This document shows positions 1-64,000 of a DNA stretch of 64,000 nucleotides, in pieces (the first letter of the stretch is position 1; the number at the start of each line of letters is the position of its first letter). Origin of the DNA: Bacteroidales bacterium (GTDB taxonomy: Bacteria > Bacteroidota > Bacteroidia > Bacteroidales > PWNQ01); NCBI GenBank assembly GCA_003557725.1, contig PWNQ01000113.1, positions 5,758-69,757 of the forward strand, in the 5' to 3' direction. The translations under genes were made by a program, and so were the position numbers. The notes below the pieces were generated by a model. It was not told where the DNA came from, ran no database searches, and saw only the letters and a program-made list of their open reading frames with translations.

Positions 1-957
1 AGCCTCTTGCTAGCCTCTTGTCAAAACCTTTCAGACCAAAAAAAAACGCGGGAAAAGGCGGACAGGTTTGACACTTTGGCAACCTATATGGAGTCCCATG
101 CAAACTTTTTCCACAGTGGGGAGTTCCCGGCGGTGGTATCAGCACAGCAGGTTTACCATAACCTGGACCACAACATCCTGGCTATTGATGTTCGTAAAGC
201 AGAAGATTTCCGCCGCGGACACGTTCCCGGAGCGGTTAATGTACGCCCGGAAAAAATCCTGGATTACTTTCAGAACCGCATCACACCGGATGAGTATTCT
301 GCCATATTCCTTTTCTCCGCAGACCATCAGGAATCCATGCGGGTTAATGCGGTGTTGAGGATACTGGGATACTCCAATACTTATAATGTGCGCTGGGGAA
401 TGGCTGGCTGGAACAGCCGGCTTGCAAAGGATAACTGGGCCAAAGCCCTTTCATCCCACCTGTCAGGAAAACTCACAACCAAACCGGTCCCGAAAAATGA
501 ACCGGGAAAATATCCGGTTATCTATTCCAATTATGAGGACCCCGGGAAAATCCTTTATGAACGGGCCAAAGAATTGCTGGCCACAGATTACAAAAATTCC
601 CTGATCACTGCTGATGAAGTGGTGAACAACCCGGACAAGTACTACCTTATAAACTACTGGCCTAATGCTATATATAATATGGGACACCTGGAAAACGCCG
701 TTTGTTATGACCCGCCCTCTGCACTGCTCACAGACACTTATCTCAATACCTTGCCGGCTGACAAACCCATTGTGCTATACTGCTACTCAAATAGCTCTAC
801 CCAGGCCGCTGCAGCCTGGCTGGCACTGCTGGGATACAATGTGTATACCATAGAATACGGAGCCAACAGCTTTATGTACGACTTCCTGCAAAAACACCTC
901 GGAAGAGGCTTCTTTAATATGGATGGCATCCGGAACTTACCACTGGAAAAACATTGA
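1..957 (+). CDS. Rhodanese-domain (sulfurtransferase-like) lipoprotein, 5' end outside window
   Basis: Frame is open to base 1 (SLLLASCQN), with a LASC lipobox at the window edge. Carries the rhodanese motif AIDVRKAEDFRRGHVPGAVNV and a second module with loop CYSNSSTQ. TGA stop at 955-957. Confidence 0.75.
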   Translation, partial: SLLLASCQNLSDQKKTREKADRFDTLATYMESHANFFHSGEFPAVVSAQQVYHNLDHNILAIDVRKAEDFRRGHVPGAVNVRPEKILDYFQNRITPDEYSAIFLFSADHQESMRVNAVLRILGYSNTYNVRWGMAGWNSRLAKDNWAKALSSHLSGKLTTKPVPKNEPGKYPVIYSNYEDPGKILYERAKELLATDYKNSLITADEVVNNPDKYYLINYWPNAIYNMGHLENAVCYDPPSALLTDTYLNTLPADKPIVLYCYSNSSTQAAAAWLALLGYNVYTIEYGANSFMYDFLQKHLGRGFFNMDGIRNLPLEKH

Positions 958-1106
958 AAAACATAATATTTGTTTGTCATAATACAGAAAGGCTGTAATT
1001 AACCTTGAAGAAAGCACCGTTTAGTTTTATCTGTTTAGAATTTTATATGTTTCTTATCTTCTGCTGCTTATACTTCTTTGCTGAATCGTTTATCCATTGA
1101 ATCGTT

Positions 1107-1257
1107 GAGTCCGGTCTAAAAACACACATTTTTCACATCCGCTGAAAATCAGCTTTGCCCCATCCCTAAAGGGTGGCTGATTTTCAGCGGCTTAACCCTT
1201 TAGGGTCCGGGGCAAAAAGCCGCTGAAAATCAAAAGTAACCTTTTTAGACTGGACTC
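1107..1257. mobile_element. MITE-like palindromic element, full-length copy (151 bp)
   Basis: Terminal inverted repeats GAGTCCGGTCTAAAAA and TTTTTAGACTGGACTC. Internal inverted copies of CCGCTGAAAATCAGC and CCCTAAAGGG. Flanked by an identical ATCGTT at 1101-1106 and 1258-1263. Related copies at 13321-13377 and 14672-14741. Confidence 0.6.
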
Positions 1258-1282
1258 ATCGTTTATTGATTCCAACTTTATT

Positions 1283-1392
1283 CGCTTCATCGCTTAAGTC
1301 GCTTCATTCACCCCCCACCTCATTCCCTTAAGTCGCCTCATTCCCTCAAGTCACTTAAGTCGCTTCATCGCTTAAGTCGCTTCATTCACCCC
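1283..1392. repeat. Degenerate tandem array (unit about TTAAGTCGCTTCAT) including an exact 32-bp direct repeat
   Basis: CGCTTCATCGCTTAAGTCGCTTCATTCACCCC occurs at 1283-1314 and again at 1361-1392. Degenerate units (cccttaagtcgcctcattccc, tcaagtcacttaagtcgc) lie between them. Confidence 0.8.
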
Positions 1393-1463
1393 TCACCCAC
1401 CCCCTCGCCCTAAAAGGAAACCAGAGGGGCATGCGGTTTCCGGCATGCGCTGGCAGCTCCTTC

Positions 1464-1520
1464 CTTTACGGAAACGTAACCATCATGAAATATATATGAA
1501 ACATTGCCGGCCTACTATTG
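1464..1520 (+). promoter_or_regulatory. Candidate Pho box (11-bp phased hexamers) plus -7 promoter box upstream of the porin gene
   Basis: Hexamers CTTTAC (1464), CGTAAC (1475), TGAAAT (1486) and TGAAAC (1497) sit at an exact 11-bp period. They are followed by TACTATTG (1513-1520), which resembles the Bacteroidota TAnnTTTG -7 box. The geometry matches the pstS promoter. Confidence 0.35.
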
Positions 1521-1559
1521 CACCTGAAAACAAAACAATAATCATTAATTCAGAAAAAG

Positions 1560-2678
1560 ATGAAAAGAAAAATGAATTTCAGTCGTTTTCCGGTCGTTAT
1601 TATTATGGCTTTAATAATGTTACCCGGTTACGTTTTACAGGCACAGGATTTCAATATCCGCGGGCGTTTGCATATGGATGCTTTTTACGGCATCAGTGAT
1701 GCGGATGCATTCAGCAATGGGTTCAACAACCGTCGGGCCCGGATTGGGGTAAATGGCACGATCACAAAGAACTGGGATGGTCGCATTGAGGTGGATTTTG
1801 CGGATGGCGGGGTTTCTCCCAATGACTTCCGTTTGCGGCGGTCTTTTGACCATGGCGGCCGTCTTTGGGTTGGGCAGTACAAGGTACCCCAGGGGCTCAA
1901 TGAGCTAACCAGCTCCAACAACATCACCTTTATCGAGCGTGCTTCTCCGTCCAATGTGATCACCGACTCCCGTCGTATTGGGATGGCCTACTCCTACAGT
2001 CAGAAAAACCTGGGCTTAAAGGCCATGGTATTTGGGCGCAAGCTGGGTGGCCGTGGCGATTATCAGGGCAATATGCCCCTTGGGTTTGCTTTCAGAACCT
2101 TTTTCTCGCCTGAAGTGGGCAGTGGTCGCCTCCACCTGGGAGGATCGGTAGTGTATGAAGACCTGATGGACAGCACAGACATCTCCTACCGGGACCGTCC
2201 CGAAGCCCGCGACAGCAAAGGGGGCAGCATCCGGCTGATCAATGCTCCGGTTACCAATGTGGAAAACACTTTAAAAGCAGGCTTTGAACTCCTCTATATA
2301 AACGGACCCTTCTCCCTGGAAGGAGAATACCTGTATGGCGCCATCAACAGATACGAAGGCAGCAACCCCGCATTCCAGGGATACCATGCACAGATCAGCT
2401 ATGTGTTAACCGGAGAAAGCCGCTCATACTCCGGAGGAACACCCGGAAGCATATCCCCAGAAAAAGAATCCGGCGCCTGGGAAGTGGCCCTGAGATACAG
2501 CAATATCAACCTGAATGACGCCGGAATAAACGGGGGAGAACAAAGTAATATTACCGCAGCCGTTAACTATTATATTACATCCAAGCTGAGATTTATGGCT
2601 AATATGATCTATGTGTCCCTGGATGACTCCGGCGAAACACCAATCCTGGGACTGGCCAGAGCTCAATACAACTTCTGA
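1560..2678 (+). CDS. Phosphate-selective porin O/P family outer-membrane protein
   Basis: Signal peptide ending LQAQ and C-terminal beta-signal ending YNF. Sequence reads as alternating beta-strands. Lies directly upstream of pstSCAB-phoU. Confidence 0.75.
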   Translation: MKRKMNFSRFPVVIIMALIMLPGYVLQAQDFNIRGRLHMDAFYGISDADAFSNGFNNRRARIGVNGTITKNWDGRIEVDFADGGVSPNDFRLRRSFDHGGRLWVGQYKVPQGLNELTSSNNITFIERASPSNVITDSRRIGMAYSYSQKNLGLKAMVFGRKLGGRGDYQGNMPLGFAFRTFFSPEVGSGRLHLGGSVVYEDLMDSTDISYRDRPEARDSKGGSIRLINAPVTNVENTLKAGFELLYINGPFSLEGEYLYGAINRYEGSNPAFQGYHAQISYVLTGESRSYSGGTPGSISPEKESGAWEVALRYSNINLNDAGINGGEQSNITAAVNYYITSKLRFMANMIYVSLDDSGETPILGLARAQYNF

Positions 2679-2684
2679 TATCAG

Positions 2685-2741
2685 TGTAACCACAATGTAA
2701 CAATTCTGTGATTATCCTGTAACGTATTCCAACTATCCTTG
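2685..2741 (+). promoter_or_regulatory. Candidate Pho box (four phased direct repeats) plus -7 promoter box upstream of pstS
   Basis: TGTAAC (2685), TGTAAC (2696), TGTGAT (2707) and TGTAAC (2718) sit at an exact 11-bp period. TATCCTTG follows at 2734-2741, 16 nt after the start of the last repeat. Confidence 0.5.
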
Positions 2742-2808
2742 CACTGAAAAAGATATAAATCGCAAGCACCCCCTGGAGGATAACATAAAGAAGCAAAATT
2801 TCACAAAA

Positions 2809-4008
2809 ATGCTAACAGAAAAACACGAAAAAATGAAAAAAACAATGAAGAAATTCCATTCCATCCACCTGAAAAGACCTTCGGCTATTTTCAGTGCAAC
2901 CCGTTTACTGGTTGTGGCCGGGGCATTAATGATCCTTGCCGGTTGTGGCGGCAGTGGCACCGGCGACAGTAAAGAATCCCAAAGGGTGGACCTGCTGGGT
3001 GCAGGTGCTTCCTTCCCGGCACCGCTGGTTACGGCTATGGCTGATGAATACCGGGACCATACCGATGGGCACATCACCGTGAATTACCAATCCATCGGAT
3101 CGGGAGGAGGCATTCGGCAATTTATTGAACAAACCATTATGTTTGGCATGTCGGAAGCCTTCCTGTCGGATGACATCATGAAAGATGTGGAGAACAAAAC
3201 CGGAGGAAAGGCCTTTAACATGCCCATTACCCTGGCCGATGTGGTAGCTACCTATAATGTGCCCGGACTGGAAAAGGGAGTGGTATTTGACGCCCACCTG
3301 CTGGTAGATATTTATATGGGAAAGGTAACCCGATGGGATGACCCCAAAATCGCCGCATTAAACCCTGATAAAGTATTTCCCAATATGGCTATCACTGTGG
3401 TTCACCGCTCCGACGGATCAGGGACTACCAATATCTGGACCAGCTATTTCTCCAGAGTGTCTGACCAATGGAAAGAACAAATCGGCTATGCCACCAGCGT
3501 AAACTGGCCGGTGGGTGTAGGCGGTAACGGAAACGAAGGCGTTGCCGGTGCGGTGATGAACACACCAGGTGCCATAGGATATAATAGCTTATCCTATGCC
3601 TTCCTCAACGATATGTCTTACGGATATATTAAAAATGCCTCCGGAAATATTATCAAACCCAGCTTTGAAGCCACCACAAAAGCTGCAGATATTGACCTGC
3701 CCGAAGATACCAGGGTGCTGTTTACCAATACCCCGGCAGAATACGGATACCCCATCGCAGGGTTTGCCTGGATGATGGTGTATGAAAACCTGGAAAAAAA
3801 CAACGCCATCGAAACAAAACAGCAGGCAAGAGAACTGCTGAGATTCCTCCTATGGACCATTACCGACGGACAAGAGCTGTGCGAAGGACTGGGATACGCA
3901 CGTCTGCCACAGGCTGCCATTGACAGAAACCTGAATATGATCAGACAAATAAAGTGGGAAGGAGAACCACTGGGCGAAGAAATCCTCAAAGAGGAGAATT
4001 TGATTTAG
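2809..4008 (+). CDS. pstS: Phosphate ABC transporter substrate-binding lipoprotein PstS
   Basis: Lipobox LAGC. PstS-type motifs GAGASFPAPL and VHRSDGSGTT. Followed by pstC, pstA and pstB. The true start may be a downstream in-frame ATG. Confidence 0.9.
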   Translation: MLTEKHEKMKKTMKKFHSIHLKRPSAIFSATRLLVVAGALMILAGCGGSGTGDSKESQRVDLLGAGASFPAPLVTAMADEYRDHTDGHITVNYQSIGSGGGIRQFIEQTIMFGMSEAFLSDDIMKDVENKTGGKAFNMPITLADVVATYNVPGLEKGVVFDAHLLVDIYMGKVTRWDDPKIAALNPDKVFPNMAITVVHRSDGSGTTNIWTSYFSRVSDQWKEQIGYATSVNWPVGVGGNGNEGVAGAVMNTPGAIGYNSLSYAFLNDMSYGYIKNASGNIIKPSFEATTKAADIDLPEDTRVLFTNTPAEYGYPIAGFAWMMVYENLEKNNAIETKQQARELLRFLLWTITDGQELCEGLGYARLPQAAIDRNLNMIRQIKWEGEPLGEEILKEENLI

Positions 4009-4023
4009 TTGGTTTGCATTGGC

Positions 4024-4068
4024 TGGGAAGGGGTGCTAAATACACAGGCACCCTTCCCTTCTTTTTTT
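4024..4068 (+). terminator. Rho-independent terminator or attenuator after pstS
   Basis: Stem GGGAAGGGGTGC (4024-4035) pairs with GCACCCTTCCC (4047-4057), followed by a T-run. Confidence 0.7.
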
Positions 4069-4099
4069 CCACCCTCATTGAATAATTATTGAAAAAATT

Positions 4100-5074
4100 A
4101 TGCAAAGTGATTTGTTAAAAAGACCTTTACCGGTCATTTACCGCTGGCTGGGAGATAAAATATTTCTCACAGTGGTAGTCCTGCTGGGACTGACCATTAT
4201 CTTCCTTGCCCTGTCGATGGCCTGGGTGCTCTATAAAGAAGGCAGCCTGGCCATCCATCAGTTTGGCGTTATCGGGTTCCTTAAGGGGAGTGTTTGGGAC
4301 CCCGGTGTTCAATATGTCTTTGGTGCTTTACCCTTTATCTTTGGAACCATGGTAACCAGCATCGGGGCATTGGCCATTGCCTTCTTTCCCGCCATTGCCA
4401 TTGCCATATTTATGGCTGAGTATGCCCCTTCCTGGCTATCAAAGATCATTGAAAACCTGGTTCACCTTATTGCCGCCATTCCCAGCGTGGTGGTGGGCAT
4501 ATGGGGCATCTTTGTTTTTGCCCCCTGGATGCGTGAAACGGTTTACCTTCCGGTGGTCAACTTTGCCACAGAGCATTATCCTTCTTTGCTTCCTGTCTTA
4601 GGAAGTCCCATTGGGTATGGCATGACTACCGCCACCATTATTCTGGCCCTGATGATCATCCCTTTCACTACGGCACTCACCCGGGATGCCATTGACAAGG
4701 TGCCCCGGGAGCAGCGAGAAGCAGCATGGGCGTTGGGAGCTACCCGATGGGAAGTGATCCGAATGGCAGTAATCCCTTATGCCAGAGGAGGAATAATGGC
4801 CGGAACCATGCTGTCCTTTGGAAGAGCAATCGGTGAAACCATGGCCGTAGCCATGCTTATCGGAAACAAAAACAACTTCCCCTTTTCCATCTTTGGACCC
4901 GCTGCGACCATGCCTTCCGTTATCATCAATGAATTCCGGGAAGCCGTGGGAAACATGCACCTGTCCAGCCTGATGGCCATCGGACTGGCCCTGTTTGCCA
5001 TCTCGCTAATCGTAAACCTGGTGGCCGCATATATCAGCAGAAAACTGTCCATAACGGGCGGACAAGCCATATGA
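4100..5074 (+). CDS. pstC: Phosphate ABC transporter permease PstC
   Basis: Multi-TM permease with the EAA-type loop REAAWALGATRWEVI, in pst operon context. Confidence 0.9.
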   Translation: MQSDLLKRPLPVIYRWLGDKIFLTVVVLLGLTIIFLALSMAWVLYKEGSLAIHQFGVIGFLKGSVWDPGVQYVFGALPFIFGTMVTSIGALAIAFFPAIAIAIFMAEYAPSWLSKIIENLVHLIAAIPSVVVGIWGIFVFAPWMRETVYLPVVNFATEHYPSLLPVLGSPIGYGMTTATIILALMIIPFTTALTRDAIDKVPREQREAAWALGATRWEVIRMAVIPYARGGIMAGTMLSFGRAIGETMAVAMLIGNKNNFPFSIFGPAATMPSVIINEFREAVGNMHLSSLMAIGLALFAISLIVNLVAAYISRKLSITGGQAI

Positions 5075-5083
5075 ACAATGAAA

Positions 5084-5125
5084 CCTATTGATAATAAAAC
5101 CTATTGATAATAAAACCTTTATTGA
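5084..5125. repeat. 16-bp tandem repeat in the pstC-pstA spacer
   Basis: CCTATTGATAATAAAA occurs at 5084-5099 and 5100-5115, followed by a partial third unit CCTTTATTGA. Confidence 0.8.
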
Positions 5126-5134
5126 ACACCTGAT

Positions 5135-6007
5135 ATGATAAAACCCGTAAAATCATTAAAACAACGAAACCTGAGAGACCGGGTTATGGAAAGCCTGCTG
5201 GTTTTTAGTACCATCCTGGTTATGGCCCCCCTGCTCATCATTATCGGTTATGTGGTGGTCCAGGGAGCCTCCGCCATTAATGCGGATTTCTTTATCCATG
5301 AACTGGGCTCCCCTGCCCGCGCTATGCAAGGAAGACCTACAGGACTGGTCCACTCCATCCTGGGTACCGCAGTGGTGGACTTCCTGGCACTGATCATCGC
5401 CATCCCCGTTGGACTGGGTGCAGGCGTAATGCTCTCAGAATACCCCGACCATAAGCTAAACCCCATGCTACGAATCATTAACGATACACTCAACGGAATG
5501 CCGGCCATCCTGAAAGGACTATTGGCCTTTGCCCTGATTGTAAAACCTATGGGCACGTTCTCCGGACTGGCCGGAGGAGTAGCACTGGCCTTTGTGATGA
5601 TACCCATCATTGCACGGTCTACCGAAAGCGCACTAATGAGCATCCCATGGACCATAAGAGAAGCAGGACTGGCCATAGGCCTGCCCAGATGGAGAGTGGT
5701 GCTGTCAACCGTGATGCCGGCCGCTAAAACCGGTCTGGTAACCGGGTTCCTTATCGCATTCGCCAGAGCTGCAGGTGAAGCCGCCCCTCTGCTGTTTACC
5801 TCTTTCGGAAATAACTACCTGCCCAATCATTGGACAGGTATGATAATGGGCCCCGTAGATACTCTCCCGCAAAGACTATACAGCCTGGCAATCAGCCCAT
5901 ACAAAGAATGGCACGCCATGGGATGGGCCGCAGGAATTGTACTGCTCGCCTTCGTAATTACCCTGTTTATCACAGCAAGAATGCTGACTAAAGAAAAGAA
6001 ATATTAG
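5135..6007 (+). CDS. pstA: Phosphate ABC transporter permease PstA
   Basis: Multi-TM permease with loop REAGLAIGLPRWRVV, in pst operon context. Confidence 0.9.
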   Translation: MIKPVKSLKQRNLRDRVMESLLVFSTILVMAPLLIIIGYVVVQGASAINADFFIHELGSPARAMQGRPTGLVHSILGTAVVDFLALIIAIPVGLGAGVMLSEYPDHKLNPMLRIINDTLNGMPAILKGLLAFALIVKPMGTFSGLAGGVALAFVMIPIIARSTESALMSIPWTIREAGLAIGLPRWRVVLSTVMPAAKTGLVTGFLIAFARAAGEAAPLLFTSFGNNYLPNHWTGMIMGPVDTLPQRLYSLAISPYKEWHAMGWAAGIVLLAFVITLFITARMLTKEKKY

Positions 6008-6049
6008 ATAACCCCTCAGCATTAATAATCAATGTAAATCAGTATACCA

Positions 6050-7033
6050 ATGGAAGTAATGACAAAAATACAAAGCCATCCCACTAAGAACAACCTGTTT
6101 AATAAGGTGCGGAAAGCCTTTTCAAATGAAAATAATCCTCCAAATAGCCACGGGAATAACAACGGACCCCAAAAACCAATGGCGGATAATAATGGGCCGG
6201 GAAGGATAAAAACTGGCATGCAATCAGCGGGCAATAGAGAGAAAAATATGGAAAAAGCCGCCAAAAAAGAAGGAAAGGAGGTGCGTATGGAAACAAAAAA
6301 CCTGAATATCCGGTATGGAACCACTGTAGCCGTAGATAATGTTTCCCTTCCCATATATAACCACATGGTAACTGCGCTTATTGGCCCCTCAGGGTGTGGC
6401 AAAACCACCTTTTTGAGGGCCCTGAACCGCATGCACGACCTGACCCGCGACGCGGTTATCAGCGGAGAAGTACTGCTGGATGGTAAAAACATATATGACC
6501 CCAGGGTAAACCCGGTAACCATCCGAAGGAAAATCGGCATGGTATTTCAAAAGCCAACCCCCTTCCCCACCATGTCCATATATGACAATGTGGTGGCCGG
6601 ACTGAAACTGGTGGGCATAAAAAACAGAAAGCTCCTGGACGAAGTGTGTGAAAAAGCCCTGAAACAGGCAGCCCTGTTTGAGGAGGTGAAAGACCGACTG
6701 AAAAGCCCGGGAGGAAGCCTCTCCGGAGGACAACAGCAAAGACTGTCCATCGCCAGAGCACTGGCCATTGAGCCCGAAGTGATCCTAATGGACGAACCAA
6801 CCAGCTCCCTGGACCCTAAGTCAACAGCGAAAATCGAAGACCTTATCGTGGAACTGAGGAAAAATTACAGCATTATTATCGTTACCCATAACCTGGCGCA
6901 GGCCACCAGAGTGTCGGATTATTCCATTTTTATGTATCTTGGCCAACTGATTGAGTACGGAAAAACACATAAACTGTTTAATAACCCGAAAGATACACGA
7001 ACAGAAAACTATATCAGTGGAAAATTTGGATAA
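6050..7033 (+). CDS. pstB: Phosphate ABC transporter ATP-binding protein PstB (start uncertain)
   Basis: Walker [13 protein letters not shown] signature [13 protein letters not shown] and Walker B ILMDEPTS. The conserved core begins near [11 protein letters not shown]. Alternative starts are ATG 6248 or 6287. The first 66-79 codons are low-complexity, rich in N, G, P and K. Confidence 0.9.
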
Positions 7034-7054
7034 ACAACAACAAATATTAATACT

Positions 7055-7783
7055 ATGAGCATTAAAAAAGAACAGGCCTTTAAAGCACTGACCAGAGATT
7101 TCGAATCCTGCTCAGGCCTTATCCTTAATCAACTGAATATCCTGGAAAACACCCTCGAAAGTGAAACACCTTTCCTGATCCCGGAAGATATATACCAAAC
7201 CATTAAATCCCAGGAAAAACAAATCAATGAATATGAGGTGAAAATTAGTAAAAATGTGATCAACACCATCGTATTGTATAACCCGGTAGCCTCTGAACTG
7301 AGACAACTGATGGCCATGTACCGCCTGGCCATTATGATGGAAAGAATCGGAGATAATGCAATTAATATGGCCAGACATATTAGAAGAGTGGAAGACAGAG
7401 ACTTATTCATGGAATTCATTGACCCTGTGAATAATGTGGGAATAATTACCCGGAAAATGGTGGAAAAATCGCTGCTGGCTTTTTCCAATAACGACCTGGA
7501 TTATGCTATCTGGACCATTAAAAATGATGATATGGTGGACGACTTTTACCGCTCCTTTACCAAAAAACTGATCAACATCAAAGCCAGTAAGCTCAAAACA
7601 CCGGAAGCAATATCCACCGTTATGATATTGAGAAGCATCGTTTCCCGAATCGAACGTATCGGAGATATGGCTACCAATATTGCGGAAGCTGCCATCTTCT
7701 CTATTGAAGGAAAAGACATTAGACATAAAAATAAAGAAGCTCTGGAAATAATGGAAAAACGAGAGGAAGGAATAAACCCATGA
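7055..7783 (+). CDS. phoU: Phosphate signalling complex protein PhoU
   Basis: Two PhoU repeats with ERIGD motifs (MERIGDNAINMA and IERIGDMATNIA). Located downstream of pstB. Confidence 0.9.
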   Translation: MSIKKEQAFKALTRDFESCSGLILNQLNILENTLESETPFLIPEDIYQTIKSQEKQINEYEVKISKNVINTIVLYNPVASELRQLMAMYRLAIMMERIGDNAINMARHIRRVEDRDLFMEFIDPVNNVGIITRKMVEKSLLAFSNNDLDYAIWTIKNDDMVDDFYRSFTKKLINIKASKLKTPEAISTVMILRSIVSRIERIGDMATNIAEAAIFSIEGKDIRHKNKEALEIMEKREEGINP

Positions 7784-8469
7784 AAAAGCAAAAGATTCTG
7801 GTGGTGGATGACGAACAGGACCTGTGTGAAATTTTAACCTTTAACCTGGAAAATGAAGGTTATGACGTGGATAGCGCAAACTCGGCAGAGGAGGCTTTAA
7901 CCCTGAAATTAAAACGGTATGACCTGCTGATGCTGGATATTATGATGGGTAAAATGTCTGGCTTTCAGCTGGCAGAAAAGGTAAGGAAGGAACGAAAACT
8001 TCAAACCCCCATAATTTTTCTCACAGCCAGAGATACGGAAAACGACACATTAACCGGTTTTAGCCTGGGCGCTGATGATTATATCCCAAAACCCTTTTCT
8101 GTCAAACAGGTCATCGCCAGAGTAAAAGCAGTACTGAAACGCTCAGGAAACGAGGGAGAAAATTCAGAAGAGATAATAATCAATGACATGAATATTTACC
8201 CCCGGGAGAAAAGGGTGACCCTGAACCAGAACACACTGTTGTTTACACGAAGAGAATTTGACATCCTGCTGCTGCTTTCCCATAGCCCCAGAAAGGTTTT
8301 TTCCAGAGAAGAAATTATGGCCAACGTATGGGAAGAGGGAGTCATCGTTAGCGACCGAACCGTAGATGTGAACATTACCCGGATCAGAAAAAAACTGGGC
8401 CCATACGGAAAAGGATTGATAAACCGGTCAGGGTATGGATATTGCTTTGACCCGGACCTCCTGAAATAA
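7780..8469 (+). CDS. OmpR/PhoB-family response regulator
   Basis: Receiver domain (KILVVDDE, LLMLDIMMGKMSG, KPF) plus a winged-helix output domain (TRREFDILLLL...DRTVDVNITRIRKKL). The start overlaps the phoU stop (ATGA). Confidence 0.9.
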   Translation: MKKQKILVVDDEQDLCEILTFNLENEGYDVDSANSAEEALTLKLKRYDLLMLDIMMGKMSGFQLAEKVRKERKLQTPIIFLTARDTENDTLTGFSLGADDYIPKPFSVKQVIARVKAVLKRSGNEGENSEEIIINDMNIYPREKRVTLNQNTLLFTRREFDILLLLSHSPRKVFSREEIMANVWEEGVIVSDRTVDVNITRIRKKLGPYGKGLINRSGYGYCFDPDLLK

Positions 8470-8501
8470 AACACTTTGATCATTAATAATCTTAAAACTA
8501 C

Positions 8502-10418
8502 ATGTGGAAGATCTCAACTCTTCAAAGTAAAAACTTTGGATACACAAAGGATAATATGCGAATTGGCTATTGGCGAAAGAATGAACATAAAGATCTTAGA
8601 CAGTTGAATATTAAAACCCATCACATCATGACTGGAAAAACATCATTTGGGCGGACTCTTTTCTTTTATTTCTTTATAGTATTCATCTTTTTCACCACGG
8701 CCATGGCTGCCTTTCAGTATCATCGTGAAAAACAACACAAAACACGTGAATTGGAGCAAATGCTTGGGGGATATGCAAGCTTTGTGAGCAGCTATATACA
8801 ACACCAGAAGGATGAAACCCGTGAAATTGTTTACTCCCGCCTGGATTCCATGGTGAATATATTGCCACGAAAAGATATTCGTATTACCATAGTCACCCTG
8901 GATGGAGAGGTTATCTACGACAGCTTTGACCAACATTATCATGCTATGGAAAACCATGGCGGGCGCCCGGAGATTCAACAAGCCCGCTATGACCACCGGG
9001 GATCCAATATACGAAAGTCTGCCACCACCAATCAGGAATTTTATTATTATGCCGAAAAATATGATGACTACTATGTACGTGCTGCCGTGCTGTATGGTAT
9101 AAATATCCGCAACTTTTTACAGGCAGAGGTGACTTTTTTGTACTTTATCCTCATATTATTTTTCATAACCAGCGGCATCATGATGCTGGTATCCCGAAAA
9201 GCCGTCCGTTCTGTGGTACAATTGAAAGACTTTGCCCTGAAAGCAGGAAGAAATGAACCTATCCCCCCATTAATACAATTCCCTGAAAACGAGCTGGGAA
9301 CAATCGGAAAGCAAATCGTTGGCATTTATAAAAAGCTGAAAAAAACCAACCAGGATCTAAATAACGAAAAAGAAAAGCTTATACATCACCTGCAACTATC
9401 ACAGGAAGGAGTGGCCTTTTTCTCCAAAAACCATGAAAAGATCCTGGCCAGTAACTTTTTTATTCAGCACTTAAATATAATTGCCCCTACTCCTACCCTT
9501 AGCGCCAGCGATTTTCTAAATATTGAAGCTTTCCGGCCGGCTAAAGATTTTTTATCTCAACATCTAAACAATGACCAGTGGCTCCATCAGCACACCTTGC
9601 CGGTAAAACGCTTCGAAATCAATATAAATAACCGCTATTTCCATATCCAATGCATTATCTTTCACGATAAAAGCTATGAGATCAGCATTCATGATGTGAC
9701 CCGTAGTGAAAAACAAAAGCAACTAAAACAACAAATGACCTCCAATATCGCCCATGAACTGAGAACACCGGTAAGCTCCATCAAAGCATTTTTAGAAACA
9801 CTGATAGCCAATGGAAATATCCCCGAAGAAAAACAGAAACATTTCCTCCAAAAAGCAGCATTGCAAACAGAAAGATTGTCTGAACTGGTGAGGGATATTT
9901 CCATCCTTACTAAAATGGAAGAAGCATCTGATGCCTTTGAAATGGAAAATGTAAATATTATGAACCTGGTTAAAGACGTGGAGGAAAACCTGCAATGGCA
10001 GATTGATAATGCTAATGCCAAACTGGAGTATACCCTGAACCCCAAAACCACTGTTTGGGGAAGCAGAATACTACTGTACTCTGTTTTTCAGAACCTTATG
10101 GAAAACTCCCTCCGCTATGGAGGAACAAATGTGGTCATAAAAATAGAAGAATACCTGAAAGAACAGGATTATGTATACTATGCTTTCTCTGATAATGGCA
10201 CAGGGATACCGGAAAAACATCAAAACCGGGTTTTTGAACGGTTCTACAGGATCGACCAGGGACGGGCCAGAACCATTGGAGGAAGCTGATTGGGACTGGC
10301 CATCGTAAAAAATGCAGTGAACTTCCACAAAGGAACCATCTCGGTAAAATCAAACCCCGATGGAGGAGCTCAGTTTTTACTATCCCTGTGTACAAAACCC
10401 CGGGACCCAAACCGGTAA
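8502..10418 (+). pseudogene. PhoR-like sensor histidine kinase interrupted by an in-frame TGA at 10287-10289
   Basis: TM segment, H-box SNIAHELRTPVSSI, N-box NLMENSLRYG and G1 box SDNGTGIPEKH. The frame then reads GGS-TGA-LGLAIVKNAVNFHKGTISV... and continues open to TAA at 10416-10418. The likely true start is ATG 8628 (MTGKTSF). Confidence 0.6.
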
Positions 10419-10555
10419 CTGAAAATAAATGGGTAAATGAACACCTTTTATCTTTTTCAAAGATGAGTTGACCGCTATGTCTTTCGCATCACCGTTCGCC
10501 CCGAAGGGGCGGCATGGCATTATTAAAACCCTTTTCCTGCGGGCATAACCCGTCC

Positions 10556-12052
10556 TTATTTTTCCTCGCCAATTTCCTTTCCTGTCTCACATGGTTTATC
10601 CAGGCATTTCTCCACCTGATTAAACCCTTCCCTGGTATCGGACAGCACCACCAGTTGGTCATGAGCATGGATGCGTGTTGACCCTCCGGGGGTGATATAT
10701 TTTCCGCTTCTGCGTATCATGGCAATAATAGCATTATGCGGGAATCCCAGGTCTACGATTTTCTTGCCCACCACGTGGCTTCCGGGCATAATTTCCAGTT
10801 CCTTCATCACGCTTTTGGGAAAGTCATAGATCAGCTTATCGGTTTCCGACACCGGCTTTACATTTTCAGGCAGGGACAACCGGAGCCATCTGGCCACCAC
10901 AGCAAGGGTTGTTCCCTGTAATATGACCGAGCTTACGGAGATAAAGAACACAATATTAAAGATCATATCCGCCTTTTCCACTCCGGCCAGCAATGGATAT
11001 GTGGCAAACACAATGGGCACGGCACCGCGCAAACCCACCCAGGAGATATATAGCTTACGGCGGGGAGAACTTTTAAAGGGCAACAAGCTCAGAAAAACAC
11101 TTAACGGCCGGGCCACCAACATCAAAAATAAAGAAATGAGAAGGCCTATACCTATTACCGGAAACACAGCAGAAGGAAAAACCAGCAGGCCCAACGTCAA
11201 AAACAGCACAATTTGCATAAGCCAGGCCAAACCATCATACATCTTAAAGATGGTTTTTTTATGGATAAGATCCTGATTTCCCAAATATACAGCCGATATG
11301 TATATGGCCAGAAAGCCGTTGCCACCGGCAAAATCGGTAAAAGAAAAAGTAATAAACATCAGGGCGATGACCAGCACCGGGTAGAGCCCTTCAAAATCAA
11401 GCTTAATACGGTTAATGATAAACTTGCTCAGCCTTCCAAAAAGATATCCGGCCGCTGCTCCTACCAGCATTTGTTGAAAAAACATGGGAAGTACACTGAT
11501 CAAACTCTGATCCTCATGTGTCACTAAGGTTAAAAAGCTAATGGCAAGCACATAAGCCATAGGGTCGTTGCTGCCGCTCTCCAACTCCAGCACCGGACGA
11601 AGGTTGTTCTTCAGCGCCAGACTCCGGGAACGCAGTATGGAAAAAACCGCAGCAGCATCCGTAGATGAAACAATGGATCCCACCAATAAACTTTCATAAA
11701 TGGAAAAATCGGTAACCCAGTAAATAAAAAACCCTACGGTAATAGCTGTAAACAACACCCCTGCAGTAGACAAGGCCAGGCCTTCCCTGAGCACCGGACG
11801 AACATACTTCCAGTTGGTATCCAGACCACCGGAAAAAAGTATAAAGTTCAGAGAAACGATACCAATAAACTGTGCTGCCTGAGGATTGTCAAAACGAATG
11901 CCGGCTACCCCCTCAGAGCCGGCCAGCATACCAATAGCCAAAAAAAATAACAATGTGGGCACCCCCACCTTATAGGATGTCTTCCCCGCAATAATGCTCA
12001 ATAAAAGCAATATGGAGCCAATCAACAATATGTTCTCGATGGTCAGGTTCAT
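10556..12052 (-). CDS. K+/H+ (cation/proton) antiporter, CPA1 family with a C-terminal TrkA_C/RCK_C domain
   Basis: About 12 TM segments and an SGSNDP-type motif (ELESGSNDPMA), with a soluble C-terminal domain. The ATG at 12052 (MNLTIEN) is preferred over the TTG at 12079 used in the ORF track. Confidence 0.8.
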   Translation of the reverse strand: MNLTIENILLIGSILLLLSIIAGKTSYKVGVPTLLFFLAIGMLAGSEGVAGIRFDNPQAAQFIGIVSLNFILFSGGLDTNWKYVRPVLREGLALSTAGVLFTAITVGFFIYWVTDFSIYESLLVGSIVSSTDAAAVFSILRSRSLALKNNLRPVLELESGSNDPMAYVLAISFLTLVTHEDQSLISVLPMFFQQMLVGAAAGYLFGRLSKFIINRIKLDFEGLYPVLVIALMFITFSFTDFAGGNGFLAIYISAVYLGNQDLIHKKTIFKMYDGLAWLMQIVLFLTLGLLVFPSAVFPVIGIGLLISLFLMLVARPLSVFLSLLPFKSSPRRKLYISWVGLRGAVPIVFATYPLLAGVEKADMIFNIVFFISVSSVILQGTTLAVVARWLRLSLPENVKPVSETDKLIYDFPKSVMKELEIMPGSHVVGKKIVDLGFPHNAIIAMIRRSGKYITPGGSTRIHAHDQLVVLSDTREGFNQVEKCLDKPCETGKEIGEEK

Positions 12053-12076
12053 AGATGAAACGAAGGTCAGTCGTAA

Positions 12077-12084
12077 CAAAGATA
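12077..12084 (-). promoter_or_regulatory. Candidate -7 promoter box (TATCTTTG) for the antiporter
   Basis: Exact TAnnTTTG match on the minus strand, 25 nt upstream of the ATG at 12052. Confidence 0.35.
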
Positions 12085-12224
12085 CATTTTTCCCGCCAAA
12101 TTGTTTATCCCACCCAGGGAAATAACTGACTCCGGATTCCCGTGGGGTTTACAGTGGCTCGCCAGCAGAGGTCCCCGGAGGGTTGTGCAAGCAGTGATGG
12201 CTGAAGGTGCCGGAATCACAGAAT

Positions 12225-12264
12225 AAAAAAACGGGCAATGCGGCGGTTAGCGGTCATTGCCCGT
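12225..12264 (-). terminator. Rho-independent terminator after the outer-membrane beta-barrel gene
   Basis: On the minus strand, the stem ACGGGCAATG pairs with CATTGCCCGT and is followed by TTTTTTT. Confidence 0.75.
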
Positions 12265-12305
12265 GATGGGTACACTGCTGATCAACGACTATACGTTGGA
12301 TTCAT

Positions 12306-13232
12306 TTAAAAATGGAACAGCAAAAACAGCATTCCACCGAAGTTATTATCCGTGTCCAGATTAAAGTTTCTTGGGTTGGCTTCCACGGTTTCCGCTTCCA
12401 CCAGCTCATTCTCTACGGCATCCCATGCTTCGGTGGTTTCCACCGTATTGGTTTGTCCCATAAAGGTAGGTCCCCAGCCGAACTCACCGCCAATGGACAT
12501 TTTCGGGGCGAAGAAGTACTCCACACCCACAAAGGCGCGCAGCCCCAGACCAAATCCCAGACCCTGATTCACACTGATAATCCTTTGCGCCTCAAGAGAT
12601 GAGGCTCCTGTACCAAAGTCAGTGGTGGTAGTTGCCGCCGGGTTATCTTCATTATGCTCATTACCATAAACGTAGCGCTCGTTAGGGTTGAATACTGTGC
12701 CGTTTTGAATTATAAACAAGCCTTCACCACCGTAAAAGCCCTGTAAACGGCCATAACCCCGACGCCACTCCGCACCCCCGGAAAGACGAATATTGGTAAA
12801 AGACTGGACCCGTTTATCAACCACATCGTCCTCAGCAGGGATATAGTCAGCCACATCCCCATCATAGGAATCATCCGTCACACGATTACGCATAGTGTTG
12901 GAATTATAACCTATACGCACCCGGAAGCGGTAAGCAAAGTCTTCACGGACAAAATATTTGCCATAAATGGCCTGGCCCGGACCGGCATAATCGAAGGAAG
13001 AAGGATCAACAAACGGCCCTCCGCTGTTGATCTGTACCAGCTCTCCGGCAAAAGTGAGAATGGGACCCGCATCAATGCCTAAGGCAAAATCACCGGCCTG
13101 AGGCAGAATATGATGACCCCGCTTGGATAACAACGGCTCGCCATCACCGGACTCCTGGTTACCTTGTCCCGTTACCGGAATGGCCACCAGGAGTGCCAGC
13201 ACCAGCATAGGGAAAAACATAATCTTTTTCAT
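12306..13232 (-). CDS. Outer-membrane beta-barrel protein (porin-like, function unknown)
   Basis: Signal peptide MKKIMFFPMLVLALLVAIPVTG, Gly/aromatic-rich alternating strands, and a C-terminal beta-signal ending LFLLFHF. The ATG at 13232 is preferred over 13271. Confidence 0.6.
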   Translation of the reverse strand: MKKIMFFPMLVLALLVAIPVTGQGNQESGDGEPLLSKRGHHILPQAGDFALGIDAGPILTFAGELVQINSGGPFVDPSSFDYAGPGQAIYGKYFVREDFAYRFRVRIGYNSNTMRNRVTDDSYDGDVADYIPAEDDVVDKRVQSFTNIRLSGGAEWRRGYGRLQGFYGGEGLFIIQNGTVFNPNERYVYGNEHNEDNPAATTTTDFGTGASSLEAQRIISVNQGLGFGLGLRAFVGVEYFFAPKMSIGGEFGWGPTFMGQTNTVETTEAWDAVENELVEAETVEANPRNFNLDTDNNFGGMLFLLFHF

Positions 13233-13320
13233 TGTAACGGTTTTTGGGATTAGATGACAAAAATAATGCATTTTTTTAAATTACAAGCTTTTAGGCAGAT
13301 TGTTTAAAATACTAAGCATT

Positions 13321-13377
13321 GAGTCCAATCTAAAAAGGTTACTTTTGATTTTCAGCAGCTTTTTGCCCCGGGCCCTA
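13321..13377. repeat. Half copy of the MITE-like element abutting the ribBA stop codon
   Basis: GAGTCCAATCTAAAAAGGTTACTTTTGATTTTCAGCAGCTTTTTGCCCCGGGCCCTA matches the reverse complement of 1201-1257, with a few substitutions. The ribBA TAG (13375-13377) lies at the edge of the match. Confidence 0.7.
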
Positions 13378-14583
13378 TTTCATCCGGTGGCCCATTTTGT
13401 TCTGTTTGGTTTCCAGATAAAACCGGTTATATTTTGAGGGGGGTACCACTACGGGTAATGTTTCTGTGATCTGGATTCCAAAGCCATTAAGCCCGGCACG
13501 CTTTTCCGGGTTATTGGTGATCAGCTTCATTTTGATGATGCCCAGATCTCGAAGTATTTGTGCTCCAATGCCATAATCCCTTTCGTCGGGGTCGAACCCC
13601 AGCTCCTGATTTGCCTCTACGGTATCCATGCCCTGCTCCTGGAGATGATATGCTTTCAGCTTGTTATATATCCCTATTCCTCTTCCTTCCTGGCTCATAT
13701 ACAGCACAATACCTTTACCTTCCTTTTCCACCATTTCCATGGACAGGTGCAGTTGGTCGCCACAGTCACACTTACAAGAGCCAAAGATATCGCCGGTCAT
13801 GCAGGAGGAGTGCACCCGTACCATCACCTCTTCGTCCTTTTTCCAGTGCCCTTTCACCAGGGCAAAGTGTGGTTCGTTGTTAGATTTTTGACGGTATGCA
13901 TGCAGTGTAAAATGGCCATACTTAGTAGGCATATCCACCACTTCTTCTTTATGGATAAGGCTTTCGTTCTGTATTCGGTAAGCAATAAGGTCTTCGATGC
14001 TAATGATCTTCAGGTTATATTCTTTGGCCACCTCCATCAGGTCGGGCAGGCGTGCCATGGTACCGTCCTCATTCATGATCTCCACCAGTGCTCCTGCCGG
14101 ATACAGTCCGGCCAGCCTGGCCAGGTCGATGGCCGCTTCTGTATGGCCGGCACGCCGCAAAACACCGTTCTTCCGGGCTTTTAAAGGGAATATATGGCCC
14201 GGACGACCCAGATCACCAGAGCCAGTGCGGGCATCGGCCAACGCCTGAATGGTCTTGGAACGATCGGATGCGGAAATCCCCGTGGTTACCCCATGACCCT
14301 TTAAATCTACAGAAACAGTGAAATTGGTGGATAAAGCATCCGTATTCCGGCTTACCATCATTTCCAAATCCAACTCACCACAACGCTCATCAGTGAGCGC
14401 AACACAAATGAGACCACGACCACGGGAGGCCATGAAATTTATCACCTCAGGGGTGGCTTTGCTGGCTGCTACAATAAAATCACCCTCATTCTCACGGTCA
14501 GCATCATCCACCACAATCACCAAATCACCCCGCCCAATAGCCTCTATGGCATCCTCAATACGGTCTAAACGAAAGTCTTCCAT
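13375..14583 (-). CDS. ribBA: Bifunctional 3,4-dihydroxy-2-butanone-4-phosphate synthase / GTP cyclohydrolase II
   Basis: RibB motifs ([25 protein letters not shown]) and RibA motifs ([27 protein letters not shown]). The ATG at 14583 ([10 protein letters not shown]) is preferred over the longer track ORF. Confidence 0.92.
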
Positions 14584-14612
14584 AAATCTGTTCTTTTTCC
14601 CCTTTAGCGCCA

Positions 14613-14620
14613 CAAAAATA
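14613..14620 (-). promoter_or_regulatory. Candidate -7 promoter box (TATTTTTG) for ribBA
   Basis: Exact TAnnTTTG match on the minus strand, 30 nt upstream of the ribBA ATG. Confidence 0.35.
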
Positions 14621-14671
14621 CAACAATATGTTAACCCAAACATGCTTTTTGCAAATGGATAAAACACCCCT

Positions 14672-14741
14672 GAGTCCGGTCTGAAAACACACATTTTTCA
14701 CAGCCGCTGAAAATCAAAAGTAACCTTTTTAGATTGGACTC
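14672..14741. mobile_element. Short (70 bp) internally deleted copy of the MITE-like element
   Basis: GAGTCCGGTCTGAAAACACACATTTTTCACAGCCGCTGAAAATCAAAAGTAACCTTTTTAGATTGGACTC keeps both ends of the 1107-1257 element but lacks about 80 central bp. Confidence 0.7.
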
Positions 14742-14875
14742 ATACCTATTTAATAAAACACACCTGCTAAAAGGTAAACAAACCCCAAACTGACCTTAAG
14801 CGATGGGGTGGTTCTTTTGTCCTGGCTCGTTAATAAAAAAAACAAACCTTTTGTTGTGGGTTAATAAAACAGATG

Positions 14876-14883
14876 TATATTTG
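14876..14883 (+). promoter_or_regulatory. Candidate -7 promoter box (TATATTTG) for rplS
   Basis: Exact TAnnTTTG match 35 nt upstream of the rplS ATG. A TTTG lies about 22 nt upstream of the box. Confidence 0.45.
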
Positions 14884-14917
14884 CACTCATTTTTAGCGAA
14901 CCTGAAAAACACTAGTT

Positions 14918-15271
14918 ATGAATAAGCAGGATTTGATCAAATATGTGGAAGAGACCTACATAGAGAAGAAAAAGCTACCCGTTTTCGGAGCGGGTGACAC
15001 CATAGCCATCGATTATGCCATCAAGGAAGGCAACAAAGAGCGTGTTCAGACTTTCCAGGGCACGGTACTCCAGGTAAAGGGTAATGGTGCTCACAAGACA
15101 TTTACCGTGCGTAAGATTGCCTCAGGAGTAGGTGTTGAGCGGATCTTTCCTGCTCACTCCCCGTTCATTCAGGAAATCAGGGTGCTCAAGCGGGGTAAAG
15201 TACGCCGCAAGCGCATCTTTTACTTCCGTGGATTGCGCGGGAAGAAAGCACGTATTGCAGAAAAGCGCTAA
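14918..15271 (+). CDS. rplS: 50S ribosomal protein L19
   Basis: LPVFGAGDTIAIDY...RVQTFQGTVLQVKG...FTVRKIASGVGVERIFP is typical of L19. Confidence 0.95.
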   Translation: MNKQDLIKYVEETYIEKKKLPVFGAGDTIAIDYAIKEGNKERVQTFQGTVLQVKGNGAHKTFTVRKIASGVGVERIFPAHSPFIQEIRVLKRGKVRRKRIFYFRGLRGKKARIAEKR

Positions 15272-15421
15272 CCCTCCGGCTCTCCGGATAATAGCATCCA
15301 ATACCACGGTGTCTTTCGTGTGTCTGGCCTAAAGGGGTATGCTTTTCGCAATCGCTGATAATCATACCTGCCTTTTTATCCCGGACGCTTTCATGCCGTA
15401 ACGTATTCGTAGATTCATATA

Positions 15422-15453
15422 CCTGGCAGCATGTTATCCTGCCGGGTTTTTTT
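15422..15453 (+). terminator. Rho-independent terminator about 150 nt downstream of rplS
   Basis: CCTGGCAG pairs with CTGCCGGG (one G-U pair) and is followed by TTTTTTT. Confidence 0.6.
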
Positions 15454-15512
15454 ATTTCCTCCCTGCCCTGGCAAGCTGATCCGTTCCGGTGAAAAGGGTT
15501 TTTAAAAAAGCC

Positions 15513-15520
15513 TATCTTTG
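15513..15520 (+). promoter_or_regulatory. Candidate -7 promoter box (TATCTTTG)
   Basis: Exact TAnnTTTG match about 60 nt upstream of the ATG at 15582. Confidence 0.4.
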
Positions 15521-15581
15521 CACTTTCAAACCGCCAAATAGGTTTATTTATAAGTGCTATCATATTAAATACGAGCCTTTT

Positions 15582-17669
15582 ATGATGAATATGGAGTTGT
15601 TTTTCCGGTATTCACCCTGGTTTATACCTCTTTGTTTGCTCGCCGGCATACTGTATGCCGCCATATTATACTATCGCGAGCGCCACAACGAGTTTCCGGG
15701 CTTAGCACGTACTGTTTTAGCAGCAGCACGTGCCATACTGGTTGCTCTTTTAGCCTTTTTACTGCTTGGCCCCTTTGTAAGGAAGCTCTCTCATGAGACA
15801 GAAAAGCCCATAGTGGTTTTTGCTCAAGACTTTTCCCGCTCTATGGTCATGACAGCTGACTCCACCTTTTACCGGCATGACTATCTGGACCAGTTGAAGA
15901 GCATCCTGGCCGAACTGGAGGACACCTATCAGGTAGAGTCCTTTGCCTTTGGGCAGGAGGTGGTCCCCGGACTGGGACATGACTATGACCACGACTACAC
16001 GGATATGGGTTCAGTATTGGCTCATGTGGACAACACTTTTGGAAACCGCAACCTGGCCGGAGTCTTTCTGGCCAGCGACGGCCTGGTGAACAGAGGGGGA
16101 AGCCCCAGGTTTATGGCAGGCAACATGACTTATCCCATACATGCCGTGGCAATGGGAGATACTACGGTGAAAACCGACTTGAAAATCCGCGAAGTACGTC
16201 ATAATAAAATAGCATATAAGGGAAACCGGTTCCCCGTGGAGGTGGAAGTAATAGCAGAAAATGCTGCAGAAAAAACCTCCACACTTACGATCCATCAGGA
16301 TGGTGAACGGATTGCCCAAAAAAGGATTACCATCCCTTCTGATCACTACCGCAAAACCTTTTCGTTTGAGATGGAGGCCGAAGAAACGGGGATACGGGAG
16401 TATAATATCCGGATAAGGCCCCTGGAAGAGGAGGAAAACGTGGCCAACAACAGGCAAAACATCTATATAGAGGTGTTGAAAACCCGGCAACGCATCCTTA
16501 TTCTGGGGCGACGCCCACATCCTGACCTGGCCACTATTCGCCGGGCTATAGAGAACAACCCCAACTACGACACGGAATTACACCTGATAGACCAGTTCCA
16601 TGGAAATGCCCACGCCTATAACCTGGTGGTAATGCACGGCCTGCCACAGGCTGACCGGCGAAACGCCCAAATGCTGCAACAACTGGCCAATAACCAGGTG
16701 CCCGTATGGTTTATTGCAGGGCCGGAAGTGGATGTGAACCTGCTCAACCGATACAGCGGTGACCTGAACTTTACTACCAACCGGTTCACCCCACAGGAAG
16801 TGGCCGGCGTACTAAACCAAAACTTTGCCCTGTTCAACCTGGAAAAAGACCCTGAAGGACTGCTGCCATCCCTGCCTCCCCTCACCTCTTTATATGGTAG
16901 ACTATCTGCACCAGACCCTGCCGGAATATTAGCTTATAAACGCATCGGAAGCGTCAACACTTCCCAGCCACTATGGGCGTTTGCTCAGGACGGAAGAAGC
17001 AAATACGCCATCCTGATGGGTGAAGGAATATGGAAATGGCGCGTATTTAATTATATGAGAAAAGATAATCACCAGTTCCTGGATGAGCTGGTGCGAAAAA
17101 CCATAAAATTCCTGGTAGTAAGCGATGACAAAGGCCAGTTCCGCGTCAGTGGAAGCACCCGTTTTGGACAACACCAGCCCGTCAGGTTCCGTGCAGAACT
17201 GTATAACCAATCCTTTGAGCTTATCAATGAGCCGGAAGTGGACTTTTTGATCACCAACCAGGAAGGAGAAGAGTTTCCCCATGTGATGACACGCAGCAGA
17301 GAGGTTTATAGCCTGAATATCCGGCGTATGCCACCCGGAATGTATCAGTACCGGGCCACCACCTCCCTGGGAGGAAGGGACTTTGAGAACACCGGACGGT
17401 TTGTGGTGGAAGAGGTAAACCTGGAAAGCATGAACACTACCGCCGACCACCGCTTACTACATCAGTTGGCCAACGATAATAACGGCACGGTGATCATGCC
17501 CCGGCAACTGGAAAAGATCCCGGAAATCCTCGGGAAAAAAGACATAAAACCCATGACATACACCGTTATGGAGACTATGGAATGGATCCACCTGCGATGG
17601 ATATTCTTCCTGTTACTGGGGCTCCTAACCATGGAATGGATCATCCGAAAAGCGTATGGAGCCCTGTAA
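15582..17669 (+). CDS. vWA-like domain membrane protein (conserved hypothetical)
   Basis: Two N-terminal TM helices, then VVFAQDFSRSM (a DxSxS MIDAS-like motif), and a C-terminal TM helix (WIFFLLLGLLTMEWII). The ATG at 15582 is preferred over the GTG at 15489. Confidence 0.55.
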   Translation: MMNMELFFRYSPWFIPLCLLAGILYAAILYYRERHNEFPGLARTVLAAARAILVALLAFLLLGPFVRKLSHETEKPIVVFAQDFSRSMVMTADSTFYRHDYLDQLKSILAELEDTYQVESFAFGQEVVPGLGHDYDHDYTDMGSVLAHVDNTFGNRNLAGVFLASDGLVNRGGSPRFMAGNMTYPIHAVAMGDTTVKTDLKIREVRHNKIAYKGNRFPVEVEVIAENAAEKTSTLTIHQDGERIAQKRITIPSDHYRKTFSFEMEAEETGIREYNIRIRPLEEEENVANNRQNIYIEVLKTRQRILILGRRPHPDLATIRRAIENNPNYDTELHLIDQFHGNAHAYNLVVMHGLPQADRRNAQMLQQLANNQVPVWFIAGPEVDVNLLNRYSGDLNFTTNRFTPQEVAGVLNQNFALFNLEKDPEGLLPSLPPLTSLYGRLSAPDPAGILAYKRIGSVNTSQPLWAFAQDGRSKYAILMGEGIWKWRVFNYMRKDNHQFLDELVRKTIKFLVVSDDKGQFRVSGSTRFGQHQPVRFRAELYNQSFELINEPEVDFLITNQEGEEFPHVMTRSREVYSLNIRRMPPGMYQYRATTSLGGRDFENTGRFVVEEVNLESMNTTADHRLLHQLANDNNGTVIMPRQLEKIPEILGKKDIKPMTYTVMETMEWIHLRWIFFLLLGLLTMEWIIRKAYGAL

Positions 17670-17704
17670 AAAGCTATATTATAATAGAATAACAAACTAA
17701 CCCT

Positions 17705-18982
17705 ATGGAACAGATCATCTTTTATATAATTGTTGCCATCATCGTTGTGGACTTTATTGCCCAGCGATGGCTGGATATCCTTAATACTTTTAACAAAGTC
17801 AGACCCCTTCCCGCTGAGGTGGAAAACTATTACGATGAAAAACGATACCTCAAGGCGCAACACTATAAGCGTGCTAACGACCGCATGGGATTGCTGGGGT
17901 CATCCCTTAGCTTTGCCGCCATCCTTGTTTTATTACTCTCCGGAGGCTTTGGCTGGCTGGATAGCTTTTGGCGGCAATACACTGACCATGAAATATTGCT
18001 GAGCCTGCTTTTTCTTGGCAGTCTGGCTTTGGTTTCCCAAATCCTGGGGTTGCCGCTGGCATTGTACAGAACCTTTAACATTGAAGAACGCTTCGGATTT
18101 AATCGCACTACCCCGGCCACCTTTTTTACCGATATGCTTAAAGGGTGGGTGCTGGCAATCATTTTGGGCGGAGGACTAATAAGCGTGATTATCTGGCTTT
18201 ACCAGATCGCCGGAAGCTACTTTTGGGTGATCGCATGGCTGGTGATCACCATGGTCATGATATTTCTAAACATGTTCTATTCATCCCTTATTGTGCCTTT
18301 ATTCAACAAACAAACCCCGCTGGAAGATGGCCCACTGAGGGAGAAAATCCAAAAATTTGCACAGGATCAAGGCTTTAAACTGGACAACATCTTTGTTATT
18401 GACGGATCAAAGCGATCGGCCAAATCCAATGCATATTTTAGCGGCCTGGGGCCGAGAAAACGTATCGTACTGTTTGACACCCTGATTGACCGGCATAGCG
18501 ATGAAGAGCTGGTGGCTGTGCTGGCTCACGAGATCGGCCATTATAAAAAGAAACATATCCTCATCCATACCGGAACAGGGATTATCCAAACGGGAATATT
18601 TCTCTTTGCTTTTCAACAGTTTCTGGAGTATCCCGCCTTTTCCCGGGCACTGGGTGCAGACCAGGCAAGCTTCCATATGGGCATGCTGGCTTTCGGGCTA
18701 CTCATAACCCCTGTCAACTTCCTGCTTACTGTATTGGGAAATATCCTGTCACGGAAGTTCGAATACCAGGCCGATGCATTTGCCGCAAATACATACAGTG
18801 CAAATGCACTTGGCATGGCACTGAAAAAGCTGGCAGCCCACAACCTGTCCAACCTCTACCCACACCCGGCCTACGTGAAAGCATACTACTCACATCCGCC
18901 CATACTCAAACGACTGCAGTTCCTAAAAAAACAAGGAAATATAAGTATGCAGGAACCCTCAAAACCAAAGAAGAATGATTAA
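17705..18982 (+). CDS. M48 family (Ste24/HtpX-like) integral-membrane zinc metallopeptidase
   Basis: Multi-TM N-terminal region, HEIGHYKKKH (HExxH), and a downstream acidic ligand region. Confidence 0.8.
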   Translation: MEQIIFYIIVAIIVVDFIAQRWLDILNTFNKVRPLPAEVENYYDEKRYLKAQHYKRANDRMGLLGSSLSFAAILVLLLSGGFGWLDSFWRQYTDHEILLSLLFLGSLALVSQILGLPLALYRTFNIEERFGFNRTTPATFFTDMLKGWVLAIILGGGLISVIIWLYQIAGSYFWVIAWLVITMVMIFLNMFYSSLIVPLFNKQTPLEDGPLREKIQKFAQDQGFKLDNIFVIDGSKRSAKSNAYFSGLGPRKRIVLFDTLIDRHSDEELVAVLAHEIGHYKKKHILIHTGTGIIQTGIFLFAFQQFLEYPAFSRALGADQASFHMGMLAFGLLITPVNFLLTVLGNILSRKFEYQADAFAANTYSANALGMALKKLAAHNLSNLYPHPAYVKAYYSHPPILKRLQFLKKQGNISMQEPSKPKKND

Positions 18983-19021
18983 TTGTTTTCTTTAATTTAT
19001 TAAAATTTAAAATTTTTATAT

Positions 19022-19510
19022 ATGACCATTGAAAAAGACAAAGTAGTAACCATGGATTTCCGCTTACAGCTGGGAGATCAGGCAGGAGAAGTTTTGGAAG
19101 ATACAGCCAATGATAAGCCTGTCACCTTTTTATTTGGCTCCGGATACCTTATAGACACGCTGGAAGAATCCCTGAATGGCTTAAAGGCCGGGGAAGAGTT
19201 TAGTGTACAGTATAAAGACGGGGAGGCATTTGGCACCTATGATGAAGAAAAAATCATGGAAATGCCCAAGGAGTTTATCAGGGATAATGAGGGCAACGAA
19301 CGGGAAGAGCTGCTGAAGGAAAATACGCTGCTTCCACTGGCCGATGAAGAGGGCAATGAACATCAGGCATTCATCAGAAAAGTGGATGAAAAGAACGTAA
19401 CCTTAGACTTTAACCATCCGCTGGCCGGTAAAGACGTTTATTTTTCGGGCACCGTTAAAGAAGTGAGGAACGCCACCAGTGAAGAACTGGAAAAAGGGGA
19501 TGTTCAATAG
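19022..19510 (+). CDS. FKBP-type peptidyl-prolyl cis-trans isomerase (SlyD-like)
   Basis: VVTMDFRLQ...FLFGSGYLIDTLEESLNGLKAGEEF...LDFNHPLAGKDVYFSGTVKEV matches the SlyD/FkpB pattern. Confidence 0.8.
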   Translation: MTIEKDKVVTMDFRLQLGDQAGEVLEDTANDKPVTFLFGSGYLIDTLEESLNGLKAGEEFSVQYKDGEAFGTYDEEKIMEMPKEFIRDNEGNEREELLKENTLLPLADEEGNEHQAFIRKVDEKNVTLDFNHPLAGKDVYFSGTVKEVRNATSEELEKGDVQ

Positions 19511-19602
19511 CCACTACCATGGTTTTATTTCCTTTTTTTTTAGTACTTTCGTGCGGTTAAAAAGTAATAAAATAGTATTAATATCCTAAACAGATCAAAG
19601 AT

Positions 19603-19827
19603 ATGGCAAAGATAAAAGGAGACATTGTCATTGATATTGAGCGATGCAAGGGCTGCCAGGTATGTGTCCCGGTATGTCCCAACGATACCATTGCGATGTC
19701 AGACAAAGTAAATGCGAAAGGGTTCAAGTACGCTTTCAAGGCTCAGGATAACTGCATTGGCTGTGCCAATTGTGCTATAGTTTGTCCTGACGGTGTGATC
19801 ACCGTTTACAAAAAGAAAATGAAGTGA
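19603..19827 (+). CDS. 2-oxoacid:ferredoxin oxidoreductase delta subunit (2x[4Fe-4S] ferredoxin)
   Basis: Two CxxCxxCxxxCP clusters (CKGCQVCVPVCP and CIGCANCAIVCP). First gene of a four-gene OFOR operon. Confidence 0.85.
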   Translation: MAKIKGDIVIDIERCKGCQVCVPVCPNDTIAMSDKVNAKGFKYAFKAQDNCIGCANCAIVCPDGVITVYKKKMK

Positions 19828-19852
19828 AATAACAATTAAAAAGACTACAGGC

Positions 19853-20929
19853 ATGAAGAAGGAACTCCGATTAATGAAAGGCAACGAGGCTGTTGGTGAA
19901 GCGGCTATTCGTGTCGGGGCTGATGGATACTTTGGTTATCCCATAACGACTCAGAGTGAGGTTTTGGAGTATTTGATGTCCGAGAAGCCACATGAGCGTA
20001 CCGGCATGGTTGTACTTCAAGCAGAAAGCGAAGTAGCAGCCATCAATATGGTTTATGGGGCAGCCGGGGCAGGAAAGATGGCGATCACCTCATCTTCCTC
20101 TCCGGGAATCAGCTTAAAGCAGGAAGGTATTTCATATATGGCCGGGGCAGAGCTGCCCTGCGTGATCCTAAACGTAGTAAGAGGCGGCCCGGGGCTGGGC
20201 ACCATCCAACCCGGACAGGCTGACTACTTCCAGGCAGTTAAAGGAGGAGGACATGGCGATTATAAACTGATCACCCTGGCACCCTCTTCCGTACAGGAAA
20301 TGTATGACTTTACCATTTTGGGATTTGAACTGGCATTTAAATACCGAAACCCGGTGATGCTCCTCTCTGACGGAGCTATCGGGCAAATGATGGAAAAAGT
20401 GGAGCTCACAGAGCAAAAAGAACGGCGAACCACTGAGGAAATCGTTAAACAATGCCCCTGGGCCACTACCGGAAAACCCAAAAGCCGTGACCATAACATC
20501 ATCACTTCCCTGGAACTCCAGTCAGACAAACAGGAAGAGCTGAACCACAAGCTCCAAAGGAAATATAAACAAGTGGAAGAAGATGAAGTAAGATATGAAA
20601 CCATACAGTGTGAAGACGCTGAATACCTCATTATCGCCTTTGGAACCTCCGCACGTATCGCCCAAAAAGCGGTGAAAGAGGCCCGGGAACAAGGCATTAA
20701 AATGGGACTGCTCAGACCAATCACCCTGTTCCCTTTCCCAAAGAAGAAAATTATGGAAATGACACAACAGGTGAAAGGGATGTTGTCTGTGGAAATGAAT
20801 GCCGGACAAATGGTGGAAGATATACGACTGGCTGTTAACGGAAAAGTCCCTGTGGAACACTTCGGCCGGCTGGGTGGTAATATGCCCTCATCGGAAGAAA
20901 TCATTGAACAGGTACGCAAACATTTTTAA
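19853..20929 (+). CDS. 2-oxoacid:ferredoxin oxidoreductase alpha subunit (Kor/Vor type)
   Basis: N-terminal MKGNEAVGEAAIRVGADGYFGYPITTQSE is typical of OFOR alpha subunits. Confidence 0.85.
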   Translation: MKKELRLMKGNEAVGEAAIRVGADGYFGYPITTQSEVLEYLMSEKPHERTGMVVLQAESEVAAINMVYGAAGAGKMAITSSSSPGISLKQEGISYMAGAELPCVILNVVRGGPGLGTIQPGQADYFQAVKGGGHGDYKLITLAPSSVQEMYDFTILGFELAFKYRNPVMLLSDGAIGQMMEKVELTEQKERRTTEEIVKQCPWATTGKPKSRDHNIITSLELQSDKQEELNHKLQRKYKQVEEDEVRYETIQCEDAEYLIIAFGTSARIAQKAVKEAREQGIKMGLLRPITLFPFPKKKIMEMTQQVKGMLSVEMNAGQMVEDIRLAVNGKVPVEHFGRLGGNMPSSEEIIEQVRKHF

Positions 20930-20935
20930 AAGAGG

Positions 20936-21706
20936 TTGATCATGGAAGACATAAAAAAAGCGGAATATCTCGCGTATAAAAAAACAGAGGTGCTTACCGA
21001 TAAGGTGTTGCACTATTGCCCCGGATGCGGGCACGGCACCATCCACCGGCTGGTAGCAGAGGTCATTGAAGAACTGGACCTGCAACACAAAACCATTGGA
21101 ATTGCTCCTGTAGGGTGCTCCGTACTGGCTTACGAGTACTTTAACGTGGACTTCCAGGAAGCCGCGCACGGAAGGGCGCCGGCACTGGCCACCGCCATTA
21201 GCAGACTATACCCCGACCACGCCGTATTTACTTATCAGGGCGACGGAGACCTGGCAGCCATCGGTACAGCGGAAACGATCCACGCATGCAACCGGGGCGA
21301 AAATATAGTCATCGTATTCGTTAATAATGGAATATATGGCATGACCGGTGGGCAAATGGCGCCAACAACGCTGGAGAACATGAAGTCATCAACATCCCCA
21401 TACGGAAGGGATGTGAAAATGATGGGGAGCCCCATGAAAATGTCCGAACTGGTGGCCAACCTGCCCGGAACACACTATGTTACCAGACAGGCCGTCCACA
21501 AACCCGGCCATGTGAGAAAAACAAAAAGAGCGCTGAAAAAAGCGTTCCAGTATCAACAGGAAAAAAAGGGTACCCAACTGGTGGAAATCGTATCCAACTG
21601 CAACTCCGGATGGAAAATGACACCAAATAAGTCCAACCAATGGATGGAGGAAAATATGTTCCCGTTCTTCCCCCTGGGGGATATTAAAACCCCGGACGAT
21701 AAATAA
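20936..21706 (+). CDS. 2-oxoacid:ferredoxin oxidoreductase beta subunit (TPP-binding)
   Basis: CPGCGHG and the TPP motif GDGDLAAIG...NNGIYGMTGGQ. Confidence 0.85.
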   Translation: MIMEDIKKAEYLAYKKTEVLTDKVLHYCPGCGHGTIHRLVAEVIEELDLQHKTIGIAPVGCSVLAYEYFNVDFQEAAHGRAPALATAISRLYPDHAVFTYQGDGDLAAIGTAETIHACNRGENIVIVFVNNGIYGMTGGQMAPTTLENMKSSTSPYGRDVKMMGSPMKMSELVANLPGTHYVTRQAVHKPGHVRKTKRALKKAFQYQQEKKGTQLVEIVSNCNSGWKMTPNKSNQWMEENMFPFFPLGDIKTPDDK

Positions 21707-21736
21707 TTCTAACGTTAAACCTAAAACATTAAAACC

Positions 21737-22291
21737 ATGACCGAAGAATTGATCATAGCCGGATTTGGCGGACAAGGAGTGCTTTCCATGGGTAAGATCC
21801 TGGCATACTCTGCCATGATGCAAGACCAGGAAGTGTCCTGGATGCCCTCTTACGGCCCTGAAATGCGCGGAGGAACGGCCAATGTTACCGTAATACTCAG
21901 CGATGAAAGAATATCATCCCCTATCCTGAATACTTTTGATACTGCCATCATATTGAACCAGCAGTCAATGGATAAATTCGAAAAAAGCGTGAAACCGGGA
22001 GGACTACTACTCTACGACGGAAACGGTATCACCAGGCACCCGGAACGAGAAGATATAAATATCTATCGTGTGGATGCTACCGATGAAGCCGCCAGGATCG
22101 GAATGGCAAAGATCTTTAATATGATAGTATTAGGAGCATATCTTAAGATCAAAGATAACGTGAAACTGGAAAATGTGGTGCTGGGACTGAAAAAGTCTTT
22201 GCCAAACAGGTACCATCACATGATCCCCGATAACGAAAAAGCCATACACCGTGGACTGGAGATCGTACGTCAGATTCAAACCGTGAATTGA
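21737..22291 (+). CDS. 2-oxoacid:ferredoxin oxidoreductase gamma subunit
   Basis: IIAGFGGQGVLSMGKILA...SYGPEMRGGTANVTV is typical of the gamma subunit. Confidence 0.85.
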   Translation: MTEELIIAGFGGQGVLSMGKILAYSAMMQDQEVSWMPSYGPEMRGGTANVTVILSDERISSPILNTFDTAIILNQQSMDKFEKSVKPGGLLLYDGNGITRHPEREDINIYRVDATDEAARIGMAKIFNMIVLGAYLKIKDNVKLENVVLGLKKSLPNRYHHMIPDNEKAIHRGLEIVRQIQTVN

Positions 22292-22308
22292 GCCTGGCTC
22301 ATTTCATG

Positions 22309-22348
22309 TTTTTTTTCACCGGCAGGTAGCCCCTGCCGGTGTTTTTTT
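22309..22348. terminator. Bidirectional rho-independent terminator between convergent genes
   Basis: Stem CACCGGCAGG pairs with CCTGCCGGTG and is flanked by T-runs on both sides. Confidence 0.7.
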
Positions 22349-23498
22349 ATGCCATAAAATCCTTTATGACTTTGGCTATCCTATCTTTATCCTTTTCCGA
22401 CAAGTTGGTACCTGAAGGCAAACATAACCCTGTCTCAAAAAGCATTTGAGACGTACCGTTCACTATGGCCGGAGCATCTCTGAATACGGGCTGCATATGC
22501 ATGGGCTTCCATAGAGGACGACTTTCCACATTGCTTCTTTCCAATGCCTTTCGCAACCTTTCCCGTGGCTGCTTATCCGTCCCCTGATGGTTCACCAGGA
22601 TAGTAGTTAACCAGTAGTTGGAATAATGGCCCGGGGGTTCATCCTGAAAGGAAATGACGCTGTAATTTTCAAGCAGCTGACGATAGAACCGGTTATTAGC
22701 CCGGCATTGTTTCACACGTTCTTCCAGCACCGATAGCTGAGCACGCCCTATTCCCGCCAACACATTGCTCATCCGGTAGTTATATCCTATCATGGTGTGC
22801 TCATAATGGGGGGTATCTTCCCGTGCCTGAGTGGAGAGCTTTCGGGCCAGCTGGGTATAATGGGGGGCATCAGCCAGCAAGGCCCCACCACCACTGGTGG
22901 TAATGATTTTGTTGCCATTGAACGACAATACACGCATACAACCAAACGTGCCGCAGGGAACATCCTTATAGCGACTGCCCAGGGCTTCAGCGGCATCTTC
23001 AATCACCGGAATATCATAGTGCTGTGCTATAGCCAACAACTCCTCCATCCTGGCCGGCATGCCGTAAAGGTGTACCAGCACAATGGCTTTGGGCTTTTTG
23101 CCCCGGGCCATACGTGACTTAATGGCCTCCTCCAGCAGCACCGGGTCCATATTCCAGGTGTGAGGCTCACTATCCACAAAAACGGGAACAGCCTGCTGAT
23201 AAACCACCGGGTTTACCGTGCCGGCAAAGGTAAAGGAGGAAACCAACACCTCATCGCCCGCCTTAACACCCAGCATGATCAAAGCCAAATGGATGCCGGC
23301 TGTACCACTACTTAATGCCACCGCCTCCCCACAACCCAAATAAGCAGACAGCTCCTGCTCAAACAACCCGAGATGAGGGCCCGCAGGTGCAACCCAGTTG
23401 CCGGTTATGGCCTCTTCTACCATAGACTGCTCCCTGCCACTCATATGGGGCGGAGATAAATAAATGCGGGGAAGATCCTCTTCACTATTTGTGACCAT
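22347..23498 (-). CDS. DegT/DnrJ/EryC1/StrS family sugar aminotransferase
   Basis: PLP-dependent fold with the FNGNKIITTSGGGALL lysine region. Adjacent to the wecB-like gene. Confidence 0.8.
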   Translation of the reverse strand: MVTNSEEDLPRIYLSPPHMSGREQSMVEEAITGNWVAPAGPHLGLFEQELSAYLGCGEAVALSSGTAGIHLALIMLGVKAGDEVLVSSFTFAGTVNPVVYQQAVPVFVDSEPHTWNMDPVLLEEAIKSRMARGKKPKAIVLVHLYGMPARMEELLAIAQHYDIPVIEDAAEALGSRYKDVPCGTFGCMRVLSFNGNKIITTSGGGALLADAPHYTQLARKLSTQAREDTPHYEHTMIGYNYRMSNVLAGIGRAQLSVLEERVKQCRANNRFYRQLLENYSVISFQDEPPGHYSNYWLTTILVNHQGTDKQPRERLRKALERSNVESRPLWKPMHMQPVFRDAPAIVNGTSQMLFETGLCLPSGTNLSEKDKDRIAKVIKDFMA

Positions 23499-23500
23499 AA

Positions 23501-24592
23501 CTAAATACCCTCCTTCTGATAGTTTAATAAGGCAGATACAATACGGACGGCAGCCTTTCCACCACCATATAAGCCCGGCACCGGGTCTGCCTGTTGGTCC
23601 CGAACCGCCAGATATACCTGTAACATATCATCCTCTCCCGGCTTGCACAACCGGTTAAAGCCGTGCTCCACCAACTCTGTCCATTCCGTCTCACCACGAA
23701 GGGTAATACATTGCTTGTTAAAAAAATAGGCCTCCTTCTGCATCCCCCCGCTATCGGTGATCACCATCTCTGCATTCTCCAGTAAATAAAGAACCTCCAG
23801 GTATCCCACCGGAGAAATAATATGCACTTTATCAGGATGAGGGGCGATACCGTACTGGGCCATCTTCTTCCGGGTGCCTGGATGAAGAGGCAGTACCACA
23901 GGGCAATGACTGCCGATGGCCTCCAACCCACGAAAGATGGCAGTAAGCTTTTCAACAGAACCGGTGTTCTCGGCACGATGTACCGTGGCAAGCACAAACC
24001 GCTCAGGCAAAGACTCCTGAGGTTTTACTGACTGATTACGATAGTAATTAGCAGCATCCTGCATCACATCGCCCGACAACACTACCTGTGAGGGAAAAGC
24101 ACTGAAACCCTCCGCCTCCAAATTTTTCAGGGCGTTGGGAACCGGACACAACAACAGATCGGAAATACGATCGGTAAGGATACGGTTTACCTCTTCTGGC
24201 ATATTCATGTTATGCGAGCGCAAACCCGCCTCAACATGGGCCACCTTAATATGCAACTTCTTTGCCGCCAGCGCCCCTGCCAATGTGGAGTTGGTATCCC
24301 CGTAAACCATGACCCAGTGGGGCTTCTCACGAAGTAAAACCCCTTCCACCTGCTCCAGCATCCTGCCGGTCATGGCTCCATGAGATAAACTGTTAACCCC
24401 CAAATGGTAATCCGGCTCCGGGATGCCCATCTGGCGAAAAAAAATATCCGACATGTTGGCATGGAAATGCTGACCCGTGTGTACCAATACCTCTGTAAGA
24501 CCTGAGGAACCCTGGATCTCACGGCTTACAGGAGATGCCTTGATAAATTGAGGACGGGCACCTAAAATGGTTACTACCTTCAATGACGCCAT
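23501..24592 (-). CDS. wecB: UDP-N-acetylglucosamine 2-epimerase (non-hydrolysing type)
   Basis: ILGARPQFIKASPV...VHTGQHF...GDTNSTLAGALAAKKL...HVEAGLRS...DSGGMQKEA is typical of this family. Confidence 0.85.
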   Translation of the reverse strand: MASLKVVTILGARPQFIKASPVSREIQGSSGLTEVLVHTGQHFHANMSDIFFRQMGIPEPDYHLGVNSLSHGAMTGRMLEQVEGVLLREKPHWVMVYGDTNSTLAGALAAKKLHIKVAHVEAGLRSHNMNMPEEVNRILTDRISDLLLCPVPNALKNLEAEGFSAFPSQVVLSGDVMQDAANYYRNQSVKPQESLPERFVLATVHRAENTGSVEKLTAIFRGLEAIGSHCPVVLPLHPGTRKKMAQYGIAPHPDKVHIISPVGYLEVLYLLENAEMVITDSGGMQKEAYFFNKQCITLRGETEWTELVEHGFNRLCKPGEDDMLQVYLAVRDQQADPVPGLYGGGKAAVRIVSALLNYQKEGI

Positions 24593-24615
24593 AAATAATA
24601 AATTCGTACAGAGTA

Positions 24616-24623
24616 CAAAGGTA
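24616..24623 (-). promoter_or_regulatory. Candidate -7 promoter box (TACCTTTG) for the wecB-aminotransferase pair
   Basis: Exact TAnnTTTG match on the minus strand, 24 nt upstream of the ATG at 24592. Confidence 0.4.
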
Positions 24624-24692
24624 AGGTATAGTTTTTAAATATAACCCCCATAAGCCGCCAAACAGATTCAATTTACAGAATATAAAACCTCC

Positions 24693-24720
24693 ATGCACAA
24701 ATTTCCATGCACAAATTTCC
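24693..24720. repeat. Exact 14-bp tandem duplication
   Basis: ATGCACAAATTTCC occurs at 24693-24706 and 24707-24720. Confidence 0.85.
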
Positions 24721-24858
24721 AACAAACTACAGAATGATTATTTCCACCACACTACAGTCCAACACCGTCCAACAGGTCTGTACCTACACACAAAAGAATA
24801 ATGTTTTCCACCACAACCTACGGTAGACGAATGCGAAACCCGAAACCCTCCGGGCGAA

Positions 24859-26094
24859 TCATTCCACCGGCATTCTGTAGATCTTTTTATACCGTTGGTT
24901 AGCAAAGTCTTTATAGAGGAAATACATGGCATTATTATGCACCTGGATATTTTCGGCAAACCGGAATCCCTCCACCGAAGCAGCGGGGCTGGTCTCTCCG
25001 GTTTCCAGGTCGATCCTTTCCAGCCTTTTCACTCCTCTTTGTGAGAACAGGGCATACACCTGGCCTTTGGGTTGGTCGATGATCAGCGCTTCCTGCCACT
25101 GGTCGTTATGATGAAAGTAAAGGGGTGTAGATGACAGGTGGTTTCCTTCCGGTGTATACACCTGGAGGCTATCTTCCGGATAATTCATAATAAGCACAGA
25201 GTCCTTCAGGGTGACCATGGGTGCGAACACGGGTCGGTAAAAGGCCATTTCTTCAAAGCGCAGGTCTGCTTCAGTAAACCCTTCCTGTGCAATCCTCCAG
25301 GGAAAGTCATAACGCAGCAGGTCCAGACCCAGTTGGCTCTTTATGGTGGTGAAGAGCTGGCTCTCCCCGTTTTGGTCATCGTAGCGATAATAGCTAAGGA
25401 CCTGCCCTTTATGGGTATGGTGTCTCACGTAATAATAGGTGTTGATCTTTCCGGTAATAGCCATTAGCCGTTCCAGAAAGTGGTTAGGTCTTTCAGGATA
25501 CAGTAGGTGTATATGTTTATCACAAATAAAAACCTGGTATACGGAATCGTTTGTAAACAGGAACACGTTCCTCATGGGGCCGGTCACCAGTTGCCGGGGC
25601 TTATTTACGGGTCTGCTGTTCAGCTCATTGCCCAGTTTATCCATAAGTACCAGCCGGGCCTTTCGGTGGCGGTTTTCCGGATAGGTAAGCATAAGCAGGG
25701 AGTCGCCATAAAAAGTATAGTCGGCAACATATAATGGTTCATCGGGGATAAGATTACGGGGGCGCTGTGCAATGATCTCTGCAGGGGACAGGTGGCTGGA
25801 GACCCGGGAAAGGCCAAAGACTACCGGGGCAGCTGTGCCGGTAACCATAAGGGTTTGTGATTGATAATTAAGGTGGGATGCGGTCAGACGAACCGGCAGC
25901 TGGCGGACAGATACCCGGAATGTCCCGTCCTGCTCTGACACACTGCCCTGAGCAGTACCTTCCACCAGGATATGGGCCCGTGACAACGGCCGGTCGCCTG
26001 AGGCATCCAGAACAAGGCCTTCAACAACGACCTGTCCGGTTAGCGGCAAACCAACAAACACCACTATGAAGAGAAGAAATAATTGCCGTTTCAT
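24859..26094 (-). CDS. Secreted CarboxypepD_reg-like domain protein with an uncharacterised C-terminal domain
   Basis: Signal peptide, then VVVEGLVLDASGDRPLSRAHILVEGT...DGTFRV (carboxypeptidase-regulatory-like fold). No motif was recognised in the remaining roughly 300 aa. Confidence 0.5.
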   Translation of the reverse strand: MKRQLFLLFIVVFVGLPLTGQVVVEGLVLDASGDRPLSRAHILVEGTAQGSVSEQDGTFRVSVRQLPVRLTASHLNYQSQTLMVTGTAAPVVFGLSRVSSHLSPAEIIAQRPRNLIPDEPLYVADYTFYGDSLLMLTYPENRHRKARLVLMDKLGNELNSRPVNKPRQLVTGPMRNVFLFTNDSVYQVFICDKHIHLLYPERPNHFLERLMAITGKINTYYYVRHHTHKGQVLSYYRYDDQNGESQLFTTIKSQLGLDLLRYDFPWRIAQEGFTEADLRFEEMAFYRPVFAPMVTLKDSVLIMNYPEDSLQVYTPEGNHLSSTPLYFHHNDQWQEALIIDQPKGQVYALFSQRGVKRLERIDLETGETSPAASVEGFRFAENIQVHNNAMYFLYKDFANQRYKKIYRMPVE

Positions 26095-26133
26095 AACCCC
26101 CTCCTTTTTTGTTAAGTTTTGGTCATAAACTAA

Positions 26134-26865
26134 TTATCGCCCGGCATTCAAATAGCTTATGGTTTCAATAACGATCACTCCTCCTGTAAAGTCGCCGTAC
26201 TGTGCCGGCACTCCACCGGCATAAACCGTGATGCTTTTTATAGCGGACGAAGGGATATAAGGCTCTCCTCCCCGCTGCTTAACGCCGTCAATGATATAAA
26301 TAAAATCATCGGCACGGGAGCCCCGGAAGTGCATCTCACGGGTGTTTTCATTGATAACCAGATTTGTACTGATGGCGGTAAGGGTAGTTTTTACATCACC
26401 TCTGGTGGGCATGGTTTCAAAGTCCTTTCGATCCAGTGCCTGGGTCATGCGGCCCGTCTCATCAATGAGGGGGCGCTCCCAGGTGATCACCACCGGGTCC
26501 AGATCTTGACCAAATGTGAGCTCCACATTATCTATGCGGGTGATCTCATCAGGATAAACGTTGATATCCTGTACTTCAACTTTCTGATAGCCGGTAAAGG
26601 TCACCGTCACAGTATAGGTGCCGGCATCCAGTGGACGAAGGCGAAAGTTCCCATCCAGGTCGGTGACATCAGCAATCACATTGTTTCCGTGTTCGATCAC
26701 CACATGGGCTCCCGGTAGGGTCTCTCCGGTCTCAGGAAGAACTACTTTCCCGTGGATAGCTCCCTGGGAAAAGGCATGGGGAGAAAGAACCACCAGGCTC
26801 AACAATAAGAATAACAGGGCACTTATTGCCGGGATACGCTTTAAAATTTGAACAGATGTTTTCAT
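26134..26865 (-). CDS. CarboxypepD_reg plus TonB-dependent-receptor plug domain protein lacking a beta-barrel
   Basis: Signal peptide, then IHGKVVLPETGETLPGAHVVI...DGNFRLRPLDAGTYTVTVTFTGY. The plug-like segment MHFRGSRADDFIYIIDGVKQ...ITVYAGGVPAQYGDFTGGVIVIET follows, and the ORF ends 9 residues later. Confidence 0.6.
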   Translation of the reverse strand: MKTSVQILKRIPAISALLFLLLSLVVLSPHAFSQGAIHGKVVLPETGETLPGAHVVIEHGNNVIADVTDLDGNFRLRPLDAGTYTVTVTFTGYQKVEVQDINVYPDEITRIDNVELTFGQDLDPVVITWERPLIDETGRMTQALDRKDFETMPTRGDVKTTLTAISTNLVINENTREMHFRGSRADDFIYIIDGVKQRGGEPYIPSSAIKSITVYAGGVPAQYGDFTGGVIVIETISYLNAGR

Positions 26866-27008
26866 GGCTTCTGGTTTTTGGGGTTTATACTTTCTGATGA
26901 TAAAAGTACCACCGGCAAAGACAGAATAAAAGCCATGTTAAGTTTTCGAGCGTTGCGGATAAGGCAGCGGTAATATTGGGCCCGGCAACGGTGCCCTTCT
27001 GAAAAAGA

Positions 27009-29285
27009 TCAGAATGCAGCCACCTCTTTAAGCAGGGTTCCCGGGGTTTTCAGCAACTCCGGATGCTTATCCACGTGTATCATGGCAGATACGGACAAGT
27101 CTTTAGCGGTCCACTGGGCCACCCCTTTCACCACGGTTTGTTTAGCAATGAACACATGTCCCATTTTAATGGATATCTCAGGGATGGAACCTGCAGCCTC
27201 CTTAAACCGCTGAACTGCCTCTTGCAAAGACTCCCGGGCATGGTGGGGGTGCTTAAAGGCATTTTCCACCTCTTCAGTGACTTCATACACCTGCTGCATG
27301 GTCATAGGGTTCTTGGATATTCCCATGCGATTATTCTCACGGGTGGGAGCTTTTTCCGGGTGATAAAAGATAAACCCGGCCTCGTCCAGTATGTTAAGCA
27401 GCTCATCATGTGCTTTGAGGATCACCGCTTCATTATCTGTATTAAAATATGCATATACAGGCAAGTGACGATTAAGGGTGCGTTTTTTATAGTCGGTATT
27501 GATGGAATTGAAAGAGACATACTGTGAGAACGCGTTTTGCAGGATATATATCTGATCTCTCAGGTGCCTGATCTCCTTTTGGTACTGATGTGTGGCCTGG
27601 GTCAGTTTATTTTCATAGTACTGATAGAACTGCTTCATGAAGTGGTTCTTGGGCCCGGCAGCCACCAGTCGTTTTCCTTCATCGGTATCGGTAAAGTTCT
27701 CAAAGTTCTCAATAAACTTTTCGGCCAGGGTCTGGGCTTGTTTATCCCAGGCATCCGGGTATTTCCATGTACGTCTGGGGTTAAGGATGCTGTTATCTTC
27801 CAGCCCTGCCACTTTTTTAGGTATGCTTAATCCGAAGATGGGCACTTCTTCATATTCTTCCTCATCGATGGAGTCGTTAAGGATAGCCCGGATAATTTTA
27901 CGGGTTTCGGGCAGTGATATGCGTTGGCCCACGCCATAGGCTCCGCCGGTCCATCCGGTATTCACCAGATATGCTGTTGCGCCGTGTTCCCTCATCTTAT
28001 TGGCCAGTGCCTGGGCGTATACTGTGGGGTGCAGCAGCAAAAATGCCGCTCCGAAAGCAGAGGAAAAGGTGGGCAACGGCTCACGTATGCCTCGCTCTGT
28101 ACCGGCCAGCTTGGCCGTATAGCCACTCATAAAATAATACTTGGCCTGGTCTTCTGTAAGCCGGGAAACCGGTGGAAACACTCCAAAAGCATCCGCAGTG
28201 AGAAAAATGATCTTTCGCGGATGAGGCCCCTTGGACACGGGCCGTACAATGTTATCAATATGATAGATGGGATATGATACCCGGGTGTTTTCTGTCTTGG
28301 AGTCATCATTAAAATCAATGGCACCGGTGCTGGAATCATATGCCACATTTTCCAGCAGGGCATCCCGCCGGATAGCATTGTATATATCCGGCTCCTTCTC
28401 GGCACTCAGGTTGATACACTTGGCATAACACCCACCTTCAAAGTTAAATATCCCTTCTTTATCCCACCCATGCTCATCATCACCAATGAGATACCGCTGT
28501 GGATCAGCCGAAAGGGTGGTCTTTCCTGTTCCACTGAGCCCAAAAAAGATAGCCGTATCCCCGTTTTTACCCATATTGGCAGAGCAGTGCATAGAGGCCA
28601 TTCCATCCAGGGGAAGGTAGTAGTTCATAATGGAAAAGAACCCTTTCTTTATCTCCCCTCCATACCATGTTCCTCCCACCACTGCCATACGTTCTTTTAT
28701 GTTAAAAGCCACAAATACATCACTGTTCAGGCCCTGCTCCATCCATTGGGGGTTGGTAGCCTTACAGGCATGAAGCATAACAAAATCCGGCTCGAAATTC
28801 TCCAGGTCCTCAGCGGTGGGCCGGATAAACATATTTTTTACAAAGTGAGCCACCCAGGCAATTTCGGTGATCACACGGATCTTTAACCGGGTGTTCCCGT
28901 TGGCACCACAATAGGCATCCATAACATAGAGCGTCTTGCCATTGAGCTGCTTTTGACTAATGCCCCGCAAGTGCTCCCATACCTCATGGGAGATGGGCCG
29001 GTTATCAGAGCCTTTACGCTTTGGATCTGCCCACCAGATCTTATCCACCGATTCATCTTCCTTAACAATATACTTGTCTTTGGGCGAACGCCCGGTGAAG
29101 ACCCCCGTATCTACAGCTACGGCTTGGGTATCCGTAACAAACCCTTTCTCATAACCTTCCTGTGCCGGATCAGTCTCATGACGGAACAGTGTCTCATAAT
29201 CCAGGTTGTAATAGATCTTTTTCACTTCTCGGATGCCATACCGACTCACATCAGGAATGGCAATATCTGCTATCTTTTTTGACAT
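27009..29285 (-). CDS. pckA: ATP-dependent phosphoenolpyruvate carboxykinase fused to a 212-aa C-terminal extension of unknown function
   Basis: Kinase-1a motif [13 protein letters not shown] plus the usual PckA blocks. The canonical terminus ...RLVAAGPK is followed without a stop by [14 protein letters not shown]... through to the TGA at 27009-27011. Confidence 0.9.
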
Positions 29286-29374
29286 GTTGTACCTGTTGCT
29301 GATTTATTCCACAATACTATCCATAACGGCCTAATGCCGTTCTATAATCTTTTGAGCGTTATACCCTGGGGGTA

Positions 29375-29968
29375 TTATTCCTGTACTTTGGTGACATTTT
29401 GATTATCGAGCCGGTATTTTTGTCCGCTTTCGGGGCAAAAGGCTATCCCCTGATCGTTAAACTTCAGGCGGTGGCCGTATTGGCTCATCCATCCGGCATG
29501 CCTTCCCGGGTTTCCCACCATCAGGGAATAGGGTTTTACATCGCGAATAATGACTGCCCCGGCACCAATAAAAGCATATTCACCGATCTCTATCCCACAG
29601 ACAATGGTGGCATTCGCTCCGATGGTGGCCCCTCTGCGCACCCTGGTCCTCACGTATTCCCCCCGACGGTTCACCCCGCTGCGCGGATTTACCACATTGG
29701 TAAACACCATAGACGGACCCAGAAAAACATCATCATCGCACTGCACACCCGTATATATGGAAACATTGTTCTGCACTTTAACATTGCGACCAAGGGTTAC
29801 ATGCGGAGAAATCACTACGTTTTGACCCATATTGCAATGTTCACCAATGATACAGTTGGGCATGATATGGGTGAAGTGCCATATTTTTGTTCCTTTTCCT
29901 ATGGTGCAGCCTTCATCAATAACGGCGGTTTCGTGGGCAAAATATTCTTTCTCCTGTTGTTCTCTCAT
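29375..29968 (-). CDS. Left-handed beta-helix sugar N-acetyltransferase (WbpD/WlbB-like)
   Basis: Hexapeptide repeats (IGKGTKIWHFTHI, IGEHCNMGQNVVI, IGANATIVCGIEIGEYAFIGAGAVI). Adjacent to a DegT-type aminotransferase. Confidence 0.75.
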   Translation of the reverse strand: MREQQEKEYFAHETAVIDEGCTIGKGTKIWHFTHIMPNCIIGEHCNMGQNVVISPHVTLGRNVKVQNNVSIYTGVQCDDDVFLGPSMVFTNVVNPRSGVNRRGEYVRTRVRRGATIGANATIVCGIEIGEYAFIGAGAVIIRDVKPYSLMVGNPGRHAGWMSQYGHRLKFNDQGIAFCPESGQKYRLDNQNVTKVQE

Positions 29969-29992
29969 TGGGTTGGCGATATTAGATAAAGA

Positions 29993-31135
29993 TTATTTAT
30001 TCTTTTCCAGGCAGTCCAGCACATTTTCACAAATATACTCTTGCTGTTTTTCATCCAATTCTGTGTGCATTGGCAGTGAGATCACCCGTTGAGCCAGGTC
30101 TTCAGAGACGGGCAACTTTCCCGGGGGGTGAGCTTTTTCATCCATATATGCTTTTTGCATATGCAGTGGCACCGGATAATAGATCATGGATGGCACCCCT
30201 TTAGCTTTAAGGGATTGCTGCATAATATTCCGGTTTACAGAGGGATTAAGTATAAGGGTATATTGGTGAAACACGTGTGTGCTTCCCGGGTCACGAACGG
30301 GTATCTGCAGGTCCGGATGTCCTTGCAGCATACTGTCGTAGCGTTGTGCTGCCTGGCGTCGTGCCTGGATATATTGGTCCAGGTGGCGCAGTTTCACATC
30401 CAGTATGGCGGCCTGCATGGCATCCAGCCGGGAATTTACCCCCACATAGTCGTGATAATACTTTTTGAATGAACCGTGGTTTACAATGGCTCCCAGCTTT
30501 TTAGCCAGCGTATCATCCCGGGTAAAGATGGCCCCGCCATCACCGAAAGCGCCCAGGTTCTTTGAGGGAAAGAAAGACATACAGCCCATTTGGCCAATGG
30601 TGCCGGCTTTCATTTCACCACCACCCGCTACCCTGGCCACAGAGCCAATGGCCTGGCAGGTATCCTCCACAATGGCCAGGTTATGCCGGGCGGCCAGCTT
30701 CTGCAAAGGATCCATAGGGACACACTGGCCAAACAGATGAACAGGAATAATTACACGGGTACGGGAGGTAATTGCCTCACGGGTAGCATCCAGGTCCATA
30801 TTAAACGTGTGCGGGTCTACATCTACCAGTACCGGCTTAAGGCCCAGCAAGGCAATAACCTCTGCCGTAGCTATAAACGTAAAAGTAGAAGTGATCACCT
30901 CGTCACCGGGTTCCAGATCCAGCGCCATCAGGGCCACCTGAAGGGCATCGGTGCCGTTGCCACAGGGGATCACGTGAGCACCATCCAAATAGCCGGAAAG
31001 GTTCTGCGCAAACTGCTTCACCGCAGGCCCGTTGATAAATGCAGCGGATTCAATCACCTCACTGATAGCCGAATCCACTTCGGGTTTAATTTTTTCATAC
31101 TGCCTTTTCAGGTCAACCATACGTATCTCTTCCAT
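29993..31135 (-). CDS. DegT/DnrJ/EryC1/StrS family aminotransferase (WbpE-like)
   Basis: MVDLKRQYEKIKPEVD...FINGPAVKQFAQNL...CGNGTDAL...SFFPSKNLGAFGDGGA. The ATG at 31135 is preferred because the longer track ORF overlaps eno. Confidence 0.8.
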   Translation of the reverse strand: MEEIRMVDLKRQYEKIKPEVDSAISEVIESAAFINGPAVKQFAQNLSGYLDGAHVIPCGNGTDALQVALMALDLEPGDEVITSTFTFIATAEVIALLGLKPVLVDVDPHTFNMDLDATREAITSRTRVIIPVHLFGQCVPMDPLQKLAARHNLAIVEDTCQAIGSVARVAGGGEMKAGTIGQMGCMSFFPSKNLGAFGDGGAIFTRDDTLAKKLGAIVNHGSFKKYYHDYVGVNSRLDAMQAAILDVKLRHLDQYIQARRQAAQRYDSMLQGHPDLQIPVRDPGSTHVFHQYTLILNPSVNRNIMQQSLKAKGVPSMIYYPVPLHMQKAYMDEKAHPPGKLPVSEDLAQRVISLPMHTELDEKQQEYICENVLDCLEKNK

Positions 31136-31226
31136 AGAACGAATATATTTTAATAATTGGCTGTGTTGCGTATGTCCGACATAAGCCAAAATATACGTCC
31201 TCCGGCTTTTGGGAGGACGTTGGGGT

Positions 31227-32649
<1,423 letters not shown>

Positions 32650-32687
32650 TCTGGTTATCTGCTTATATTCATGTAATTGCTTTACAA

Positions 32688-33398
32688 CTACGCTTTTTTA
32701 TCCTCACCGGAGGGCTCTTGCTTATCCTCATCTTTCTTCTCTTCCTCAGGCTCTATGGGTTCCTCTTTAGTCTCTACTTTCCCTTCCGGTGATGTACTGC
32801 CGGGTTTTTCAGCTTCTTTAGCCTCGTCTACAGGGGCATCTTTGGGTTTTTCTGTAGTTTCCTCAGTTTCCAGCTTAGCCTCAGCGGTGGGTGCTTGTGG
32901 TTTGTCCGGCGTTTTTTTAGCCTGTGCTGCTTCCGGTGCCGCTTGTTCCGGGGTAGTTTTCTTGCCCCCTCTTCTGCGTCGGCCTCTGCGGGTTTTCTTT
33001 TGGGAATCATCTTCTTCCTGCTTAGCTTCCAGCATGGCTTCGTTATAGTCCACCAGTTCTACCAGGCACATGTCTGCGTTATCGCCGTAGCGGTTTCCCG
33101 TTTTGAGGATACGTGTATATCCCCCCGGCCGTTCGGCTACTTTAACAGACACCTCACGGAACAGTTCGTTTACCGCTTCTTTGCTTTTTAGGCGTGAAAA
33201 CACTGCCCTGCGCGAGTGCATGGTATCATCTTTCGACTTTGTTATCAGTGGCTCTACATATTTTCGCAAAGCTTTTCCTTTGGCCACGGTGGTGGTAATG
33301 CGTTTATGCAAGATCAGAGAGGTGGCCATATTGGAAAGCATGGCTTTCCGGTGGGCCTGAGTTCTACCCAGGCTATTGATTGCTTTTCGGTGTCTCAT
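32688..33398 (-). CDS. rplQ: 50S ribosomal protein L17 with a long K/E/P/A-rich C-terminal tail
   Basis: [45 protein letters not shown]. The conserved core is about 125 aa and is followed by about 110 aa of low complexity. Confidence 0.93.
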
Positions 33399-33404
33399 TG
33401 CTTC

Positions 33405-34397
33405 TTAATCCTTATCCAATTTATACTTTGATACATCCATCCCAAAAGTGAGTCCTTTGGCCCTCACCAGATCTTCCAGTTCTGAAAGGGATTTTTTTCC
33501 GAAGTTCCTAAACTTCAACAAATCGTTACGGTTGTAGGATACCAGGTCGCCCAGTGTTTCCACTTCAGCTGCTTTCAGACAGTTCAGTGCCCTTACAGAA
33601 AGGTCCACATCACCCAACGAGGTTTTGAGCAGCTGGCGCATGTGTAGTGAGGTTTCATCAAACTCTTCGGTGATGGACGGCTCTTCTTCATCCAGCGTGA
33701 TTCGCTCATCAGAAAACAACATAAAGTGCTTGATGAGTATCTTGGCTGCTTCCTTTAAGGCGTCCTTCGGGTGAACAGATCCATCTCCTTCGATGGTAAT
33801 AAGCAGTTTTTCGTAGTCGGTTTTCTGCTCCACGCGGTAGTTTTCCACGTCATATTTCACGTTTACTATGGGCGTGAAGATAGAGTCCATGACGATAGTG
33901 CCCAAGGGGTCGGAGCTGGATTTGTTTTCTTCCGCCGGACGGTATCCCCGTCCTTTGCCTATAGTGACTTCCATATTTAATTTCACGGAAGACTCCATCC
34001 GGCATATGAGCTGATCGCTGTTAATCACCTGGAAGTTGGACAGGAACGTATTGATATCCTTGCCGGTAAATTCCTTTTGGTTAGAGATCACCACGTTTAT
34101 CTTCTCCTCATACTGGTCTTCGATTTGCTGCTTCAGCCTTAGCTGCTTCAGGTTTAGGATGATATCGGTAACATCCTCCATAATGCCGTCGATGGATGTA
34201 AATTCCTGTTCCACCCCTTCGATCCTCACTTTTGTAATGGCGAACCCTTCCAGGGAGTTCAGCAAGGTTCTTCTCAGGGCGTTGCCGATGGTGACGCCGT
34301 ATCCGGGCTCCAGTGGTCTGAACTCGAAGTTTCCGACAAAGTCGTTGGCTTCGTTCATGATCACTTTGTCGGGTTTTTGAAAATCTAAAATTGCCAT
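33405..34397 (-). CDS. rpoA: DNA-directed RNA polymerase alpha subunit
   Basis: [28 protein letters not shown] in the N-terminal domain and the C-terminal-domain motif [20 protein letters not shown]. Confidence 0.95.
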
Positions 34398-34440
34398 GGG
34401 TTTTCGCTTTATTTCGTTTACAGGGTGTTATTATTAGCGG

Positions 34441-35046
34441 TTACTTGGAGTACAACTCCACGATGAGCTGTTCATTGATATTTTCCGGTATGTCTTCTCT
34501 TTCGGGGTAGTTAAGGAGCTTTCCGGCCATCATGTCCTGGTCCCATTCCAGCCAGCTATACTTGCTGCTGCGGGTGGCCAGGGCATCCTGGATCGCCATC
34601 ATGCTCTTGGACCGCTCTCTGACACCAATGATATCATCGGGTTTGACCGTATAGGAAGGGATGTTCACCACTTCACCATTAACCACTATATGCCGATGGG
34701 ACACCAGTTGTCGTGCAGCGGCACGTGAGGATGCAATCCCCAGCCGAAACACCACGTTATCCAGACGGGCTTCAATAAGCTGCAGCAGGGCAGTGCCTGT
34801 CACACCTTTACTCTGACTGGCCTTATGGAAGGTCTTACGAAACTGGCGTTCCAAAATACCATAGGTATATTTGGCTTTCTGCTTCTCTTTAAGCTGAACC
34901 CCGTAATCGGACACCTTCCTGCGTCGCTGGTCGTTGCCATGTTGCCCGGGCGGGTGCTTCTTCTTCTCAAAATATTTGTCGGGACCGTAAATGGGCTCTC
35001 CGAATTTCCTGGCGATCTTTGTTCTTGGACCAATATATCTTGCCAT
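34441..35046 (-). CDS. rpsD: 30S ribosomal protein S4
   Basis: [19 protein letters not shown]...[13 protein letters not shown]. Confidence 0.95.
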
Positions 35047-35080
35047 AACTATGTAATTTTCTCAGGTTTATAATAGTGAA

Positions 35081-35488
35081 TTAAACGCGCCTGCGTTTGG
35101 GTGGGCGACAACCATTATGGGGTAGTGGCGTGACGTCTACAATGGAAGTGACTTCAATACCCAAAGAATGGAGGGTACGGATAGCTGACTCCCTGCCGCT
35201 TCCCGGGCCTTTAACAAAAACCTTCACTTTCCGCAGGCCGGCATCATGAGCCATCTTTCCTGCATCCTCTGCGGCCATCTGGGCAGCATAGGGTGTGTTT
35301 TTCTTGGAACCACGAAACCCTCGCTTACCAGCGGATGACCAGGCAATCACCTGACCACGCGAATTGGTGAGCGTGATAATCACATTATTGAACGTGGCGC
35401 TGACAAACGCCTTCCCGATAGGCTCCACCTGAACCTTGCGCTTCCGGCCGCGACCCCCCTTACCCGATGTTCTAACTTGTTTTGCCAT
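35081..35488 (-). CDS. rpsK: 30S ribosomal protein S11
   Basis: [38 protein letters not shown]. Confidence 0.95.
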
Positions 35489-35516
35489 AGTAATCTGATG
35501 ATTTTAACGTTTAATA

Positions 35517-35894
35517 CTACTTAGCTGCAATCTTCTTGTTGGCTACCGTCTTCTTGCGACCCTTGCGCGTACGGGCATTGTTCTTGGTCTTCTGACCTCG
35601 CAACGGAAGACCCGTACGATGACGGATACCACGGTAGGTACCTATGTCCATCAAACGCTTTATGTTCATCTGTATCTGCGAACGTAAAGAACCCTCTACA
35701 GTGAGGTGGTCGTTCACATAGTTCCTGATCTTGGTCTGCTCCTGGTCATCCCATTCAGAAACTTTCTTATCCCGGGGGATATTCAGGTCATCAAGGATCT
35801 TACGCGCTGTGCTATGGCTGATGCCATAAACATACGTTAATCCAACACTGCCGTGTTTATCTTTTGGTAAATCAACACCTGCAATTCTTGCCAT
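35517..35894 (-). CDS. rpsM: 30S ribosomal protein S13
   Basis: [14 protein letters not shown]...[26 protein letters not shown]. Confidence 0.95.
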
Positions 35895-35939
35895 AAAAAT
35901 ATATTGTTAATTGGTTTATTGCCTCTTATGAATAATATA

Positions 35940-36056
35940 CTACCCTTGACGCTGCTTGTTGCGCGGGTTTTTCTTGTTAATTACGTAAACCTTCCCCTTG
36001 CGACGAACTATCTTGTCGTCGGAGGAACGCTTCTTCACCGATGCCTGTACTTTCAT
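35940..36056 (-). CDS. rpmJ: 50S ribosomal protein L36 (not in the ORF track)
   Basis: Hand translation of the minus strand gives [38 protein letters not shown] followed by TAG. Located between infA and rpsM. Confidence 0.9.
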
Positions 36057-36098
36057 CTCGCTTCTGTTTTTTTATCGTTGATCCTAAAAATATAATTC

Positions 36099-36317
36099 CT
36101 ATTTATACCGGTATGTGATGCGGCCTTTGGAAAGGTCGTAGGGTGACATTTCCAGCTTTACCTTATCACCGGGCAATATTTTGATATAATGCATGCGCAT
36201 TTTACCGGAAATATGGGCCGTAATAATGTGTCCGTTCTCCAATTCCACCCGAAACATGGCATTACCCAAGGTTTCGGTAACGGTTCCATCCTGTTCTATG
36301 GACTTCTGTTTTGCCAT
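36099..36317 (-). CDS. infA: Translation initiation factor IF-1
   Basis: [43 protein letters not shown]. Confidence 0.95.
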
Positions 36318-36332
36318 ATGTTAATGTTTATA

Positions 36333-37130
36333 TCAAATTTTTAGCAAATCGCTGTTTTGTGCGATGGCTTTTTCAATTTCTTCAAAGCTGGACAACACGT
36401 CTGCGGGCTGGTCTTTTCGGATGGCCACGGCATGTTCAAAGTGTGCCGATGGCATCCGGTCGGCGGTGCGGAAGGTCCATCCGTCGCGCTCCTGCATAAC
36501 AAAGCGTTTGCCCTGGTTGATCATGGGCTCGATGCAGATCACCAGGCCCTGGCTCAGCGGAATGCCTCTGCCCGGCTTGCCAAAGTGATATACCTCGGGC
36601 TCTTCGTGCAGCTTTTTCCCCAATCCGTGCCCAACCAGGTCACGCACTACAGAAAAACCTTTTGCCTCCACGTGCTGCTGGATGGCATGCCCGATATCTC
36701 CCATGCGATGACCATGCCAAGCCTGATCGATGCCCAGATAAAGAGACTCCTTTGTTGCTTGAAGCAAATTTTGAGTGTCTTCTGGCACATTAGCCATGGC
36801 ATAAGTATATGCCGAATCACCATAATACCCTTCCAGAATGGTTCCACAATCAATGGATACCACATCCGCATCGCCGATCTCGCGATCGCCGGGAATGCCA
36901 TGCACCACCTGCTCATTAACAGAGATGCAAAGGGTAGCGGGAAAGCCCTGATACCCCTTAAACCCGGGTATGGCACCATGATCACGGATAAAAGTCTCCG
37001 CAAGGTGATCCAGCTTTGCCGTAGTGACGCCCGGCTTAATGGCTTTTACCACTTCAGCATGTGTCCGGCCAACAAGTAAAGAACTGGCTCTAATCTTTTC
37101 AATCTGCTCCTGATTCTTATAATATATCAT
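36333..37130 (-). CDS. map: Type I methionine aminopeptidase
   Basis: VVHGIPGDREI...GDADVVSIDCG...HGHRMGDIG...GHGLG...ICIEPM...FEHAVAI carry the metal ligand blocks. Confidence 0.93.
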   Translation of the reverse strand: MIYYKNQEQIEKIRASSLLVGRTHAEVVKAIKPGVTTAKLDHLAETFIRDHGAIPGFKGYQGFPATLCISVNEQVVHGIPGDREIGDADVVSIDCGTILEGYYGDSAYTYAMANVPEDTQNLLQATKESLYLGIDQAWHGHRMGDIGHAIQQHVEAKGFSVVRDLVGHGLGKKLHEEPEVYHFGKPGRGIPLSQGLVICIEPMINQGKRFVMQERDGWTFRTADRMPSAHFEHAVAIRKDQPADVLSSFEEIEKAIAQNSDLLKI

Positions 37131-37136
37131 AAATTA

Positions 37137-38498
37137 TCAGGCTCCCATTCCCGAAGAGGACCGTCCTTTGATCCTACCCGACTTGGTTAACCCGTCGTAG
37201 TGACGCATTAACAGGTGACTTTCAATTTGTTGCAATGTGTCCAGCACCACACCCACCATAATCAGCAGCGATGTACCGCCAAAAAACTGGGCAAACTGCT
37301 GGTTTACCCCAATAACGCTAACCAGTGCGGGCATTATAGCCACAAAGGCCAAAAATATGGACCCGGGCAGGGTAATGCGGGAAAGCACATTATCTATAAA
37401 GGCAGCCGTTCGCTTTCCCGGTTTTACCCCGGGAATAAAGCCGCCGTTCTTTTTCATATCTTCAGCCATCTGTGTTGGATTCACCGTAATGGCTGTATAA
37501 AAATAGGTGAACAGGATGATCATAATGGCGAAGGTGAGGTTATAATAGAACCCTTCAAAATTGGAAAATGCCGCTGCAAATCCGGATAATGCCGCTGAAT
37601 CAGAGAACCCAACCAGTGTAATGGGCAGGAACATGATAGCTTGTGCAAAGATAATGGGCATTACCCCGGCGCTATTCACTTTCAATGGAATATATTGTCG
37701 CACCCCCCCATATTGGCGGTTTCCCTGTATCCGTTTGGCAAACTGCACCGGGATCTTTCGTGTCCCCTGCACCAGCAGGATAGTCATCAGAATGACAAAC
37801 ACCAGGAATACCAGCTCCAGGACAAAGACTACCAGTCCTCCTCCTTCCTGCTCCAGCCTGGACACAAACTCAGCAGCCAGTGCAAAGGGCAGATTGGCAA
37901 TGATACCGATCATGATCAGCAGGGAGATTCCGTTTCCAATGCCTTTTTCCGTGATTCTTTCACCCAGCCACATGACAAACATGGTTCCTGAGGTAAGGAT
38001 AATCACCGAGGACACCCAGAAAAACAAGGATGGAGAGGTGACGGCAGGGTCGAAAGGGGAGATAGCCTGTGCGGGCAACTGGTTCACCAGGTTAGCAATA
38101 TAGCCGGGGGCCTGCATTCCGGTGATACCGATGGTAAGATAACGGGTGATCTGGTTGATCTTTTTCCGTCCGCTTTCTCCTTCTTTCTGCAGCTTTTGGA
38201 AGTATGGAATGGCCATACCCAGAAGCTGCACCACGATAGATGCGGAGATATAGGGCATAATTCCCAGTGCAAAGATGGATGCATTAGAGAACGCACCTCC
38301 GGAGAACATATTCAAAAGCCCCATAAGGCCCCCTGAGGTTTGCGCCCGCAATTGGTCCAGCATAGCCGGATCCACGCCGGGCAACACCACATAAGAGCCT
38401 AAGCGGTAGATCATGATCAATCCCAGCGTGATCAATATCTTTTGCCGTAGCTCTTCAATATTGTAAATATTCCTTATGGTTTCAATCAGCTTTTTCAT
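37137..38498 (-). CDS. secY: Preprotein translocase subunit SecY
   Basis: Ten-TM pattern, LFALGIMPYISASIVVQLL, within the ribosomal operon. Confidence 0.95.
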   Translation of the reverse strand: MKKLIETIRNIYNIEELRQKILITLGLIMIYRLGSYVVLPGVDPAMLDQLRAQTSGGLMGLLNMFSGGAFSNASIFALGIMPYISASIVVQLLGMAIPYFQKLQKEGESGRKKINQITRYLTIGITGMQAPGYIANLVNQLPAQAISPFDPAVTSPSLFFWVSSVIILTSGTMFVMWLGERITEKGIGNGISLLIMIGIIANLPFALAAEFVSRLEQEGGGLVVFVLELVFLVFVILMTILLVQGTRKIPVQFAKRIQGNRQYGGVRQYIPLKVNSAGVMPIIFAQAIMFLPITLVGFSDSAALSGFAAAFSNFEGFYYNLTFAIMIILFTYFYTAITVNPTQMAEDMKKNGGFIPGVKPGKRTAAFIDNVLSRITLPGSIFLAFVAIMPALVSVIGVNQQFAQFFGGTSLLIMVGVVLDTLQQIESHLLMRHYDGLTKSGRIKGRSSSGMGA

Positions 38499-38525
38499 GT
38501 GAACATGGTTTTATTCATGCGACTT

Positions 38526-38975
38526 CTATTTTCCGGAGGTAGCAGTGCCGCCTTGTTCCTCAATGGCTTTTATGGCACTTCCCGAGAAGGCATGCGCTTT
38601 CACATCCACTTTCTCGGTGAGTTCACCACGGCCCAAAATTTTAACTTTATCCTTTTTATTGGCCAATCCGTGATTGACAAACACGTCCATATCAAAGGAC
38701 CGGATACCCTTATTGGTCACCAGTTCTTGTATGGTGTCCAGGTTTACAGGTACATATTGCACCCTGAAAGGGTTTTTAAATCCAAACTTGGGCACCCTTC
38801 TCACCAGCGGCATTTGTCCGCCTTCAAATCCGGACCTGCGCTTGTATCCTGATCTGGAAAGCTGGCCTTTATGGCCTTTTGAGGCAGTGTCACCGAATCC
38901 GGATCCTTCGCCCCTTCCCAGTCGTTTGTTATTCTTTACAGCCCCTTTGGCTGGTTTGATCTTACTTAAATCCAT
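38526..38975 (-). CDS. rplO: 50S ribosomal protein L15
   Basis: [26 protein letters not shown]...[17 protein letters not shown]. Confidence 0.95.
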
Positions 38976-39004
38976 AAGGCTTATGCAGGGTTAAAAAATA
39001 GTTA

Positions 39005-39184
39005 TTAAATCTCTTCCACTTCCACCAGGTGCTTCACTTTGTTGACCATTCCCATGACCACCGGTGTGGCTTCCCGTTCCACAGATTGTTGGTGTCTTTT
39101 TATTCCCAAAGCTTTAATGGTTTGCTTCTGGTCTTTGGGTTGGTCGATCACACTTTTCACCTGTTTTATTCTGATCTTTTTCAT
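39005..39184 (-). CDS. rpmD: 50S ribosomal protein L30 (not in the ORF track)
   Basis: Hand translation gives MKKIRIKQVKSVIDQPKDQKQTIKALGIKRHQQSVEREATPVVMGMVNKVKHLVEVEEI followed by TAA. Located between rpsE and rplO. Confidence 0.88.
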   Translation of the reverse strand: MKKIRIKQVKSVIDQPKDQKQTIKALGIKRHQQSVEREATPVVMGMVNKVKHLVEVEEI

Positions 39185-39201
39185 TGCGGTGTCTTTTAGC
39201 T

Positions 39202-39720
39202 TTATCCGTTAAACACTTTATCCAGGGTTACTCCCCGGGCTTGTGCTATAGTCAATGGGTCTCTCATGCTCAGCAAAGCATCGAGGGTAGCTTTCACCAC
39301 CGAGTGGGGGTTGGTAGACCCTTGCGACTTGGCCAGCACGTTTTTCACTCCCACACTTTCCAACACGGCCCTCATGGCACCACCGGCGATCACTCCAGTA
39401 CCCGGCCCGGCCGGCTTTACCAATACTTTGGCGCCGCTGTAGTATCCGGTTTGCTCGTGGGGCAGGGTCCCTTGAAATACGGGAACCCGCACCAGATGTT
39501 TTTTAGCATCTTCCACTCCCTTTGCAATGGCAGAAGTAACTTCTTTGGCCTTTCCCAGCCCGAAGCCTACCACCCCATTCTCATCGCCAACCACTACCAG
39601 TGCGGCAAAGCTGAAATCCCGTCCCCCTTTGGTAACTTTCGTGACCCGGTTTATAGCTACTAATCTATCCTTCAGATCAATATCAGGGGCCTTCACTTTT
39701 TGTATTTTTCCCTTGGGCAT
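39202..39720 (-). CDS. rpsE: 30S ribosomal protein S5
   Basis: [39 protein letters not shown]. Confidence 0.95.
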
Positions 39721-39725
39721 AATAA

Positions 39726-40091
39726 TTAAAATTTTAGTCCACCTTCTCTGGCGCCTTGCGCCAATGCTTTCACACGTCCATGATAGAGATATCCGTTCCG
39801 GTCGAACACTACCTCCTGAATCTCTGCTTCTTTGGCACGTTCGGCCAGGGCAGTACCTACCAGTTTGGCCACCTCACTCTTGTTAATATCCGATTTTTCT
39901 GCGATATCTTTTTGTCGTGAGGAAGCCGATGCCAGTGTCTTTCCTGCATCATCGTCCACCAGCTGAGCATATATCTCCCGGTTACTCCGGTAAACACTAA
40001 GCCTTGGCCGCAGGGCTGAGCCACGCACCTTTTTGCGCACCCTCCACTTGATCTTGTATCTCCGTGCCGTTTTTTTATTCTTTACAGCCAT
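39726..40091 (-). CDS. rplR: 50S ribosomal protein L18
   Basis: [20 protein letters not shown]...[26 protein letters not shown]. Confidence 0.95.
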
Positions 40092-40138
40092 TGTTTATGT
40101 ATTAATTGTCCGTTTTTTTATCAGGGTGAAAGAATTTG

Positions 40139-40146
40139 CAAATATA
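40139..40146 (-). promoter_or_regulatory. Candidate internal -7 promoter box (TATATTTG) upstream of rplR
   Basis: Exact TAnnTTTG match on the minus strand, inside the unusually long 110-nt rplF-rplR spacer. Confidence 0.35.
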
Positions 40147-40201
40147 CGGATTAATTCCTCCCCTGTTTATCATATTTCCTAGCTTTATTCAACAAAAAGG
40201 G

Positions 40202-40753
40202 TTATTCCGCAGCAGTTTTTCCTGCTTTTCTGCGAATAACTTCCCCTTTAAACAGCACTCCTTTGCCCTTATAGGGTTCTGGTTTACGCATGGACCGGAT
40301 TTTTGCCGCCACTTGCCCCACCAGCTGTTTATCGGCGCTAACAAGTTTGATGGAAGGGTTTTTTCCCCTTTCCGTTTTGGCTTCCAGTTTCACATCGGGG
40401 GGCAACTGCATATATATATTATGAGAGAACCCCAGTCCCAGTTCCAAAATTTGCCCGTTGGCATTGGCCTTATAGCCCACACCTACCAGTTCCAGCTCTA
40501 TGGTATGCCCATTGCTCACTCCTTCCACCATATTTTTCACCAGTGCACGGTACAACCCGTGGTAAGCGCGCAGCTGCTTGCTGTCATCCCCGCGGTTGAT
40601 CACCAGCTCCTTTTCCCCCACCTCCACGGTAATTCCCGGGGCAACTTCTTGATTAAGTTCACCCATGGGGCCTTTAACCGTAATGGTTTGGCCTGTGAAG
40701 GTGACTTCCACCTTTTGGGGGATCTCGATGGGATAGCTTCCTATTCGTGACAT
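40202..40753 (-). CDS. rplF: 50S ribosomal protein L6
   Basis: MSRIGSYPIEIPQKVEVTFTGQTITVKGPMGEL...EPYKGKGV. Confidence 0.95.
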   Translation of the reverse strand: MSRIGSYPIEIPQKVEVTFTGQTITVKGPMGELNQEVAPGITVEVGEKELVINRGDDSKQLRAYHGLYRALVKNMVEGVSNGHTIELELVGVGYKANANGQILELGLGFSHNIYMQLPPDVKLEAKTERGKNPSIKLVSADKQLVGQVAAKIRSMRKPEPYKGKGVLFKGEVIRRKAGKTAAE

Positions 40754-40772
40754 TTATATTCCTCCTATTTCT

Positions 40773-41171
40773 TTAGCTTACGTAACAGATTACTTCGCCG
40801 CCAATATGGCGTGACCGGGCTTCCTTATCGGTCATCATACCTGAAGAGGTAGAGATGATAGCGATCCCCAGTCCATTGATTACCCTGGGCAGGTTGCCAG
40901 CGTCCACATACTGTCGTAATCCCGGCGTACTCACACGTTTCATGTTGTTAATAGCAGGGACTTTGGTATTTTTATCATATTTCAGGGCGATCTTAATAAT
41001 CCCCTGGCGGCCGTCATCTTCAAACTTGTAGTTGAGGATGTAGCCCTTATCAAACAAGATCTTGGTGATCTCACGTTTGGTGTTGGAGCCGGGGATTTCC
41101 ACCACCCGGTGTCCGGCCATCATGGCATTTCTTAGCCGGGTAAGATAATCTGAGATTGGGTCTGTATACAT
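40773..41171 (-). CDS. rpsH: 30S ribosomal protein S8
   Basis: [42 protein letters not shown]. Confidence 0.95.
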
Positions 41172-41188
41172 GTTTCTTTGTTTTTCTT

Positions 41189-41458
41189 TTACCAGCTTGA
41201 TTTTTTCACACCCGGCACCAGGCCTTTCATGACCATTTCACGGAAGTTTATCCTGGATACGCCAAACTGACGCATATATCCTTTAGGCCTTCCGGTGATC
41301 TGACAACGGTTATGGAGCCTCACCGGCGATGCATTTCTGGGCAGCTTCTGCAGTCCTTCATAGTCACCGGCCGCTTTCAGTGCAGCACGTTTATCTGCAT
41401 ACCTGGCTGCGATTTTCCTGCGCTTTCTTTCGCGCGCTTTCATTGATTCTTTAGCCAT
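41189..41458 (-). CDS. rpsN: 30S ribosomal protein S14
   Basis: [13 protein letters not shown]...[28 protein letters not shown]. Confidence 0.95.
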
Positions 41459-41459
41459 A

Positions 41460-42017
41460 TTACGCGTTCATGTTTTTAAATGGTACTCCTAATAACTTCA
41501 GCAAATCATGAGCTTCCTGGTCGGTCTTGGCCGTAGTGATAAAGGAAATGCTCAGCCCTTTGATCTTTTTAACATTGTCCAGGCTGATCTCGGGGAACAC
41601 GATTTGCTCTTCAATCCCCATATTATAGTTCCCCCTGCCGTCGAATCCTTTGTCGCTGATGCCCTGGAAGTCTTTCACCCTGGGGAGGGCGATAGCCACC
41701 AGACGGTCCAAAAATTCATACATCCGGGTTCTGCGTAAAGTGACACGTACCCCAATGGGCATGCCCTTACGTAGCTTAAAGTTAGACACATCTGTCTTGG
41801 CTTTGGTAATCACCGCATGCTGTCCGCTGATCAAACTCAGCTCCTCACGGGCCGTATCCACCAGCTTTTTATCCGTAATCCCTTCCCCTACGCCCTGGTT
41901 CATTGTGATCTTAACCAACTGGGGAACCTCCATATGTGAGGTATAGCCATGCTTTTTCATGAGCGCAGGAACTACCTCTTTCCTGTATTGTTCCAGAAGT
42001 CTTGGTGTATATTCCAT
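41460..42017 (-). CDS. rplE: 50S ribosomal protein L5
   Basis: [18 protein letters not shown]...[20 protein letters not shown]. Confidence 0.95.
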
Positions 42018-42340
42018 TACTTAATCTCCTCCCCTGTTTTTTTATAATATCGAATGGTTTTGCCGTCGTCATCCTTTTTTCGTCCCACTTTGGAGGGGTT
42101 CCCCTGCTTATCCACCAACATAAGGTTGGAGACATGAATGGGGGCTTCCTTTTTTATTATTCCTCCCTGGGTATTTTCCGCTGAAGGCTTGGTATGCTTA
42201 GACACCATGTTGGCCCGCTCTACCAGGGCACGGCTTTTGGCGGCATCCACCTGCAGTACCTTACCGGTAACGCCTTTGTCTTCACCGGCAATAACCTTCA
42301 CCATGTCGCCTTTCCGGATCTTTAGTTTACGCTTGGTCAT
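42017..42340 (-). CDS. rplX: 50S ribosomal protein L24
   Basis: [25 protein letters not shown] (KOW motif). The stop overlaps the rplE start (TAATG). Confidence 0.95.
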
Positions 42341-42354
42341 AATCTCTCTGTTCT

Positions 42355-42723
42355 TTAAAGCACCTCCGGTGCCAATGAAACGATCTTCATAAATTTATTA
42401 TCCCGCAGTTCCCGGGCTACCGGCCCAAAAATCCGGGTGCCACGCATCTCGCCGGCAGGGTTCAGCAATACGCAAGCGTTTTCATCAAAACGAATGTGCG
42501 ACCCGTCGGGACGGTTGATCTCTTTACTGGTGCGAACCACTACGCCCGTACATACCTCACCCTTCTTTACGTTCCCTCCGGGCAGAGCGGTCTTTACCGT
42601 TAAAATAACCTTGTCACCGATAGAAGCATATCGCTTCCGGGTGCCGCCAAGCACCCGTATCACCTTGCCCGTCTTGGCTCCGCTGTTATCTGCTATAAAT
42701 ACTTTACTCTCTTGCTGTATCAT
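42355..42723 (-). CDS. rplN: 50S ribosomal protein L14
   Basis: [27 protein letters not shown]...[13 protein letters not shown]. Confidence 0.95.
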
Positions 42724-42725
42724 GA

Positions 42726-42980
42726 TTACTTAGCCCTTTCAATGATTTCTACCAATCTCCAGTTCTTGTGCTTGCTCAATGGTCTTGTCTCCATGATCTT
42801 TACCGTATCACCCATGTTGCATTCATTTTTCTCATCATGGGCTACCAGGCGGCTGGACTTTTTAACATATTTCCCATAAATGGGATGTCGCTGTCGTCTG
42901 TTGATCTGTACCACCACAGACTTATCCATTTTATCGCTAACGACAACACCCGTGCGTTCTTTTCGAAGGTTTCTTTCCAT
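42726..42980 (-). CDS. rpsQ: 30S ribosomal protein S17
   Basis: [19 protein letters not shown]...[19 protein letters not shown]. Confidence 0.95.
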
Positions 42981-42997
42981 CGCTCCCTTAAATTATA

Positions 42998-43213
42998 TTA
43001 TAGTTCTACCTTTTTGTTCGTTCCAAACAGATCCCGTTTCCGCAATTCCGTTTTGATACGGGCGATCATCCGCCGGTATTCTTTGATCTTCATTGGGTTT
43101 TCCAATGGAGACACTGCGTGGTTCAGCTTCAGCCGCGTCAACTGTATATTTTCGGCTTCCAGTCTCTCTTTCAGGTCGTCCGTAGACATCTCTGCTATCA
43201 CATCCTGTTTCAT
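42998..43213 (-). CDS. rpmC: 50S ribosomal protein L29
   Basis: STDDLKERLEAENIQLTRLKLNHAVSPLENPMKIKEYRRMIARIKTEL. Confidence 0.92.
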   Translation of the reverse strand: MKQDVIAEMSTDDLKERLEAENIQLTRLKLNHAVSPLENPMKIKEYRRMIARIKTELRKRDLFGTNKKVEL

Positions 43214-43341
43214 GGTTCTATGTTTTAATAACCGCAGTTATTGCTTTTTATACTGTTCTCCAGGGCTTCTGGTTTCCTTTTCTGCCGGCGGGTGCTGAAC
43301 TCCCGGTACCGGTCTGCTCCTTTTGGCCCGTTATGGTGTGT

Positions 43342-43776
43342 TTACTTCTCTGCTTTAACTTCATAGTAGTCATACCGTGCCAGAAACTTACACTTGATGG
43401 GCAACTTTTGTGCTCCCAATCGCAATGCTTCCTGGGCCACCGTTTTGGGCACACCATCCAATTCAAAGATGATACGTCCTGGTTGTACGCGTGCAACGAA
43501 CAGCTCCGGAGCACCTTTCCCTTTACCCATCCGTACTTCGGCAGGCTTCTTGGTGACCGGCTTGTCAGGAAAAATGCGTATCCAGAGTTTCCCCTGACGC
43601 TTCATGCTCCGTGCAATAGCCTGACGGGCAGCCTCAATTTGCCTCCCGGTAATCCAGGTTTCTTCCAGAGCTTTTAATGCAAAAGAGCCAAAATCAATGG
43701 AGTACCCTTTTTTGGCATTGCCCTTCATGCGCCCTTTTTGCTGCTTTCTGTATTTTGTTCTTTTTGGCTGTAACAT
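43342..43776 (-). CDS. rplP: 50S ribosomal protein L16
   Basis: [19 protein letters not shown]...[14 protein letters not shown]. Confidence 0.95.
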
Positions 43777-43818
43777 TTTCTTTACCGAATTTATAGTGTG
43801 GGGAAACTATATGTTAAT

Positions 43819-44541
43819 TTATCTTCTTCGCTTTCTTCTTCTCCGTCCTGGTTCGCCCCTGCTACCGGGCTTAAAATCTTTCTTGGCTTCTTCTGTCTGG
43901 GGGCTCAGGTCGGGCTTACCGTACACTTCACCTTTAAATATCCATGCTTTAACACCCAGGCGTCCATAGGTGGTATGGGCCTCTGTCAGTGCAAAGTCAA
44001 TATTGGCTCTCAGGGTATGCAGAGGGATCCGGCCATCTTTATAGGTCTCGGTCCGGGCCATTTCTGCCCCGCCAATACGTCCGGAGACCTGTATTTTCAC
44101 CCCTTCGGCACCCATTCGCATGGTGGAGGCAATGGCCATCTTAATGGCCCTGCGGAAGGATATGCGCCCTTCGATCTGCTTGGCCACGTTTTGGCTCACA
44201 ATCACAGCATCCAGCTCAGGCTTTTTGATCTCAGCGATATTGATCTGGACCTCCTTATTGGTGAGTTTCTTGAGCTCTTCCTTGAGTTTATCCACCTCCT
44301 GTCCACCTTTACCGATGATCATTCCCGGTCGAGCCGCATTGATGGTCACCGTAACCAGCTTGAGCGTGCGTTCTATGATCACGCGGGATATGCCGGCCTT
44401 TTCCAAACGTGCATTGAGATACTTGCGGATCTTTTCGTCTTCCAGAAGTTTCGGTCCGTAATTGTTTCCGCCATACCAGTTGGAGTCCCATCCCCGGATG
44501 ATTCCCAAGCGGCTTCCTATTGGATTAACTTTTTGTCCCAT
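43819..44541 (-). CDS. rpsC: 30S ribosomal protein S3
   Basis: [25 protein letters not shown] domain, basic C-terminal tail. Confidence 0.95.
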
Positions 44542-44553
44542 GTATATATAATC

Positions 44554-45024
44554 TTAATTTTTTTCTGACTCTTCGGTTACTTCTTGTGGTTTCACGCTTT
44601 CACTCTCTGCCGGCAGCTCTTCCGGTTCCAATTCAGCCGACCCCAGTTCCACGGTTATATGGTTGGAGCGTTTCTTATACGGCTTGGAGCTACCCATGGC
44701 AGCAGGGCGGGCACGCTTAATGGAGCGGCCGGCGTCCACAGTAATCACCTTGACATATAGGGCGGCATCTTCCAGGCGAGCCCCTTCATTCTTTACCTGC
44801 CAGTTGGCTATAGCCGACAACAGTACTTTGTGGATAAAACGTGCCGCCACCTGGGGCGAGTGCTTCATCCAGGCCAAAGCAGTATCCACATCCTTACCCC
44901 GTATAAGGTCTGCCACCTTACGTGTCTTTCGCGGCGATAAGGGGCAGTTTCGCAGCACCGCTACATATCTCTGCCTGCGCTCTTCTTTATGTATTTCGGC
45001 TCGTTGGCGTTTTCTGGTTCCCAT
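44554..45024 (-). CDS. rplV: 50S ribosomal protein L22 (acidic C-terminal extension)
   Basis: AVLRNCPLSPRKTRKVADLIRGKDV...VDAGRSIKRARPAAMG. Confidence 0.95.
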   Translation of the reverse strand: MGTRKRQRAEIHKEERRQRYVAVLRNCPLSPRKTRKVADLIRGKDVDTALAWMKHSPQVAARFIHKVLLSAIANWQVKNEGARLEDAALYVKVITVDAGRSIKRARPAAMGSSKPYKKRSNHITVELGSAELEPEELPAESESVKPQEVTEESEKN

Positions 45025-45032
45025 TTTCTTAA

Positions 45033-45299
45033 TTATTTTTTGTTACCACTATGTCCCCGGAACGTCCGTGTGGGTGAAAATTCACCCAGCTTATGGCCCA
45101 CCATGTTCTCAGTGATAAACACTGGAATAAACTTGTTTCCATTATGCACAGCTAAGGTTTGCCCCACAAAGTCAGGGGAAATAACCGATGCTCTGGACCA
45201 GGTTTTGATCACCTTCTTCTTCTTGGCCTGGGCATTTTTAAGGACTTTACGCTCCAGTTTGTAATATATATAGGGTCCTTTTTTCAGTGAACGGCTCAT
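45033..45299 (-). CDS. rpsS: 30S ribosomal protein S19
   Basis: [11 protein letters not shown]...[34 protein letters not shown]. Confidence 0.95.
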
Positions 45300-45316
45300 A
45301 GTTCAATGGGGTTTGA

Positions 45317-46141
45317 TTATTTTTTTCTACGTTCAATAATATACATGCTACTGGCTTTTTTCTTGTTCCGGGTTTTAAATCCTTTGGCGGGTATTCCGTT
45401 TCTGGATCTGGGTATACCTCCGGAGGATTTCCCTTCACCACCACCCATTGGGTGATCCACCGGGTTCATCCTGGCGGGGTTGGTTCTGGGGCGGCGACCT
45501 TTCCAGCGGGAACGACCGGCCTTTCCGGATACCTCCAGCTCATGGTCTTCATTGGATACCATGCCGATGGTGGCCCTGCAGGATTGCAGGATCATGCGGG
45601 TCTCGCCCGAAGGGAGCTTAATAGTAGCAAACTTTCCCTCTCTGGACATGAGCTGTGCATATGAACCGGCGCTGCGGGCCATTTTTGCACCCTGCCCGGG
45701 TCGCAGTTCCACATTATGTATAACCGTTCCAAAAGGAATATCCTTAAGGAAAAGAGAGTTCCCCACTTCCGGAGCAGCCTCGGTGCCAGAAACCACCTCC
45801 TGGCCCACCTGCAGCCCCTGAGGAGCCACAATGTAGCGCTTCTCTCCATCCGTATAGTTCACCAATGCAATATTGGCCGTACGGTTGGGATCATACTCTA
45901 TAGTCTGTACCGTAGCAGGCATGTTGTCCTTGTCACGCTTGAAGTCAATGACCCGGTATTTACGCTTGTGTCCACCGCCTACATAACGGATCGTCATGCG
46001 CCCCTGGGAATTGCGCCCACCTTTGCGGTGAAGAGCCTCCACCAAACTGGGCTCAGGCCGGGAAGCCGTTAAATCATTATGACGAACAATCTGCTTGTGA
46101 CGCTGCCCGGGTGTCGTTGGTTTAAATTTCTTTATAGCCAT
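45317..46141 (-). CDS. rplB: 50S ribosomal protein L2
   Basis: [14 protein letters not shown]...[15 protein letters not shown]...[13 protein letters not shown]. Confidence 0.95.
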
Positions 46142-46150
46142 ATCCTATAT

Positions 46151-46441
46151 CTAAATATTGCTGTAAAAATCTATAGATTCCCCTTCCTCAAGGGAAACAA
46201 TAGCTTTTTTATATGAATTTTCTTTTCCTGAAATTACTCCTGACCGTGTATAACGACGCTTGCGTTTGCCACCGAAAATCATGGTACGAATGCTTAGCAC
46301 GTTAACGTCATAAACATCCTCAATCTCCTTGCGGATATCTTCCTTGCTGGCATCGCGGCTTACAATAAATCCAAAATGATTGAACTTATCGCCCATCGCG
46401 GTCATCTTTTCCGTGATGATGGGTTTTAGGATCACACTCAT
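46151..46441 (-). CDS. rplW: 50S ribosomal protein L23
   Basis: ILKPIITEKMTAM...FIVSRDASKEDIRKEIEDVYDVNV. Confidence 0.93.
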   Translation of the reverse strand: MSVILKPIITEKMTAMGDKFNHFGFIVSRDASKEDIRKEIEDVYDVNVLSIRTMIFGGKRKRRYTRSGVISGKENSYKKAIVSLEEGESIDFYSNI

Positions 46442-46443
46442 GG

Positions 46444-47088
46444 TTATTGAGTTTTAGTTTTATTACTGAATAAATTGTCTATGGCCTTAACACTGCTTTC
46501 GGTAAAAACCAACTGTTGTGCTTTCATTACGTCGTAGGTGCTCAGCTCCTGAGCCCTGGCCATGCCCGTTCCGGGAATATTGCGTATGGATAGCCACAGG
46601 TTTTTGTCGCTTTGGTGAACCACCATCAGGGTGTTCTTAGTCTTTACGTCCAATGCTTTCAGAATCTCTGCACAACGTTTTGTCTGGGGCTTTTCCATGG
46701 AAAAGTCCTCCACAATACGTATGCGGTCGTTCTTCATCTTATAGGTGAGTGCAGACTTCCTGGCCAGTTGCTTTGTTTTCCGGTTTACCTTCAAGCGATA
46801 CGCATGAGGCCTGGGGCCAAAAATGGTACCACCGCCCCGGAATATGGGCGACTTAATGTCTCCGGCACGTGCCGTACCCGTACCTTTTTGGCGCTTGATC
46901 TTTCGGGTACTGCCTTTTACCTGTGAACGCTCTTTGGTGCTGTGCGTACCTTGACGCTTATGGGCCATGTAACGTTTAACATCCAGGTAAATAACATGGT
47001 CGTTAGGCTCAATGCCGTAAATCTCCGGGGAAAGCTCCACTTTCCTGCCGGTCTTCTCGCCTTGTATATTATAAACTTCTAGCTCCAT
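46444..47088 (-). CDS. rplD: 50S ribosomal protein L4
   Basis: [43 protein letters not shown]. The start overlaps the rplC end by 10 nt. Confidence 0.95.
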
Positions 47089-47702
47089 CTTTCCACAATT
47101 ACATATGATCCTTTGGGTCCGGGCACTGCACCCTTAACCATGATCAGGTTGTTTTTCTTATCAATTTTCAGTACCTGCAGGTTGATCATCTTTACGCGAT
47201 CACACCCTTTCCGTCCGGCCATGCGCTTTCCCTTAAATACCCGGGAAGGTGTAGCCGAAGCACCCAGTGAACCCGGTGCACGCAAGCGATCCTTCTGACC
47301 ATGTGTGGCATCCCCTACCCCATGAAAACCATGACGCTTCATAACGCCAGCAAACCCTTTGCCTTTGGTATGACCCACCAGGTCCACATATTCTCCCTCC
47401 ACAAACACATCCACCGATAAAGTGTCCCCGAAACTCTTACGCTCCTCAAAACGGGTAAACTCAGCCAGCTTGCGCATAGGCGCAGTATTAGCCTTTTTAA
47501 AATGACCCATGGCAGCCTTGGTGACACGCTTGGGCGTACACTCATCATAAGCCAGCTGGATGGCATCATACCCATCTTTATCCCGGGTCTTTACCTGAGT
47601 AACCACACAGGGACCCGCCTGTATCACCGTACACGGAATGTTCTTTCCGTTGTCATCATACAAGCTGGTCATTCCTATTTTTTTTCCTATTAATCCAGAC
47701 AT
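47079..47702 (-). CDS. rplC: 50S ribosomal protein L3
   Basis: [14 protein letters not shown]...[15 protein letters not shown]...[15 protein letters not shown]. Confidence 0.95.
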
Positions 47703-47733
47703 TGTTCTGTTTTTTAGCGGTAACTACGTACAC

Positions 47734-48039
47734 TTAGACTTTTATTTCCACTTCCACTCCGCTGGGCAATTCCAGCTTCATCAACGCATCAATGGTCTTT
47801 GAAGTGGTACTGTAAATATCCATTAACCGTTTGTATGAATTCAGCTCAAACTGTTCCCTGGACTTTTTATTCACAAACGTGGAACGTAACACGGTAAATA
47901 CTCGCCGATTAGTAGGCAAGGGGATGGGGCCGCTTACCACAGCACCCGTAGATTTTACCGTTTTAACGATCTTATCGGCAGACTTGTCTACCAGATTGTA
48001 ATCGTACGATTTTAATTTGATCCTGATCTTTTGGCTCAC
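47734..48039 (-). CDS. rpsJ: 30S ribosomal protein S10
   Basis: [22 protein letters not shown]...GPIPLPT...[14 protein letters not shown]. Confidence 0.95.
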
Positions 48040-48060
48040 CTTATATCTATTTTAGGTTTT

Positions 48061-50166
<2,106 letters not shown>

Positions 50167-50240
50167 CTTATTTCTATTCTTTCTTTAGCTCGCTCTGATC
50201 CGTTTTGGATAAACAACAATTAATAATTAAAACCAATTCA

Positions 50241-50711
50241 CTAAAATTTAAAATGAGAGAAGGCTTTGTTGGCATCGGCCATACGGTGGGTCTCTTCTTT
50301 CCGCTTGAACGCTGCACCCTCTTCTTTATATGCTGCCATAACCTCACCTGCAAGCCTTTGTGCCATTGCTTTCTCATGGCGTTTGCGTGCAAAGCGGATC
50401 ATGTTTTTCATGCCTATAGACTGCTTTCTGGAAGCAGGTATTTCCGTAGGGATCTGGAATGTGGCGCCACCAATCCGGCGCGACTTTACCTCCACATTGG
50501 GAGTAACATGGGCCAGAGCCTTCTTCCAAATATCAACAGGACTCTCTTCACTGAACTTTTCATTCACAATATCCATGGCATCATAAAAGATGCGAAAGGC
50601 CAATGATTTCTTCCCCTTAAGCATAAGGTTATTGACAAACTTGGTCACAATAACCTCTTTGTATTTGGGATCGGGCAGGATAACCTTCTTTTTAGCTTTA
50701 GCTTTTCTCAT
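50241..50711 (-). CDS. rpsG: 30S ribosomal protein S7
   Basis: [25 protein letters not shown]...[16 protein letters not shown]. Confidence 0.95.
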
Positions 50712-50743
50712 TACAACTACAGGTTAGTTTGAAAACTGATGGG

Positions 50744-51121
50744 TTATTTCTTTTTAGGTTTTTTGGTGCCATATTTAGACCTCCGTTGCATACGGTCTTG
50801 CACCCCGGAGGTATCCAACGTTCCACGTACAATATGATAACGAACACCGGGAAGGTCTTTAACCCTGCCGCCGCGTATCAAAACAATAGAGTGTTCCTGA
50901 AGATTGTGTCCCTCACCAGGAATATAAGCGTTAACTTCCTTCCCGTTGGTGAGACGTACACGGGCTACCTTACGCATGGCAGAGTTGGGCTTCTTGGGTG
51001 TAGTAGTATAAACCCGAACACATACTCCACGACGCTGCGGGGATGAATCCAAAGCCGGAGACTTACTCTTTTCTGTTATCTTTTTCCGGCCTTTACGTAC
51101 AAGCTGTTGAATCGTTGGCAT
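50744..51121 (-). CDS. rpsL: 30S ribosomal protein S12
   Basis: [12 protein letters not shown]...[19 protein letters not shown]...[13 protein letters not shown]. The ATG at 51121 is preferred over 51142. Confidence 0.95.
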
Positions 51122-51170
51122 ATTTGCTTTTTTACTTAACAATTACTTAAACACCCTCAAAATGGGGGTG

Positions 51171-51178
51171 CAAAAATA
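51171..51178 (-). promoter_or_regulatory. Candidate -7 promoter box (TATTTTTG) for rpsL-rpsG-fusA
   Basis: Exact TAnnTTTG match on the minus strand, 50 nt upstream of the rpsL ATG. Confidence 0.45.
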
Positions 51179-51495
51179 AATAAAATAAATTAAACCTAAG
51201 GGAAATTTAAACAGAAAAGATAAATGAAGAGCATGAAACCATCAATGGCTTGCATAACAAGGCGATATGTGGTGAACCTATACCCGCCTTCATTTATCAG
51301 GTTCCGAAAAATTCCTTTCCTTTTGTAAAACAAAGAATTAATTACCCTTCGTTTTGCGGTGCAAAGAAAAGCATAATTTTTAATATAAAACCCCTTTTAC
51401 TAAAAAAAACACCCCCGTAACCATCTTTTTTTTAAAATGACCCTCAACTGCTTTTTATACAACTGTTTATCCCTACCAATAATAGCTATGGGCTT

Positions 51496-51579
51496 CACTT
51501 TTCACTTTTCACTTTTCACTTTTCACTTTTCACTTTTCACTTTTCACTTTCCACTTTTCACTTTTCACTTTTCACTTTC
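51496..51579. repeat. Heptanucleotide microsatellite (CACTTTT) x12
   Basis: Twelve head-to-tail 7-bp units. Units 8 and 12 read CACTTTC. The array ends 13 nt before the stop codon of the BASS gene, on the opposite strand. Confidence 0.9.
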
Positions 51580-51591
51580 CCCCGGAGGATT

Positions 51592-52479
51592 TTAGTCATG
51601 GAGGTTTTTGTACCACCTCCGGAGTATAAGCCCAAATATTACGGCATTAAAGAAGGTAAACATTCCATATATCACCGCGGGGATGGCCATGGTATGATTA
51701 CCCAGGAAGGCACCACTTCCAGCGATGGTGATGGCCAGGGCGCTGTTTTGGACTCCCACTTCCACGGAAAGTGTGATCCGTTTTTTCAGGTCAAAGCGGA
51801 ACAACCTGGCCAGGGTCAGTCCCATAAACATCCCCCCCAGGTTCAGGGCCAAAACATAGGGGATAATGGCAATGATGGCATCCATACTGGTGGGTTGGTC
51901 GCCATCTTTTTCAAAAATCACGAATGAAAAAACGATGGCCAGCATCAACAGCACATAGTATTTGAGCATTTTTTCTATACGGTCGGCCTTTTCCGGGGCC
52001 CGTGCACGCACAGACATGCCGGCGATCACGGGGATAATGATCATAAGGAACACTCTGAAAATAGTGCGTGTAATGGGCAGGTTAATATAGGCGGGTTCAT
52101 CCATAAACATATTCAGTGCCAGGTGAGTGATCACCGGCATGGTGATCAGGATCAGGAAGCTGTTCACCGATGTAAGGGAGATGGACAGGGGGACGTTTCC
52201 CTTGAGGTAGTAGGTGATCAGGTTGGAGACGGCTCCACCGGGGCAGGCTGCGATGATCACTATACCCACCTTCAGCTCGGGCATCAGGGGAGCCATGCCG
52301 GCGATGGTAAATGCCAGCAAGGGGAGCACCACCATTTGGCTGAAAAGCCCCACATAGAATGAAGCCGGGTTATGGTATATGCGGCTAAAGTCTTCCCGCC
52401 TCAGACCCAACCCCAGGTTGAACATGATAATAGCCAGAACAACAGGCAATATGTAGGTGGAAAAGATGGAAGTTTCCAT
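51592..52479 (-). CDS. Bile acid:sodium symporter (BASS/SBF-like) family transporter
   Basis: About nine TM segments, with FNLGLGLRREDF near the N-terminus and CPGGAVSN, both typical of the SBF family. Confidence 0.7.
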   Translation of the reverse strand: METSIFSTYILPVVLAIIMFNLGLGLRREDFSRIYHNPASFYVGLFSQMVVLPLLAFTIAGMAPLMPELKVGIVIIAACPGGAVSNLITYYLKGNVPLSISLTSVNSFLILITMPVITHLALNMFMDEPAYINLPITRTIFRVFLMIIIPVIAGMSVRARAPEKADRIEKMLKYYVLLMLAIVFSFVIFEKDGDQPTSMDAIIAIIPYVLALNLGGMFMGLTLARLFRFDLKKRITLSVEVGVQNSALAITIAGSGAFLGNHTMAIPAVIYGMFTFFNAVIFGLILRRWYKNLHD

Positions 52480-52524
52480 GTTCAGGGAGGTTGTTACAAA
52501 AATACAGCAGCGAAAGTACTATGA

Positions 52525-53292
52525 TTATTGGAATATCTCCCAGGCCAGCATCCGGTTTTCCGGTTTCTCCTGATCCCGGAAAGCATAGGCGTAGCCTTTT
52601 CCGTCATAATCCATTTCGATCACATTCCATGCCAACAACTTGGCAAAGGTCTCACGGGCCTGAAGATAATCCATACCGGTGGCTTTTTGAAACCGGGAAA
52701 AGGTAATCACCCCCTCATTATGAAGGGATTTCATCAGTTCTTTTTCTGCAGTGGTATACTCCAGTGTGATGGCGGTCTTTTGGAGTTGCATGGCATGGGC
52801 CATCACAAATACGCCGTTGGCCAGGATATTTTCATCCCCTTTCCGTAAAAATACTTTGTAATGTCCGTTTTTATCCGGCGCTTTCACCAGTTCACCGCCC
52901 GATTTTCTTACCACTACTTCCATTACGGCCTTGCCCTCCACGTTCCATACCTTATGGATAAACCTCAGGGCAGGCTTACAATGCATCTGTGCGGCGCCCT
53001 CTACCATATAGTACTCTTCATCGGACCGCACCCCGGCGATATTGCCATTGTCTTTCACGCCCACCAGCAAGCGTCCGCCGCCGGTATTGGCAAATGCCGA
53101 CAACGACCGGGCGATCTTGGCAGCATCGGTGATCTGAAACTTAAAATCTTGATGCTGATGTTCGCCCTCCAGTATCCGGTTTTTAACATATTCGCTCACT
53201 GCTGAATGTTTTCTAAATTCACAGTTCTTCCCGGCCCACCACCTGATCATTATAATATTCCTGGCGGTATTGGGGGTCTCCTTGTTCATCAT
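52525..53292 (-). CDS. AlbA_2 (Schlafen-like, RecG-related) DNA-binding domain protein with a C-terminal winged-helix-like region (start uncertain)
   Basis: EGEHQHQDFKFQI...IARSLSAFANTGGGRLLVGVKDNGNIAGV is typical of AlbA_2. ATG starts at 53292 and 53250 overlap the upstream gene end. A GTG at 53199 would avoid the overlap. Confidence 0.6.
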   Translation of the reverse strand: MMNKETPNTARNIIMIRWWAGKNCEFRKHSAVSEYVKNRILEGEHQHQDFKFQITDAAKIARSLSAFANTGGGRLLVGVKDNGNIAGVRSDEEYYMVEGAAQMHCKPALRFIHKVWNVEGKAVMEVVVRKSGGELVKAPDKNGHYKVFLRKGDENILANGVFVMAHAMQLQKTAITLEYTTAEKELMKSLHNEGVITFSRFQKATGMDYLQARETFAKLLAWNVIEMDYDGKGYAYAFRDQEKPENRMLAWEIFQ

Positions 53293-53977
53293 AGAAGGTC
53301 CAGATGCCGTTGCGCCGGTATGCGTTCATTACCGGCTCATAGGTTACCGGGCCTTCAGCTCTTAACGTTCCATCATCGTAAAACTGTTGCTGCTGATATT
53401 TCTGCTCTGCTTTTTCAATCAACTCCAGGTGGCTCCGTTTGGATCCGTTTTCATGGAAAAAGATGCGCTCTTCCAAATAATCAACACGCCTGTCATAACG
53501 TTCATAGAAGCTTTTGTTCCCACCGGGATTATATTCGGTCCACTCCTGTGGCATTCCCCTCCTAAAGGTAATTTCCGAACGAAGGTCTCCATCAGGGTAG
53601 TAAATGGTCATGGTTCCACGATGGGTTCCTCTGGCCTTAAACTCCCGCTCCAGTTGGCCGTTAGAAAAGTAATTTTTATAAGTATTCCCCAGCTTTCCAC
53701 GGTCATAAAAACCCTCATGTTTCAGTTCACCATTGTCGTAAAAGTCTCTGATGCGCCCGGTGCAAGGCTGGTCGTTACAGAGTCTTATAGAATCCCCGCC
53801 CAGCATGGGGTTGAAAGCATCATACTTCCTGATGACCTCATGGTCTGATCCCCCGGGCTCCTGCTCCTCATTTCCGGCCCCCTGAAGGCCTTCTCCTCCC
53901 TGCAGACCCCTTTCCTGTGCCGTTAATGATGTGGCTATAGCAAGAAAAATCAATAAAAGAACGTTGTATTTTTGCAT
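53219..53977 (-). CDS. MORN/YwqK-like repeat secreted protein
   Basis: Signal peptide MQKYNVLLLIFLAIATSLTAQ and repeated G-x-x-x-G-x-W/Y-x-x-Y-Y-x-N-G motifs (YDNGELKHEGFY, YFSNGQLEREF, YYPDGDLRSE, FHENGSKRS, FYDDGTLRAEG). The ATG at 53977 is preferred over 54130. Confidence 0.6.
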   Translation of the reverse strand: MQKYNVLLLIFLAIATSLTAQERGLQGGEGLQGAGNEEQEPGGSDHEVIRKYDAFNPMLGGDSIRLCNDQPCTGRIRDFYDNGELKHEGFYDRGKLGNTYKNYFSNGQLEREFKARGTHRGTMTIYYPDGDLRSEITFRRGMPQEWTEYNPGGNKSFYERYDRRVDYLEERIFFHENGSKRSHLELIEKAEQKYQQQQFYDDGTLRAEGPVTYEPVMNAYRRNGIWTFYDEQGDPQYRQEYYNDQVVGREEL

Positions 53978-53985
53978 AATGGTAA

Positions 53986-54867
53986 TTATTTTGAGATAAC
54001 TCCTTTTTCCGTCAGTAGCTTTTCCATCTTTTGTTGTACCTCCTGTGCTTTTTCCTGGGCCTTCAGATGGAAGTCCTCGCCGCGTGAGGCGAAAATAATT
54101 CCTCTGGAGCTGTTCACCAGTAGCCCGCATTCGTGGTTCATTCCGTAGCGTGCCACTTCTTCCAGGCTTCCACCCTGAGCGCCCACTCCCGGCACCAGCA
54201 GGAAGTGATAGGGGATAATATTACGGATTTTTTTGAGCATTTCCGCTTTTGTGGCTCCGGCCACAAACATTATATTCTCTTCACTTCCCCAGTCGTACGA
54301 TCGGATAAGCACTTGCTCATAGAGTTTTCGCCGGCTCTGTATTTTAATGCCCAGCTTTTCCAGGTTTCCCGAAGGATGGGATGTGGGCAGCTGAAAGTCT
54401 GCAGCCCCGGGATTGGAAGTAAGTGCCAGAATAATGGCAAATTTATCTTTATATTGCAAAAAAGGCTCCACCGAGTCGTGCCCCATATATGGATTGACGG
54501 TAACGCTGTTGAAGTCCAGCTTTTCAGGGTCAAGGAAGGTTTTGGCATACAACCTGGAAGAGTTTCCTATATCGCCCCGTTTGGCATCGGCAATGGTAAA
54601 AACCGGTGTATCCAGGCTCCGGATATAGGCCATGGTTTTTTCCAGGCTCTTCCATCCCTCAGCGCCATGACACTCATAAAAAGCCAGGTTGGGCTTATAG
54701 GCTACTGCCAGGTGAGCAGTAGCCTGGATAATGGCTTTGTTAAACTCAAATATGGGGTCTTCCTCTTCCAGCAAATGGGGTGGCAACTTTTCCATGTCAC
54801 TGTCCAGCCCGATACACAAAAAAGAGCGCTTCTCCCGGATAAGGTCCTGTAAGGCTTTTTTATTCAT
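53986..54867 (-). CDS. pyrF: Orotidine 5'-phosphate decarboxylase (type 2)
   Basis: FLCIGLDSD...[12 protein letters not shown]...NPYMGHDSV...VPGVGAQGG. Confidence 0.88.
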
Positions 54868-54888
54868 ATATATAATTAGATTTATAGG

Positions 54889-55962
54889 TTACGCTCCCAC
54901 GGACTCCCGGAGCTTTTCTGCATTTTCCGCCGTGCGGAGCTTGTCAATAATCTCCTCCAAATCACCGTTGATAATGTTTTGCAGGTTATACAATGTAAGG
55001 TTAATACGATGATCCGTAACCCTGCCCTGAGCATAATTATAGGTACGGATTTTCGCTGAACGGTCTCCGGTGGATACCATGGTTTTCCGCTGGGAGGCTA
55101 TTTCGTCCTGATATTTCTGCTGTTCAATCTCATATATCCTTGTTCTCAGCACTTTCATGGCTTTAGCCAGGTTCTTATGCTGTGATTTTTCATCCTGACA
55201 GGTGACCACGATCCCGGTGGGTTCGTGCACCAGCCGCACGGCAGAGTAGGTGGTATTCACCGACTGTCCGCCAGGCCCGGATGCACAGAAGGTGTCCCTG
55301 CGGATATCGCTGTCTTTTAATTCCACATCCACCTCTTCGGCTTCGGGAAGCACGGCTACCGATGCGGCAGAAGTATGTACGCGCCCCTGGCTTTCGGTCT
55401 GGGGTACCCGCTGAACCCTGTGGACACCCGACTCATATTTAAGGGTGCCATAAACATTTTGCCCCAGCACATTGCAAATGATCTCCTTAAATCCTCCCTG
55501 GGTAGCCTCTGTGCGGCTGATCATCTCCACCTTCCAGCCTTTTTGCTCCAGGTATTTGGAGTACATACGATACAGATCGCCGGCAAAAATCCCGGCCTCA
55601 TCACCACCTGTTCCCGCACGGATTTCCAAAATAGCATTACGGCTATCCTGAGGGTCTTTAGGAATAAGCAAAAACTTTATGTGCTCCTCCAACGCCTGTT
55701 TTTCATGTGTATACTGATCCAGCTCCTGGCGAGCCATCTCAACAAAGTCATCATCGCTATCCCCGCTGATGATCTTTTGCGCTTCTTCCATATTGCCCAG
55801 CAGGCCTTCATATTGATCACATGCTTCTACCAATGGCTCCAATTCCTTATGGTCTTTGCTCAACTTAACAAATTGCTTCTGATCAGCGATCACTTCCGGA
55901 TCACTCATCTTTAAACCGATCTCTTCGTATTTGGCCTTAAACTCTTTTAACTTATCCAGCAT
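54889..55962 (-). CDS. prfA: Peptide chain release factor 1
   Basis: GGQ motif SGPGGQSVNTT and the RF1-type recognition region QRVPQTESQGRVHTSAASVAVLPE. Confidence 0.92.
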   Translation of the reverse strand: MLDKLKEFKAKYEEIGLKMSDPEVIADQKQFVKLSKDHKELEPLVEACDQYEGLLGNMEEAQKIISGDSDDDFVEMARQELDQYTHEKQALEEHIKFLLIPKDPQDSRNAILEIRAGTGGDEAGIFAGDLYRMYSKYLEQKGWKVEMISRTEATQGGFKEIICNVLGQNVYGTLKYESGVHRVQRVPQTESQGRVHTSAASVAVLPEAEEVDVELKDSDIRRDTFCASGPGGQSVNTTYSAVRLVHEPTGIVVTCQDEKSQHKNLAKAMKVLRTRIYEIEQQKYQDEIASQRKTMVSTGDRSAKIRTYNYAQGRVTDHRINLTLYNLQNIINGDLEEIIDKLRTAENAEKLRESVGA

Positions 55963-55992
55963 CTTATTATAACGTATTATAGAATGAATAGA

Positions 55993-57165
55993 TTACCCGT
56001 GATACACATATTTTCCATGATCATCCCGGATAACCACTTCCGGTGCGGCTGCTTCATAGCACTGTCCCACGATTCTTGCTTCAATATTCAGCTCCCGGGC
56101 CATCTCCACAATGGCCCCGGCGGTTTTTTCATCGGTATATAGTTCCATACGGTGTCCCATATTAAACACCTGATACATCTCTTTCCAGGGGGTTTGAGAC
56201 TCTTCCCGGATGATCCTGAACAAAGGGGGAACAGGGAACAGGTTGTCTTTTACCACGCTCAACTTGTCAACAAAGTGTAAAACTTTCGTTTGTCCGCCAC
56301 CGCTGCAATGTATGATCCCCTGGATATTTTCCCGGTATTTTTCCAGCACACTCCGTATGATTGGTGCATAAGTACGAGTGGGTGCAAGCATTAGTTTTCC
56401 CACATCCACTCCCTGGACGGCAGTGGGGTCGGTGAGTCTGCGGCTGCCGGTATATGACAGATCTTTGGGTAGTGCCGGGTCGAATGTTTCCGGATATTTA
56501 TGAGTCAGGTATTTATTAAACACATCATGTCGTGCAGCAGTGAGACCGTTGGAGCCCATTCCGCCGTTGTAGCAGTCTTCATAGCTGGCTTGCCCAAAGG
56601 ATGCCAGTCCTACAATGACACAGCCCGGCCTGATGTGGTTTTCCAGTATCTGTGATCTGCGAACCCTGGCAGTAACCGTAGAATCTACGATAACTGTTCT
56701 AACCAGATCACCCACATCGGCTGTTTCACCACCGGTAAGATAGATGCCTATCCCCATCTGGCGAAGGTGTTGCAGCACCTCTTCGGTGCCATTAATAAGC
56801 GCCGCGATCACCTCCCCGGGAATCAGGTTCTTGTTCCGGCCGATGGTGGATGACAGCAAAATATTATCAGTGATGCCGTTGCACAGCAAATCGTCCAGGT
56901 TCATCACCACTGCATCCTGTGCAATCCCTTTCCATACAGACATATCACCGGTTTCACGCCAATAGGCATAGGCCAGCGATGACTTGGTTCCGGCCCCATC
57001 GGCATGCATAATATTACAATATTGGGGATCACCGCCCAGAATATCCGGCAGGACTTTACAGAATGCATTAGGGAACAACCCTTTATCCACTCCTTTCAAG
57101 GCTGCATGCACTTCTTCTTTGGTGGCGGAAACACCACGCTGTTCATATCTTGACTTGCTGTTCAT
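55993..57165 (-). CDS. PurM-like AIR synthase family protein
   Basis: RYEQRGVSATKEEVHAALK...HADGAGTKS...GGETADVGDLV matches the PurM/AIRS architecture. The ATG at 57165 is preferred over 57300. Confidence 0.7.
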   Translation of the reverse strand: MNSKSRYEQRGVSATKEEVHAALKGVDKGLFPNAFCKVLPDILGGDPQYCNIMHADGAGTKSSLAYAYWRETGDMSVWKGIAQDAVVMNLDDLLCNGITDNILLSSTIGRNKNLIPGEVIAALINGTEEVLQHLRQMGIGIYLTGGETADVGDLVRTVIVDSTVTARVRRSQILENHIRPGCVIVGLASFGQASYEDCYNGGMGSNGLTAARHDVFNKYLTHKYPETFDPALPKDLSYTGSRRLTDPTAVQGVDVGKLMLAPTRTYAPIIRSVLEKYRENIQGIIHCSGGGQTKVLHFVDKLSVVKDNLFPVPPLFRIIREESQTPWKEMYQVFNMGHRMELYTDEKTAGAIVEMARELNIEARIVGQCYEAAAPEVVIRDDHGKYVYHG

Positions 57166-57248
57166 TGGTTCTGTATTAAAATGGTTTGGCGGCGATCCGG
57201 CGTTGGTTTCCCCTCTGTGCTGTTGATCAGGCTCGTCATTTAGCCAAC

Positions 57249-57291
57249 AAAAAACCCGAAACCCGCCGTACCGGCAGTTTCGGGTTTTTTT
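57249..57291 (-). terminator. Rho-independent terminator after the OmpA-family gene
   Basis: Stem CCCGAAAC pairs with GTTTCGGG and is flanked by A/T runs, 13 nt past the stop codon. Confidence 0.75.
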
Positions 57292-57303
57292 CGCAGGCAT
57301 CCC

Positions 57304-59811
57304 TTAATCCCGGTACTCTTCTTCCTCCACCTCTGGTTCATCCACATCAAAGATAATGCGGTTATTATCCGTATCCACGGAGAAAGTACCAAACTGCAGG
57401 AGTCCGGTATTCCCTATAATGATATCCGGTCCCTGATCATATAGCACCACCATTCTTACGTTATTCAATTCCCGGTCGGCTACGCGGATCTGTTCTACGG
57501 TAAATTCAGCATTTTCCACAATGGACCCGTCTTCCCGTATTGCTTCAGCCCCCTGTGCAAAGTTATTCACATTGATGATCCCCTGACGAAGGAACTCCAT
57601 AGCTTTATCAAAGGAGATAAATATGGCTTCCGCGCTGGGGGCCACCAGAGCATTCACACGCCTTTGGTTCACAATAAGGGGGATGATATAGTTCCCGTCC
57701 TGCACATACATTTCCTGTATGTTATCATCGGGGTTCAACTCAATACCTGCAAAGACAGCCGTATCCACCTCCACCATTCGGTCTTCTTCGGGAACGTAGT
57801 CGTTCCTGAGAATTTCAAAGGTCACTCGACGGTTAAGCTGGTGGGCGGCTTCCCGCCGGCCATGGGATCTCAGTCCCTCGATGTATGCCCTTGTAAGGTG
57901 TGTTCCTTGGGCAAAGGTATGTCCATCCACCGTATAATCCCGGTCCAGCTTCCTGGGCCGGCGCTCACCATAGCCTCTGGGGCGTAAACGCCCACGCTCT
58001 ATATCCTGTTCCACCAAATAGTCAACAATGGATTGTGCCCGCTTCAGAGAAAGGGTATCGTTAAATGCCACACTGGCCCGGAAGTCGGTATGAGCCGCCA
58101 GCTCAATAACCAACCGGGGGTTATTTTCCAAAGTCTCTATCAAGCCGTTAAGAGAATCCCTGTACTCATCCAGAAGGTCATATTTTGCCAGGTCAAACCG
58201 AATTTCCGGAAGGGGAATGGGTTCCTCAGGAATGGGTTCCATATTGATGTTCAGCACCAGGTCTGTGCTTTCCTCTCGTCCCACAGTGGTTTCCGTCCCT
58301 CCTCCGTCATAGTATTCCGATTTTGTGGTTGCCAGGGTATAGGTGGTGTTGGCACTCATCTGATTTCTGTTAAAATGGTAGCTGCCATCTTCTCCGGTGC
58401 GGGTTTGCACGGTAGAGCCGTCGGTTCCCTCCTTAACCACGGTTACCTGAGCCAGGGGTTGCAGGTTGCTTTCATCCCGCACAACTCCCGATAATGTGAA
58501 CACCACCTGGGGTAACCGGAAATGCCACAGGTCGTCATCCCCCCTTCCGCCGCGGCGGTTGGTGGTAATAAATCCAATCTCTTCCGCTTCGTTGTCCTGA
58601 AGAAACCGCTGGTCCATATTAAAGGTAATCCCAAAGTCATCCATAGGTGAGTTGATGGGGTAGCGCATATTTTCCGGTTCCCCCCACTCTTCTCCTTCTT
58701 TTCTGGAAACAAAAATATCCAGTCCGCCCATTCCCACGTGTCCATTGGAGGAAAAATAGAGGGTATTATCGTCTCTGAGGTATGGATACATTTCATCGCC
58801 GGGGGTATTAATCACGGCTCCAAGGTTTTCCGGTTCACCAAAGGGTCTGTTGGCACTTCTTCTGGTAGCCATCCACAGGTCGATTCCCCCTTCTCCGCCA
58901 TCCATATCAGAAGCAAAGATAATGGTACGTTCATCACTGCTGAGGGTGGGGTGTCCGTATGTAAAAGTATCGGGTCCCAGTTCCAGCATTTCCGGGTCGC
59001 TCCAGGTTCTTCCCCGCTTGCGGGTTTCATATATCTTGCAGGTAACCTTTTCCCCCCGGGCTTTTCCACAGCGGGTATAGTACATGGTATTAAACCGCCG
59101 GTCGAAGGCAACCGCTCCCACGTTTTCTCCCGTATTGATGATCCCGTCTTTGTCCAGCAGCTCTGCGCGGCTCCAGTTACCACGGGCATCGCGCTCTATT
59201 AAGAACAGGTCGGAGAATCGCTGCCCGGTATTGGGGTCCACGCTTCCGGTAGCATCGGAACGGGTGGAAGCGAAAACCACGGTTTGGTAATTACGGTCGG
59301 CATACATGGGAGCAAAATCACTGTCAGGATCATTAATACGGCGGTTGGCCTCCACCTCATAACGGGTAGGATTCTCCATCCAGCCGGGAGCCACACGGCA
59401 CGACTCCATCCCTACCTGACCCCGGGGATCATCCGGTACCGAATCATTATAGGCCGTAAACTGCTCCAAAGCATCCTCATACTTCTCCTGCATCATTAAT
59501 ATCTGCCCATAACGCAAATGAATTATGGGATCCGCATAATTGGCCCGTAAGGCACGCATATATGCATACTCGGCACGACGAATACTGTTGGTTAAACGAT
59601 AAGACTCAGCAATCTGAAACAATATCCGTTGCCGCTCAACCACGTTGGTAACCCGGCTGTAAGCATTCTGATATAGTTCCACCGCTTCATGATAGCGCTT
59701 CATATTAAAGGCATCATCCGCTTCCTCCGTAAAGTTCCGTTGTGCACTGGCCGTTACGGTAAATAATACCATACCCAGAACAAGCAAGAAAAATGGTCCA
59801 AATCTATTCAT
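57304..59811 (-). CDS. TPR / PD40 (TolB-like beta-propeller) / CarboxypepD_reg / OmpA_C protein with an extra 165-aa C-terminal domain
   Basis: Signal peptide, TPR-like N-terminus, PD40-type repeats (FAPMYADRN, AVAFDRRFNTMYYTR, HPTLSSDERTIIFAS, YPYLRDDNTLYFSS), then the OmpA_C region (LAAHTDFRASVAFNDTLSLKRAQSIVDYL...NRRVTFEI), followed by an additional C-terminal domain. Confidence 0.75.
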   Translation of the reverse strand: MNRFGPFFLLVLGMVLFTVTASAQRNFTEEADDAFNMKRYHEAVELYQNAYSRVTNVVERQRILFQIAESYRLTNSIRRAEYAYMRALRANYADPIIHLRYGQILMMQEKYEDALEQFTAYNDSVPDDPRGQVGMESCRVAPGWMENPTRYEVEANRRINDPDSDFAPMYADRNYQTVVFASTRSDATGSVDPNTGQRFSDLFLIERDARGNWSRAELLDKDGIINTGENVGAVAFDRRFNTMYYTRCGKARGEKVTCKIYETRKRGRTWSDPEMLELGPDTFTYGHPTLSSDERTIIFASDMDGGEGGIDLWMATRRSANRPFGEPENLGAVINTPGDEMYPYLRDDNTLYFSSNGHVGMGGLDIFVSRKEGEEWGEPENMRYPINSPMDDFGITFNMDQRFLQDNEAEEIGFITTNRRGGRGDDDLWHFRLPQVVFTLSGVVRDESNLQPLAQVTVVKEGTDGSTVQTRTGEDGSYHFNRNQMSANTTYTLATTKSEYYDGGGTETTVGREESTDLVLNINMEPIPEEPIPLPEIRFDLAKYDLLDEYRDSLNGLIETLENNPRLVIELAAHTDFRASVAFNDTLSLKRAQSIVDYLVEQDIERGRLRPRGYGERRPRKLDRDYTVDGHTFAQGTHLTRAYIEGLRSHGRREAAHQLNRRVTFEILRNDYVPEEDRMVEVDTAVFAGIELNPDDNIQEMYVQDGNYIIPLIVNQRRVNALVAPSAEAIFISFDKAMEFLRQGIINVNNFAQGAEAIREDGSIVENAEFTVEQIRVADRELNNVRMVVLYDQGPDIIIGNTGLLQFGTFSVDTDNNRIIFDVDEPEVEEEEYRD

Positions 59812-60016
59812 TTTTAATCCCTTTATTTATCAAACATTTACACCAATATACCACTACCATAATATTACTAAATCGCCAATATAGGATGAACAGGTTTCGC
59901 AAAACTTGTAAATCCTTAATTAAAAGCATTTTAAACATGCTTACTATTTAATTACTTCACGATCTACTGTCAATTTAGGCCGCTAAAATACAAATATTTT
60001 TTAATAACACTCCAAG

Positions 60017-60064
60017 AAAAAAAGCAATAAAGCGATGTTCTTGTCCACCCTTTATTGCTTTTTT
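60017..60064 (-). terminator. Rho-independent terminator after secDF
   Basis: Stem GCAATAAAG pairs with CTTTATTGC and is flanked by A-runs and T-runs. Confidence 0.7.
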
Positions 60065-60142
60065 ACTGGTTGCATAACAGCAACGTATTTTATTTGAAAG
60101 CACTATAGCATTATCATTGCTATATAATGCGCTTATTATTAA

Positions 60143-63100
60143 TTATTTCTTCTTTCCTTTGTTTTTAGCCGGTGCTTTTCCCTTTTCCTTGCGTTTTCTT
60201 TTTTCATCTTGAGCATTGATCAGGTCGTAAGCCACGGGGCTGGCGGTAAACAGAGAGGAGTAAGTACCTATGAGCACTCCAACCATTAGGGCAAAAGCAA
60301 AGCCCCGGATCACTTCTCCACCAAAGATAAAAATAATGAGCAACACGGCAAAAGTAGTTCCTGAGGTATTGAATGTTCTGGCCAGTGTACTGCTCAGTGC
60401 TGTATTGATATTCTCTTTAAGTGATCGCTTTGGGAACAGCTTTCGGTGCTCCCGGATCCGGTCAAAGATCACCACGGAGTCGTTAATGGAGTATCCGATG
60501 ATGGTAAGGATGGCGGCAATAAAAGCCTGGTCCACCTCCATGGCAAATGGCAGGATGCCATAAAATATGGAGTACATGGATACGGCAATAAGGGCGTCGT
60601 GGAATATGGCTGCCAGCCCGCCCAATCCGTACTGCCACCTTCTGAAGCGCACAGCGATATAGAGAAACATAAATATGAGTGCGATTCCAATGGCCAGCAC
60701 GGCATTTCGCCGGATATCAGCAGCAATGGTGGGGCCTACTTTTTGAGAGCTAAGTATTCCCATAACCTTTTGGGGGTCATCGCCCAGGAATTCACTCCGG
60801 GACACCTCTTCGGCAAAGAATCCTTTCACCCCTTCATATAGGCTGCTTTCCACCAATGAGTCGGCCTCTTCACGATCATCATCGATCAGATACCGTGTGG
60901 TAATCTTCACCTGGTTGGATGGGCCAAAAGTTCGCACCTCGGGCGCAAAGCTAAAGCCGTCCTCATCCACAAACTCCTGGCTTAAAGCCTCACGCATTTC
61001 CATGGTGTTCACATCCTGGTCCAGACGAACCACATAGGTACGCCCCCCAGAGAAGTCAATCCCCATATCCAACCCCTTTGTGGACAGCGATATAACACCT
61101 GCAGCCATAATTATACCCGATAGTATATACATTTTCTTCCTCCGGGAGATAAAATCAAAGTGTACGTTGGCCAGGGTGTTTCGGGTGAACTTATTGGCGA
61201 AAGTGGGCTCCATATTTTTATCCATCATCCAGGTAAATACCAGCCTGGACAGGAATATGGCAGTAAACAAGGAAGCCATCAGTCCGATGATCAGGGTAGT
61301 GGCGAACCCTCTGACGGGCCCTGTTCCCAGTATCACCAGCACAATGGCAGTAATTATAGTGGTGACGTTACCATCGATAATGGCTGAGTAGGCGTTTTTA
61401 TATCCGTCGGCGATGGCCAGTTTTTTCCCTTTTCCTGCGCGTATCTCTTCTTTAATCCGTTCGAAGATAATTACGTTGGCATCCACGGCCATTCCTAATG
61501 TAAGCACAATACCAGCGATTCCGGGCAATGTGAGCACCGCCTGCAAGGAAGCCAGCACCCCAAAAATAAAGAACACATTAGTAAGCAGTGCCATATCGGC
61601 CACAAGCCCTGCGCGGTTATAATAAAATACCATGTATAACAGCACAATGATAAAAGCAATGATAAAGGAGATCAGCCCGGCATTCACCGCTTCTTCTCCC
61701 AGTGATGGCCCCACTACCGATTCTTCCACTATACGTGCCGGTGCAGGCAGCCGGCCTGCACGCAGGATATTGGCTAAGTCCTGGGCTTCTTCTACCGTAA
61801 AGTTTCCAGTGATGGACGACCGCCCGCTGGGGATCTCACTCTGAACGGTAGGGAAAGAGTACACATAATTATCCAGGACGATGGCCACAGATTTTCCAAT
61901 ATTGGCGGCCGTAAGTCGTTGCCATATCCGGGCACCTTCGGAGTCCATAGTCATAGACACTTCCATTTCCCCGTATTGTCCCACATCCTGCCGTGCATTC
62001 ACCACCCGTTCTCCACTAAGGGGTGCGCTACCATCGCGTTGTGTTTTCAAAGCGATAAGGGTAAACACGTTGGGGTTATTTTCCATGGGTTTCACGGACC
62101 ATGCCAGTTTCAGGTCTCTGGGGAATAGTGTTTTCACCTGTGGCAAGCTGAGGTAGTGGTTAACGGTGGCTGTATCTCGCACGGCACTGTACCCCACCAC
62201 GGGGCCTTCCATGGGGAAAATACGTCCCTGGGCGTCTTGTCCATAAGCGGGTTGCAAAACCCGGAACAGTTCATCGCCCACCTGATCCTCCTCGGTGACA
62301 TCTTCATCGACGCCCACCAGTTCGCTAATATCGTCTGTAACAGTATCCTGACGGTCCACATCCATTTGTGCAATCACTTCAGCCGTGTCGGCGCTTTCCG
62401 GATCATGAGCCACCGGAGGCTCTTCACCCCTCATAAGCAGCTCTTCCAACCCCTCTTCTTCGGTGGTGTCGGCCTCCTCACCTTCAGTACGCAGACGCTC
62501 ACCCCGAACAATGCGGGATATTCGCTCATTGGCTGAAGCGAAATAATCATGTATCTCTTCAAATTCATAGGTTTCAAAAAACTGCAGGTGTGCTGTTCCC
62601 TGAAGCAGGCGCCTTACCCGCTCCGGCTCACTGACACCGGGAAGCTCTACAATGATACGCCCCGAGCCCTGAAGTTTTTGAATATTGGGCTGGGCTACTC
62701 CAAAGCGGTCAATACGTGTACGTAAAATCTCAAAAGACCGGTCGATGGCATTATTGGCTTCCTCACTGATCACCTTCAGCACATCCTCATCCGAGTCACC
62801 GGGGTTGATACGGTCGCGCATATCCGAAGTAGTGAACATGGGAGCCAGGCGCTGCTCGGGATCCAGCTCACGAACAGACTCATAAAACAACATGGTGAAG
62901 TCTTCCTGGCTGCCGGTCTCCCGTTGTTTCTGGCGAGCCAGCAACAATGCACGGTTAAACGTGGAGCCGGGGTCTTCCGTGTAACGGCCGGCCGCTAAAC
63001 TGCGAATCACATCGCTCACCGATACCTCCATGGTAACGTTCATGCCCCCACGAAGATCCAAACCCAGGTTCAGTTCACGCTCCTTACACTCCTGATAGGT

Positions 63101-63373
63101 ATACTTGCGAATAAGTATATTGTACACCACCTCTCCCGACATGGAATCTAAATAATACTGACGGGTAGCCCGTGACAATGAATCATAATAAAAACGGACC
63201 ATCAGTTCATTACCATCCGCCAGGGCATCAGCCCGGTCATGGATTTGCTGACGATTAGCGTATGCCTCTGCATCACGCTCCACTTTCCCGGAAAAATAAG
63301 TAAAAGAAAGCTGATACACACTCACCAGGGCAAAAACTATGGCAAAAAGCCTAATCGCTCCTCTGTTCTGCAT
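60143..63373 (-). CDS. secDF: Fused protein translocase subunit SecDF
   Basis: One 1076-aa ORF containing both a SecD block (LGLDLRGGMNVTMEV, periplasmic P1 domain, six TM segments) and a SecF block (second six TM segments, GYSINDSVVIFDRIRE). Confidence 0.9.
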   Translation of the reverse strand: MQNRGAIRLFAIVFALVSVYQLSFTYFSGKVERDAEAYANRQQIHDRADALADGNELMVRFYYDSLSRATRQYYLDSMSGEVVYNILIRKYTYQECKERELNLGLDLRGGMNVTMEVSVSDVIRSLAAGRYTEDPGSTFNRALLLARQKQRETGSQEDFTMLFYESVRELDPEQRLAPMFTTSDMRDRINPGDSDEDVLKVISEEANNAIDRSFEILRTRIDRFGVAQPNIQKLQGSGRIIVELPGVSEPERVRRLLQGTAHLQFFETYEFEEIHDYFASANERISRIVRGERLRTEGEEADTTEEEGLEELLMRGEEPPVAHDPESADTAEVIAQMDVDRQDTVTDDISELVGVDEDVTEEDQVGDELFRVLQPAYGQDAQGRIFPMEGPVVGYSAVRDTATVNHYLSLPQVKTLFPRDLKLAWSVKPMENNPNVFTLIALKTQRDGSAPLSGERVVNARQDVGQYGEMEVSMTMDSEGARIWQRLTAANIGKSVAIVLDNYVYSFPTVQSEIPSGRSSITGNFTVEEAQDLANILRAGRLPAPARIVEESVVGPSLGEEAVNAGLISFIIAFIIVLLYMVFYYNRAGLVADMALLTNVFFIFGVLASLQAVLTLPGIAGIVLTLGMAVDANVIIFERIKEEIRAGKGKKLAIADGYKNAYSAIIDGNVTTIITAIVLVILGTGPVRGFATTLIIGLMASLFTAIFLSRLVFTWMMDKNMEPTFANKFTRNTLANVHFDFISRRKKMYILSGIIMAAGVISLSTKGLDMGIDFSGGRTYVVRLDQDVNTMEMREALSQEFVDEDGFSFAPEVRTFGPSNQVKITTRYLIDDDREEADSLVESSLYEGVKGFFAEEVSRSEFLGDDPQKVMGILSSQKVGPTIAADIRRNAVLAIGIALIFMFLYIAVRFRRWQYGLGGLAAIFHDALIAVSMYSIFYGILPFAMEVDQAFIAAILTIIGYSINDSVVIFDRIREHRKLFPKRSLKENINTALSSTLARTFNTSGTTFAVLLIIFIFGGEVIRGFAFALMVGVLIGTYSSLFTASPVAYDLINAQDEKRKRKEKGKAPAKNKGKKK

Positions 63374-63416
63374 GAGAAAAAAAATTATTATTAGTAATGC
63401 TTTTTAAATAAGGCTG

Positions 63417-63424
63417 CAAAGATA
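63417..63424 (-). promoter_or_regulatory. Candidate -7 promoter box (TATCTTTG) for secDF
   Basis: Exact TAnnTTTG match on the minus strand, 44 nt upstream of the secDF ATG. Confidence 0.4.
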
Positions 63425-63440
63425 GAACAACATTATCAAA

Positions 63441-64000
63441 CTACCAATTCATGCGGTCTAAAAACACAAACTTTTTATATTTTTTTGACTGCCAGGTATT
63501 TTCCTGCTGTAGTTTCTGTTCAATGCCTGCCAGTATCTGATCATTTCGCAGGTTCCACCGCTCTCCAAACACATAATCCGGCGGTGCTTCACCGGCCATT
63601 CGCTCTATCCGGATATCCGGAGACAGCCTTTCCAGAAACTCCACCACAAATGTTTTATAATCTTCATAAGAAAACCGGAGAAAGTCTTTCGGGTTCTTTT
63701 TGTAATCTTCCAGCATCCGGGTGCCCTGAATCAGCTGCAGTTGATGCATTTTTAAGCTGTTCAGGGGTAGTTGGGAAAGGATTTCCGCCTGGTTGAGCAT
63801 TTCCGTTTTTGACTCCCCGGGCAGCCCGAAGATCATATGCCCTGCGGTATCCAGCCCGCGGCTGGCAGCTTCTTCCAGTGCTTTCCTTGTGGTGTCAAAG
63901 GTGTGTCCACGATTGATACGGTTTAGGGTTTTATCATAGCAGGACTCAATACCCAACTCCAGTGTAATGAAGTATTTTTCGGATAACCGGGCCAGATAGT
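63441..64000 (-). CDS. Radical SAM protein (TIGR01212-like), 5' end outside window
   Basis: The frame is open to base 64000 (…LARLSEKYFITLELGIESCYDKTLNRINRGHTF…). The C-terminal region resembles the TIGR01212 family. The CxxxCxxC cluster would lie upstream of the window. Confidence 0.6.
   Translation of the reverse strand, partial: YLARLSEKYFITLELGIESCYDKTLNRINRGHTFDTTRKALEEAASRGLDTAGHMIFGLPGESKTEMLNQAEILSQLPLNSLKMHQLQLIQGTRMLEDYKKNPKDFLRFSYEDYKTFVVEFLERLSPDIRIERMAGEAPPDYVFGERWNLRNDQILAGIEQKLQQENTWQSKKYKKFVFLDRMNW

What the first reader, a model, noticed from the sequence alone, without database searches (positions are those of the whole stretch)
27009..27647. pckA reads through its canonical C-terminus into a 212-codon extension of unknown function
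ATP-dependent PEP carboxykinases of the E. coli type are about 540 aa and end ...AAGPKL. Here the frame reads ...KRLVAAGPK and then continues [40 protein letters not shown]... for 212 more codons with no stop, giving 758 aa in total. The extension starts with a heptad-like Q/Y/K-rich stretch. It then looks like a compact alpha/beta domain (…[26 protein letters not shown]…[22 protein letters not shown]…) in which I recognise no motif. An in-frame ATG at 27636-27638, four codons past the junction, could also allow separate translation. The sequence could therefore be a fusion of a gluconeogenic enzyme to a new regulatory or partner domain, or a recently lost stop codon.
Basis: partly seen in the sequence, partly recalled or inferred. 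Interest (0 to 1): 0.7.

Follow-up and report, generated by a model that had tools for sequence, protein, structure and literature searches.

The report
PckA fused to unknown C-terminal module
A whole clade of uncultured sediment Bacteroidales makes its PEP carboxykinase as one 758-residue protein, carrying a conserved helical stalk and a small globular domain that no database describes; this is a real, old gene fusion, not a lost stop codon.

Summary
ORF 27009-29285 (-) encodes 758 aa: a complete ATP-dependent PckA (aa 1-546) that runs without a stop into 212 more codons.

It is not an artefact or a recent stop loss.
- 83 of 84 related loci, about 80 species-level MAGs and mostly Bacteroidales, have the same in-frame junction (…RLVAAGP[KQ]N-x-x-MKQ[YF]Y…) and a 210-222 aa extension.
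- Eight further metagenome contigs also carry it.
- Every PckA at least 67.5% identical over its last 117 aa is fused. Every one at 61.5% or below ends canonically (…AAGPQL*).
- Fused PckAs are monophyletic in an NJ tree.
- Extension dN/dS is 0.03-0.09.

The extension has three parts: a ~47-residue amphipathic heptad-like helix, an ultra-conserved linker motif ([23 protein letters not shown]), and a ~155-aa α+β domain (AF2 pLDDT 90). No Pfam, NCBIfam, PDB or BFVD match is significant.

The domain is homologous (hhalign 99.9%) to the C-terminal domain of a broad unannotated family. That family places a coiled coil and this domain behind varied N-termini (TIR, STAND NTPase, VWA, RRM, CSD, HSP20, kinase).

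My best reading, which is inferred, is a non-catalytic self-association or adaptor module that oligomerises or docks PckA. It is a new variant of a known enzyme, of moderate interest.

The parts
27009..29285 (-). Single 758-codon ORF (plus TGA stop at 27009-27011) encoding the PckA-extension fusion.
   Evidence: The exact protein is present in an NCBI record on an 88-kb contig.
27648..29285 (-). Complete ATP-dependent PEP carboxykinase domain, aa 1-546. It carries the P-loop GLSGTGKTT (28515-28541), IGDDEHGW (28464-28487) and NTGW (27951-27962), and ends ...RLVAAGPK (27648-27671).
   Evidence: PF01293 at E 1.5e-208. NF006819 and TIGR00224 score above their curated cutoffs and reach the model ends. 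It aligns with E. coli PckA 1aq2 over 11-539 of 540.
27636..27647 (-). Junction, N-H-F-M (aa 547-550). It takes the place of the canonical 'L-stop' of unfused PckAs. The Met (27636-27638) is invariant in all 84 fused sequences.
   Evidence: Junction strings in 84 loci. Invariant M4. Unfused relatives end ...AAGPQL*.
27504..27644 (-). Long amphipathic, heptad-like α-helix (extension residues 2-48, aa 548-594). It is a predicted coiled-coil stalk.
   Evidence: AF2 gives a continuous helix 2-48, with pLDDT 84-93 for the first 30 residues.
27459..27575 (-). Most conserved segment of the extension (extension residues 25-63). The consensus is E..RL[RK][33 protein letters not shown]. It spans the end of the helix, the linker and the start of β1. 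The window's [24 protein letters not shown] lies at 27498-27569.
   Evidence: Invariant or nearly invariant columns in the 84-sequence alignment A4. The AF2 linker at residues 41-57 has lower confidence (pLDDT 55-81).
27012..27476 (-). Globular two-layer α+β domain (extension residues 58-212, aa 604-758). The element order is β1-α1-β2-β3-α2-α3-β4-β5-β6 followed by three short C-terminal helices. It carries the conserved C-terminal motif LSIS..IH.DKNP.LLK.P ([12 protein letters not shown] at 27042-27077).
   Evidence: AF2 pLDDT is 90-98 over the domain. It is homologous to the C-terminal domain of a free-standing family: hhalign probability 99.9%, E 4.3e-32, 159 columns. An HMM search finds 460 representative proteins. 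Nothing significant turns up in PDB or BFVD.

Best explanation
**What it is.** This is a genuine, ancient gene fusion. In the ancestor of a clade of uncultured, mostly anoxic-sediment Bacteroidales, pckA became joined in frame to a ~210-codon gene. The canonical 'L-stop' is replaced by N-x-x, followed by what looks like the old start Met. The product is an active, E. coli-type ATP-dependent PEP carboxykinase. Its C-terminus continues into a ~47-residue coiled-coil-type stalk, a very conserved linker, and a non-catalytic α+β (RRM/ferredoxin-like) head domain from an undescribed domain family.

**How it most likely works.** The stalk probably pairs with the stalk of another subunit, so an enzyme that is normally monomeric becomes dimeric or oligomeric. 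The head domain would cap that assembly or dock it to a partner. The effect would be on PckA's quaternary state, local concentration or location, not on its chemistry.

**Shown.**
- The ORF and the completeness of PckA.
- Clade-wide conservation and monophyly of the fusion.
- Purifying selection on the extension.
- The fold class of the head domain.
- Homology to the free-standing 'variable N-terminus, coiled coil, this domain' family.

**Inferred.**
- Coiled-coil pairing.
- The non-catalytic adaptor or assembly role.
- Origin of the fusion by stop loss.

**Confidence by claim.** About 0.95 that the fusion is real and selected, about 0.8 that it arose once, and about 0.45 for the assembly or adaptor role. 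The single figure given is a compromise across these.
For: **The ORF and the enzyme**
- The ORF and a full PckA are established.

**Conservation of the fusion**
- 83 of 84 loci from about 80 species genomes are fused in frame with the same junction.
- Extension length is 210-222 aa in all 84.
- In the metagenome scan, 8 of 8 PckA tails at least 67.5% identical are fused, and 38 of 38 at 61.5% or below end canonically.
- The 85 fused PckAs are monophyletic against 30 unfused ones in an NJ tree.
- Extension dN/dS is 0.026-0.094 in 14 independent close pairs. The adjacent PckA codons give 0.007-0.068 in the 13 pairs where dS was finite.
- The extension diverges faster than PckA, with median identity 43% against 79%, yet it is always kept.

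**Structure of the extension**
- AF2 predicts a continuous helix 2-48 plus a confident α+β domain.
- The helix shows a heptad-type hydrophobic pattern, with the invariant M4 at a core position.
- No constellation of invariant acidic, His or Cys residues suggests a catalytic site. Invariant residues are M, Y, Q, N, R, P, G, I, D, L and E. In the free-standing family the near-invariant residues are Y, G, S, Q, G, K, L and P.

**The wider family**
- hhalign gives 99.9% between the extension and the free-standing family.
- That family has a coiled-coil middle and diverse N-termini: NB-ARC/STAND NTPases, VWA, TIR, cytidylate-kinase-like, RRM, HSP20 and CSD.
- From established knowledge, TIR domains and STAND NTPases act through oligomerisation. 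This fits a portable assembly or adaptor module.
- From established knowledge, E. coli-type PckA is monomeric.
Against: - No oligomeric state was or could be computed here. Only monomer AF2 was available, with no PAE or multimer output.
- The heptad signal is moderate: 39 of 2000 shuffles reach it. The first 11 residues have a broad aromatic face that could instead pack on PckA.
- The most conserved segment is the linker motif, which AF2 models with low confidence and for which I have no explanation.
- Fold matches include ligand-binding ACT-like domains, so an allosteric sensor role is not excluded.
- Free-standing relatives lie in integrase, transposase, toxin-antitoxin or TIR contexts. This hints at a conflict-system role that is hard to transfer to a housekeeping enzyme.
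- I could not check whether these genomes carry a second, unfused pckA.
Confidence: 0.55

Rival explanations
1. The head domain is an allosteric sensor. It is an ACT/RRM-like small-molecule-binding domain that regulates PckA through the helical stalk. This would resemble the regulatory domains of aspartokinase, or the signalling helices of cyclases run in reverse order.
For: Foldseek lists aspartokinase ACT domains, NikR C-terminal domains, PII-like proteins and NIPSNAP among its weak matches. The linker between stalk and domain is ultra-conserved, which recalls transducer elements. From established knowledge, PckA sits at a metabolic branch point where regulation would make sense.
Against: All these fold matches are non-significant: E is at least 0.03 and TM normalised to the query is 0.2-0.28. 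There is no Pfam ACT hit. No conserved ligand-type pocket residues were identified. The same module sits behind very different N-terminal domains, which argues for a generic role and not a PckA-specific metabolite sensor.
Confidence: 0.2
2. There are two products. The invariant Met, four codons past the junction, serves as an internal start, so cells make a free ~24-kDa protein as well as, or instead of, the 85-kDa fusion. The fusion would then be mostly a matter of gene layout.
For: Met4 is invariant in 84 of 84 sequences while the flanking linker residues vary. In L001 an in-frame TGA replaces the Gly codon of AAGP. The downstream ORF there is intact, begins at this Met, and is still under purifying selection against its closest relative (dN/dS 0.066).
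Against: - 91 of 92 loci have no stop, and the frame is always preserved. Neither would be needed for two separate proteins.
- Synonymous sites around the junction are as free as elsewhere (relative codon entropy 0.89 against 0.91), and no conserved upstream motif exists.
- Position -3 is T in 82% of sequences.
- There is no promoter-like site on the minus strand.
- Met4 lies at a hydrophobic core position of the heptad pattern, which gives a structural reason for its conservation.
Confidence: 0.12
3. The extension is an artefact or a very recent accident: a sequencing or assembly error, or a recently lost stop codon reading into non-coding or unrelated DNA.
For: Nothing beyond the prior expectation that PckA ends at ...AAGPKL. 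The single L001 contig shows that a stop can occur at the junction.
Against: The same fusion appears in independent assemblies from many studies and habitats. Length is constant. dN/dS is 0.03-0.09. The AF2 fold is confident. The extension is homologous to an independent protein family.
Confidence: 0.01
4. The head domain is an enzyme: a divergent class III nucleotidyl-cyclase or palm-like domain preceded by a signalling helix. PckA would then be fused to a second-messenger synthase.
For: The top Foldseek hits for both models are adenylyl and guanylyl cyclase catalytic domains (E 1.1e-3 to 1e-2, probability up to 0.99). The order 'coiled coil, conserved linker, domain' resembles cyclases. One free-standing relative lies next to a Pycsar/CBASS-type TIR protein and one is fused to such a TIR domain.
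Against: TM is 0.31-0.33 with rmsd around 13 Å and 10% identity. There is no Pfam Guanylate_cyc or GGDEF hit and no PADLOC cyclase hit. The position after β1 that would hold a metal-binding Asp is not conserved: the window has N, and relatives have S, K, P, Q or A. Neither subfamily has an invariant acidic pair.
Confidence: 0.04

Closest known systems
ATP-dependent PEP carboxykinase PckA, E. coli type (TIGR00224 / PF01293; PDB 1AQ2)
   Same: Residues 1-546 are a full-length member. They score above the curated cutoffs and align with E. coli PckA over 11-539 of 540, with the P-loop and the IGDDEHGW and NTGW motifs intact.
   Different: The canonical enzyme is about 540 aa, ends ...AAGPKL-stop and is monomeric (established knowledge). 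This one continues for 212 residues into a stalk and a head domain. Public records simply name such proteins 'phosphoenolpyruvate carboxykinase (ATP)'.
Unannotated family of 250-550-aa 'hypothetical proteins' with the layout variable N-terminus, coiled coil, then this α+β domain (e.g. P0156 from a Rhodocyclaceae MAG, P0200 from Chryseobacterium gleum)
   Same: The C-terminal ~155-aa domain is homologous (hhalign 99.9%, E 4e-32; reciprocal HMM hits at 1e-17 to 1e-24). It is preceded by a helical coiled-coil segment and sits at the extreme C-terminus.
   Different: The free-standing proteins have a near-invariant GSW(F/W)KK motif before β3 that the PckA-fused subfamily lacks. They lack the [19 protein letters not shown] motif. 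They lie in mobile or accessory contexts, or next to or fused with TIR, STAND and VWA domains. None has a described function.
TRADD-N domains (RRM-like adaptor of bacterial and metazoan conflict systems; Kaur et al. 2021, PMC8195603; PDB 1F3V)
   Same: Both are two-layer α+β sandwiches of RRM/ferredoxin type. TRADD-N is among the weak Foldseek matches (probability 0.69, rmsd 5.3 Å over 130 columns). The free-standing relatives have a Gly-Ser in the β2-β3 turn, which the paper names as the TRADD-N hallmark. Like TRADD-N, they are combined with TIR, STAND and VWA-type domains.
   Different: There is no sequence-profile relationship to human TRADD-N (hhalign 0.2%). The Foldseek E-value of 0.05 is not significant. 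The PckA-fused subfamily has lost the Gly-Ser. The domain here is about 155 aa, with extra strands and C-terminal helices, and is terminal where TRADD-N is typically internal.
Class III adenylyl and guanylyl cyclase catalytic domains with an upstream signalling helix
   Same: These are the best, though non-significant, structural matches. The order coiled coil, conserved linker, βαββαβ-type domain is similar.
   Different: The catalytic Asp pair is not conserved, there is no Pfam hit, and TM is about 0.3.

Membership tests
ATP-dependent PEP carboxykinase (PckA) | Full-length match to curated family models above their cutoffs | tested here: met
   NF006819 scores 910 bits (cutoff 745), TIGR00224 scores 815.7 (cutoff 590), and PF01293 has E 1.5e-208.
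ATP-dependent PEP carboxykinase (PckA) | Nucleotide-binding P-loop and the conserved catalytic-region motifs | tested here: met
   GLSGTGKTT at aa 249-257, IGDDEHGW at 267-274 and NTGW at 442-445 are identical or near-identical to E. coli PckA in the alignment. Catalysis itself was not tested.
ATP-dependent PEP carboxykinase (PckA) | Canonical size of about 540 aa, ending ...AAGPKL-stop | tested here: not met
   The protein is 758 aa and the frame continues after AAGPK. Unfused relatives end AAGPQL*. This is an architectural departure and does not argue against PckA activity.
Undescribed 'coiled coil + C-terminal α+β domain' family (no database name) | Profile-level homology of the ~155-aa C-terminal domain | tested here: met
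   hhalign of A2 against A4 gives probability 99.9%, E 4.3e-32 over 159 columns. The HMM of the extension finds 460 representative proteins, 137 of them at E<1e-10.
Undescribed 'coiled coil + C-terminal α+β domain' family (no database name) | Near-invariant GSW[FW]K motif in the β2-β3 turn | tested here: not met
   The motif is present in at least 90% of 137 free-standing members. In the window it is replaced by P-T-R-E-N, and it is variable in other fused sequences. The PckA-fused proteins therefore form a divergent subfamily.
Coiled coil | Long uninterrupted helix with a heptad a/d hydrophobic pattern | tested here: met
   AF2 predicts helix 2-48. Conserved hydrophobic columns are spaced 3-4 residues apart with one stutter, and power peaks at period 3.5-3.6 (39 of 2000 shuffles reach the period-3.5 power).
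Coiled coil | Actual pairing, and the oligomeric state | not testable with these tools
   Only monomer AF2 without PAE was available. This needs AF-multimer or SEC-MALS.
TRADD-N domain | RRM-like two-layer α+β sandwich with a four-stranded antiparallel sheet (PMC8195603) | tested here: inconclusive
   The model has a β1α1β2β3α2..β4 core plus extra strands. Foldseek against 1f3v_A gives E 0.05, probability 0.69 and target-normalised TM 0.34.
TRADD-N domain | Conserved 'uS' (Gly-Ser) motif in the β2-β3 turn (PMC8195603) | tested here: not met
   The motif is absent from the window protein and from the fused subfamily. It is present in the free-standing relatives.
TRADD-N domain | Detectable sequence-profile relationship | tested here: not met
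   hhalign of A2 against human TRADD-N (sequence verified against 1f3v_A) gives probability 0.2%. This is a weak test, because only a single target sequence was used and no bacterial TRADD-N profile was at hand.
Class III nucleotidyl cyclase | Match to the cyclase family model and a conserved metal-binding Asp pair | tested here: not met
   There is no Pfam or PADLOC hit. There is no invariant acidic pair. Foldseek TM is 0.31-0.33 with rmsd about 13 Å.
Glycoside hydrolase family 57 (weak Pfam hit) | Score at or above the Pfam gathering threshold | tested here: not met
   The score is 19.8 bits against a cutoff of 21.2, covering only model positions 166-268 of 291. There is no structural support.
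ACT domain | Family-model match or a significant fold match | tested here: not met
   There is no Pfam ACT hit. Foldseek hits to aspartokinase ACT regions have E of at least 0.04.

The most novel reading that the evidence does not exclude
The module may be a portable, conflict-system-type adaptor: RRM/TRADD-N-like and otherwise attached to TIR, STAND NTPase and VWA domains in mobile islands. On this reading it has been 'institutionalised' onto a core metabolic enzyme. In these Bacteroidales, PckA would then be built into a regulated higher-order assembly (filament, condensate or membrane-docked complex), or it would couple central carbon flux to an immune-like oligomerisation switch. It would also define a new, widespread protein-assembly domain family.
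Probability: 0.15. Interest if true: 0.8.

Novelty: new variant of a known kind. Interest (0 to 1): 0.55.

Why it matters
From established knowledge of Bacteroides physiology, PckA is the CO2-fixing entry point from PEP to oxaloacetate in the succinate/propionate fermentation of Bacteroidales, and it is among their most abundant enzymes.

A clade-wide, strongly selected C-terminal stalk-and-head module implies that quaternary structure, localisation or regulation of this enzyme differs in a whole group of sediment anaerobes. Current annotation hides this, because records say only 'phosphoenolpyruvate carboxykinase (ATP)'.

The finding also exposes a sizeable domain family with no Pfam model, no solved structure and no name. 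It has 460 representative clusters at E ≤ 0.001 in a library clustered at 50% identity, and its partners include immune-type domains. The PckA fusion gives that family a tractable handle: an enzyme with an easy assay attached to the unknown module.

Tried and rejected
- **Family libraries.** Pfam, NCBIfam, PADLOC and PHROGs scans of the extension gave only sub-threshold noise: GH57 at 19.8 bits (below the 21.2 cutoff), CowN, Mu Gam and phrog_30115.
- **PDB by sequence.** Profiles A1, A2 and A4 gave nothing meaningful. The hits were a USP25 coiled coil and designed repeat proteins.
- **Foldseek.** Two models were searched against PDB and one against BFVD. No hit had E<1e-3.
- **Cyclase, ACT, GH57 and TRADD-N memberships.** All were considered and none was accepted (see the membership tests).
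- **Third word-index protein search.** It returned only 7 proteins although the genome scan found 93 species. That index evidently under-samples these long proteins.
- **dN/dS against the window.** dS between the window and its nearest relatives is saturated, so close pairs among the relatives were used.
- **Free-standing precursor.** I looked downstream of the nearest unfused pckA genes and found none. A convergent peptidase-like gene lies there.
- **Viral contigs.** A scan for the free-standing family gave one hit, so the family is not predominantly viral.
- **Second copy of the domain.** None exists in the window or in any locus.
- **Rfam.** There were no hits in the window.
- **Promoter and terminator scan.** Nothing exceeded chance.
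- **Source record.** An exact look-up of the window protein's contig failed.
- **Literature.** Searches found no report of this fusion.
Full report
**1.

The minus-strand ORF at 27009..29285 encodes 758 aa (sequence). Residues 8-546 match PckA family models to their last position: NF006819 scores 910 bits against a cutoff of 745, TIGR00224 scores 815.7 against 590, and PF01293 has E 1.5e-208. The protein aligns with the E. coli PckA crystal-structure sequence over residues 11-539 of 540. The P-loop GLSGTGKTT and the IGDDEHGW and NTGW motifs are intact.

After ...RLVAAGPK the frame continues [15 protein letters not shown]... for 212 codons, up to TGA at 27009-27011.

**2. The extension is neither an error nor a recent stop loss**

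A search with the extension found four relatives at 40-43% identity. Three of them are visibly joined to a PckA C-terminus.

A scan of one genome per species (185,579 species) found 93 genomes encoding a relative, and 80 loci were retrieved. Nearly all are uncultured Bacteroidales MAGs from soda-lake sediments, groundwater, sulfidic springs or caves, meromictic lakes and digesters.

In 83 of 84 loci the extension lies in the same frame as a full PckA and directly abuts it, with no stop. The junction is stereotyped...EEG[QK]RLVAAGP[KQ]-N-x-x-M-K-Q-[YF]-Y.... All 84 extensions are complete ORFs of 210-222 aa.

I ran an independent metagenome scan using only the last 117 residues of the PckA part as the query. 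All 8 hits at least 67.5% identical continue into the extension. All 38 hits at 61.5% or below end canonically, for example ...AAGPQL*. In a neighbour-joining tree of the C-terminal 330 PckA residues, the 85 fused sequences form one clade that contains no unfused sequence. This pattern points to a single old fusion event.

**3. The extension is a selected protein sequence**

dS between the window and its nearest relatives is saturated. I therefore used 14 independent close pairs among the relatives. The extension has dN/dS of 0.026-0.094. The adjacent last 120 PckA codons give 0.007-0.068 in the 13 pairs where dS was finite.

Across the clade the extension has diverged much further than the enzyme. 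Median pairwise identity is 43% (minimum 30%) for the extension, against 79% (minimum 72%) for PckA. It is nevertheless never lost.

Thirteen columns are invariant in 84 sequences: M4, Y8, Q32, Y43, N47, R60, P63, G163, I190, D193, L198, P202 and E208.

**4. Anatomy of the extension**

AlphaFold2 with a 32-sequence alignment gives pLDDT 90.1. The model has three parts:
- a continuous helix over residues 2-48;
- a lower-confidence linker, with 10-residue block means of 71, 55 and 81 over residues 31-60;
- a confident α+β domain over residues 58-212, in the order β1-α1-β2-β3-α2-α3-β4-β5-β6 followed by three short helices.

The conserved hydrophobic columns of the helix fall at 3/4, 7/8, 10/11, 15, 18, 26, 29, 33-36, 40, 43/44 and 46. 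This is a 3-4 spacing with one stutter. Power peaks at period 3.5-3.6, and 39 of 2000 shuffles reach the period-3.5 power.

The most conserved part of the whole extension is the end of the helix and the linker, E..RL[RK][24 protein letters not shown]. I cannot explain why this segment is so constrained.

**5. What the head domain is**

Nothing annotated matches it.
- Pfam, NCBIfam, PADLOC and PHROGs give only sub-threshold noise.
- Profile searches of PDB sequences give nothing meaningful.
- Foldseek with either model finds no PDB or BFVD hit below E 1e-3.

The best Foldseek matches are class III cyclase catalytic domains, with TM 0.31-0.33 and rmsd about 13 Å. After them come NIPSNAP, TRADD-N, ACT and designed ferredoxin folds. 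The fold class is therefore a ferredoxin/RRM-like two-layer sandwich, with no identifiable superfamily.

The domain is not an orphan, however. An HMM of the extension, searched against 1.84 billion representative proteins, finds 460 hits at E ≤ 0.001 and 137 at E<1e-10. Most of those listed are proteins of roughly 210-550 aa (median 327) in which this domain is the C-terminal ~155 residues. Profile-profile comparison of that family with the 84 PckA extensions gives probability 99.9% and E 4.3e-32 over 159 columns.

The family has these features:
- Every member that carries a source name is called 'hypothetical protein', apart from P0215, named a CspA-family cold-shock protein after its N-terminal CSD. 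None has a Pfam model covering this domain.
- A coiled-coil segment precedes the domain (weak hits to myosin tail and CENP-F zipper models).
- About 90% of members have N-termini that match no Pfam model. The rest carry NB-ARC/STAND NTPases, VWA, a CAP12/Pycsar-type TIR, a cytidylate-kinase-like domain, RRM, HSP20 or CSD.

The genomic contexts I could read were:
- integrase or transposase islands;
- a position beside a PemK toxin gene;
- a position directly downstream of a TIR protein in Chryseobacterium gleum;
- the end of a cox cluster.

The family is rare in viral contigs, with one hit. Compared with these relatives, the PckA-fused subfamily has lost the near-invariant GSW[FW]KK motif before β3 and has gained the [13 protein letters not shown] motif.

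**6. How it most likely works (inference)**

The recurrent unit is 'coiled coil plus head domain', placed at the C-terminus of otherwise unrelated proteins. Several of its partners (TIR, STAND NTPases) are domains that, from established knowledge, act by oligomerising.

Neither subfamily conserves a catalytic-looking set of residues. E. coli-type PckA is a monomer (established knowledge).

My preferred reading is therefore that the extension is a non-catalytic self-association or adaptor module. The stalks would pair, the head would cap the pair or dock it to a partner, and PckA would become dimeric, oligomeric or localised.

My confidence differs by claim:
- about 0.95 that this is a real, selected fusion;
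- about 0.8 that it arose once;
- about 0.45 that it has the assembly or adaptor role specifically.

**7. Rival explanations**

*Allosteric sensor domain (ACT-like).* This is possible but rests only on non-significant fold matches. It sits poorly with the promiscuous partners of the module.

*Two products by internal initiation at the invariant Met.*
- For: Met4 is invariant. In L001 (GCA_003557765.1) an in-frame TGA replaces the Gly codon of AAGP, and the downstream ORF remains intact and constrained.
- Against: 91 of 92 loci keep one open frame. Synonymous sites at the junction are as free as elsewhere (0.89 against 0.91). Nothing is conserved upstream, and position -3 is T in 82% of sequences. 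No promoter-like site is present. Met4 sits at a heptad core position.

*Divergent nucleotide cyclase.* This is rejected on the lack of conserved metal-binding residues and of any model match.

*Artefact or recent stop loss.* This is refuted by sections 2 and 3.

**8. TRADD-N as a lead, not a filing**

Kaur et al. 2021 (PMC8195603) describe TRADD-N as an RRM-like adaptor with a conserved Gly-Ser in the β2-β3 turn, combined with effectors in bacterial conflict systems. The free-standing relatives have exactly such a Gly-Ser, and TRADD-N is a weak Foldseek match.

Against this, hhalign to human TRADD-N gives 0.2%. The PckA-fused subfamily lacks the motif. The domain here is larger than TRADD-N and is terminal. 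I record it as an untested possibility for the wider family.

**9. Origin of the fusion**

Unfused relatives end ...GPQ-L-stop. Fused proteins read ...GP[KQ]-N-[KQHER]-[FYM]-M.... The spacing fits an ancestral downstream gene that started at this Met only a few bases after the pckA stop, with the stop lost by substitution. This is inference.

The nearest unfused pckA genes I retrieved have no such neighbour downstream, so no intermediate state was found.

**10. Verdict**

This is a new architectural variant of a well-known enzyme, carrying a member of an undescribed domain family. The literature I could search does not report it, and public records label such proteins simply as PckA.

It is of moderate interest. 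The fusion is solidly real, the mechanism is open, and it offers a convenient experimental entry into an unnamed and fairly large protein family.

Noticed in passing
L001 5983-5985 (PWNO01000264.1, GCA_003557765.1): This is the one exception among 84 loci. An in-frame TGA sits exactly where relatives have the Gly codon of ...AAGPQ..., splitting pckA (546 aa) from a 211-aa ORF that starts at the invariant Met. It could be a sequencing error, a real nonsense mutation tolerated because the Met can reinitiate, or readthrough. The downstream ORF is still constrained (dN/dS 0.066 against L071).
   Followed up: partly
L087 5160-6876 (Chryseobacterium gleum JAJQWT010000002.1): A free-standing relative of the extension domain (P0200, 291 aa) lies 5 nt downstream of a CAP12/Pycsar-type TIR protein. 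Another family member is directly fused to such a TIR domain. This may be a two-gene defence-like unit and has not been described.
   Followed up: partly
L085/L086 1087-9431; L138 1639-7764; L137 4188-5828: Free-standing family members sit in accessory regions: next to phage-type integrases, IS110 and DDE transposases, an N6/N4 DNA methyltransferase, a PemK toxin and runs of ORFan genes.
   Followed up: no
L015, L019, L020 (records titled Saccharibacteria, Deltaproteobacteria, Saprospiraceae): Contigs binned to unrelated phyla carry the Bacteroidales-type fused pckA, with the PckA part 74-75% identical to the window. They are probably mis-binned contigs and not evidence of horizontal transfer.
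   Followed up: no
window 27459-27575 (-): The linker motif RL[RK][20 protein letters not shown] is more conserved than either the PckA C-terminus nearby or the head domain. AF2 gives it the lowest confidence, and nothing explains the constraint. It may be an interface.
   Followed up: partly
window 1-64000: No Rfam family reaches its gathering score anywhere in the 64-kb window: no tRNA, rRNA, riboswitch or other known RNA.
   Followed up: no
protein MBN2730057.1 (P0005, 757 aa) and a JGI 773-aa member of the same cluster: Public annotation names these fused proteins just 'phosphoenolpyruvate carboxykinase (ATP)', with no flag for the extra ~210 residues. Fragments of the extension on short contigs are called 'hypothetical protein'.
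   Followed up: yes
P0154-P0192: One subfamily of the free-standing proteins is about 299 aa, has an N-terminal DR[LM]xxRRRxxQPES motif, and is of Rhodocyclaceae type. It appears as dozens of close variants in many sequencing runs, which suggests a mobile or rapidly spreading gene.
   Followed up: no
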